Assembly: GCA_017939155.1 (NCBI GenBank)
Contig: JAGAZZ010000044.1
Location: forward strand, 7,756-71,755
Direction: 5' to 3'
Source: Alphaproteobacteria bacterium
GTDB lineage: Bacteria > Pseudomonadota > Alphaproteobacteria > RF32 > CAG-239
Length of the DNA: 64,000 nucleotides
A program made the position numbers and the translations under genes. The notes under the pieces are model-generated. The model was not told where the DNA came from. It made no database searches and was given only the letters and a program-made list of their open reading frames with translations. Every line of letters starts with the position of its first letter. The first letter of the stretch is position 1. Shown here in pieces: positions 1 through 64,000 of this stretch.

Positions 1-214
1 ACCACAGCAAGATGGTGCGACATATTGACTGAAAATAAGCGTATTTTGCCGCCTTCCAGCCATAATAAAACAGAGCCTTCAGGCGTGCAAATGTATCGTC
101 TTTACACAGACGCTTGCTGAGAGGTTACCACACCTCAGGGCAGAACTCCTGCCCATGCCAACAAGCTTATAAGATTAATGTAAAAAGTAAAGCTGTTTTT
201 GTAGAAAATAAAAT

Positions 215-245
215 AAAAAAAGCGCCAGACCCGAAAGCCTGACGC
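215..245 (-). terminator. Rho-independent terminator after fabG
   Basis: On the minus strand, GCGTCAGGC/GTCTGGCGC forms a 9-bp stem (two G-U pairs) with a 6-nt loop, followed by TTTTTTT. It lies about 20 nt after the fabG stop. Confidence 0.6.
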
Positions 246-266
246 CCAAAAGCTTAAAATAAAGCC

Positions 267-1004
267 TTAAATCATAGCCATACCACCATTAACGTGCAGT
301 GTCTGACCGGTAATATACTGAGCTTCGTCAGAAGACAAGAAAGCAACGGCATTAGCAATATCTTGTGCTTCGCCGAGTTTGCCTTCCGGAATTTTGCTCA
401 AAAGTTGTGCTTTGACATCATCCGGCAAAACATCAGTCATCGGTGTTCTGATAAAGCCCGGAGCAATGGAGTTAACCGTAACACCGCGAGAGCCGACTTC
501 TTGTGCTAAACATTTGTTCATTGCAATCATACCGGCTTTGGAAGCAGAGTAGTTAGCTTGTCCGGCATTACCCATAACGCCAACAACCGAAGCAATACCG
601 ATAATACGACCATATCTTCTTTTCATCATACCGCGAACAGCCGCCTTAGCAAGTTTGAAACCGGCAGAAAGGTTAACGTCTAACACGAGCTGCCAATCTT
701 CATCGCTCATGCGCATAAACAAGTTGTCGCGTGTCAAACCGGCATTGTTAACCAAAATGTCGATGCGTCCCATTTTTTCTTCAACGGATTTAACCAGATT
801 GTTAACATCATCAGAGTTTGTCAAATTAGCAACAAAGCATTCAACTCTTGAACCGAGTTCAGCTTTAAGCTTTTCCATCGGTTCTGCGCGCATATCAGTC
901 AAAGCGAGCGTAGCCCCTTGGGCGTGCAATGTGCGGGCAATTTTGTCTCCCAAACCGCCGGCAGCGCCGGTGATTAATGCAATTTTACCATCTAAATTAA
1001 ACAT
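267..1004 (-). CDS. fabG: 3-oxoacyl-ACP reductase (SDR family)
   Basis: 245-aa ORF with the TGAAGGLG Rossmann motif and the NYSASK (YxxxK) catalytic motif. It sits directly downstream of fabD. Confidence 0.95.
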   Translation of the reverse strand: MFNLDGKIALITGAAGGLGDKIARTLHAQGATLALTDMRAEPMEKLKAELGSRVECFVANLTNSDDVNNLVKSVEEKMGRIDILVNNAGLTRDNLFMRMSDEDWQLVLDVNLSAGFKLAKAAVRGMMKRRYGRIIGIASVVGVMGNAGQANYSASKAGMIAMNKCLAQEVGSRGVTVNSIAPGFIRTPMTDVLPDDVKAQLLSKIPEGKLGEAQDIANAVAFLSSDEAQYITGQTLHVNGGMAMI

Positions 1005-1026
1005 ATTTAGTATCCTTTTCTAAAAG

Positions 1027-1971
1027 TTATAAATTTTTCGCCAGGTCTTCAATATCTTGAACGGAATAAACGGAAGCGGAATTAACCTCTTTCAAACTCC
1101 TTTTGGCTATGCCGGAGAGAACTTTTCCCGCACCGAGTTCGATAATATCTGTCACGCCGTTTTCCTTAAAAAACGCCATCGTTTCTCTCCATCTCACGGT
1201 GCCGGTAACTTGCTCAATCAAGTTTTTGATGATTTCTTTTTTCTCTGTTTCAGGTGTCGCCAAAACATTGGCAACAATCGGAATAAGTGCATTATTCGCC
1301 TGAACTTCCATAAAGGCGCGCGCCATCGTTTCTGCCGCCGGTTGCATTAACGGGCTGTGAAACGGTGCGGAAACCGGAAGCTTTAAACATCTTTTAGCGC
1401 CAAATTCCGCGGCAATCTCAACTGCTTTTTCAATTGCCTGAATATGACCGGATAAAACAACTTGTCCTTCCGAGTTATCATTTGCAGCCACGCAATAATG
1501 TTTAGAATCGTTACAAGCTTCAACCAAAGCGCCGACATCATTATAAGAAAGCCCTAAAACAGCGGCCATTCCCCCAACGCCGACCGGAACAGCCTGTTGC
1601 ATAGCGTTGCCTCTGATTCGCAAAAGCTTTGCCGTATCAGCAAGCGAGAAAACGCCTGCCGCACACGCCGCCGAATATTCACCCAAAGAGTGTCCCGCAA
1701 CGTATGCCGCTTTGTCTTTAAGTTGAACTCCAAATTCCTTTTCTAAAACCCTGACAACCGCCATTGAAACAGCCATCAACGCCGGCTGGGTATTTGCGGT
1801 CATCGTCAAGTCAAGGTCAGGACCCTCAGTCATGATTTTGTATAAATCTTGCCCGAGAGCGTCGTTAACTTCATTAAAAACTTCTTTAGCGGAATTAAAA
1901 TTCTCCGCCAATTCTTTTCCCATGCCGACAAATTGAGAACCTTGCCCCGGAAAAACAAATGCATACTTCAT
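1027..1971 (-). CDS. fabD: malonyl-CoA:ACP transacylase
   Basis: Carries the FPGQGSQ and GHSLGE motifs. I moved the start to the ATG at 1971 (MKYAFVFPGQGSQ), which is preceded by GGAG. The 23-aa N-terminal extension in the ORF track looks spurious. Confidence 0.95.
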   Translation of the reverse strand: MKYAFVFPGQGSQFVGMGKELAENFNSAKEVFNEVNDALGQDLYKIMTEGPDLDLTMTANTQPALMAVSMAVVRVLEKEFGVQLKDKAAYVAGHSLGEYSAACAAGVFSLADTAKLLRIRGNAMQQAVPVGVGGMAAVLGLSYNDVGALVEACNDSKHYCVAANDNSEGQVVLSGHIQAIEKAVEIAAEFGAKRCLKLPVSAPFHSPLMQPAAETMARAFMEVQANNALIPIVANVLATPETEKKEIIKNLIEQVTGTVRWRETMAFFKENGVTDIIELGAGKVLSGIAKRSLKEVNSASVYSVQDIEDLAKNL

Positions 1972-2167
1972 TATTAGTAAACTCCAATCACAAATAATCT
2001 TAAAGAGCAGGCTAAATGACTTCAGCCGAAAGTCAAGCACTAAATGCCTGCCGTGTGCATAGCTTGATAGGCAAAAGTATTATGCCGATAAATGTTTTTG
2101 TTAATCTTTTGTTTAAAAATTGCCATTAAAATCACCTAAAAATCTATAATGTCTGATTGGAGCAGCA

Positions 2168-4522
2168 ATGGCTAAAAAAACGAAAAAAAAAGAACCCAAA
2201 ACCGAAGAAAATAAAAGTTTTATCGCAAAATTGCCCGGCATCGCCTCAGGGCTTGTCCTAATCGGCTTTTGTATAAGCCTTGTCTTGTCTTTTATCGGCT
2301 ATAATCCGGCAGACGAATCCTTTAACGTGTCAAATTCGGATAAAATCAGTAATTTTATGGGGCGTTTCGGCTCATATAGTGCGGATTTTATTGTTAACAG
2401 TTTTGGTTTGGCTATTTTTGTTTTTCTCATTCCGGTTATGATATGGGGCTATCTATTAATCAAACATCAGAAAATTCTTGAATTTTCTATTCGTGTTGTT
2501 GCCGTGTTTGTGGGGATAATTTCGCTCTCGGGAGTGTTTTATCAAACTCTGTCTGCGTCTTTGGAATCCTTAAATTTATCTGGAAAATTCAGCCGCCTTT
2601 TGCCCGAAGCCTTGATTAAGTTATTTAAAAGCTGGCGTTTTAACGGTTATGAAAATATGGCGGCGCTTTGTTTACAGCTTCTTGTTGCCGTTATGTCGTT
2701 TAATCTTGCCGCGGGCATCACTTTTAAACAATGGGGCAAAGCCCTCAAGGCGCTAAGCCTCGGAATTTATGTCTCCTTAAAGCATATTGCCTTTTTTATC
2801 AGTCGGTTATGCAAACCTCGTTCATTAACAGATGAGAATTTTGCCCAGTCGGTATCTTCAAAAGAAACAATGCGCAAAGAACCGTCTTTGACCGCAACCG
2901 AAGAAGCCCCGGAAGCAGAATCTGTAGCCAAAGAACCTGTAACCGAAAAGAACATTAAACCGGAAAAGACCGCCAAAGTTATCCCTATGCCGAAAGCAAA
3001 AGCTAAAGACAATAACGGTTATCAATATCCCGATATTAACCTCTTAAGCCGTCCGAAAGAAAAAATCGGCTTTAGTATCAGTGAAAAGGAACAACAGGAA
3101 ATAGCCCGCGCGTTGGAAGGCGTGTTGGAGGAGTTTGGCGTACACGGGCAAATTGTAAAAATACGCCCCGGACCGGTTGTCACATTGTTTGAATTAGAAC
3201 CGGCCCCGGGGACAAAAACTTCCCGCGTCATCAGTTTAGCTGATGACATCGCCCGCTCAATGTCTGCTGTTTCCGTGCGTATTGCCGTAGTGCCGGGGTC
3301 AAATACCATCGGTATAGAAATCCCGAACAGCAAGCGGGAGATTGTATGGTTGCGCGACCTCTTGGAAGATGTTAATTTCCAAGACAGCAAAAATGCCCTA
3401 AATGTCGTCTTAGGTAAAGACATCGGCGGCAAAAATATCTATGCCGATTTAGCCAAAATGCCGCACTTGCTGGTTGCCGGTACCACCGGTTCCGGTAAAT
3501 CCGTTGGTGTAAACGCTATGATTTTGTCTTTGCTATACAGAATGACGCCGGAAGAATGTAAGTTTATTTTGATTGACCCGAAGATGCTTGAATTTTCAAT
3601 GTATAATGGTATTCCGCACCTCTTAACGCCGGTCATAACCGACCCGGCAAAAGCCGTCATCGGGTTAAAATGGGCAGTCCGCGAGATGGAAGAACGCTAT
3701 CGGGCAATGGCTTGCTTGTCTGTCCGCAATATCAATGGCTATAATTTAAAACTTAAAGAACTGCGTGAAAAAGGCGAAACACCCAAACGCACCATACAAG
3801 TAGGGTTTGACCCGGAAACCGGCAAGCCGAAATACGAAGAACAGCTTTTAGACACAACCCCGCTTCCTTACATCGTTATCGTCGTTGATGAAATGGCAGA
3901 CTTAATGCTTGTTGCCGGCAAAGAGGTTGAAGCCGCAATCCAACGCTTGGCGCAAATGGCGCGTGCGGCGGGGATTCACTTGATTATGTCAACCCAACGT
4001 CCGTCGGTTGATGTCATCACCGGTACGATTAAATCCAACTTCCCGACCCGTATCAGCTTCCAAGTCACTTCAAAAATTGACAGCCGCACCATTTTAGGCG
4101 AGCAGGGTGCAGAACAGCTTTTAGGCAAAGGCGATATGCTTTATATGCCGGCAGGGTTGCGCCCGCAACGTATCCATGCGGGCTTTGTCAAGGATGAAGA
4201 AGTAGAAGGTGTTGTTGAGTTCATCAAATCACAACGTCAGCCAGAATATGTCGAAGCTGTGACCGAAGGTGAACTTGAGATGAAAAACAAAGACGCCGGA
4301 ACCCTATTTGATAAAACCGCCATGGGCGCTTCCACCAACAGCAAGGATGACCTTTATGAGCAGGCGGTAAGTATTGTTCGTAATGATAAAAAAGCCTCCA
4401 CAAGCTATATCCAGCGCCGCTTGGGTATTGGTTATAACAAAGCCGCCTCATTAATTGAGCGTATGGAAAACGAAGGCATAATCACACCGGCAGACCACGT
4501 CGGCCGCCGCGAGGTTATATAA
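2168..4522 (+). CDS. ftsK: DNA translocase FtsK
   Basis: 784 aa with N-terminal TM helices and a low-complexity linker. The FtsK/SpoIIIE motor has Walker A GTTGSGKS, followed by a C-terminal gamma winged-helix (YIQRRLGIGYNKAA). Confidence 0.95.
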   Translation: MAKKTKKKEPKTEENKSFIAKLPGIASGLVLIGFCISLVLSFIGYNPADESFNVSNSDKISNFMGRFGSYSADFIVNSFGLAIFVFLIPVMIWGYLLIKHQKILEFSIRVVAVFVGIISLSGVFYQTLSASLESLNLSGKFSRLLPEALIKLFKSWRFNGYENMAALCLQLLVAVMSFNLAAGITFKQWGKALKALSLGIYVSLKHIAFFISRLCKPRSLTDENFAQSVSSKETMRKEPSLTATEEAPEAESVAKEPVTEKNIKPEKTAKVIPMPKAKAKDNNGYQYPDINLLSRPKEKIGFSISEKEQQEIARALEGVLEEFGVHGQIVKIRPGPVVTLFELEPAPGTKTSRVISLADDIARSMSAVSVRIAVVPGSNTIGIEIPNSKREIVWLRDLLEDVNFQDSKNALNVVLGKDIGGKNIYADLAKMPHLLVAGTTGSGKSVGVNAMILSLLYRMTPEECKFILIDPKMLEFSMYNGIPHLLTPVITDPAKAVIGLKWAVREMEERYRAMACLSVRNINGYNLKLKELREKGETPKRTIQVGFDPETGKPKYEEQLLDTTPLPYIVIVVDEMADLMLVAGKEVEAAIQRLAQMARAAGIHLIMSTQRPSVDVITGTIKSNFPTRISFQVTSKIDSRTILGEQGAEQLLGKGDMLYMPAGLRPQRIHAGFVKDEEVEGVVEFIKSQRQPEYVEAVTEGELEMKNKDAGTLFDKTAMGASTNSKDDLYEQAVSIVRNDKKASTSYIQRRLGIGYNKAASLIERMENEGIITPADHVGRREVI

Positions 4523-4805
4523 TCCATAACCTATGCGAAGCATTCCGTATCCTGCAAATTTTTAACTTGACTTTAACCGCCTCAGTCCCTAAAACAATCA
4601 AAGGGCGATGTAAAAAACACCGCCCCCTGTTCATCTATCGTTTGATAGATAAGAACAATCGGAATTTCCGAATACGGCCGCAAGAAAAAGTGCTATAATG
4701 CACTTTTTATAAGGAGACGCAATGAGACTTATTGAGCGAGGAAAGTGAAAACGACCGAAGCGAAATTTAGTCGGAATTGAATAATTCTTATTTTCATTAT
4801 TTTTG

Positions 4806-4826
4806 CCTTTCAATAATATTGAAAGG
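4806..4826. repeat. perfect 21-bp palindrome CCTTTCAATA-A-TATTGAAAGG
   Basis: Read directly from the sequence. It lies about 20 bp upstream of a TTGACA hexamer (4848-4853) in a non-coding gap. Confidence 0.7.
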
Positions 4827-5050
4827 GGAAAAACCTACATATATATCTTGACAAACAAAATATAATATGCTATCCTCAACTCAAGAAATGAGTAAAAGAT
4901 TAGGTTTTACCCCTTTCGATGGTTGAGTAAATGTCGGTGTTAGCGCACCGGCATAAATTTTATACAAAAAACGATTCGAAAAGTCAAACAAAATTCAGCC
5001 CAAACAAATAACTCATCAAAGCACACAAATTCCAACAAAGCAACGTTTCA

Positions 5051-5230
5051 CGTTTAGTTATGGATTGCTTCAGTAGGTTGCGCTCACGCGCCGACTTCGC
5101 AATGACTCCCTGAAAGACAGGCTTCCCCCACCCCGCGTCATTGCCCCTTAACGCAAACGCCCCTCTCCCCGTGTCATTGCGAGCCCCGCGACGTCAGTCG
5201 CACGAGGGCGCGGCAATCCATAACTAAACG
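5051..5230. repeat. 180-bp GC-rich unit bounded by a perfect 18-bp inverted repeat
   Basis: CGTTTAGTTATGGATTGC at 5051-5068 is the exact reverse complement of 5213-5230. The interior holds GTCATTGC at 5137-5144 and 5173-5180, and its inverse GCAATGAC at 5099-5106. Confidence 0.8.
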
Positions 5231-5271
5231 CGTTAGCGTTGCCTTATCTTTCCGTAGTGGTACAAACTTCT

Positions 5272-5313
5272 CTTAGTGTTGCAAGCGAGCATAGCGAACA
5301 CAGCAACACTTAG
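5272..5313. repeat. palindromic unit AGTGTTGC...GCAACACT (copy 1)
   Basis: An 8-bp perfect stem is followed by ...CGCGCAAG. A second copy with the same arms and tail lies at 5559-5590. Confidence 0.7.
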
Positions 5314-5449
5314 TTGTTCGCGCAAGTAGAAAGGCAACGCCTTTCGTAGCGGCGCAATCCATAACTTGTGCGAAGCACGCCAAGGGCTTGAAAAGTGCAA
5401 TGCTAGAGGTAAATTCCCGACTGCAGTGTACATAAAGGGCGCAAAGACG

Positions 5450-5476
5450 CAAAAACAGTCCGGTGGACTGTTTTTG
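5450..5476. terminator. perfect 12-bp stem / 3-nt loop hairpin (CAAAAACAGTCC-GGT-GGACTGTTTTTG)
   Basis: Read directly. A-rich and T-rich ends give it a bidirectional terminator-like shape. No adjacent gene is assigned. Confidence 0.4.
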
Positions 5477-5558
5477 CCAAGCGCTATAGCAGTTGTTGGT
5501 GCGCGACTTGCCGGAAACAGCAACCAAGCAAACCTTACAACTGGCTTGACCACAGCAA

Positions 5559-5590
5559 GTTAGTGTTGCAAAGCAACACTTACGCGCAAG
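5559..5590. repeat. palindromic unit AGTGTTGC-AAA-GCAACACT (copy 2)
   Basis: Has the same 8-bp arms and the CGCGCAAG tail seen at 5272-5330. Confidence 0.7.
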
Positions 5591-5757
5591 AAGAATTTGC
5601 CTCTATGATTGTGCTTTATCAAGCCCCCTAGGGGTGGGATAATTTGCGAAATAGCCGCGGATGTCCTCCTAGGAACACGAGCGTACATAGACGTACGTGA
5701 CGTTCCGAAGAGAGGCTTCCATCCACGAGCAAGTATCACAAATTAGCACACCCCACA

Positions 5758-7107
5758 CTACGCTCGCCAGGTTTTCATCACTTTATCAATACTATTATTA
5801 ATAATAGTTATCTCCTGGTGCAATTTCTTTGTTTCATAAATTTTTAAAGCAGATTGATAATAGTCGATAGCTTCTGCAAAGGCCATTTTATCACGGCTGT
5901 TTTTACCGATGTTATAATAAACATTGGCGATATTTTCCTGAATCTTCGCCCACATAACCGGATATAGTTCTTTGCGATAAACCTGTTGCTTATTCTTATA
6001 GCTTTTAATCGCTAACATCGAAATATCATTACTCTTGGAAAAAAGCCCCAAAAGGGATAAATAAAATCCCAAATATCCCTCAATTTTAGACCATAATTCC
6101 GGAAAAGAAATTTGCGTATAAGTTTTTTCCGCTTCTCTTAAAAAGTAAACCGCGTCACGTAGCGCCTGAATATCATTGCTGAATTTCCAATACCGAAAAT
6201 AAAGTTGTGACAGTTTAAATGAAATGAGAGCAAAATCGTACGGATAATTATAATGGTCAAGGTGCTTCTGGGCTAAGCGATAGTTTGTAATAGCCTCACG
6301 AAATAACACCCAATATCCGTCTAAATCCTGCTTTAGAGCGTGCTCATAAAGCTGCCCCAAATTTTTATAAATCAATCCTAAATAAACATTTTGCGCAATT
6401 TGGCTTTTGTACGAAAGCGCGTTGTTAAACAACTCTTTTATCGTGTTAAAAGTCTTTTTGCTAAGCTCTCTTTGTACGTAACTCAAATAGATAAGCCCGG
6501 TGGCGTTCATCACAAAAGGCGAAAGCATGAGCTCATCTTGGTTCTTGGCATCGCCATTATTAAATTTTGCGATGACCGTTTTCAAAAGTTTGAGTTTTAA
6601 ATGTCTTAAATCGATTCGCTGCTCGCTGATGGCGGCAGCCGTCATCCCAATAATCAAATTTTCTAAAACTTCAGGGAAAAAGTTAATATGTTCAAAATAT
6701 TGAGCCGGAATATACAAGCTCTCCAAAATGGAGGAAGACACATTTTCCCAGTCAAAATAAGCGTTTGCTGTCTGAAAGTTGAGCCTGATTTTATCATTTT
6801 CCTGATACCCCCAAACAATCACATCCGCGTTAAGCTTTTGCAGAATAGTGTTGCCCGTATCAATTAAACCGAAAAAGTTTCTTCCCTGTAAATTCAAAAA
6901 ACTCTTGTCAAAAGGTTCGTCAAAATAGCGAACGTTAAAATAAGGATATTTTCCTAAAAGCTGAGCCATCTTTTGCCCAAAGCCATAGTTCCCGTACTCG
7001 GCAAATTCTACCACAACAATTTTAAGCGTTTCAACCTTGGGCAACAAACGCTTGTCCATACCATTTTTTCCAAATAAGACTTTTATAAAATTTGCCATCA
7101 GCGTCAT
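5758..7107 (-). CDS. hypothetical protein, C-terminal half made of TPR-like helical repeats
   Basis: 449-aa ORF in an operon-like position after 7119-8171. The C-terminal region has repeated aromatic/Ala/Leu helix-pair patterns (AxxxY..A..YY..AL). AAGGA spacing favours a start at the 4th codon (7098). Confidence 0.6.
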   Translation of the reverse strand: MTLMANFIKVLFGKNGMDKRLLPKVETLKIVVVEFAEYGNYGFGQKMAQLLGKYPYFNVRYFDEPFDKSFLNLQGRNFFGLIDTGNTILQKLNADVIVWGYQENDKIRLNFQTANAYFDWENVSSSILESLYIPAQYFEHINFFPEVLENLIIGMTAAAISEQRIDLRHLKLKLLKTVIAKFNNGDAKNQDELMLSPFVMNATGLIYLSYVQRELSKKTFNTIKELFNNALSYKSQIAQNVYLGLIYKNLGQLYEHALKQDLDGYWVLFREAITNYRLAQKHLDHYNYPYDFALISFKLSQLYFRYWKFSNDIQALRDAVYFLREAEKTYTQISFPELWSKIEGYLGFYLSLLGLFSKSNDISMLAIKSYKNKQQVYRKELYPVMWAKIQENIANVYYNIGKNSRDKMAFAEAIDYYQSALKIYETKKLHQEITIINNSIDKVMKTWRA

Positions 7108-7118
7108 CCTTAACTATG

Positions 7119-8171
7119 CTATTTTTTATCAGTCTTGTTCTTTTTCTTAAATAAAAATCTTGCAACGGTTTTTATCAGCGATAAAAACTCTTGGGGTTTG
7201 GTATCTCCTGATAAAATTGATAAAAACCACACATCAAGTGCCGCGGCAAAAAACGGTACGGCAAAACGCTCGCTTGCGGCAATCTGCATAACCGCCAACA
7301 CCAGATTAATAAACAATATCTTAAAAACGCCATACACAACGCCTTTTTCATAAGCTCCGTTGTTCGAGATTTTATAATAAGCGGTATTCATAAACGCCAT
7401 ATCAATGTTTCGTCTTAAAATAAACCGCTCATAAAAAGCTCTTCCCGTTTCAACCATCAAAAAGGCAACCGCGATAAACATTGAAGATTCGGCATATTCA
7501 TTTGCCCCGTTTAGCATAAAACAGCCCATCACAAAACCAAGGCTTGAAAAAGCCCCATCGCTCATAACAATCTTTTCCGGCGGAAAACTGAAAAAAGCAA
7601 ACGCCAACATCGTCCCGAAATAAGCCGCCGCAATAACCCCCAAAAGGTTAGGAAGCGCATTAAAATATACAAGGGCAATAACAACCGCCATAACCGTTAA
7701 AAACTGCATGGAAGCAATACCGCCTAAACCGTTTAATAATCCGAGACCCTTGGAAATAACAAAAATAATCAAAGCAACTGCAAATTTATCCTCTAAAGGG
7801 GTTAAATGCGGTGCAAACAAAGAAAACTCATCCGGTTGCATAAAACTGATAGCCAAAGCCGCCGCAAATGTAACAAGGCTTGTGACCCATTCAACATCTA
7901 AGAGATACGCGCCATATATGATAAAGGCAAAAATAAACGGTAGCGCAAAATCAACCCAACTGTATGTTTTAATCATATCAGAAAACGTCGGACACAAAAA
8001 ATAAGCTCCGAGCCCCCCGACAAACATAATTCCTATGACATACCAAAAAGGGTCAAGCGCAAACTCATACTCTTCAGGAAAAACATCTGTTTGCAATCTG
8101 CTCAAAAAAAACGTTGCCACTGTAAAACAAATGAGCATTGCTCCAATGCCAATCATCAAAATATCGCTCAT
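7119..8171 (-). CDS. polytopic membrane protein, divergent MraY/WecA (GT4) family-like
   Basis: About 10 TM segments. FPPEKIVMSDGAFSSLGF resembles the WecA motif F-PA-IFMGDxGSxxLGF. LLNGLGGIAS occupies the position of NxxDGxDGLA but lacks both Asp residues. The SD is AAAGGAGGG. Confidence 0.55.
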   Translation of the reverse strand: MSDILMIGIGAMLICFTVATFFLSRLQTDVFPEEYEFALDPFWYVIGIMFVGGLGAYFLCPTFSDMIKTYSWVDFALPFIFAFIIYGAYLLDVEWVTSLVTFAAALAISFMQPDEFSLFAPHLTPLEDKFAVALIIFVISKGLGLLNGLGGIASMQFLTVMAVVIALVYFNALPNLLGVIAAAYFGTMLAFAFFSFPPEKIVMSDGAFSSLGFVMGCFMLNGANEYAESSMFIAVAFLMVETGRAFYERFILRRNIDMAFMNTAYYKISNNGAYEKGVVYGVFKILFINLVLAVMQIAASERFAVPFFAAALDVWFLSILSGDTKPQEFLSLIKTVARFLFKKKNKTDKK

Positions 8172-8216
8172 AAACCCTCCTTTAATGGTATTTAATCAAA
8201 TCATAACACAACTTTA

Positions 8217-9467
8217 TTAAATTTTCCTTTGCAAAATCGCAATAAAAAAGCCATCGCACCCGCCATATTCGCCCAAATGTTGCGGCAAAACCCGCAAAAA
8301 GCCTTTTTCTGTCTGCATTTTTTCACACCCGTTCAAAACAATAGGACGTATCTGAAAATCTTTATTTTTTGCTAAAAATTCTCTAATCACAACCTCACCC
8401 TCAGCTTTGGCAAGCGAGCAGGTTGCATAAACCAAAAGCCCGCTTGAAAGGATAAAGTTTTTTGCTTTTTCTAAAATTTTTTTCTGTAAATCCTGTTGTT
8501 TTTTCACATCATCAAGCGTTTTTAAATGGATAACTTCCGGATGTCTGCGAAATGTTCCGGTTGCCGAACAGGGGGCGTCAACTAAAACAACATCAAATTT
8601 TTTATCCTCCTGAAACTCAAGCGCATCGGAACATCTGATTTCCAGATTTTCCAAAAGTCCGAGTCGCTCAATATTTTCTTTCAGCACATCAAGGCGTTTT
8701 AGCGAAATGTCAACTGCCGTAACTAAAGCTCCTTTATCAAGCAATTGTGCCGTCTTTCCGCCGGGTGCCGCACAAATATCTAAAACTTTTTTGTTTTTTA
8801 AATCAAAAAGTGCGTTAACCGCAAGCGCTGAAGCTGCATCCTGAACCCACCATTTTCCGTCATCAAACCCCTCAAGTTCTTTAACTTTGGTATTGGCTAA
8901 AAAGCGGATACTTCCCGTCGGCAGGATAGTTCCCCTCTCACAAAAAGCAAATCCCTGTTTTATGCTCACATCAAGCGGTGGTTCAATACCCATAAATTTT
9001 TCCATTTCAGCAATAGTTTCAGGCAAATAGTCTTGCTTTAAGATTTTAAGAAAGTCTTTGCTGAAATATTTTGTGTTTTTCTGCGCTAAAATCTCTGTTT
9101 TATGTCTTAAAACATTGCGCAAAATAGCATTAACAAAGTTTGCACCGAATTTATCCGTAGCAGATTTTCCCGCTTCAACGTATGAGTTGATAACCGCATA
9201 TTCGGGCGTATTCATAAACAAAAGCTCGGTTATGCCCAAATATAAAATGATTTCCAAAATTTTTTGTTTTGCGGGAATTTTTTTCTTAACAAATAAAGGC
9301 AACACATCTTCTTTAATAAAGGAAAGCCTGCGTAAAGCTGTCATAATCAGCATATTGGCAAATCCTTTTTCACTCTCATTAAATCCCTCTTTGAGCTCAC
9401 TAAAAGAGCTCTCTTTTAAGAGTATTTTTTGCATTGTTTTAGCATAAAAAAGTCTGTTCTCAGCCAT
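8217..9467 (-). CDS. rsmB: 16S rRNA (cytosine967-C5)-methyltransferase
   Basis: Has a NusB-like N-terminus, the CAAPGGKT SAM motif, and the DAPCSATG and YATCS catalytic Cys motifs. Confidence 0.9.
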   Translation of the reverse strand: MAENRLFYAKTMQKILLKESSFSELKEGFNESEKGFANMLIMTALRRLSFIKEDVLPLFVKKKIPAKQKILEIILYLGITELLFMNTPEYAVINSYVEAGKSATDKFGANFVNAILRNVLRHKTEILAQKNTKYFSKDFLKILKQDYLPETIAEMEKFMGIEPPLDVSIKQGFAFCERGTILPTGSIRFLANTKVKELEGFDDGKWWVQDAASALAVNALFDLKNKKVLDICAAPGGKTAQLLDKGALVTAVDISLKRLDVLKENIERLGLLENLEIRCSDALEFQEDKKFDVVLVDAPCSATGTFRRHPEVIHLKTLDDVKKQQDLQKKILEKAKNFILSSGLLVYATCSLAKAEGEVVIREFLAKNKDFQIRPIVLNGCEKMQTEKGFLRVLPQHLGEYGGCDGFFIAILQRKI

Positions 9468-9571
9468 AAAATCCTCTATTTCAAAGATTAACGTTTCTTC
9501 ATTAAGCCTTTATTAAAAAAACTCATCTAAAGTTAACCCAAAGTTATTGATATGTAAAGGGTAAAAATATT

Positions 9572-10921
9572 ATGCAAAAACGCTTGTTGACATCCGTTTT
9601 GTTATCTTGTGTCTTGTTTCAAACGCCAAGCTTGGCAAAAGAGGCTTCAAACGCCTACACCTACACGGCTCCTATCGGTTGCCTTGATAAAGAAATAGTG
9701 AAAAATCAATCAGTTTCCTTAATTGATTTAATCAAAATAGGAATATGTAATAATCCCTCGCTTAATGCCGATTATATGGGATTGGTAGCTGAAAGTGCGA
9801 ATTTGGGCGCAGCAAAATCTGAATATTTTCCAGAGATAGACCTCTCATCTGGTTTTGGTAAAAATACCTCTAAAAGACAAGGCTCAAACCATCTTGAAAA
9901 TGACCCTTATAATATAAATTTGGGGCTTTCCTGGCTTTTGTATGATTTTGGCGGACGTTCGGCGAGAATAGATGTTTTTAAGTATTATCTTGCTAATGCC
10001 GGTTTTAATTATAATAAATCTCTCCAAGATTTAATCTTGTCAATACACTCAGGCTATTTCAAACTATTAGGAGCAAAAGAAGACTTAAAAAGTGCCGAAG
10101 TCAATGTTGCTATGTATAAAAAATCTTATGATGAAGCCAGCCGCAAATATGAAGTAGGGCTTGCCGCCTTAAATGATAAGTTGCAAACGCAGACAAGCTA
10201 TGAGCAGTCTAAACTCCGTGTGCTGGAAATGCAAAATGCCGTTAAGCAATATCAAGGCGATTTAGCCATCATCTTAAACCTGCCGCCGCAAACCGAGTTT
10301 AAGTTAAAACAGCCCCCGAAAGACAGGGATTTAACGGCACTTGATAAAAAAGAAACCCTGGATAAAATGATTGAGCTTGCCTCTCGCGAACGTGATGAAA
10401 TAAAAGCTCAGGAAATGAGTTTAAACGCGGCACATGCTAATTTGCAAAATTTGCGTTCTACTCGTTTCGGCTCGTTTTCACTTGCGGCGCAAAGCGGATA
10501 TAATAACACGTGGAACGCCGAGCGCTCGTATAATAAAGATAATTCTTTAACTCTTAATTATCGTTTGCCGCTGTTTACGGGCTTTGATACAAGTTATAAA
10601 ATTTCTGCCGCCAAATCCAAACGCGAGCAAGAACGGTTTTTATTGGAAGAACTGAAAAATGAAATCAAAAACGAAGTCTGGAGCGCTTATCACAATTATC
10701 AAACTTCTCTAAAATCTTATGAAGTGAGCAAAAAAGTCTTAAAAAGTGCCGAAGAAAATGAAAAAGTTGCCTTCAAATCCTATGAAGTCGGAAAAAGTGA
10801 TATTATAAATCTTTTAACTGCGGAATCACAGTTGGCTGACGCACGCGATTCGCTGGTTAATGCTTTTTATACTGTTTTAATCAATAAAGCGACACTATAT
10901 CGAACACTGGGGAGGTTCTAA
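9572..10921 (+). CDS. TolC-family outer membrane efflux protein
   Basis: Has a signal peptide and two OEP-type coiled repeats. It is the first gene of an operon abutting the MacA-like gene, whose start codon directly follows the stop. Confidence 0.8.
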   Translation: MQKRLLTSVLLSCVLFQTPSLAKEASNAYTYTAPIGCLDKEIVKNQSVSLIDLIKIGICNNPSLNADYMGLVAESANLGAAKSEYFPEIDLSSGFGKNTSKRQGSNHLENDPYNINLGLSWLLYDFGGRSARIDVFKYYLANAGFNYNKSLQDLILSIHSGYFKLLGAKEDLKSAEVNVAMYKKSYDEASRKYEVGLAALNDKLQTQTSYEQSKLRVLEMQNAVKQYQGDLAIILNLPPQTEFKLKQPPKDRDLTALDKKETLDKMIELASRERDEIKAQEMSLNAAHANLQNLRSTRFGSFSLAAQSGYNNTWNAERSYNKDNSLTLNYRLPLFTGFDTSYKISAAKSKREQERFLLEELKNEIKNEVWSAYHNYQTSLKSYEVSKKVLKSAEENEKVAFKSYEVGKSDIINLLTAESQLADARDSLVNAFYTVLINKATLYRTLGRF

Positions 10922-12055
10922 ATGCCAAAAAAGAAAAAGCTGAACAAAAAAATTTTTTATACACTGATTGTAATAATACTCATAGCTTTGGGATATTGGG
11001 CATTGAAATCAAATAAATCGCATATAGACCAAGCGCATTTTGAGATGGGAAAAGTCACCAAAGGAAACCTTGCATACGAAGTAACCGCTACCGGAACAAT
11101 CAACCCGATAAACACAGTCACCGTCGGAACACAGGTTTCCGGTATTGTTGAAAAGGTTCTGGCTGATTATAACGACGACGTCAAAGAAGGACAAGTCTTA
11201 GCTTTGCTCGATTCCTCTACACTTAAAGAACAAATGGAAAAATCAGAGGCAAACTATGAACTAGCCAAAGCCAAAGAAAGCAAAGCTAAACTTAATTATG
11301 AGCGAATTAAAAAGCTCTATCAGGATAAGCTGACATCATCAGCCTCGCTTGAGGACGCTGAAATAGAATATAAAGAATCTTCGGCCAATGTGTTAAGCGC
11401 CAAAGCAGATTATAACATCTCCAAAAAGAATTTTGAATATGCAACAATTACATCGCCGGTGTCCGGCACGGTTATCACCAAAGAAATAGAGCAGGGGCAA
11501 ACCGTCGCCGCCAGTTTTTCTACACCGACACTTTTTGAAGTTGCCGAAGACTTATCTAAAATGCAAATTGAAGCCAGCGTTTCCGAAGCTGACATCGGTT
11601 ACATTAAACCCGATATGCCCGCAACGTTTACCGTAGACGCTTACCCAAATGATAAATTTTTTGGTAAAATCCGCCAAGTTCGCCTCTCGCCGACCGAAGA
11701 ATCAAACGTTGTAATGTATACGGTAATTATTGAAATAGATAATTCATCGCGCAAACTTCTCCCCGGTATGACCGCTTCAGTCAATATTATCGCCGAAGAG
11801 GCAAAAGACGTGCTGATGGTCTCCGCAATGGCTCTGCAATATAAACCCTCTGCGGCGGTTAAAGCTCTGATGGATGTTAAAAAAATAAAAGACATAGCCG
11901 AAAACCAAGATGTCGTTTATTTGTTTGAGAAAGGAAAAATCGTCCCGCGTGTCATCACCAAGGGTTTATCTGATATGACTAATATCGAAGTCAAAGAAGG
12001 ATTATCTTTAGACGAAGAAGTGATTATTGAAGCCAACGAACCGAGGAAGAGATAA
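10922..12055 (+). CDS. macA: efflux periplasmic adaptor (HlyD/MacA family)
   Basis: Has an N-terminal TM anchor, a lipoyl/barrel-sandwich domain and a coiled-coil hairpin. Its stop overlaps the next start (TAATG). Confidence 0.85.
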   Translation: MPKKKKLNKKIFYTLIVIILIALGYWALKSNKSHIDQAHFEMGKVTKGNLAYEVTATGTINPINTVTVGTQVSGIVEKVLADYNDDVKEGQVLALLDSSTLKEQMEKSEANYELAKAKESKAKLNYERIKKLYQDKLTSSASLEDAEIEYKESSANVLSAKADYNISKKNFEYATITSPVSGTVITKEIEQGQTVAASFSTPTLFEVAEDLSKMQIEASVSEADIGYIKPDMPATFTVDAYPNDKFFGKIRQVRLSPTEESNVVMYTVIIEIDNSSRKLLPGMTASVNIIAEEAKDVLMVSAMALQYKPSAAVKALMDVKKIKDIAENQDVVYLFEKGKIVPRVITKGLSDMTNIEVKEGLSLDEEVIIEANEPRKR

Positions 12056-12783
12056 TGGCGGAAAATAAAAAAGTCATAGAGGTCAAACACGTTTATAAAA
12101 CTTATTTTATGGACGGCGGCACCAGTCAGGAAGTCTTAAAGGATATAAACTTCACCATTACCTCCGGTGAGTTTGTTGCCATAATGGGCCCCTCAGGGTC
12201 AGGCAAATCAACTATGATGAATATTTTGGGCTGTCTTGATAAGCCAACCTCGGGCAAATATATTTTAGACGGCTATAACATTGATGACAAAGATGATAAT
12301 GAACTCGCCAAAATCCGCGGCAAAACAATAGGCTTTGTGTTTCAAAATTTTAACCTGATGATGAAGCGTACCATTGCTGATAATGTTTCTTTGCCGCTAA
12401 TCTATCAAAATATCGGTGAAAAAGAGCGTTATAAGCGCGCGGTGGAAATGTTAAAAAAAGTCGGTTTAAACGGCTATCAAAACCGCGTCCCGTCCCAAAT
12501 CTCAGGCGGTATGCAGCAGCGTGTCGCGATTGCCCGCGCTTTAATCAATAATCCTGCCATCATTTTTGCCGATGAACCGACCGGAAATCTGGATAGTAAA
12601 ACCTCTGATGAAATTATGGATTTGTTTACTGAGCTGAACCAACAGGGCATAACCATAGTCTTGGTAACCCACGAAGATGATGTTGCAGACTTTGCAACCC
12701 GAATGATAAAAATCAGTGATGGACATAAAGTTTATGACGGCTTGCGGAAAGCTTACAGCAAAGAAAAGGAAATCAAATGTTAA
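12055..12783 (+). CDS. MacB/LolD-type ABC transporter ATP-binding protein
   Basis: Walker A GPSGSGKST, signature SGGMQQR, Walker B IIFADEPTG. Confidence 0.9.
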   Translation: MAENKKVIEVKHVYKTYFMDGGTSQEVLKDINFTITSGEFVAIMGPSGSGKSTMMNILGCLDKPTSGKYILDGYNIDDKDDNELAKIRGKTIGFVFQNFNLMMKRTIADNVSLPLIYQNIGEKERYKRAVEMLKKVGLNGYQNRVPSQISGGMQQRVAIARALINNPAIIFADEPTGNLDSKTSDEIMDLFTELNQQGITIVLVTHEDDVADFATRMIKISDGHKVYDGLRKAYSKEKEIKC

Positions 12784-13994
12784 GAGCCATATTAAAAGAA
12801 GCCTGGATTTCAATTGCCTCCTACAAGCTGCGGACGTTTTTGACAATGCTTGGTATAATGATTGGTGTTGCTGCGGTGGTGATGATGGTTTCCGCTGGAC
12901 AAGCGGTACAAAACCGAATTACGCAAACCTTTGCCTCTATGGGCAGTAATTTAATCTTGATAGGTCCTGCCGAATTAGTCAGCGGTGGTGTTCGCGGCGG
13001 ACGTGGCAAACCGAGCGTGACCGTTGCCGATGTTGCAGCCTTAAAAACCTTAAAAGATGTTGAAACCTCTTCTTATAATATGGGCGCCGCCGTGCAAGCC
13101 GTCTATGGTTCAAGCAACTATGGTGTCAGTGTTCGCGGTACTAATCCGGATTTTCTAAACGTTAATAACTGGGAGATAGATGACGGTATAATGTTTACCG
13201 ATAAAGACGTTAAAGCCGCCAAACCCTATGTTGTTATCGGGCAGACGATAGTTGATGAGCTGTTCGGTTTGCAAAATCCTATCGGTAAAACTCTGCGTCT
13301 GAAAGGCAAACCCTTTACAGTCATCGGTACGCTTAAAGCTAAAGGTGATGGTTTAATGGGTGATGACCAGGATAATATCGTTATAATGCCCTCCACCACA
13401 CTCCGCCAGCGTTTAGAGGGTTCAGACCGTCCTGAGTTTGTGAATATTGCTTTTGTTAAAGCAACCTCGGAAGATAAAATGGAGAGTGTCGCCAAACGGG
13501 TGGAATATATGCTCCGCACGCGTCACCGCTTAAAAGACGGCGTAAAAAATGATTTTACCGTCCGTTTAATGACCGAAATGGTTGAAAAAGTGCGTTCAGT
13601 CGGCTTTATCCTTTCCGCTCTTCTTGCCGCCATAGCTTCCATATCGCTGATTGTCGGCAGTATCGGCATTATGAATATGATGTTGGTATCAGTCACCGAG
13701 CGCACGCGTGAAATCGGCACGCGCAAAGCCTTGGGCGCCCCAAATAGCTGGATAATGGCGCAATTTTTAGCTGAATCAATTTTAATTTCATTTATCGGCA
13801 GTTTTATCGGTATGGTCTTTGGCGTTGTCTTTTCGCAAATCGGCGGCTATATAATGAATTATGATGTACCGATTTCCATCTGGTCGGTTATCGTATCGGT
13901 AACGGTTGCGGTGGTTGTCGGTATCGTTTCAGGCTTAATGCCCGCACTTAAAGCCATGCGCCTGAACCCGATAGACGCCCTGCGCTATCAATAA
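12777..13994 (+). CDS. MacB-type ABC permease (MacB_PCD + FtsX domains)
   Basis: 405 aa with an N-terminal TM segment, a large periplasmic domain and a C-terminal 3-TM FtsX-like bundle. It overlaps the ATPase gene by 7 nt. Confidence 0.9.
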   Translation: MLRAILKEAWISIASYKLRTFLTMLGIMIGVAAVVMMVSAGQAVQNRITQTFASMGSNLILIGPAELVSGGVRGGRGKPSVTVADVAALKTLKDVETSSYNMGAAVQAVYGSSNYGVSVRGTNPDFLNVNNWEIDDGIMFTDKDVKAAKPYVVIGQTIVDELFGLQNPIGKTLRLKGKPFTVIGTLKAKGDGLMGDDQDNIVIMPSTTLRQRLEGSDRPEFVNIAFVKATSEDKMESVAKRVEYMLRTRHRLKDGVKNDFTVRLMTEMVEKVRSVGFILSALLAAIASISLIVGSIGIMNMMLVSVTERTREIGTRKALGAPNSWIMAQFLAESILISFIGSFIGMVFGVVFSQIGGYIMNYDVPISIWSVIVSVTVAVVVGIVSGLMPALKAMRLNPIDALRYQ

Positions 13995-14034
13995 ATAAGG
14001 AACCCGCCGGTCTAGCCGGTGGTTTTCGAGATAC

Positions 14035-14075
14035 AAAAAAATCCCCCGCAATTTGAAATTGCGGGGAATTTTTTT
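14035..14075. terminator. bidirectional Rho-independent terminator
   Basis: CCCCGCAATT-TGA-AATTGCGGGG is a perfect 10-bp stem at 14044-14066. It is flanked by an A-run upstream and TTTTTTT downstream, between convergent genes. Confidence 0.85.
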
Positions 14076-14089
14076 AAATTTTGGAGAAA

Positions 14090-14674
14090 CTAGAAAGAAA
14101 TCACCGGGCGTATGAGAGCCCATTCGCCCTTCGGAAGCTTCGCTCCTGGAAACCCGTCATCGATGCCCACTACTGTCTTGCGACCAAGGTTATAATCGTC
14201 GGATGACCAGTAAAGACGATGGAGAGAAAGCTCGGGAGCTTTTAGCGCTCTTAATGCTTCATTTATAGCGGGTACGTTTCCAACTAACGTCCGCAACTCT
14301 TTATATGACGGCATATGCGCTTCGCCCCGTTTCACACCATCTTCAGCATACTTCTTACAGTATTGCTCTGCCTCAACCCATTCCATCCTCTTTTCCTGCA
14401 GACAAACCGCTACCACATCAATCCACGTCCAATACCCCTTTCTATGTACCTCTGCAGACCCGATAACCGCCATAATTTGACGACCTTCGATAATCTCGGC
14501 AGAAACCTGTCCGTTGGCATAAACATACATACCGGGGAAAATGTCTTTCGACTTCCTATCTCGGAGTGTATCAGCGTTACGTTGTAAATAAGCGATAACT
14601 TCATCTATCGATAAGCCGGTTTCTGTTTCTTTAAGTTTTTCTGCAATTGCTTTCAATTTTTCTTCTGCATTCAT
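14090..14674 (-). CDS. DUF1566 (Lcl C-terminal domain)-like protein
   Basis: 194 aa. The pattern EWVEAEQYC...HMPSYKEL...YWSS...IRPV matches the DUF1566 signature as I recall it. No signal peptide and no SD. The gene looks more GC-rich than its surroundings. Confidence 0.55.
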   Translation of the reverse strand: MNAEEKLKAIAEKLKETETGLSIDEVIAYLQRNADTLRDRKSKDIFPGMYVYANGQVSAEIIEGRQIMAVIGSAEVHRKGYWTWIDVVAVCLQEKRMEWVEAEQYCKKYAEDGVKRGEAHMPSYKELRTLVGNVPAINEALRALKAPELSLHRLYWSSDDYNLGRKTVVGIDDGFPGAKLPKGEWALIRPVISF

Positions 14675-14744
14675 AATGATAACTGATTAAATTAATAATA
14701 TATATTACACTACCCATTATACTACACATAAACAAAAAAAGCAA
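14675..14744 (-). promoter_or_regulatory. promoter/leader module a: TTGCTT-17-TATAAT-16-ATTATTAAT-16-ATG
   Basis: Plus-strand coordinates are -35 at 14739-14744, -10 at 14716-14721 and the 9-mer box at 14691-14699. The leader has no GGAG/AGGA. Confidence 0.55.
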
Positions 14745-14898
14745 GTGATTTTTTTGCGTTATTACCCCTCAGTCACTGATTGACACTGAAGGCATCTGTT
14801 GTTCTGCCTTTCTGTCCGCCGACCCCTGCTCCGGACTTGCCTTTGCCCCTGCAAACCCGTTTCTTCTGAATAATCACCATTAAAAAAATCCCTTTAAA

Positions 14899-14928
14899 TG
14901 AACTGTCCAACTTTTTAGGGACAGTTCA
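14899..14928 (-). terminator. hairpin downstream of the DsbC-like gene
   Basis: TGAACTGTCC/GGACAGTTCA is a perfect 10-bp stem with a 10-nt loop. On the minus strand the T-run is displaced (TTTAAAGGGATTTTTTT). Confidence 0.45.
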
Positions 14929-14944
14929 CTGACGGGCTTTAATA

Positions 14945-15472
14945 CTATTTCTTTTTTGCCGAATGTTCGTCAAGCAGGCTCTGTAACATCTCCGGTGTTC
15001 TTGTCGCATAGATAAAATCTTCTGCCGTATAAGTCGTCCCGTCCTCAAAAATAACCGCCGGCAAATAAATTCCTTGTCCGTGTGCATATTCGTCAATCTT
15101 TTCCAAAGGCGCCTCACAATCTTTGGCATCCGCCGGCAAAGCGCGCATATCATACCACTCCTGCCAAGCTTTAACCTTATCTTCACTGCACCAAATCGCG
15201 TTAGTCTTTCTTGGCGCGTCAGGGTGATAAGACGCCACCGGCATAACAAATGTATGAATTTTGACATTATCAAGCGAATGCAAAAAACTTTCCGTCCTTT
15301 GGCAATGCGGGCAGTCCAAATCGCAGAAAATATACATATTCCGTCTGCCATCGCCTTTAACACGCTCAAAAGATAAATCCATCGGTAATGTTTTAACATC
15401 AATCGTCATCGGTGCGGCAAAAGCATTTAAACTAACTAAAGCGCCAGCCAAAACAAATTGCCATTTTTTCAT
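14945..15472 (-). CDS. periplasmic thiol:disulfide interchange protein (DsbC/DsbG-like thioredoxin fold)
   Basis: Has a signal peptide (ALVSLNAFA), the CPHC active site and SD GGGAG. It starts 27 nt after the gltX stop. Confidence 0.7.
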   Translation of the reverse strand: MKKWQFVLAGALVSLNAFAAPMTIDVKTLPMDLSFERVKGDGRRNMYIFCDLDCPHCQRTESFLHSLDNVKIHTFVMPVASYHPDAPRKTNAIWCSEDKVKAWQEWYDMRALPADAKDCEAPLEKIDEYAHGQGIYLPAVIFEDGTTYTAEDFIYATRTPEMLQSLLDEHSAKKK

Positions 15473-15499
15473 AAAGTACTCCCTAATTAATAATTATAA

Positions 15500-16822
15500 T
15501 TAAGCTCTCTCGCCTTTAAGCCGCTTATAAGCCTTATCATAGCCAATCAGTGGCAATAATGTTTTAAGCTCCGGTCCGTTTGCCTCTGCAGTCAATGCCA
15601 TACGGATAGGATGAAATAGCTCTTTGCCTTTGCGTCCGGTCTTGGCTTTAAGCTCATTTAACCACGCATTAAAGGTTTCATCACCAAAGTTGCCCTTGGG
15701 CAATAAATCAGCCGCAAGTGATGTAAATTCAACATCTTCCACAATAGGCGTAATCTCTTTGTTGCAGATATTATCCCATAACGCCACATCTTTGGCTGTT
15801 TCCAAATTGCCTTTAACATCATCCCAAAAGATTTCACTCACGCCAAAAGTATCTTTAAGCGCAGAGTAGGGCATATTATGCACCAATTTTGTATTAAACT
15901 TTTTCAACTCTTCTTCATCAAACTTCGGCTGTGACCGCCCGATTTTGCCAAAGTCCAAAGTTTCTGCAAGCGCTTCTAAAGAATAAAACGGCTCAATCGC
16001 TTCTGATGTTCCGAGTTTAGCTAAAAACGAACAAATCGCCATTGCTTCGATTCCGTCTTCACGCAATTCACGTACGCCAAGGCTACCCAATCGTTTGGAG
16101 AGTTTTCCTTCTTTACCGGTCAAAAGCGGCAAATGTGCAAATGTCGGCACTTTCCCGCCAATCGCCTTAAACATCTGGATTTGCGCTGCCGTGTTAGTAA
16201 CGTGGTCTTCTCCGCGCACAATATGCGTAATTTGAAAATCCACATCGTCAATCACCGACGGCAAATGATACAAATAACTTCCGTCTTCGCGAATAATAAT
16301 CGGGTCAGAAAGTTTATTTGCGTCATATCTGCACACCCCGCGCACCACATCGTCCCACATAATCTCTTCATCAACGAGCTTAAAACGATAGTGAGGTTTG
16401 CGTCCTTCCGCCTCAAATTTTGCAATGTCTTCTGCTGTATAGTTCAAAGCCTGACGGTCATAAATCGGCGGTAAACCTTTGGCGAGCAAACGTTTACGCT
16501 TAAATTCCAACTCTTCGGGGGTATCATAACACGCATAAATGCGTCCCGCTTTCTTAAGCTCTGCTACCACAGCGTCATAGCGTTCAAAACGAGCAGACTG
16601 GCGAGCCTCTTCATCCCAGCTGATACCAAGCCACGTTAACGCATCGCGGATTCCGTCTTCATATTCTTTTTTAGAGCGCACTTTGTCCGTATCATCAATA
16701 CGCAACAATAATTTGCCGCCCATCTTTTTAGTCCAAAGATAATTAAATAAAGCTGTTCTCGTATTGCCGATATGCATCCACCCTGTCGGGCTTGGTGCAA
16801 ATCTGACTTTAATGTTTGTCAT
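15500..16822 (-). CDS. gltX: glutamate--tRNA ligase
   Basis: PSPTGWMHIGN (HIGH-type) and KLSKR (KMSKS-type) motifs; 440 aa. Confidence 0.95.
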   Translation of the reverse strand: MTNIKVRFAPSPTGWMHIGNTRTALFNYLWTKKMGGKLLLRIDDTDKVRSKKEYEDGIRDALTWLGISWDEEARQSARFERYDAVVAELKKAGRIYACYDTPEELEFKRKRLLAKGLPPIYDRQALNYTAEDIAKFEAEGRKPHYRFKLVDEEIMWDDVVRGVCRYDANKLSDPIIIREDGSYLYHLPSVIDDVDFQITHIVRGEDHVTNTAAQIQMFKAIGGKVPTFAHLPLLTGKEGKLSKRLGSLGVRELREDGIEAMAICSFLAKLGTSEAIEPFYSLEALAETLDFGKIGRSQPKFDEEELKKFNTKLVHNMPYSALKDTFGVSEIFWDDVKGNLETAKDVALWDNICNKEITPIVEDVEFTSLAADLLPKGNFGDETFNAWLNELKAKTGRKGKELFHPIRMALTAEANGPELKTLLPLIGYDKAYKRLKGERA

Positions 16823-16937
16823 TGTTATTTTACCTCAAAATACCTAAATTACCGCCATAATACCGCGATTTTTTATAATTTCAACGTAAAAATTTATTTT
16901 GTCTTTAACCTTACAAAAATATATCTTGCAGACAATA

Positions 16938-17396
16938 TCAAACTTTTTGCTCAAAACTGCCGTTCATATTTTGCTGCCAATAATGAAGCTCAAAACCTTG
17001 TGTTTTAATCTCTTTCCAATAAGCGCGCGCATTGTTAAGTGCTACTTCATTATTGCCGTCAAAAATATTTAACACCCGCTCAAAATCGTTTAGTTTGGAA
17101 ACTTCCGGTTCTGCTCCGTCCACTAAAATCAAAAGCGCAGCTCCGTTTTCATTTTCTTCGCTAGCAGAGATAAAAATCGGCTGGTCTTCAACAAAGCCGT
17201 CTTTTTTACTGCCATGCGGTAAAAAAGATTCCTCATTATATGTCCATAAAAGCGAATTAATAAACTCAACTCTCTCTTCCGTTCCGACTAAAATTTTTAT
17301 TCTTTTTTTTGTTGCATAAGCTTTCTCGGCAAGTTTAGGTAAAACTTGCTCCAAAGGGGCTTTTTGCAGATGGTAAAAGTCAATTCTTGTCATCAT
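16938..17396 (-). CDS. holC: DNA polymerase III subunit chi
   Basis: About 150 aa. The IDFYHL start and the LLWTYNEESFLPHG motif are typical of chi. Confidence 0.85.
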   Translation of the reverse strand: MMTRIDFYHLQKAPLEQVLPKLAEKAYATKKRIKILVGTEERVEFINSLLWTYNEESFLPHGSKKDGFVEDQPIFISASEENENGAALLILVDGAEPEVSKLNDFERVLNIFDGNNEVALNNARAYWKEIKTQGFELHYWQQNMNGSFEQKV

Positions 17397-18729
17397 TAAT
17401 CACCGGTTCAAAGGTTGTATAAAAAGTATTTTGCGTCCCCTGTATTAATAAAGAAATAGGTCTTCCTTCATCCAAAAGTGCATCTTGAATGCTGTCTTGC
17501 AGGTTGTCAACGGTATAAATATCATTTCTGTCTGCTTCTAAAATAATGTCACCTTCTTTAATTCCCTTGCCGTAAAGTAAAGATTTTTTCTCAAGCTTGA
17601 CAATCATCAGCCCGCGCGGTGTCGCTTCTTTAACGACCAAATTAAGCTCCGGTAGATAAAAGACACCATCTTCCTCATCTTTATAAGTGTTTTTGCTGCT
17701 TTCAACCAAAGCTTTGTGCGATACAATATTAAGCACATCCGCAGGCATTTCCTGAATACGTATAACGTTTCTTATTTCCTCACCGAAACTAAGCGTTTTT
17801 AAGCGAAGCGCCTGTCCTGGTTCCAACATTTCCGTAAAACGATAAAAAGCGTCTAAATCATCTGCCGACAAATCATTATATTTTGTAATGATATCGCCAA
17901 CCCGCAATCCCTCTTTGTACGCGTTAGATTCTTCGTTAATCTCGGTAATCACAAATCCCGGTGTTTCCGTATATTGGTCAATGCCGTTGGCAACGCTCAT
18001 CCCAAGCCACCCGCGCTTAACTTTTCCGCTGTCAATAAGTTGCGTGGCAACCCACGCCGCAATATTTGACGGCAAAGAAAATCCCACGCCATTAGCGCCG
18101 TGAGAAGCAAAAACAGCCGAATTAACCCCAATAACTTCGCCATCCAAATTAAACATCGGTCCGCCGGAATTTCCTTGGTTAATGGCCGCGTCCGTTTGCA
18201 AATAAGACAAACCCGAAAACCCGATATTTCTTGATTTTGCAGAGATAATTCCCGAAGAAACGCTAATTCCCAAACCGTATGGATTCCCAAAAGCTAAAAT
18301 AATATCGCCGATTCTCGCCTCGTCGGCATTACCGAAAGCAACCGCCTTAAACGGCGTTTTGCCTTTATCAATTTTTAAAACAGCCAAATCGCTCCTTGTG
18401 TCAACGCCAGCCGTCTTTGCCTCGAAAGTTTTGCCGTCATTTGTGATAACCGAAATCTTTTTTGCCCCTTTAATCACATGATAATTGGTCAAAATATGTC
18501 CGTCTTTGCTGATAAAAAAACCGGAACCGAGCGACTCTCTGCCTTTAAGGTCTGGCGCAAGCATCAGGTTGTCAATCTCGCCGTCTTGTGTTTCATTAAC
18601 CTCTTTTTCCGTAGAGATATTGACCACCGACGGCATAACTTCTTCCACTAAATCAGCATAAGAAGAAACCTGTGCCCAAACCGGCTCCGATAAAAACAAT
18701 GCCATAAAAGCAATAACAAAAACGCGCAT
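17380..18729 (-). CDS. degP: Do/DegP-family periplasmic serine endoprotease
   Basis: Has a signal peptide, a trypsin-like domain with GNSGGP and C-terminal PDZ regions. It follows hflKC, as is common in Alphaproteobacteria. Confidence 0.9.
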   Translation of the reverse strand: MRVFVIAFMALFLSEPVWAQVSSYADLVEEVMPSVVNISTEKEVNETQDGEIDNLMLAPDLKGRESLGSGFFISKDGHILTNYHVIKGAKKISVITNDGKTFEAKTAGVDTRSDLAVLKIDKGKTPFKAVAFGNADEARIGDIILAFGNPYGLGISVSSGIISAKSRNIGFSGLSYLQTDAAINQGNSGGPMFNLDGEVIGVNSAVFASHGANGVGFSLPSNIAAWVATQLIDSGKVKRGWLGMSVANGIDQYTETPGFVITEINEESNAYKEGLRVGDIITKYNDLSADDLDAFYRFTEMLEPGQALRLKTLSFGEEIRNVIRIQEMPADVLNIVSHKALVESSKNTYKDEEDGVFYLPELNLVVKEATPRGLMIVKLEKKSLLYGKGIKEGDIILEADRNDIYTVDNLQDSIQDALLDEGRPISLLIQGTQNTFYTTFEPVINDDKN

Positions 18730-18735
18730 ATTACC

Positions 18736-19599
18736 CTACTTTAAAGACCGTCCGAAATAGTTAAAAAATTCGCCTTCGGGAGCTAAAACCATTGATGTTT
18801 CTTCATCAAAAGAATTCCGATAAGCTTCTAAAGAGCGGTAAAAAGCATAAAATTCAGGGTCGGCATTTGTAGCGTTAGTCCAAATTTCAGTAGCTTTTTT
18901 ATCGCCGTCACCTTTAATCTGTTGCGCTTCTTTTTCTGCAGTTGCAATGGTAATCGTGGCGGTTTTGTCCGCTGTTGCACGGATTTCCTGCGCCGTCTTT
19001 TCGCCGTCTGCACGATAGCCTTTAGCTTCTCTAATACGTTCAGTCTTCATCCGGTCATTAATCGCTTGTGATACCTGAATCGGCAAATCTGCTCTGCGGA
19101 TTCTGACATCTGCAACCTCAACCCCTAACTGTGCCGCGTCATTTTTCACCGCGTCGCTGATTTTTTTCATAATCTCGGTTCTTTTTTCCGAAAGCAACTC
19201 TTTTAAGGTAAACGTCGCCAAAACGTTTCTGGCCGAAGAGTTAACAATTTCCTGCAAGCGGTTTTGCGCCTGATATTCATTGCGTACTGTCTTATAAAAT
19301 GTCAGCGGCTCCACAATCCGATAACGAGAAAAGGTATCAACATCGAGTCTTTTCTTGTCTTTTAAAACAACTTCTTGCGCCGGCGGTTCCAAATTAAGCA
19401 ACCGCTTGTCATAAAATACAACATTTTGAATAAACGGAATTTTAAATTTAAGCCCGGGTTCTTGCACCAAGCGAACCGGATTGCCGAATTGCAAAACAAT
19501 CGCTTGCTCAGGCTGTTGCACAATATAAACCGACTGCGCTAAGGCAATAATCAAAACAAGCGCGCCGATTAACACAAATTGCATATTTTTTTTCATCAT
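18736..19599 (-). CDS. hflC: protease modulator HflC
   Basis: SPFH/band-7 domain with an N-terminal TM segment, located downstream of hflK. Confidence 0.9.
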   Translation of the reverse strand: MMKKNMQFVLIGALVLIIALAQSVYIVQQPEQAIVLQFGNPVRLVQEPGLKFKIPFIQNVVFYDKRLLNLEPPAQEVVLKDKKRLDVDTFSRYRIVEPLTFYKTVRNEYQAQNRLQEIVNSSARNVLATFTLKELLSEKRTEIMKKISDAVKNDAAQLGVEVADVRIRRADLPIQVSQAINDRMKTERIREAKGYRADGEKTAQEIRATADKTATITIATAEKEAQQIKGDGDKKATEIWTNATNADPEFYAFYRSLEAYRNSFDEETSMVLAPEGEFFNYFGRSLK

Positions 19600-19616
19600 A
19601 AAAACTCCGTTTTTTT

Positions 19617-20633
19617 TTATTTAAGGGGCAAAATCGGCATCATATTAGAACTCTTTTGTCCGGGTTCCATAATAACCTTTTTGGTCTTTTTAAGCACGTC
19701 TTCCATTGTTTCCAAATAAAGCCTCTTGGCTGTCACAATTCTGCCGCTTCTGTATGCTTCATGAATTAATGCAAAACGCTTTGCCTCACCCTCTGCCTTG
19801 CTGATAACCGCTTGTTTATAGGCTTCGGCTTCCTGCTTGCGTTTAATAGCCTCACCTTCAGCTTTCGGCAAAACCTCATTAGCGTATGCTTCCGCTTCGT
19901 TCTTAAACCGCTCGGCGTCGGTTTTTGCTCTTTGAACTTCGTTAAACGCGTCAACAACCTGCTTCGGCGGGTCTGCCTTTTGCAATTTAACACGCACAAT
20001 ATTAACGCCGGTTTGAAAACCGTCAAGCAACGTTTGTAATTCTTTTTTTGTATCGTTTTCAATTTTATCGCGGTCACCCGTAATCACATCTTCCATTTTA
20101 GACTGACCGATAATCTCTCTTAAAACTGACTGCGCCGCCACCTTAACCGTCGATTCGGGCGTTCTTGTCTTAAACAAAAAGTCTTTTGCGTCTTTAATGT
20201 TCCAAACCACTGTCAAATTGATGTCGACAATATTCTCATCTCCAGTCAGCATGTGGCTTTCCGTAAACTCGTTGATGGTATTGCGCCCGCCGTATTCATT
20301 CTCGCTAACACCCAAATTAAGGCTTCTTTCTTTGCTGACATCAACAATATATACTTCTTCAAACGGGTAGGGCAGGTGATAATGCAACCCCGCGTCGGTT
20401 GTTTTGGCGTATTTTCCTAATCTCAGCACAACACCTTGTTCACTCGGCTGAACCTGATAAAAGCCGGAAATCAGCCACAAAAACAACACCGCGGCTAAAA
20501 TAATTTTATAAAAGCCGTCAAAATCGTTTTTAGATTTTTGCATTTTAGAAATCTTGGCGCCGAAATCAATAATCTTTGTTTTCTCAGCCGCCGCGTCATC
20601 GGATGTATCCCACGGATTAATTTGTTTAACCAT
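19617..20633 (-). CDS. hflK: protease modulator HflK
   Basis: SPFH/band-7 domain with an N-terminal TM segment and a charged coiled C-terminal region. Confidence 0.9.
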   Translation of the reverse strand: MVKQINPWDTSDDAAAEKTKIIDFGAKISKMQKSKNDFDGFYKIILAAVLFLWLISGFYQVQPSEQGVVLRLGKYAKTTDAGLHYHLPYPFEEVYIVDVSKERSLNLGVSENEYGGRNTINEFTESHMLTGDENIVDINLTVVWNIKDAKDFLFKTRTPESTVKVAAQSVLREIIGQSKMEDVITGDRDKIENDTKKELQTLLDGFQTGVNIVRVKLQKADPPKQVVDAFNEVQRAKTDAERFKNEAEAYANEVLPKAEGEAIKRKQEAEAYKQAVISKAEGEAKRFALIHEAYRSGRIVTAKRLYLETMEDVLKKTKKVIMEPGQKSSNMMPILPLK

Positions 20634-20741
20634 AAAAAGAAACCTCTTTGTTTTATCAAATACATTTTATACTGGAAAAATAATACAAAGCTTGTATAAA
20701 AACAATATTGAATAAATTATATCCACATTAGGGAAAAAGTT

Positions 20742-21734
20742 ATGACAACACCGGAAGATAACCAAAAGGTTATAGCAAAATACTTTAAACCACAAGAAAT
20801 ATCCGCCATAAAGGTTTTAGGCTCACGTCTAATCGTAACCATAAACGCTAAGGAAGATGAAACACAGGCAGAAGCCTTAAAACAAGAACTCGCGCAAATA
20901 AATCCGGATAAAAAAGTCAGTGTGGTTTTTGTCAGTGAAAAAAAAGAAGCAGAAAACTTGCCGAGCAAATGGCAGGTTAAAGGTGTAAAACACATTATCG
21001 CCGTAGCTTCCGGCAAAGGAGGGGTCGGCAAGTCTACGACTTCGGTAAATTTGGCTTTGGCCTTGGCAAATCTTAACTTGAAGGTAGCATTGTTTGACGC
21101 GGATATATACGGTCCCTCCGTCCCGATGATGCTGGGCTATGGCAAAACTCCGCCGGTATCGTATGACGGCAAAACCTTTGAGCCGTTTATGGAATGCTCT
21201 ATAAAATCTATGTCAATCGGCAGTATGATTTCCGATGATACCGCGTTAATTTGGCGCGGTGCCAAAGCTTGTGGCGCCATAGAACAGCTCCTTACGCAAA
21301 CCAATTGGGGAGAAATTGACGTGATGGTGATTGATATGCCCCCCGGAACAGGCGATATTCAAATCACAATGTCGCAAAAAATAGATTTTTCCGGTGCGGT
21401 TATCGTTTCTACCCCGCAGGATATAGCTTTGATTGACGCAATAAAGGGAATCAATTTGTTTAACAAAATCGGCGTTCCCGTTTTGGGCGTGGTTGAAAAT
21501 ATGAGTTATTATATTTGTGAAAAATGCGGTCATCGGGCAGAGATTTTTGGTCATGCCGGCGCAGAAAAAACAGCGCAAAAGTATAACATAGACTTTTTAG
21601 GTGAAATTCCGCTTCATTATGACATCAGGTCAAATGCCGATTCCGGCACGCCCATCGTCCAAAGTGCGCCGGACAGCCCGTATGCAAAAGCCTATGGAGA
21701 TATAGCCCAAAAAATCACTCAAAAACTAAAGTAA
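20742..21734 (+). CDS. apbC: Fe-S cluster carrier ATPase (Mrp/ApbC/NBP35 family)
   Basis: Deviant Walker A SGKGGVGKST and the CEKCGH (CxxC) cluster-binding motif. Confidence 0.9.
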   Translation: MTTPEDNQKVIAKYFKPQEISAIKVLGSRLIVTINAKEDETQAEALKQELAQINPDKKVSVVFVSEKKEAENLPSKWQVKGVKHIIAVASGKGGVGKSTTSVNLALALANLNLKVALFDADIYGPSVPMMLGYGKTPPVSYDGKTFEPFMECSIKSMSIGSMISDDTALIWRGAKACGAIEQLLTQTNWGEIDVMVIDMPPGTGDIQITMSQKIDFSGAVIVSTPQDIALIDAIKGINLFNKIGVPVLGVVENMSYYICEKCGHRAEIFGHAGAEKTAQKYNIDFLGEIPLHYDIRSNADSGTPIVQSAPDSPYAKAYGDIAQKITQKLK

Positions 21735-21737
21735 AAA

Positions 21738-21764
21738 ACTCCCTGTTTAAAAAAAACAGGGAGT
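21738..21764. terminator. hairpin ACTCCCTGTTT-AAAAA-AAACAGGGAGT
   Basis: Perfect 11-bp stem. On the minus strand it is followed by TTTTT and so terminates gene 21802-22134. The stem sequence recurs at 22218-22240. Confidence 0.7.
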
Positions 21765-21801
21765 CTTACAACATCATTAAGGCTTATAATGCTCATTTGT
21801 G

Positions 21802-22134
21802 TTAGCAAGCCTGAGTATAGTTTGAATATATATATTCAAGCAAAGGCCAAGACAAAAGCACTACCAAAAGGAATAAAAGCAACAAAAAAAGTCGCTGTAT
21901 AAAACAAACTGGCTCATAATAACGGCTTGTAGGGTCAGTCTCATCAGTGTCTGCAAGGTTGGTTATATAACCAAAAGCCATTAAACCAACAAAAGCCACG
22001 GCACAAAAGACTCCACCCCAAAACCATTCAGGATGTTGTCCCATCGAGAGAAACCAACCAATAAAATAACCGGCACCTCCGCCAGCGGACGCAAGTAAAA
22101 GCATCCCATACATAAATTTTAACACTTGTTTCAT
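21802..22134 (-). CDS. small membrane protein (3 predicted TM), no recognisable family
   Basis: I placed the start at the ATG at 22134 (MKQVLKF...), giving 110 aa. The gene sits between shared promoter/leader module b and a hairpin terminator. No SD. Confidence 0.5.
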   Translation of the reverse strand: MKQVLKFMYGMLLLASAGGGAGYFIGWFLSMGQHPEWFWGGVFCAVAFVGLMAFGYITNLADTDETDPTSRYYEPVCFIQRLFLLLLFLLVVLLSWPLLEYIYSNYTQAC

Positions 22135-22208
22135 AATAATTTTTTTTTTAAAGATTAATAATAAAATACTTCGAAGACAAAAATAGCACAAAAAAAGAAT
22201 AAAAGCAA
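22135..22208 (-). promoter_or_regulatory. promoter/leader module b: TTGCTT-17-TATTTT-17-ATTATTAAT-20-ATG
   Basis: -35 at 22203-22208, -10 at 22180-22185 (preceded by the TGTGC extended -10) and box at 22154-22162. The whole spacer is homologous to 22704-22785. Confidence 0.55.
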
Positions 22209-22217
22209 CAAAAAAAT

Positions 22218-22240
22218 TCCCTGTTTATAGCAAACAGGGA
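22218..22240 (-). terminator. hairpin TCCCTGTTT-ATAGC-AAACAGGGA + T-run
   Basis: On the minus strand the stem is followed by TTTTTTT. It terminates gene 22254-22703 and has the same stem as 21738-21764. Confidence 0.75.
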
Positions 22241-22253
22241 GTTTTTAAATGTG

Positions 22254-22703
22254 TCATCTTCTTTTTAGTTTTTTAACCACTTGCGGACAAAGCGCCAAAG
22301 TTGTTGCAAGGGCAAGACCAATGAGCGTTCCAATGCCGCTAAGCTTATCAGCGGCAAATAGACCAATCAGACCGCAAGCAGAAATCATGCAAGAACAGTA
22401 ATAGCCGCCATAAAACCCAACTTTTACAGAAAATAAAAAGTCCCAGTTACGAATACGGAAAACTTTGACAATCAACCAGTACCCGACACCTAAAATTAAT
22501 GCGGCGAGAGCGCCGATTTTAAGCTGTCCAATAGCGTCTGCCATTGTATCTATCTCAACGATAGATACGATATTAAAGACTAATGTCATCGCCAAAATAG
22601 CCGAAGCTAATAGGCATAAGAAGTAAAACACCGGCACGATAGCCTCAATAAACTTCTCACACAGGGTTAGACCGAACCCAATCACACAATCTAATTTTTT
22701 CAT
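22254..22703 (-). CDS. small membrane protein (about 4 TM), no recognisable family
   Basis: 149-aa hydrophobic ORF lying between module c and its hairpin terminator. No SD. Confidence 0.55.
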   Translation of the reverse strand: MKKLDCVIGFGLTLCEKFIEAIVPVFYFLCLLASAILAMTLVFNIVSIVEIDTMADAIGQLKIGALAALILGVGYWLIVKVFRIRNWDFLFSVKVGFYGGYYCSCMISACGLIGLFAADKLSGIGTLIGLALATTLALCPQVVKKLKRR

Positions 22704-22776
22704 AATAATAATTTTTTTTAAGATTAATAATAAAATTCCTAAAACCGAATATACAGCAAATCAAAGTTAAAAGCAA
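22704..22776 (-). promoter_or_regulatory. promoter/leader module c: TTGCTT-17-TATATT-16-ATTATTAAT-19-ATG
   Basis: -35 at 22771-22776, -10 at 22748-22753 and box at 22723-22731. Confidence 0.55.
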
Positions 22777-22785
22777 TAAAAAAAA

Positions 22786-23484
22786 TTACCGATTCGCTTT
22801 ATAAAATTCTTTCCTATGTTTGCGCCCCATTCCCCACAGGTTACCGAGTCCGTTAATCGGTTGAATGATGTATTGTGACTTAAAATTAAAATCTCGGCTT
22901 AAAAAAAGCGACGTTGTTTTTGTGTAATTGTTCATCGGGCAAAAGCCGTAAAAATCAACCTGAATTAAATCGCCTTTTTTTAGGTTGTTAACCGCATCTA
23001 CATATTCTTGACTGGTGTTGATTCTGTCGCTGTCGTCTAAAATAATCATCCCACCGTCATTAAGTTTTTCAAGCGCTGTTCTGGCGCAATCGGCTCGTCT
23101 TTTACCATCAACAATGATAACGTCATATTTCTTTTCATCTTCAAAAATAGCGTTAAAGTACCCCTCTCCCTCATCGCGCCAACGAATATCTAAGTTTTCT
23201 TTTTGAAATTCTTTTTGCCATTTTTCAAACCATTGCGGATTGTCTTCAATACTGGTAACTTGTTTGGCGCGTTCCGCCCAAAATAAAGAAGAATTGCCGC
23301 ACCCGAACTCAAACACTTCTTTATCTGAGTAGTCAAACTGCGACAAATACTCAATCGCCGGATAAGTATACCACGGAATAGGGTTCCCGTCTTTATCCAA
23401 GCACACCTTTTCATCAATCGTCCGCTCAATGGCAAATTCTTTTTGCCACATCTCAATAAATTTTAAAAATTTCTCGCTGTACAT
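22786..23484 (-). CDS. class I SAM-dependent methyltransferase (small-molecule/glycan O-MTase-like)
   Basis: VFEFGCGNSS glycine-rich SAM loop, an acidic residue after beta-2 (SIEDN) and the VIIVDG...MIILDD pattern. The ATG at 23484 is preferred over the GTG at 23493. There is no DPPY/NPPY motif. Confidence 0.65.
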   Translation of the reverse strand: MYSEKFLKFIEMWQKEFAIERTIDEKVCLDKDGNPIPWYTYPAIEYLSQFDYSDKEVFEFGCGNSSLFWAERAKQVTSIEDNPQWFEKWQKEFQKENLDIRWRDEGEGYFNAIFEDEKKYDVIIVDGKRRADCARTALEKLNDGGMIILDDSDRINTSQEYVDAVNNLKKGDLIQVDFYGFCPMNNYTKTTSLFLSRDFNFKSQYIIQPINGLGNLWGMGRKHRKEFYKANR

Positions 23485-23497
23485 TATAATCACATAT

Positions 23498-23532
23498 AAA
23501 AAAGGCGCTCTTTATAAAATAAAGAAACGCCT
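23498..23532 (-). terminator. terminator after gcrA
   Basis: On the minus strand, AGGCGTTTCTTTAT/ATAAAGAGCGCCT forms an imperfect stem followed by TTTTTT. Confidence 0.55.
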
Positions 23533-23548
23533 ATTAAAGTTCATTGCC

Positions 23549-24007
23549 CTAAATCTTGCGTCCGGCTTTAACATAAGCAACGGCAGAGTGTTCTTCGCAA
23601 TAGGTCTGCCCGGTTTTAACTTTTTTGCCGCAAAAACAAAAATCATCATCTCTCGGGTCGCCCAAAGGCCAACGGCAGGTGTGGTTGTCAAGTTTAACCA
23701 AAGGAATATTTGTTTCTTCAACAAAAGAAGCAGGCTCTGTTGTATTCTTTTCCTCTTTTTTTGTTAAAGAAGTAACAGAAGTTTTGCGCGATTCCTTAAC
23801 CGGCTTGCTGTTTTCCTTTTTAGCGGCAGGAGCTTTCTTTGCCGGAACTTTTTTAATCGGTGAAGGACGCGCCGTCAAGCACAAGCGGTGAACTTTGCCG
23901 ATAATGGAATTTTTCGTAACGTTCAAGGCTTTGGCTATCTGTCCGGTTGTCATCCCGCGGTCCCACATTCTTTTAAGTTCTTCAACCGCCTCATCTGTCC
24001 AAATCAT
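23549..24007 (-). CDS. gcrA: cell-cycle transcriptional regulator GcrA
   Basis: The N-terminus WTDEAVEELKRMWDRGMTTGQIAKAL...IIGKVHRL and the C-terminus CRWPLGDP...FCG...YCEEH are both characteristic of GcrA. Confidence 0.9.
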   Translation of the reverse strand: MIWTDEAVEELKRMWDRGMTTGQIAKALNVTKNSIIGKVHRLCLTARPSPIKKVPAKKAPAAKKENSKPVKESRKTSVTSLTKKEEKNTTEPASFVEETNIPLVKLDNHTCRWPLGDPRDDDFCFCGKKVKTGQTYCEEHSAVAYVKAGRKI

Positions 24008-24128
24008 TTTTTTGCTCCTTTAATAAATATTTTTAAAAACCATAACCCACTTTGTTTTAAAATGCAAGTATAACGTTTTTTTAAATTTTTAGATTTATTC
24101 TATCTTAAAATAAAGGATATGGGGTGTT

Positions 24129-25388
24129 ATGTACAAGTTTATAGGCATCATTTTAAGCATAGTTTTGTTTTCATCAGAGGTCTTGGCGAATGCTGCGGAT
24201 TTTGCCTCGTATTTTAAAGTGGATATGAAAGCAGACCTCCCCGATATAAATGAATATATGAAAAAACTTGACCAATCCTACAAGGTTTATGACCGCGGCT
24301 ATATTTCTCGAACCAAAATGGGTACTTCTTTTAATAAAGAATTTAGTCGGACAATTAAATTTTACGGCTTAAGCGAGGGACGTTTGAAAAGCGACTATGA
24401 AGATGAGTTGCTTGAAGTGATAGGTATGCTCCCTAAAGAAATGTACCAATATATTGGTCCTATGCTTCACGAAGTTCCGGGAATGTCTGAAAAAATCTTA
24501 AATTTACCCGGGATAAAAGAAACCAAAAACAAATTCCCCGAAGATATTGCCGAACGTTTCAAAGGTGTGGAAAATCTCGAGTTTATGTCACCGTCGCTCT
24601 ATTTTCTCTTAATGCCTGAAATTTGGGATAAAAAAAAGCAAGAAGATGCTGACAAACCACAGATTACTCGGGTAAAAAAGCCGCGTGTGCAAATAGAGCT
24701 TCCTGATTTCTTAAAAGAAAAAATAAATGCACCCGTCCCAACAGCGCAAAAGCAAAACGCCTCCGCCTTAAAAAAGAAGAAAACATCTCTTTTAGCTGAT
24801 TTAAGAACCTTAAAGCCGACCCTGACTTCTCCTTTAACCACAAAAGATGTGTCCGCTTTTGTAGATACGATAGATGAAGTTATGGATTGGGGGCTAAAAG
24901 ATGATATGCGCAATTTTTCTAAATTAATATCAGCAGAAATGTTGTTAGACCTTTGGGAGACAGAGCAGGGAACGGCGTTAAGCCAAAATGACCTTAAAGA
25001 CGCGGTGAATCCTTGTCAACGTTTGGTGTTAAAAACACGTTTTGCCGGACTTTATTATGATTTTGCAAAAGTTGTTTCCAAACAAGGGTTTAGTCCTGAA
25101 GAGTGGGCTTATACTTGTGATAAAACCATAAAAGGGTTTCGAGTTGCTTCAGCAAATCTAGATACAGCGTATGCCGTTAAGTTCCATCGTAACGGATATT
25201 ATGACGGCTATATTGAAAAATTGCCTAAAAAATGGCGCGATGAGATGTATCAAACCTCGGAAGCTTTTATAAAAATGTATGCGGTTCTTGCCGAAGATGT
25301 TAAAACCGTACAGCCGTTCAAAAAAACTCTTTTAGAGAAATTTATAAAAATTCAGGGTGTTATGCTAACCCAGCCGATAATTTATTAA
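24129..25388 (+). CDS. secreted hypothetical protein
   Basis: 419 aa with a signal peptide (SSEVLANA), a central Lys/Pro-rich linker and SD AAAGGA. I recognise no family. Confidence 0.6.
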   Translation: MYKFIGIILSIVLFSSEVLANAADFASYFKVDMKADLPDINEYMKKLDQSYKVYDRGYISRTKMGTSFNKEFSRTIKFYGLSEGRLKSDYEDELLEVIGMLPKEMYQYIGPMLHEVPGMSEKILNLPGIKETKNKFPEDIAERFKGVENLEFMSPSLYFLLMPEIWDKKKQEDADKPQITRVKKPRVQIELPDFLKEKINAPVPTAQKQNASALKKKKTSLLADLRTLKPTLTSPLTTKDVSAFVDTIDEVMDWGLKDDMRNFSKLISAEMLLDLWETEQGTALSQNDLKDAVNPCQRLVLKTRFAGLYYDFAKVVSKQGFSPEEWAYTCDKTIKGFRVASANLDTAYAVKFHRNGYYDGYIEKLPKKWRDEMYQTSEAFIKMYAVLAEDVKTVQPFKKTLLEKFIKIQGVMLTQPIIY

Positions 25389-25407
25389 ATTTTTTCAAAA
25401 AAAACAG

Positions 25408-25436
25408 TTGCATTTGCGCAAGATATTTTGTATAAG
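25408..25436 (+). promoter_or_regulatory. sigma70-type promoter of rpoZ (TTGCAT-17-TATAAG)
   Basis: The hexamers and 17-nt spacing were read directly. It lies 40 nt upstream of the rpoZ ATG. Confidence 0.45.
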
Positions 25437-25476
25437 CAATCTCAAAGCGTAAAATTCTAATGAAAAGGGTAAAAAA

Positions 25477-25956
25477 ATGGCTCGTGTAACAGTTGAAGAC
25501 TGTGTAGAAAAAATTCCTAACCGCTACGAACTCCTTTTGGTTGCAGCTCAAAGGGCAAAAGATATTGCCGCCGGTTCGCCGATAAAGGTAGAACGTGACA
25601 ATGATAAAAATTCTGTTGTCGCTTTAAGAGAAATTGCTGAGGATTTGGCAGATATTGAAGAATTGCAGAAATCTCTCGTTATGGGCTTACAAAAATATGT
25701 TGAAGTTGAAGAACCTGAGGAAGAAGAGCTGGAAATTTTGGCCGCAGAAAAAGAACTCTCCGGCTTAGACAGTCAGTTTGACGGGGAAACGATTCTTGAT
25801 GCCGCTTTAGCAGAAAGTATGCAAATAGAAGACAGTAACGGCGAAACGCTTGATGTCGAAACAGATGATATTTCTTTGGATGATGCTGATTTGGATGACG
25901 AGCTTTTAGACGTTAAAGATGACTTCTCCGATGATATGGACGGTTTAGACGAATAA
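25477..25956 (+). CDS. rpoZ: RNA polymerase subunit omega with a long acidic C-terminal tail
   Basis: [26 protein letters not shown] is canonical. The C-terminal ~90 aa are strongly Asp/Glu-rich. Confidence 0.9.
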
Positions 25957-25981
25957 TTTTTTTATAAAATTAAAGATTCGT

Positions 25982-26018
25982 AAAGCAAGATGTATTAAAA
26001 CATATCTTGCTTTTTTTT
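25982..26018 (+). terminator. Rho-independent terminator after rpoZ
   Basis: AAAGCAAGAT...ATCTTGCTTT forms a stem of at least 10 bp, followed by TTTTTTTT. Confidence 0.7.
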
Positions 26019-26063
26019 AATTTTGCAATAAAATATATAACGTCAGTATAAAAAAGAGGGAAT

Positions 26064-46515: not shown

Positions 46516-47071
46516 CAGGATTGCCCCGTTTGGTTTGCAACGAGTGGAAATAGGCGCCAAGCCTCAAAGATATATCGTTAGCGATAATCTTAGCCGCATT
46601 TTTCTCGTTCTTTTTTTGCGCAAAAGTTGTCGAATACGGGTCTCTTAATATGTCATATCCGAGATAAGCCGTACTGTTGCCGCTGACAAGTTTTTGGTGT
46701 CCTTTGTCTTGTAAAACATAAGATACTTTATAAATAACTTTTTTACGCGTTGCCGTAATATCGTTTCTTAAAGCTTGGTCAATTTCCTGCTTGTCAATCT
46801 TTGTGACTTTAAGATAATACTTAGGTGATTTGGGCGCGCCTTTAGGCGTGAGCTTGTCAAGCAAATCATTGCGAATAAGTTGACCGATTCTATCCCGAAT
46901 AAGCTCGACTTTAACGCTGGCCATTTCCTCTTTAATACCGGTGTCAAATTCGCTGTCATAATACCACTCGCTATCTGTCTTTTTTTCAACATAAAGCGGT
47001 TCAAATCCACAGCCGGAGATGAAAAAGCCAAGCGCCGCCAATAAGGCAAAATTTCTATTTCTATATAACAA
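46505..47071 (-). CDS. lptE: LPS-assembly lipoprotein LptE
   Basis: Lipobox FISGC, about 190 aa, located immediately after leuS (11-nt overlap). Confidence 0.75.
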   Translation of the reverse strand: MLYRNRNFALLAALGFFISGCGFEPLYVEKKTDSEWYYDSEFDTGIKEEMASVKVELIRDRIGQLIRNDLLDKLTPKGAPKSPKYYLKVTKIDKQEIDQALRNDITATRKKVIYKVSYVLQDKGHQKLVSGNSTAYLGYDILRDPYSTTFAQKKNEKNAAKIIANDISLRLGAYFHSLQTKRGNPDEY

Positions 47072-49538
47072 TGTTTACAATCCTGTTAGGTACGACAATT
47101 ATTTTTTTAGGTTCAGAAACAGCAAGCTGCTTGGCAACGTTTTCCAAAGCTTTTGCGGTGCTGATAACTTTTTCTTTATCAGCATCGCGTTCAATTTCAA
47201 TCGTTCCGCGCATTTTACCGTTAATTTGGACGGCAATCGTGACGCTGTTATCTTTGGCAAGCTCAGCGTTTCCTTTCGGCCAGCCTTCTTTAACAATCAA
47301 AGTTTCATAGCCGAGCCTTGCCCACATCTCTTCGGCAAGATGCGGTGCAAACGGTGCAAGAAGCTTTAACAATGTTTCATACATTTCTTGAGGAATTTCC
47401 TCAAGCCCCGCCAAGTAATTAACGTATGTCATCATTGATGAAACCGCCGTGTTAAATCTCATTTGGTCGATTCTCTCACTTACCTCTAAAATACATTTAT
47501 GCATAACCTGCAAATCTTTAGCCGATAAAGCTTTTTTAGTAACTTTGCCAAAGAGGGCAAAAATCTTATTAATAAAGCGATAAACCCCGTTCAAGCTTTC
47601 ATCAGACCACATCGCCGTTTGGTCAAATGGACCGATAAACATTTCATACATCCTGAAAGCGTCAGCGCCGTATGAATCAATAACTTCATCAGGGTTAATG
47701 ACATTGCCGCGAGATTTAGACATCTTTTCACCATTCTCCGCCAAAATCATCCCATGTGAGGTACGCTTGTTATAAGGTTCTGATGTCGGTACATAACCAC
47801 AGTCATATAAGAATTTATGCCAAAAACGTGAATAAAGCAGGTGCAGCGTCGTGTGTTCCATACCGCCGTTATACCAGTCAACGTTCATCCAGTAGTCAAG
47901 CGCTTCTTTGGAGGCGAATTCTTTATCATTGTGTGGGTCGCAATATCTCAGGAAATACCAGGAAGACCCCGCCCAATTCGGCATAACGTCCGTTTCGCGT
48001 CTCGCTTTTCCACCGCATTTCGGGCAGGTTGTGTTCACCCAGTCTGTTGCTTTAGCCAAAGGAGAGTCGCCTTCATCGTTCGGTAAAAAATCGGAAATTT
48101 CCGGCAATTTAAGCGGCAATTCGCTCTCATTGATAGGTTGCCAGCCGCAATGTTCGCAATAAACCATCGGAATAGGCTCGCCCCAGTACCTTTGCCGTGA
48201 GAAAACCCAGTCTCTCAGTTTGAAGTTAATTTTAGCTTCGCCAAAACTATGCTCTTTAGCAAACTCAATAGCCGCCTTTATGCCGTCTTCTTTACCCATT
48301 CCGTTTAAAAATTCGGAGTTAATATGAGCGCCGTCTTCTTCATACGCCTTTTCAGAAATGTCGCCGCCTTCCAAAACCTGAATAATCGGCAGGTTAAACA
48401 CTTTTGCAAAATCATAGTCGCGTTGGTCGTGTGCCGGCACTGCCATAATAGCCCCCGTACCGTAACCGGTTAAAACATAATCGGAAATAAAGATAGGAAT
48501 AAGTTTGCCGTTAAACGGGTTTTTCGCTTTAATCCCCTTTAATTCGACACCGGTTTTAGAATCATCAGCAGTTCTCTGTAAATCGGATTTTTTAGCAGTT
48601 TGCGCAACATAATTTTGTATCTCGGCATAATTTGCAAATTTATCCTTAAAGTATTCAACATACTCATGCTCCGGCGCCATAACCATATAGGTCACGCCAA
48701 ACGCCGTATCAGGGCGCGTCGTAAATACACGGAGTTTTTTATTAAGCAAAACGCCGTTATCATCCGTAATTTCAAAATCAAGCTCAGCCCCTTCAGACCT
48801 GCCAATCCAGTTAATCTGTTGAGATTTAACCCTGTCAATAAAATCAACATCTTTCAAATCGTCAATCAGTCTGTCAGCATATTTGGTAATGGCAATCATC
48901 CATTGTTCTTTGTCTTTCCTGACAACTTCCGCGCCGCAACGTTCGCAACAGCCGTTAACAACTTCTTCATTAGCCAAACCTACTTTACACGACGGACACC
49001 AGTTGATGGCGATTTTAGATTTATACGCCAGCCCTTTTTCAAAGAACTTCAAAAACATCCATTGTGTCCATTTGTAATATTCCGGGTCGCAAGTGTTAAA
49101 ACATCTGTCCCAGTCAAAAGAAAGCCCGATGGATTTTAGTTGGCGGGTAAAGTTTTCAATGTTGGCTTTGGTGGATACAGCAGGATGAATACCGGTTTTA
49201 ACCGCGTAGTTTTCCGCCGGCAATCCAAACGCATCAAATCCCATCGGATACAAAACGTTAAACCCTTGCATTCTCTTTTTGCGTGCAATAACATCAAGCG
49301 CCGTATAAGACCTCGGGTGACCGACATGAAGCCCCGCGCCGGACGGATAAGGAAACTCAACCAAAGCATAAAATTTCTCTTTATCAGGGTCAATCTCAAC
49401 CTTATAAGCCTTTTCATCGTCCCAAATTTTTTGCCATTTTTCTTCAATCTTCTTAAAATTATAACGTTCTTCCAATGCCCAATCCTTTTTCCAGTCATCA
49501 AAAGAGTCTTTCCCGTTATATCTGGCTTTTGCGTTCAT
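47061..49538 (-). CDS. leuS: leucine--tRNA ligase
   Basis: 825 aa with YPSGAGLHVGH (HIGH) and KMSKSRGN (KMSKS) motifs and a CP1 editing domain. Confidence 0.97.
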   Translation of the reverse strand: MNAKARYNGKDSFDDWKKDWALEERYNFKKIEEKWQKIWDDEKAYKVEIDPDKEKFYALVEFPYPSGAGLHVGHPRSYTALDVIARKKRMQGFNVLYPMGFDAFGLPAENYAVKTGIHPAVSTKANIENFTRQLKSIGLSFDWDRCFNTCDPEYYKWTQWMFLKFFEKGLAYKSKIAINWCPSCKVGLANEEVVNGCCERCGAEVVRKDKEQWMIAITKYADRLIDDLKDVDFIDRVKSQQINWIGRSEGAELDFEITDDNGVLLNKKLRVFTTRPDTAFGVTYMVMAPEHEYVEYFKDKFANYAEIQNYVAQTAKKSDLQRTADDSKTGVELKGIKAKNPFNGKLIPIFISDYVLTGYGTGAIMAVPAHDQRDYDFAKVFNLPIIQVLEGGDISEKAYEEDGAHINSEFLNGMGKEDGIKAAIEFAKEHSFGEAKINFKLRDWVFSRQRYWGEPIPMVYCEHCGWQPINESELPLKLPEISDFLPNDEGDSPLAKATDWVNTTCPKCGGKARRETDVMPNWAGSSWYFLRYCDPHNDKEFASKEALDYWMNVDWYNGGMEHTTLHLLYSRFWHKFLYDCGYVPTSEPYNKRTSHGMILAENGEKMSKSRGNVINPDEVIDSYGADAFRMYEMFIGPFDQTAMWSDESLNGVYRFINKIFALFGKVTKKALSAKDLQVMHKCILEVSERIDQMRFNTAVSSMMTYVNYLAGLEEIPQEMYETLLKLLAPFAPHLAEEMWARLGYETLIVKEGWPKGNAELAKDNSVTIAVQINGKMRGTIEIERDADKEKVISTAKALENVAKQLAVSEPKKIIVVPNRIVNIVI

Positions 49539-49653
49539 AATCAGTACCCTCGCAATTGTTGTTTTATCCTAAAATTATCCTTAAATTACCATAATGAAAA
49601 AAAATTACAACGCTATTTTAAAATTTTTAAAAAAAACTTATAAAAAAACCGGG

Positions 49654-50316
49654 CTAAATCCCGGCATTTTTAGAAAAAGCTTCTTCGTTGGCTCTGATTT
49701 TATCATCAAATTTATCTAAAAACCAATTAATATTCTCCCCGTCTTCTTTAATCATCTGATAAAATCTTTTGCGGTATTCAATCACCATGCTGACCTCGGA
49801 AATCTCCACATCAACCGCCTGAATCCGGTTATTTCTGCCGCGGATAAGCTTAAATTTTACCGGAAGTTTTTGTACCTCAACTCCTTTCACCCCTTCAAGT
49901 AGTTTTCCGGCGTCAACCAAACAAGATACGGTGGTAAATTTGTCGTATTCCGTCACATTGTTAATTGAAAATTGTATTTTGCTTGCATCAAAACTAAGGT
50001 TTGTCTGGCGGTACAAACTCAAAACATAACGGTGGAATAGCTTGCTGTAGCGTTCTTTTTGCTCGGCGTTCATCAATCTTGCATATTTGCCGATGACAAA
50101 TTTTGAGATATACTCAAGGTTGACATCTTCCGTCATCATCTTATCAAGTTTAGCATATTTTTCAATCGGGTCAACCAAAGAAAGGGTTTGAATAAGCTCT
50201 TGTCCTTTGCTGTTAGCCCACAAACGAGCTTCCGAGCTTGGAACAGCTACGCCCTCAGCCTTAGCAGAAAAGCTCAAAAATAATGAAAATGCAAAAAATC
50301 TAATAAATCTAAACAT
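49654..50316 (-). CDS. MlaC/Ttg2D-like periplasmic phospholipid-binding protein
   Basis: Signal peptide, then the pattern VNLEYISKFVIGKYARLMNAEQKERYSKLFHRYVLSLY typical of the MlaC family. Confidence 0.7.
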   Translation of the reverse strand: MFRFIRFFAFSLFLSFSAKAEGVAVPSSEARLWANSKGQELIQTLSLVDPIEKYAKLDKMMTEDVNLEYISKFVIGKYARLMNAEQKERYSKLFHRYVLSLYRQTNLSFDASKIQFSINNVTEYDKFTTVSCLVDAGKLLEGVKGVEVQKLPVKFKLIRGRNNRIQAVDVEISEVSMVIEYRKRFYQMIKEDGENINWFLDKFDDKIRANEEAFSKNAGI

Positions 50317-50376
50317 CGTTCATTCCTTGTCAAAACCTGCCTTAATCATATCAGATAAAGCTTAAAAAAGCATAAA

Positions 50377-51831
50377 TTATTTTAAAACCGCTAAATTTTC
50401 AAAAGGTGTCGGTTTATACAGCAACTCAACAAGTTCTCCGATAAATCGTTGCGAATATTTTGTTTCGCCGTATGTCCTAAGCGCCATCAAATCAACATAA
50501 TCTTTAGTATAAATAAATTTCGGTCGGTGTTGTAACATTAAAGCGTTAATATCAACCGCACCTTTTATATCATATTCGGTTTCCATCACCGGTAAGAGCA
50601 TATCAAGCCCGAACCAATAGTAGCTGACATCGAAACGGTAAACATTAAAGTTCATATCATAGCCGTTCATTAACAAATCATCAGACGCTGAATTTTTATG
50701 AACATAATCAGCGAGTTTATAGTGCGTAAAACTATTATGTTTTTGCGCGCTGGCATCTACCGTATTAAAGGTATTGCCAAGATTTAAAAACATCAAAAAG
50801 ACCACACCGAGCGTTATAAGCTTGTGCTTTGGCATAAGCCTTTTAACATAAACGGATAAAATCCCTGCGGCAAGAACCGTAAGCAAAGTATAATAGTTCG
50901 GATGCGGCGCAAAATAAAACGCTCTCATCAAAAACTCTGCGCCATACAAAAGAGCAATAATCTTAAAATATAAATTTTCTTTGTTGTAGAAATATATCGC
51001 GCTCAAAAAAGCTATCCCGTAAAGGCTGAAAAATATTTTAGGATACCAAAATGCCCCTCTCTCAAAATAATAAACCATTGCTTGGTTAAACCGAAAATTT
51101 AGTTCAACATATTGAAGCAACGCCCCTTTGTAAGAGAGATATAAGAAAAACATAAAAATCACCCCAATAGCGGGCAGGGCGGCAAGAACAACTGTTTTTA
51201 CTTTCATCTTCTTGCAAAGAATTAAGCCTAAAATAATCCCCTCAACCGCAATCAGTAATAAAGAAATTTTTTGTAAAAATAAAACCGAAAACGCAAACCA
51301 AAGAAACGAGTAAACCAAATACCGCAAATTGTCGTATTTTAAGCTCAAAAACCAATAATAAACTCCAAAAACAAAACAGAGATTCATAAAGTTATCCGGT
51401 CGGAACTGATAAAAATTATAAAAGGTAATCAGGTGTCCTAAATACAGTGCAACAGCGCACCACGCCGCGCGTTTATCACCGAAAAACAAAACAATTTTAT
51501 AAAGCCCCCAAATTGTTAAAAGCCCGACACCGAAGCTTATCGCCCGCATAACATAAAAAACAGTGACATCATCATAAAACAGCCGAACAATCGGCGCGCT
51601 CAGATACCATAAAAGCGGATGATGGTGTTCGAAAAAGTCAAGATAAGGAACCTTGCCGATACTCACAAGCCAAGCAGCGTGCAGATGCTCAAATTCATCA
51701 ACAATCTGAAAGCCCGAAAACACCGCCGCATACAAAATACCAACCAACGCCGCACCGGTAAATATCTTCATTAACCGGATAAAAAGCGTATCGTCAAAAC
51801 TTTCCAGTTCTTTTTCAATAAAGCGGCGCAT
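50377..51831 (-). CDS. GT-C glycosyltransferase (PMT_2 / ArnT-like, GT39/83-like)
   Basis: 484 aa with at least 11 TM segments. The first-loop motif VDEFEHLHAAWLVSIGKVPYLDFFEHHHPL is typical of bacterial PMT_2 proteins. Confidence 0.65.
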   Translation of the reverse strand: MRRFIEKELESFDDTLFIRLMKIFTGAALVGILYAAVFSGFQIVDEFEHLHAAWLVSIGKVPYLDFFEHHHPLLWYLSAPIVRLFYDDVTVFYVMRAISFGVGLLTIWGLYKIVLFFGDKRAAWCAVALYLGHLITFYNFYQFRPDNFMNLCFVFGVYYWFLSLKYDNLRYLVYSFLWFAFSVLFLQKISLLLIAVEGIILGLILCKKMKVKTVVLAALPAIGVIFMFFLYLSYKGALLQYVELNFRFNQAMVYYFERGAFWYPKIFFSLYGIAFLSAIYFYNKENLYFKIIALLYGAEFLMRAFYFAPHPNYYTLLTVLAAGILSVYVKRLMPKHKLITLGVVFLMFLNLGNTFNTVDASAQKHNSFTHYKLADYVHKNSASDDLLMNGYDMNFNVYRFDVSYYWFGLDMLLPVMETEYDIKGAVDINALMLQHRPKFIYTKDYVDLMALRTYGETKYSQRFIGELVELLYKPTPFENLAVLK

Positions 51832-51854
51832 AAACGGTCATTTCCTTAAAAAAA

Positions 51855-53414
51855 CTATTTTTTTTCTTCATGATAATCCGATTCGGTGTTAACTGACCAA
51901 ATCTCGTTTTTATCCTTACATTCGCCTAAAATGTGGTCAACTGCTTTCATCGCCGCCAAAGTGGAATGGTCCATATTGTTATAGCGGTGCATACCGTTTC
52001 TGCCAACCAGATAGAGGTTATTAAGCCGATTGACAAAGCTCTTAACTTCCTCAAATTTATCGTATGTGCCAAAATAAGCCGGATATGCTTTTTTAACCCG
52101 ATGGGTATAAGCGTCTAACACATCTTTTTTATCAAAAATCCCAATTTTATCTGCTTCGTTAACGGTAAATTTGATAAACGTTTCGTCATCATCAGTCCAA
52201 ATCTTATCCTGCTCATTGCAAAAATATTCTAAGCCAATCCAAACCGTATTCTTAAAATCATTAACCAAATACGGGCTCCAGTTATTAAACACTTGGATTC
52301 GCCCGAGTTTAACTTCTCTTTCCTGTACATAAATCCACGTATCCGGCACAATGTTGTTAATCGTTTTAATCGCCGTTGTATTTTTAAGCTTAAGCTTGTC
52401 CAAAAGCACGCCGACAACTCTGAAATCCCGATACATTAATCCGCTGGCAACCTTGCGCACGTTACGCGGAACGTTGTTCATCGCCTCAATCAAATCTTTA
52501 ACCGGCATGGTTGAGATAAAAATATTTCCCTCATAAACAGTTTTATTGCCATTTTTATCCGTTGTTTCAACCGCGGCAATGCGATAATTCTTCTTGATAA
52601 CCCTCGTAACTTTCTGCCCGAAAATAATCTTGCCGCCTTTTTCCTGCACTTCCTCGGCAACACTTTGCCACAAATGCCCCGGACCATATTTAGGATAAAA
52701 GAAACTTTCAATAAAACTGGTTTCAACCGCGCCGCCTTTCTTGCCGGTGATGTTCTGCGCCATCTGTTTTAAAACTTTTAAGATAGAAATTCCTTTAATC
52801 CGTTGTGCCCCCCAATCGGCAGAAATTTTATCGCAGTCGATTCCCCAAAGCTTCTCGGTATAGTCCTTAAAAAAGGTCAAATACAATTCTTTTCCAAACC
52901 GGTTAATCATAAAGTCCTGCAAAGACTTTTCGTTTTTAATCGGAAAAACCAAAGCCTTTAAATAGGAACAGCCGATTTTAAACATCCGCCATAATCCGAG
53001 CCCCTTAATTGTTTCCATATTCAAGCTGACCGGATAAGAAAAAAACGTCTTAAGGTAATAAATCCGCGAGAGCCGGTTTCTTTTAAGCATAACTTTGTCC
53101 GTCTTTTCCGGATTCGGCGCTCCTTTCAGTTTTGACAATTCAACTTTGCGCTTCAAGATAATATCATCTTTGGAGGGCTTACCTTGCAGAGGTAAAACCT
53201 TAAGCCACCAGTCCATCACTCTTTCTGATTTAGAGAAAAACCTGTGTCCGCCCATATCAATTTTATTATTTTTATAATCAAGCGTGGCGCTGATGCCGCC
53301 GACAAAGTCAGCCTCTTCCAAGATAACAGGGGTAATATCCGAGCGCTCAAGCAACTCGTATGCCGCAGTTAATCCGGCAGGTCCCGCCCCGATGATAATG
53401 GCTGTCTTCTTCAT
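51855..53414 (-). CDS. FAD/NAD(P)-dependent oxidoreductase (amine-oxidase / UDP-galactopyranose-mutase-like fold)
   Basis: The N-terminus has the [15 protein letters not shown] dinucleotide-binding motif and ...GGHRFF. I placed the start at the ATG at 53414, preceded by AAGGAG. Confidence 0.75.
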
Positions 53415-53520
53415 CTTTTTCTCCTTTTCTCGCAATAATTCTTATAATACTTATTCATATATCAAATGATTAAATATTTTGCAATGCCTCAAACAAGCTT
53501 GTTAATGAAAACCAAAAAGC

Positions 53521-54801
53521 CTATCTTGTCTTTGAATCCTTAAAGAATTTTACAAAGTTTTTGAGCCGGCCTCTACCTTTTTGCGAGATGATGTCATTTG
53601 ACACAAGCCCTTTTTTAATCAGCTTTTTTCTCAGCTCACAGGCGCATTTTTTTATCGACATATCAACTTTTTTCGCATCTTCCCAGCCATTGACCTGATG
53701 TTGCATAGCGCGTAAAATCTTCATAATCGAAGCCGTGTGCGTATCTGTTCCCGCAAGTTCATTAGCAACATTTGGGTAGGAATAAACCATAGAAAGCGGT
53801 AGGAGCGGCTTAAATTTTTCAGGATATTCCCCAAGTTTTGAATCAAACCTCCCGCCTGCAGAAACGCGGTACGGGTGCGCCACGCAGTTGCCGATAATAA
53901 TGTCTTGTGCAATTCCGTTCAAATCATCGTATGACAAATATCTGTCTTTTTCCTTTAATGCCACCGGCACATCGGGAATATAAAAGTTCGTCCCGGCAAC
54001 CTTGCCCTCATCTTCTAAATGTTGAAAGCCGAACGCAAACTCAGAAGCAATCCTTTTTTGATAAGCCGGATACCCGAACATAACAAAGTTAACATCTCTG
54101 TCTTTATCAAAAAATCTGTTCCTGATTTCCGCCAGCATTTCAATATTATCTGCCGTAGAAATATCTTTTGGCGTCACCAAACATTCTTTAACAAATTTTT
54201 TATGCACGCCGCACGCCTTAAAAAAGCGCACATACATTTCAACTTCGGATTTAACGTTAAATTCAAGCTTTTTATCGCTGAAATTCGTATTCCCTTGATT
54301 GTCATGCAAGCCTAAAAAGACAAGTTTCTTCGGTTTGCCGTTTTTCTTAAAATCGTTATACCAGGCTTCAACCGCCGCCGCTCCCGACCCCGGATGACCG
54401 GAAAATATCACAAACGCGTCAGCCTCTTTAGGGATGTCTAAATAATCAACACCCTTAATTTCACGTTCGTAGCCGTCATATTTAATAACATCGCCGTTTT
54501 TAATCCGCCCCAAGTCTTCGGCTTCCAAAACCGTCTTTTTTTCTTCCTTAGAGAGCTTAAAGGTGACAATATCTGTCCTGTTTTTGACATATTCTTTAGC
54601 CATATTCGCCGCTTTAACGATATTAACATCAGACAATGACAAAAGGCTCTCGGCGTATGCAATGTCTTTGATATATTGCAGATAATCTTTTTTTATAAGT
54701 CCACGGGCTTTCCACTCTTTTTCATAATCTTTATAGTCTTTAAGTTCGCTGTTGGTATAATCTAGAACAATTTGTTCATATACGGTCGGTTTATAGCTCA
54801 T
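53521..54801 (-). CDS. hypothetical protein with a central DUF218 (YdcF/ElyC)-like region
   Basis: 426 aa. AFVIFSG...SEVEMYVRFFKACGV...DISTADNIEM...VNFVMFGYPAYQKRIA follows the DUF218 order of motifs. The SD is GAGGAG. The assignment is tentative. Confidence 0.5.
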   Translation of the reverse strand: MSYKPTVYEQIVLDYTNSELKDYKDYEKEWKARGLIKKDYLQYIKDIAYAESLLSLSDVNIVKAANMAKEYVKNRTDIVTFKLSKEEKKTVLEAEDLGRIKNGDVIKYDGYEREIKGVDYLDIPKEADAFVIFSGHPGSGAAAVEAWYNDFKKNGKPKKLVFLGLHDNQGNTNFSDKKLEFNVKSEVEMYVRFFKACGVHKKFVKECLVTPKDISTADNIEMLAEIRNRFFDKDRDVNFVMFGYPAYQKRIASEFAFGFQHLEDEGKVAGTNFYIPDVPVALKEKDRYLSYDDLNGIAQDIIIGNCVAHPYRVSAGGRFDSKLGEYPEKFKPLLPLSMVYSYPNVANELAGTDTHTASIMKILRAMQHQVNGWEDAKKVDMSIKKCACELRKKLIKKGLVSNDIISQKGRGRLKNFVKFFKDSKTR

Positions 54802-54866
54802 GCCGATTTCTCCTCTGTTGTAATATAGCTATATCTTATCTCAAAAAAGTAAATTAATCAATAAAA

Positions 54867-54896
54867 AACACTTAAACCCATAAGGGCTTAAGTGTT
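54867..54896. terminator. bidirectional terminator after gene 54903-55466
   Basis: AACACTTAAACCC-ATAA-GGGCTTAAGTGTT is a 13-bp stem with one mismatch, flanked by an A-run and a T-run. Confidence 0.7.
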
Positions 54897-54902
54897 TTTT
54901 TG

Positions 54903-55466
54903 TCAGAGAGTAAACTCCTTGGGGAGATTGTACTTCTCACAGAGAAAATCAACTCTGCGAGAAATGTCATCATTCCACCTGAGGCGCTCGTCACGAATAA
55001 AGGCGACAAGCTCTCCGGAAGCCTTCCGCACACTCTCGGCTTTTTCACCAAGATGTTTGAGCAAACGCTCCTCTGCGGAACCTTCACCTTTAAGAACAAG
55101 TGTGACCTTGTCCTCTGCAGGAACCGGCTCTACCCCGGGAATAATCCGCCCCGAGATAACCGAACAAGCCTCCTCAAACGTCAAAACGACTGTTTTGGGC
55201 TTGTTTGCCTCAGCAGACTTTTCCTTTTTTACGCGTGGTGCAGCCGGAAGGCGAAAGCCCTCGTTGTGCTTCTCGGCAGCTCGCGAAACTTCACAGCCGC
55301 AAAAAGTTGGCTGCCAGAAAGCATCTCTGCCGATACCTTCTTTATGAGTGATAAGCCTCCTGCCGCAAAATGCGCAGTAACACTCATTGTCACTCTCCCA
55401 GCGATACAAAGAAAAAAACTTGTCCCGAGGGGTATTCTTAATCTCATTTATTGTTATATTTTTCAT
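54903..55466 (-). CDS. hypothetical Cys-rich protein (CxCxxC...CxC)
   Basis: 187 aa counted from the ATG at 55466; the ORF track starts at a GTG at 55481. It contains CYCAFCGRRL...FCGCE. The gene looks GC-rich, with shadow ORFs in several frames. No SD and no recognised family. Confidence 0.5.
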   Translation of the reverse strand: MKNITINEIKNTPRDKFFSLYRWESDNECYCAFCGRRLITHKEGIGRDAFWQPTFCGCEVSRAAEKHNEGFRLPAAPRVKKEKSAEANKPKTVVLTFEEACSVISGRIIPGVEPVPAEDKVTLVLKGEGSAEERLLKHLGEKAESVRKASGELVAFIRDERLRWNDDISRRVDFLCEKYNLPKEFTL

Positions 55467-55575
55467 AATTGTAACTGCCACGGACTATCAATGAATGATA
55501 GTTTAATACGTAGCCTTCTAAATTAATAATATTTGTTTACAAACTTAGTATATCACAAAATCAGGGCAAATGCAA
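55467..55575 (-). promoter_or_regulatory. promoter/leader module d: TTGCAT-17-TATACT-16-ATTATTAAT-55-ATG
   Basis: -35 at 55570-55575, -10 at 55547-55552 (TGTGA extended -10) and box at 55522-55530. About 75 bp are homologous to module e. Confidence 0.55.
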
Positions 55576-55611
55576 GAACTTTTAACAACGGAAAAAACTC
55601 TAATTTAAATG

Positions 55612-55638
55612 AAAAAAACGGCTTATTGAAAGCCGTTT
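55612..55638 (-). terminator. Rho-independent terminator after gene 55644-56138
   Basis: On the minus strand, AAACGGCTT-TCAAT-AAGCCGTTT is followed by TTTTTTT. Confidence 0.8.
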
Positions 55639-55643
55639 AAATC

Positions 55644-56138
55644 TTAAGTTTCAGCAGGAACCCAACCTAAATCCCAGCCGACATAGGTGAAAGGTCGAGT
55701 AGCGATAAGCTCAAGCGAGATTGTGTCGCCAACCTTTGGTATTGTCTTCAATTTTTCTGTGTCAAAGACAATTTCACCATAAACAGGACTTTTGAGAACT
55801 GTGTTCTCACCGACAAACAAAACCTCAAACTTTTCAACGATTTCATCTATTCGGATATCCAAATAGTGACCGCCGCTGACAAGTGTGCAGGGAATAAAAA
55901 CATTATTTTGCAATCCATGACACCTGGAGATTTTTCCACTCACCTCCTCAACGAGATTTTTGTTTTCATCAAAGAACTCTCTTGAGTGGGGGTGGATGAA
56001 GCCCTTTTTCCCGATGAACTTTCCGTATTTCTTCAAAAAGTTCTTCCTCGCACATTCGTTCAGATAGTTAGGTCCCCATTTAAAAACGAAAAATAGCAAT
56101 ACAATAAGAAATGCTACTGTTAATAATAATTCTTTCAT
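55644..56138 (-). CDS. hypothetical membrane-anchored protein
   Basis: 164 aa with one N-terminal TM helix (LLLTVAFLIVLLFFVF). No SD and no recognised family. Confidence 0.5.
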   Translation of the reverse strand: MKELLLTVAFLIVLLFFVFKWGPNYLNECARKNFLKKYGKFIGKKGFIHPHSREFFDENKNLVEEVSGKISRCHGLQNNVFIPCTLVSGGHYLDIRIDEIVEKFEVLFVGENTVLKSPVYGEIVFDTEKLKTIPKVGDTISLELIATRPFTYVGWDLGWVPAET

Positions 56139-56209
56139 AGTCGTAATTTTTTAATGATTAATAATAAATTTAACAAACTTAACATATCACATTTTTTCGC
56201 CCAATGCAA
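56139..56209 (-). promoter_or_regulatory. promoter/leader module e: TTGCAT-17-TATGTT-15-ATTATTAAT-18-ATG
   Basis: -35 at 56204-56209, -10 at 56181-56186 (TGTGA extended -10) and box at 56157-56165. Confidence 0.55.
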
Positions 56210-56238
56210 GCTTTTTTGTCAAATTTTTTAAAGGGCAT

Positions 56239-56262
56239 AAAAAAAGGGCGGAAACCCACCCT
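56239..56262 (-). terminator. Rho-independent terminator after pgk
   Basis: On the minus strand, AGGGTGG-GTTT-CCGCCCT (one G-U pair) is followed by TTTTTTT. Confidence 0.75.
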
Positions 56263-56288
56263 CTTAAAAGAAAAACAGTATCTGTTTA

Positions 56289-57500
56289 TTACTTTTTCAT
56301 CACGGCAACACCCGGAAGTTCTTTGCCTTCCATCCATTCCAAAAAGGCACCGCCTGCGGTGGAAATATAAGTAAATTTGTCGGCAACACCGGCGTTCTCT
56401 AAAGCAGAAACCGTATCGCCGCCACCGGCAACAGAAGTTAATTTACCAGCCTGTGTCAGTTCTGCCGCGTGCTGGGCAACTTTGTTGGTCGCGTTGTCAA
56501 ACGGCTTCATTTCAAATACGCCCAAAGGTCCGTTCCAAACCAACGTTTTGCATTCATCAAGTTTGGCATTAATCGCGGCAATCGTCTTTTCACCAACATC
56601 AAGCAAGCTCCAGCCTTCTGCCGGAATCTCGGCAAGAGAAACTGTCTTATGCTCAGCCATCGGCTTAAATTCTTTTGCTACAACCACATCAATCGGCAAA
56701 ACAATCTCACAGCCGTTAGCTTTAGCTGTTGCCATAATTTCTTTAGCTGTATCAAGCATATCCATTTGTACTAAAGAGTTGGCTTCATTAATGGTGTCAA
56801 TGCCGCTTGCTTTCATAAATGTATGCGCCATACCGCCGGAAATAACCAGCTTGTCAACTTTCTTAACCAAGTTGTTCAACAAATCTAATTTAGTAGAAAC
56901 TTTAGAACCGCCGACAATCGCAATCAACGGGCGAACCGGATTGTTTAAGCCGGTAGACAACGCATTAACTTCTTCTTCCATCAAAAGCCCCATAGCAGAC
57001 GGGAGCAATTTAGCTGCCGCAACCATTGAAGCGTGAGCGCGGTGTGCCGTAGAGAAAGCATCGGAAACATAAACGTCAGCCGGTTTAACCAACTCTTTGG
57101 CAAATCCTTCGTCGCCTTTTTTCTCTTCATTATAAAAGCGCAGGTTTTCTAACAACAAAACCTCATCAGCTTTCATATTTTTAACCGCATTTTCAACTTT
57201 TTCGCCAATGCAGTCATCAACAAACACAACGTGTTTGCCCAAAGCTTTTTCCAAATCTTTAACAATATGCGAAAGAGAATTCTTCATATCTCCTTTGCCT
57301 TCAGGTCTGCCGAAGTGAGAAATAACCACAACCTTAGCTCCCTTATCCATTAAAGCCTTAATGGTAGGAACCGTACGGTCAATACGGGCTGTGTTAGTAA
57401 CATTAAAATTTTCATCCATCGGCACATTCAAGTCAGCGCGAAGCATAACCACTTTGCCTCTCAAATCACCCAAATCTTTAATTGTCTTGTATTCTGTCAT
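56289..57500 (-). CDS. pgk: phosphoglycerate kinase
   Basis: 403 aa with RADLNVP, the canonical N-terminal motif, and a C-terminal GGGDT. Confidence 0.97.
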   Translation of the reverse strand: MTEYKTIKDLGDLRGKVVMLRADLNVPMDENFNVTNTARIDRTVPTIKALMDKGAKVVVISHFGRPEGKGDMKNSLSHIVKDLEKALGKHVVFVDDCIGEKVENAVKNMKADEVLLLENLRFYNEEKKGDEGFAKELVKPADVYVSDAFSTAHRAHASMVAAAKLLPSAMGLLMEEEVNALSTGLNNPVRPLIAIVGGSKVSTKLDLLNNLVKKVDKLVISGGMAHTFMKASGIDTINEANSLVQMDMLDTAKEIMATAKANGCEIVLPIDVVVAKEFKPMAEHKTVSLAEIPAEGWSLLDVGEKTIAAINAKLDECKTLVWNGPLGVFEMKPFDNATNKVAQHAAELTQAGKLTSVAGGGDTVSALENAGVADKFTYISTAGGAFLEWMEGKELPGVAVMKK

Positions 57501-57592
57501 CTTTTTTCCTTAAATAAAAAACAATCCCCGCCACTAATATCTTCACAAAACAAAGTCTTGTGTTGATATAAAGACGGGGAAAGTTAAACAAT

Positions 57593-58750
<1,158 letters not shown>

Positions 58751-58804
58751 TTAAAAAAAGAAAATCCCGCCTCTGTAAAGCGGGATTTTATGACTTAAAG
58801 AAGA

Positions 58805-61800
58805 TTAACGTTCACGAGAACTTATAATCCATTTATCCAAATGAGGATTGCCAGTCAGTCCGTTGGCTTTAGCCCAAGCTGTATATTCTTGAGCCTCTTT
58901 CGCTGCTTTTTTAGCCGCCTTCCGAGCAGCTCTGTTGCTGACTTCAGACTTCGCTTCTTCCGTTGCCGCATCGGTCGTTTCGCTGTGAGTACCGTTTTCA
59001 ACCAAAATGCCTTCTTTATTTTCAACATCTAAAGCGGCTACATCATCAACACTGGCCTGACCCGTAATCGTTACCTCGTCAGCATTAATATTGTTGCCCT
59101 TAAAGGTTAAAACATCAGGCTCGGTAGCAACCGTCGGGGTTTGAACCTCGGTAACAACCTGATATTCTTCTGTCTTCACAAAGTCTTCCGGCTCAGGCGG
59201 TTTGTTCCAAATTTTAACAAACATTCTTTCCCACTTTTTCCCGGTTGGTCTTGTCGTGCCGCAATCTGCGTTAACTCTGGAATAAACATTCTTTTCGTCG
59301 CAGTCGTTAAAAGTATAACGAACAGTTTGAACACATCTGTTTCCGACAACGCCGTCCATCGAACCATCCGTATTAACTCTGTCAACTAATCCTTTAATGT
59401 TGGCTATTCTGCTGGCTTCAATTGTTTCATCGCAACCATTGAAATAATGGTCAAGCGCAATAATTTCATTTTTGAAAGCACCGGCGCCCGTATTGTTAGA
59501 CCATTCAACAATTTGCTTATAAGAAAACAGAGCTTGCTCTCTTGTTAATCCCTCAAAAATGCCGCCTTTGGCTAACATCTCATCCGTAATCTTTTCTTTA
59601 TAAAACTCAAAAGCGTTCTCTCCTTTATTTTTAAAGAAAGATTCAAGCTTTTCATATTGTTTTTCTGTTAAACCGGTATTGTTGTAACCGCCGCGTGCCG
59701 CGTTCAAGTCAGAAGCTTCAACTGCTTCGCCCTCATTTGCCGTTTCAGTTGTCGTCGGGACAACTTCGGACGCTTCGTTTTCGGAAGCTTTAGAGAAACT
59801 TTCGCTAACAATAAATCCCTCTTGCTCTTGAGCAGGCGCACCCTCAGTAACCGCTGAGTTGCTATCACTAACAAAGCTCTCTGTCGTAACAAAATCAGTC
59901 TGTTGGTCAGAACCTGCATTTGTAACATCAACAGTCGCACCCTTTGGCGCAACGGCAAAGCTCTCTGTCGTAACAAAATCAGTTTGTTGGTCTGAGCCTG
60001 CGTTTGCAACATCAACAGTCGCAACCTTAGGCGTAGTGGCAAAGCTCTCTGTTGTAACAAAACCTTCAGTATCATTTCCGTTTTCAACCAAAATATTGGT
60101 TTTGTTTTTGACGTCTAAAGCCGCAACATCATCGGTCGTGGCTTGACCAACAACGTTAACGTCGGTTAAGCCGTTGCCTTTAATCTTATTAACCTGCGGT
60201 TCTGTAACAACTGTTTCCTGAGTATAAGTGGTTTGTGTCTGAAATTCGCTGGTTTGAACAAAATCAGTTTGCTCATTTTGCGGTTTGTTTGGTGCTTCTG
60301 CAACTGGCTCTGCCGGTTGTTGTCCCTCCGGAACCGACGCCTCATTTGCCGCGTCATTAACATTGTTACACCCGCAATCAACTTTTTGTGTATGCAAAAC
60401 AGGTGCTTCACCACACTCTGTATCACGAGCGGTAACACGTAAGCACTCCGACCCTTGAACATCGCGAATGCCACCGCTTGGCAAGACGTCATCCATACTC
60501 TTAACATCTTCAGCCGTTAAAGAGCCGCCGCAACCATCAAAGAAAGAATCTAACTTAGCTAAAGTCTCACGGTGTTGAAATAAATTCCAAGAGCCTAATT
60601 GCTTATATTCAAACAAAACTTGTTCTCTCGTTTTTCCTGCAAACACGCCGCCGTCTTGCAACATATCATCGGTGATTTTTTGATACTTAGCATCAAATTT
60701 CTCACCAAAATAATTTTTCATATTCTCCCATTGTGTTGAGGAAATACCCATATTTTCGTTCCAAGCACTCGGAACAGTAACAGGCGTTGCTTGAACTTCC
60801 GGCTCAACTTCGTCTGCTTCAGTATTTTGAACGACAACTTTTGAAGGAACAGTATCCGCTTTACCCTCAAGGCTGTCATGCGGAGCTTCTGAGACGTCCG
60901 AGGCAACACGATGGCTTGTGTTTTCACCGCAAGATACCATAACATATCCCATAATCACCGTGCTGACGACTGCCAATCCCTTTGACCACAAATCCTTTTG
61001 TTTGTCTTTTAAGGTTTTGATTGCATTTGTCAAACTGTTAGCGGTATAAACAGCCGTGCTGGATAAAGATTGAACACTCTTTTGTACCAAAACACCGCCA
61101 CCGGCGCTTGCAATCGTACCGGCAGCACCTAAACCGACCAAACCTGCGGCACTTGCCCAAGCCGCATCCTTAAAATAGGTTTTGCGCAATTCTTTATTGG
61201 AAAAAATCGTCTTTGGTGCCGCTTTTAACCGACTAAAGAAGCCAACCTTAGGCGCGTTTTTATCTTGTTTTGCCAAACGAGCTTCTTTTCTGGCGAATGT
61301 AATAATCGGCCATACCCAAGCGGAAGTCGCTTTGTAAGCGCCATAACCGATAACGGCAGCGCCAAGCCAAGACGCATTAGCCGCCGTAGCTCCAACTAAA
61401 ACGCCGGTCGCGACCAAATTGGTCGTAATTTTCGGAGCGCGGTCTTTCATATTAGCAATAAATTCATAACGTTGCCCCCAAGCTTCTTTAGCCTTTCTAT
61501 GGAAAAATTCTTTAGCTTGGTGGGTTAAAACAGCCGCTTTTGAGAAATATTCTTTATTTTTGCCATTGGCTTTTTTAGCTAATTCGGTGCATTTCTTAGC
61601 AAATTGAGAAGTTTTTGCTTCAGATTCGGCGCAAGCAGCCATAATAGCGCTTGAGGAAACTTTAATCTTTTGTTTTAAGTCAAAAGCCTTCCTCATTTTT
61701 TGCAACATAGAACCGGATTGCTTAACAAAGAAATTCTTATCTTCGTTTTCAATCGCTTGAGCAGCACCCGAAACCTCGTTTTCAACTTGAGCAGATGTTC

Positions 61801-62335
61801 TTAAATGAGCAATAGTCCCCAAAAAAGAGCTCTTAATTTCTGCAAATAAACTCTTTTTCTTTTCTTCTGTTGTTTTCTCAGCAAATTCTTTGTTGCCGAC
61901 TTGTTCACGCCAAACGTCTAATTTGGCTTTTTCAAACAACATTGTAAAGTGGTCGTGCTTTTCTTGTCCCTGAAGTTCAAAACGCTCCTTGGTGTCAGGG
62001 TTAACATCATAAACTTCGGTGTTTTCTTCAGCTTCTTTAATTTCTTTATCAGCAAAGAACTTTTCTTCTAACTGGCGGTCATCAAATTCCTTTTTGATAA
62101 AAGAAGCATTATCGAAGACTTCTTCGGCTTCAGCCGTAATTTCTTCTTCTTTTTGCATTTTTTTCTCTAAAGCTTGCTCTGCATTGCGGATTTTTTCAAG
62201 CTCTTGGGCAAAGCGGGAATCGTCAGCTTTCACCATTTCCAAAGCTTTGGCAAAAACTTCATCATCGGCATTGATGTAGCCGCCTGCAATTTCATAAGCT
62301 GTATCTAAATCCATGCTGTCATAAGCATTGCTCAT
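58805..62335 (-). CDS. large (1176 aa) hypothetical protein: charged coiled N-terminus, central hydrophobic Gly/Ala-rich segments, two copies of a ~233-aa Cys-containing module, basic C-terminal tail
   Basis: One uninterrupted ORF. The modules are at about 60065-60765 and 58991-59690. They share ...ITD(D/E)ML..GG(V/I)F.G.TREQ.LF.YKQ..., ...GC..., ...DCG... and GQA(T/S)(T/V)DDVAALDV.NK..ILVENG. I recognise no family. Confidence 0.7.
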   Translation of the reverse strand: MSNAYDSMDLDTAYEIAGGYINADDEVFAKALEMVKADDSRFAQELEKIRNAEQALEKKMQKEEEITAEAEEVFDNASFIKKEFDDRQLEEKFFADKEIKEAEENTEVYDVNPDTKERFELQGQEKHDHFTMLFEKAKLDVWREQVGNKEFAEKTTEEKKKSLFAEIKSSFLGTIAHLRTSAQVENEVSGAAQAIENEDKNFFVKQSGSMLQKMRKAFDLKQKIKVSSSAIMAACAESEAKTSQFAKKCTELAKKANGKNKEYFSKAAVLTHQAKEFFHRKAKEAWGQRYEFIANMKDRAPKITTNLVATGVLVGATAANASWLGAAVIGYGAYKATSAWVWPIITFARKEARLAKQDKNAPKVGFFSRLKAAPKTIFSNKELRKTYFKDAAWASAAGLVGLGAAGTIASAGGGVLVQKSVQSLSSTAVYTANSLTNAIKTLKDKQKDLWSKGLAVVSTVIMGYVMVSCGENTSHRVASDVSEAPHDSLEGKADTVPSKVVVQNTEADEVEPEVQATPVTVPSAWNENMGISSTQWENMKNYFGEKFDAKYQKITDDMLQDGGVFAGKTREQVLFEYKQLGSWNLFQHRETLAKLDSFFDGCGGSLTAEDVKSMDDVLPSGGIRDVQGSECLRVTARDTECGEAPVLHTQKVDCGCNNVNDAANEASVPEGQQPAEPVAEAPNKPQNEQTDFVQTSEFQTQTTYTQETVVTEPQVNKIKGNGLTDVNVVGQATTDDVAALDVKNKTNILVENGNDTEGFVTTESFATTPKVATVDVANAGSDQQTDFVTTESFAVAPKGATVDVTNAGSDQQTDFVTTESFVSDSNSAVTEGAPAQEQEGFIVSESFSKASENEASEVVPTTTETANEGEAVEASDLNAARGGYNNTGLTEKQYEKLESFFKNKGENAFEFYKEKITDEMLAKGGIFEGLTREQALFSYKQIVEWSNNTGAGAFKNEIIALDHYFNGCDETIEASRIANIKGLVDRVNTDGSMDGVVGNRCVQTVRYTFNDCDEKNVYSRVNADCGTTRPTGKKWERMFVKIWNKPPEPEDFVKTEEYQVVTEVQTPTVATEPDVLTFKGNNINADEVTITGQASVDDVAALDVENKEGILVENGTHSETTDAATEEAKSEVSNRAARKAAKKAAKEAQEYTAWAKANGLTGNPHLDKWIISSRER
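59872..60072. repeat. 84-bp tandem repeat, ~2.4 copies, inside the large ORF
   Basis: Units start at 59872, 59956 and 60040. They encode FVTTESFA(T/V)(T/A)PK(V/G)ATVDV(A/T)NAGSDQQTD and are near-identical at the DNA level. Confidence 0.85.
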
Positions 62336-62416
62336 TGTTATTTCTCCTAAAAAAACACGTTCTATTTGCAGGCAGTATATAACAAGTTTTTCATAATTTC
62401 AACAACTTTTTTGTCA

Positions 62417-62445
62417 ATTTTAAATATTTTTTAAAAATATGTCAA
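62417..62445 (-). promoter_or_regulatory. sigma70-type promoter candidate for the large ORF (TTGACA-17-TAAAAT)
   Basis: On the minus strand, -35 is at 62440-62445 and -10 at 62417-62422, about 80 nt upstream of the ATG at 62335. Confidence 0.4.
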
Positions 62446-62464
62446 ATTCGGCAATAAAAAAGGG

Positions 62465-62493
62465 TTGCGAAATTTACCGAAATAAAATATAAC
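62465..62493 (+). promoter_or_regulatory. sigma70-type promoter candidate for queA (TTGCGA-17-TATAAC)
   Basis: Hexamers are at 62465-62470 and 62488-62493. The SD AGAGGAAAG precedes the ATG at 62522. Confidence 0.4.
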
Positions 62494-62521
62494 AGCAGGA
62501 AATTAACGAAAAGAGGAAAGA

Positions 62522-63604
62522 ATGCGCGTAGATTTATTTGATTTCGAACTTGACAAAGAATTAATTGCCAAAGTTCCGGCAAACCCCAGAGATACATCTC
62601 GATTGCTAGACTTATCTGATGAAAAGGAAATTGTAGACCGTCATTTTTATGATTTGCCGGATATATTGCAAAAAGGCGATGTGTTGGTTTTTAATAACAC
62701 CAAAGTTATTCCGGCGCGTTTATATGGCAGGAGAGGGGAGGCTGAGGTTGAAGTAACGCTTTATCATCCTGAAAATGGTCTGACCTGGCACGCTTTTATC
62801 AAAAATGCCAAACGTCTGCATCCTGAAGATATAGTCACATTTTATACTTCTGAGATAAACATAGAACAGTCTGATTTTAAAGCTAAAGTGCTCGAAAAAA
62901 ACGGCGAAGACGGTGTGCTGATAGAATTTTTATGTTCTCCCGAAGAATTATCTAAAAAACTTGAAATGTATGGTTTAATGCCTCTGCCACCTTATATAAA
63001 AAGAGAAAAGCCTCAAGCCGGTTTATGGAATAAATATAATGACAAAGAAAATTATCAAACCGTATACGCCAAATATGAAGGTGCTGTTGCCGCGCCGACT
63101 GCTGGTCTTCACTTCACCGATGAAGTGCTGAAAAAAATAGAAGAAAAGGGTGTAACAAAAGTTTTCTTAACGTTGCACGTCGGCGCCGGAACATTCTTGC
63201 CGGTAAAAACCGATGATACGAAAGACCATAAAATGCACGCTGAATACGGTATAATCACTAAAGAAGCCTGCGATATTATCAATCAGGCTAAAAAAGAGGG
63301 CAGGCGGGTAATAGCCGTCGGCACAACATCTGTTCGTTTGCTTGAAAGCGCTGCTGATGAAAAAGGTATTCTTCATCCCTTTAACGGGGAAACCTCAATT
63401 TTTATCACGCCCGGCTATAAATTTAAGATAATAGATTATATCATTACAAATTTCCATTTGCCGAAGTCAACGCTGTTTATGCTTATTTGTGCTATTGCCG
63501 GTACAGAACGGATGAAACAAGCCTATGCCCATGCCATTAAAGAAAAATATCGTTTTTATTCCTATGGGGATAGCTCTATTTTAAAATGTGTAAATAAAAT
63601 TTAA
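62522..63604 (+). CDS. queA: S-adenosylmethionine:tRNA ribosyltransferase-isomerase
   Basis: 360 aa. MRVDLFDFELDKELIA..P...RD.SRLL, AAPTAGLHF, VGAGTF and AVGTTS.R.LES are canonical QueA motifs. Confidence 0.95.
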   Translation: MRVDLFDFELDKELIAKVPANPRDTSRLLDLSDEKEIVDRHFYDLPDILQKGDVLVFNNTKVIPARLYGRRGEAEVEVTLYHPENGLTWHAFIKNAKRLHPEDIVTFYTSEINIEQSDFKAKVLEKNGEDGVLIEFLCSPEELSKKLEMYGLMPLPPYIKREKPQAGLWNKYNDKENYQTVYAKYEGAVAAPTAGLHFTDEVLKKIEEKGVTKVFLTLHVGAGTFLPVKTDDTKDHKMHAEYGIITKEACDIINQAKKEGRRVIAVGTTSVRLLESAADEKGILHPFNGETSIFITPGYKFKIIDYIITNFHLPKSTLFMLICAIAGTERMKQAYAHAIKEKYRFYSYGDSSILKCVNKI

Positions 63605-63654
63605 CTATTCTTCGTTAAAGTAACCGCAAAACGAAATACAAAGCGGAGCTAAGC

Positions 63655-64000
63655 GTGTTGAAATTAGGAATAGAATTTGAAAAAATTTTTGCGTTCAGCA
63701 AAAATTCGTTGTTGCCTATATCAATAATGGGGCTGTTTTTTATATACTTTTTTTCGGTTTCCGGTTTTTCGGAAGAAATGTATGCTCCGGTTCGTCGCCT
63801 TTTTGCCGTATCTGTAGTTTTAACTCTTATTTTAGCTTCTTTTTTTCGTCAAGTGCAGACATTGATATTGGTTTCGGTCATAGCCGTAAGCTATACCGTC
63901 ATAAGTGTCTTGCGCTATACCTACGGTGAGGATTATATGTTTTCAGCCGGATATAATATCTGGAGCTTGCTTCTTTTTCCGAATTTGGTTTTGGCTTTTT
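63655..64000 (+). CDS. membrane protein, 5' partial (runs off the window)
   Basis: The frame is open from the GTG at 63655 (GGAG 6 nt upstream) to the window end. It is hydrophobic and helix-like. This ORF is not in the supplied track. Confidence 0.4.
   Translation, partial: MLKLGIEFEKIFAFSKNSLLPISIMGLFFIYFFSVSGFSEEMYAPVRRLFAVSVVLTLILASFFRQVQTLILVSVIAVSYTVISVLRYTYGEDYMFSAGYNIWSLLLFPNLVLAF

Follow-up and report, generated by a model that had tools for sequence, protein, structure and literature searches.

The window, the whole stretch of 64,000 nt (64 kb) that was analysed, comes from an uncultured gut alphaproteobacterium that encodes GcrA and whose relatives are labelled 'Azospirillum sp.' MAGs. 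Five small genes (a to e) on its minus strand are each preceded by the same arrangement of promoter, short A/T-only element (the box) and leader, referred to below as the module. The features are located as follows.

14691-14744, minus strand: module a, by pattern match (-35 TTGCTT at 14739-14744, -10 TATAAT at 14716-14721, box at 14691-14700)
14675-14690, minus strand: leader of a, 16 nt, no Shine-Dalgarno
14090-14674, minus strand: gene a, 194 aa, C-terminus weakly Lcl_C/DUF1566-like
14044-14066, minus strand: terminator hairpin of a, by scanning tool
22154-22208, minus strand: module b, by pattern match (-35 TTGCTT at 22203-22208, TG-extended -10 TATTTT at 22180-22185, box at 22154-22163)
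22135-22153, minus strand: leader of b, 19 nt, no Shine-Dalgarno
21802-22134, minus strand: gene b, TM orphan of 110 aa
21735-21767, minus strand: terminator of b, by scanning tool
22723-22776, minus strand: module c, by pattern match (-35 TTGCTT at 22771-22776, -10 TATATT at 22748-22753, box at 22723-22732)
22704-22722, minus strand: leader of c, 19 nt, no Shine-Dalgarno
22254-22703, minus strand: gene c, multi-TM orphan of 149 aa, dN/dS 0.34
22218-22240, minus strand: terminator of c, by scanning tool
55522-55575, minus strand: module d, by pattern match (-35 TTGCAT at 55570-55575, TG-extended -10 TATACT at 55547-55552, box at 55522-55531)
55467-55521, minus strand: leader of d, 55 nt, with a core hairpin at 55477-55514
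54903-55466, minus strand: gene d, Cys-rich orphan of 187 aa, no Pfam family
53573-55601, no strand assigned: 2-kb island with gene d and its module, plus an orphan of 426 aa with a Shine-Dalgarno
56157-56209, minus strand: module e, by pattern match (-35 TTGCAT at 56204-56209, TG-extended -10 TATGTT at 56181-56186, box TATTATTAAT at 56157-56166)
56139-56156, minus strand: leader of e, 18 nt, no Shine-Dalgarno, unstructured (fold z = +1.31)
55644-56138, minus strand: gene e, membrane-anchored orphan of 164 aa
55616-55638, minus strand: intrinsic terminator of e, by scanning tool

Five matches to the composite pattern TTGCWT-N17-TATNNT-N15-17-ATTATTAAT lie in the window, always on the minus strand, and 100 dinucleotide shuffles gave none. 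The five composites of the original prediction are thus all in place, and the comparison with shuffled sequence that it proposed came out in its favour. The 9-mer ATTATTAAT taken alone is found eight times against 2.3 expected, with matches on both strands at 5794/5797. The promoter part alone (TTGCWT-N17-TATNNT) occurs six times, namely in the five modules and in front of gcrA. As had been proposed, the hexamers look like ordinary promoters of this host: they resemble those of gcrA and rpoZ, the latter reading TTGCAT-17-TATAAG in the sequence. The -10 elements vary between modules (TATAAT, TATGTT, TATCGT and others) and are often TG-extended, and an A/T-rich tract lies upstream of the promoter. 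A fixed -35 of the form TTGCWT describes the five window copies, but relatives also use TTGCAA or TTGACA.

The invariant element had been described as a 9-mer containing an ATTAAT palindrome. The 9-mer is indeed present in all copies, but a T precedes it in every one of them, and the element is really the 10-mer TATTATTAAT, which has no G or C. Likewise, the palindrome is not confined to ATTAAT: the whole 9-mer is a perfect odd palindrome, ATTA-T-TAAT. The -10-to-box distance is 15-17 nt in all copies. Transcription is predicted to start at a purine 7-8 nt past the -10. The box, being downstream of the -10, would then span roughly +9 to +19, in agreement with the +9 to +18 expected earlier. 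From box to ATG there are 16-19 nt (19 for gene b, where 20 had been given), except in gene d (55 nt) and in copy L114 (69 nt). No further copies lie in the ~18 kb beyond the window ends. No box with module geometry is located inside any operon, and among 15 distinct copies the box never precedes a housekeeping gene.

The expectation that the module serves unrelated, monocistronic, hairpin-terminated orphans held throughout. Target genes code for 84-253 aa and are flanked by terminators; hairpins after a, b, c and e were found by the scanning tool, and that of d can be read off the sequence. Gene a had been called DUF1566-like; it does match Lcl_C/DUF1566 weakly, but under the Pfam cut-off, and genes b-e belong to no Pfam family. 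Gene e falls into only two protein clusters among 5.8 billion and shows a dN/dS of 0.56 relative to genome RGIG8741. No significant similarity was found within the neighbouring pairs b/c and d/e, and paralogy was rejected. RGIG8741, ~90% identical to the source genome, conserves module e (locus L103) and lacks both cassette b (~21765-22178), which is flanked by two copies of one terminator hairpin, and the 2-kb d island (blastn and alignment of L103 against the window). An enrichment of orphans and of genes with atypical GC had been suggested as a test. The genes are orphans only. Xenogeneic silencing of AT-rich foreign DNA was rejected since module genes are not AT-richer than the genome (GC 0.43 versus 0.405). 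An ankyrin-repeat gene is also present in the host, as is one type IV secretion component, a VirB8-like gene.

All five leaders lack a Shine-Dalgarno, as predicted, in contrast to most other genes of the window, which have AAGG, GGAG or GAGG 5-15 nt upstream of the start; with relatives included, 15 out of 15 distinct copies lack it. Module leaders are G-poor, A-rich and less structured than shuffled sequences, those of a, b, c and e folding worse than 186-199 of 200 shuffles, and the start codon stands in the context ATTATG in 12 of 15 copies. The longer leader of d is calculated to fold at -15.1 kcal/mol (z = -2.4 to -2.75). Its 38 extra nt form a stable hairpin, which leaves 7 + 10 = 17 single-stranded nt between box and AUG. 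The 69-nt leader of L114 has no such compensating structure. In MAG matches retrieved by a pattern without the ATG, this codon still lay 16-19 nt past the box. Judged by composition and predicted folding, the leaders look suited to Shine-Dalgarno-independent initiation.

At least six further MAGs of gut (alpha)proteobacteria carry the same module. A protein search alone brought up remote homologues of gene a (34-39% identity), and these too have it in front. These homologues led to the copies at L153 (two), L160 and L162, which together with a-e make nine copies obtained without use of the DNA pattern (unbiased copies). The 10-mer is 100% identical in 9 out of 9 unbiased copies, as compared to 36% and 47% for the 14-nt flanks, and the -10-to-box distance stays within the range given above. 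Strand and centre base are the same in all nine and the T precedes the box every time, while the mirror-image A after the box is seen in none of them and in only two relatives found by pattern. The box-bearing genera span 35-45% GC. In the orthologue of gene c at L049, the module is 83-97% identical per 30-nt window as opposed to 53-70% in the central coding sequence (73% over the coding sequence as a whole; 62% between the proteins). A profile HMM run over 284 kb of related DNA returned full copies (E-value ≤ 2e-4) and then noise (E-value ≥ 0.29), and no copies with up to two mismatches were found at equivalent positions. This pattern of identity shows that the box is under strong purifying selection across genera.

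In L152, the orthologue closest to gene a (65% identity), promoter and Shine-Dalgarno-less leader are retained but the box is degenerate, so the box is not indispensable for translation. In three related genomes, the regions surrounding pgk (63 kb) contain no box in a module setting. Their variable slot downstream of pgk is filled by other orphans, most of them with a Shine-Dalgarno, although two orthologous ones (L149/L150) have none. A scan of JGI metagenomes with the full pattern plus ATTATG gave one match (L143, 30% GC), which could be due to chance.

We compared the module with known families. In Rfam 15 nothing reached the gathering threshold, and no match with E-value ≤ 1 overlaps any module. 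A literature search for the 9-mer turned up nothing beyond barcodes, primers and operators that are unrelated, for instance the NikR half-sites of H. pylori. The original prediction knew of no described system with this signature, and neither a published motif nor such a system was found in the literature. None of 10 module proteins matches PHROGs, and 26 viral matches to the pattern are singletons, one of them module-like; an origin as phage morons or from a prophage was therefore rejected. A mobile promoter-carrying repeat (MITE or Correia-like) was rejected because identity is limited to the motifs, with flanks at 36-47%; no repeat family was reported either.

Several promoter and regulator sites were likewise dismissed. 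The box is not the -10 of a second sense promoter, as there is no -35-like hexamer 16-18 bp upstream and the first -10 occupies that position. An antisense promoter (AATAAT as -10, TTCATA, the reverse complement of TATGAA, as -35) would have a spacer of 18-21 bp, acceptable only in the two copies with a 16-nt leader. An upstream mini-ORF TAT TAT TAA lacks a consistent in-frame start, and its frame relative to the ATG varies. For a CtrA box (TTAA-N7-TTAA), inspection by eye revealed no second TTAA 7 nt from that of the box in the copies checked. A sigma54 promoter with TTGCW as its -12 element (TGGCAC-N5-TTGCW) is contradicted by the lack of GG at -24 in any module and by the canonical -10 located 17 bp downstream. 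GANTC/GcrA sites and a Fur box are not consistently present in modules.

This layout is best read as an expression module specific to one lineage of gut Alphaproteobacteria, the 'Azospirillum sp.' MAG type, and it points to an undescribed regulon of accessory genes. The order of parts would be an A/T-rich tract, a sigma70-type promoter (-35 TTGCWT, TTGCAA or TTGACA; 17-bp spacer; -10 TATNNT, often TG-extended), the start, the 10-mer, a leader and a small gene with an intrinsic terminator, the leader being in typical cases a 16-19 nt G-poor, A-rich, structure-free and Shine-Dalgarno-less segment that usually ends in AUUAUG. We tentatively favour, as a real possibility somewhat short of probable, that the box serves as a strand-specific docking site for one dedicated trans-acting factor and is linked to Shine-Dalgarno-independent translation. 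Such a factor would read the box strand-specifically and early in the life of the transcript, either in the 5′-UTR RNA or on the non-template strand while it is exposed in the early elongation complex, the way ops sites are read. Recognition might control or license Shine-Dalgarno-independent translation of the gene set, and with the whole set licensed in this way the accessory genes would behave as a regulon. A 3-bp stem capped by a triloop could arise from the segments ATT-ATT-AAT, which would reconcile the palindrome with strand specificity. Against docking stand the perfect dyad of the 9-mer, as expected for a protein that binds DNA as a dimer, and the fixed promoter distance, which a purely RNA-level mechanism does not need. 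The short monocistronic targets, the long leader of L114 and the degenerate box of L152 count against it too. No NusG paralogue or RNA-binding regulator that could be the factor was found among the window genes.

A more specific version of docking is rather doubtful in our estimate. Here the 10-mer would be the site where a factor is loaded on the early elongation complex or on the first 20 nt of the nascent RNA. This factor would be associated with RNA polymerase or the ribosome (for example, a specialised NusG paralogue or a new RNA-binding protein) and would substitute for the missing Shine-Dalgarno. The result would be a promoter-coupled 'translation licence', by which a fast-turnover set of monocistronic orphans may be expressed as a block in the gut alphaproteobacterial lineage.

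The closest parallel is RfaH, whose ops element is a near-invariant sequence of the non-template strand that forms a small hairpin; leaders served by ops lack a Shine-Dalgarno, and the 30S subunit is recruited via the factor (PMC5995543). UpxY and opsX work similarly in Bacteroides (PMC11685472). Like ops and opsX, the box is short, nearly invariant, oriented and placed within transcribed leaders of accessory genes that are horizontally variable, and its targets too have leaders without a Shine-Dalgarno. The sequences are unlike, however: ops is GGCGGTAG (consensus GGCGGTAGnnTG), and the box has no G or C. The box also differs in its fixed place, 16-19 nt ahead of the ATG and at a predicted ~9 nt from the start, in serving short monocistronic genes as opposed to the long operons of RfaH and UpxY, and in its frequency of several per 80 kb compared to a handful of ops sites per genome.

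A serious, though on balance unlikely, rival is that a dimeric repressor (an activator being less likely) binds duplex ATTA-T-TAAT centred near +14. RNA polymerase would then be blocked at strong promoters and the accessory genes silenced until a signal arrives, the Shine-Dalgarno-less leader being an unrelated property of these genes. The perfect odd dyad, readable on both strands as at 5794/5797, fits this, and the box, 15-17 nt from the -10, lies inside the polymerase footprint, much as lac O1 is centred at +11. Gene d and L114 keep the promoter-to-box and not the box-to-ATG distance, and accessory, strain-variable genes are typical of many repressed regulons. Yet a symmetric dimer should be blind to ATTATTAAT versus ATTAATAAT, and all nine unbiased copies have one orientation. 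Under random orientation the chance of this is 2 × 0.5^9, or ~0.4%, a figure that assumes independence where four of the nine copies share gene-family descent. The flanks are asymmetric as well, with T always before the box and the mirror A never after it in the nine unbiased copies. The single orientation and these asymmetric flanks weaken the operator on the ATTAAT palindrome put forward originally. Operators such as lac O1 have in common with the box a dyad core, a fixed promoter-proximal place and a common gene set, but they usually vary among sites, whereas no variant copies were found here, and the half-sites are only 4 bp. An operator also leaves the Shine-Dalgarno-less unstructured leaders and the 16-19 nt ATG spacing unexplained.

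It is improbable that the box acts by RNA base pairing, either as the target of a small RNA with the seed AUUAAUAAUA or as an rRNA-complementary enhancer replacing the Shine-Dalgarno. An exact, oriented 10-mer in an unstructured initiation region suits such recognition. The epsilon enhancer of T7 gene 10 is UUAACUUUA, and the box with its downstream bases (UUAAUCUUUAA in b) resembles it. No complementary intergenic sequence exists, though, in ~284 kb of related DNA; small RNAs usually have imperfect target sites whose placement varies; and an enhancer acting at the ribosome should serve housekeeping genes too, which the box never does. Base pairing also gives no reason for the fixed promoter distance. 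AU-rich S1-dependent enhancers and the 'Kozak-like' leaders of Bacteroidetes share with module leaders an unstructured, A/U-rich, G-poor sequence, A at -3 and the lack of a Shine-Dalgarno. They are, however, compositional or degenerate and genome-wide, while the box is an exact 10-mer at a few accessory genes of a host that otherwise uses Shine-Dalgarno sequences.

Quite improbable, too, is a role of the box as a sigma70-dependent promoter-proximal pause element only, in which TATTAT would recapture sigma region 2 and hold the escaping polymerase at ~+25, tuning the output of very strong promoters. In the phage 82 late promoter such an element lies near +10. With known pause elements (lambda PR′, phage 82, lacUV5 and the E. 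coli distal class) the box shares a -10-like hexamer on the non-template strand of the initially transcribed region downstream of a strong sigma70 promoter. That hexamer, here TATTAT, has the critical A2 and T6 and is scored as a -10 hexamer by a consensus scan. A pause would account for the strict orientation on one strand as well as for the T that always precedes the 9-mer, and sigma-dependent pauses do occur in the initially transcribed region (PMC7876045). But this hexamer lies 20-22 bp from the -10 (start to start), as compared to 11 bp downstream for the -10-like region of the E. coli class (PMC7876045). Moreover, sigma needs ~6 loosely conserved bases and real -10 elements vary, whereas all 10 box positions are invariant; the Shine-Dalgarno-less leaders and the ATG spacing are left unexplained. 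Finally, a functionless box, frozen in local duplicates of an ancestral promoter-leader, is very improbable: neighbouring modules are slightly more alike (b-c 0.70, d-e 0.68, versus 0.50-0.64 for other pairs) and cassette b has a copy of the same terminator on either side, but the flanks have fallen to composition-level identity (36-47%) around 10 bases that are 100% identical across genera and protein families, and the profile search revealed no decayed intermediates except L152.

The PmrA box that marks effector regulons of Legionella and Coxiella (cTTAATatT-N2-cTTAATatT) is similar in being one short A/T-rich motif before many unrelated lineage-specific accessory genes; it is, however, a tandem repeat located upstream of the -10 and bound by an activator, while the module box is single, downstream and tied to the leader. 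The cis-element described here joins an exact 10-mer, a fixed promoter and start-codon geometry and a Shine-Dalgarno-less leader, and known elements do not combine these. Should the box link early transcription with translation that needs no Shine-Dalgarno, the principle known from RfaH and ops would reach monocistronic genes and a phylum-level context new to it. As an operator, the box would mark those strain-variable accessory genes that answer to a master regulator. On both readings, the predicted regulon would consist only of proteins without known relatives, in a common uncultured gut lineage, and is open to direct testing. In practice, the pattern TATNNT-N14-16-TATTATTAAT-N16-19-ATG provides a handle for metagenome searches that can pull out the gene set and correct start calls: at L162, for example, the automated gene start lies within the promoter.

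The composite TTGCWT-N17-TATNNT-N15-17-ATTATTAAT was found five times in the 64-kb window, always on the minus strand and at the positions of the original prediction, in front of five small genes (a–e, starting at 14674, 22134, 22703, 55466 and 56138); 100 dinucleotide-preserving shuffles contained none. Without the 9-mer, the promoter part had six occurrences (the five modules and the gcrA promoter, the window encoding GcrA, an alphaproteobacterial cell-cycle factor), and the 9-mer by itself had eight against 2.3 expected. Aligning the copies on the box revealed that the true invariant element is a 10-mer, TATTATTAAT, in which the 9-mer forms a perfect odd palindrome, ATTA-T-TAAT. No further module copies were found in about 18 kb past the window ends, giving five per about 82 kb.

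Several other sites resemble the box or its context. A sixth exact 9-mer at 15486-15494 (AATTATTAAT as 10-mer), probably a chance occurrence, has no TTGCWT/TATNNT promoter and is found 13 nt before a thioredoxin-like gene with a normal Shine-Dalgarno (GGGAG). An 18-bp perfect palindrome at 5791-5808, ACTATTATTAATAATAGT, carries the box on both strands without promoter context, within the 3′ end of a 449-aa orphan ORF (5758-7107), and is kept in the 96%-identical strain (L155). A 71-aa orphan at 45237-45452, lacking a Shine-Dalgarno, follows TTGCCA-17-TATAAG; about 11 nt past the –10, AATTAAT resembles the box only in part, and our module profile missed this gene.

Module promoters have A/T-rich upstream tracts and an often TG-extended –10. 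A pyrimidine-purine step is located 7-8 nt past the –10; with a start predicted there, the box would span roughly +9 to +19 of the transcript. As proposed originally, all five leaders lack a Shine-Dalgarno, most other genes of the window having AAGG, GGAG or GAGG at the usual position, and a hairpin terminator lies 3′ of each of the five genes. Of 200 shuffles each, 186-199 were more structured than the leaders of a, b, c and e, and the box-to-ATG distance of b is 19 nt, not 20. The 55-nt leader of d is predicted to fold into a stable hairpin (55477-55514, z about –2.5), outside of which 17 free nt separate the box from the AUG, within the 16-19 range; a counter-example is the related locus L114, whose 69-nt leader shows no such hairpin. 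Leaders end in ATTATG in 12 of 15 copies.

Gene a, described before as DUF1566-like, does have an Lcl_C/DUF1566-like C-terminus, though the match is weak; genes b–e matched no Pfam or PHROG family, and e has just two clusters in a set of 5.8 billion proteins. Judged by dN/dS (0.34 for c, 0.56 for e), both genes are under purifying selection. In AT content the module genes do not exceed the remainder of the genome.

Scanned for the composite (ATG not specified), 185,579 species genomes gave at least 114 loci, among the matches listed mostly singletons in AT-rich taxa. Conspicuous among those listed were gut (alpha)proteobacterial MAGs: RGIG8741 (three; a close relative), RGIG3845, a Hadza MAG, CAXHMA01 and CASEQD01. 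Here the box is followed after 16-19 nt by the ATG of an ORF no shorter than 84 aa; the leader between them is G-poor, A-rich and without a Shine-Dalgarno, and a terminator follows the gene. Among the matches listed, an objective filter was passed by 7 of this gut group, 2 of about 103 others (one orthologous Bacteroidota-group locus) and 1 of 26 viral. The module also precedes distant gene a homologues (34-39% identity), which were found by protein search only:

L153, copy 1, and L154: TTGCAA-18-TATAGT-15-box
L153, copy 2: TTGCAA-17-TATGGT-15-box
L160 and L161: TTGACA-17-TATATT-17-box-17-ATG (TTGACA in place of TTGCAA)
L162: TTGCAT-17-TATCGT-15-box-19-ATG

In the nine copies not picked by DNA pattern (a–e, both of L153, L160 and L162) the 10-mer is 100% identical, the 14-nt flanks 36% and 47%; orientation is uniform and the flanks are asymmetric in all. 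A module profile run against 284 kb of related DNA returned the known copies only, then noise, and no near-miss boxes were found there except at L152, the nearest ortholog of gene a, where the box has decayed. The automated call at L162 (555-1334) begins at a TTG within the –35 hexamer, which gives the deposited protein an over-long N-terminus; at L159 (134-727) the called start lies in sequence matching what immediately precedes the L153 promoter, and this call may be too long as well.

A 10-mer that is under selection, orientation-specific and all-or-none calls for a reader of high specificity. The box is tied to translation initiation, since it occurs exclusively with unstructured, Shine-Dalgarno-less leaders at a constrained ATG distance, and to early transcription, given its constrained distance from the –10 and the lack of promoter-less copies. 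The known system combining these traits with orientation is ops/RfaH, where a near-invariant non-template-strand mini-hairpin in Shine-Dalgarno-less leaders is bound by a factor that recruits the 30S subunit (PMC5995543; PMC11685472). The box falls outside that family in sequence, in operon type and in its factor, for which the window's genes yielded no candidate. Weighing symmetry, orientation and flanks, both links, the ops/RfaH likeness and these membership failures, we tentatively favour, at somewhat less than even odds, a strand-specific docking site on 5′-UTR RNA or the non-template strand, where docking would control Shine-Dalgarno-independent translation. A duplex operator is a less likely reading: dyad symmetry speaks for a dimeric DNA-binding protein, but uniform orientation and asymmetric flanks oppose a symmetric site. 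Base-pairing with a small RNA or rRNA seems improbable, and slightly more so a sigma70-dependent pause alone; the TATTAT of the box is –10-like, yet its geometry is unlike the E. coli class (PMC7876045). A box without function is very hard to credit.

Regulon-defining shared promoter-proximal motifs are of an already known kind; what is new is that an exact 10-mer, two spacing constraints, a Shine-Dalgarno-less leader and orphan monocistronic cassettes occur together. In agreement with the first claim of novelty, nothing describing the element turned up among Rfam families, phage families or the literature searched.

RGIG8741 and the window share 88-95% DNA identity, and that genome has c and e, each with its module; for c, promoter and leader are 83-97% identical per 30-nt window, the proteins 62%. 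Gene c (22254-22703) and its ortholog in L049 (3830-4280) share 73% nt and 62% aa identity (dS 0.71; flanks about 88-93% nt), diverging mostly in the central membrane-spanning part. Cassette b, missing from RGIG8741, lies in the window exactly between two copies of one terminator hairpin, an arrangement compatible with an insertion that duplicated the terminator or with a deletion via recombination between repeats. These terminators, of b and c (21735-21767, 22218-22240), are the same hairpin twice, ACTCCCTGTTT...AAACAGGGAGTTTT, single-copy in RGIG8741.

Also missing there is a 2-kb island with d and a 426-aa orphan. The slot directly downstream of pgk (window 53573-56288; L144-L151 about 11200-12700) is a gene-turnover hotspot, holding e, d and the 426-aa orphan here and, in other relatives, a pilin-like (Bundlin/PilS) gene, an opposite-strand 265-aa orphan or 249-735-aa orphans. 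No module context was found for these relatives' orphans, most of which have a Shine-Dalgarno, two orthologous ones (L149/L150) lacking it.

Between ftsK and the 449-aa orphan, about 1 kb of GC-rich, ORF-poor sequence (4780-5760) contains many short inverted and direct repeats (e.g. CATTGCG...CGCAATG, AATCCATAAC) and is rearranged and partly missing in L155; it has no Rfam match, and no rRNA, tRNA or Rfam-detectable RNA was found in the window. The PGK homologues at 89-98% identity are gut-metagenomic, and some carry the MAG label "Alphaproteobacteria bacterium" or "Azospirillum sp." A solitary VirB8-like gene (42341-43141) and an ankyrin-repeat gene (31904-32821) amid housekeeping genes weakly hint at a type IV secretion system and interaction with eukaryotic cells.
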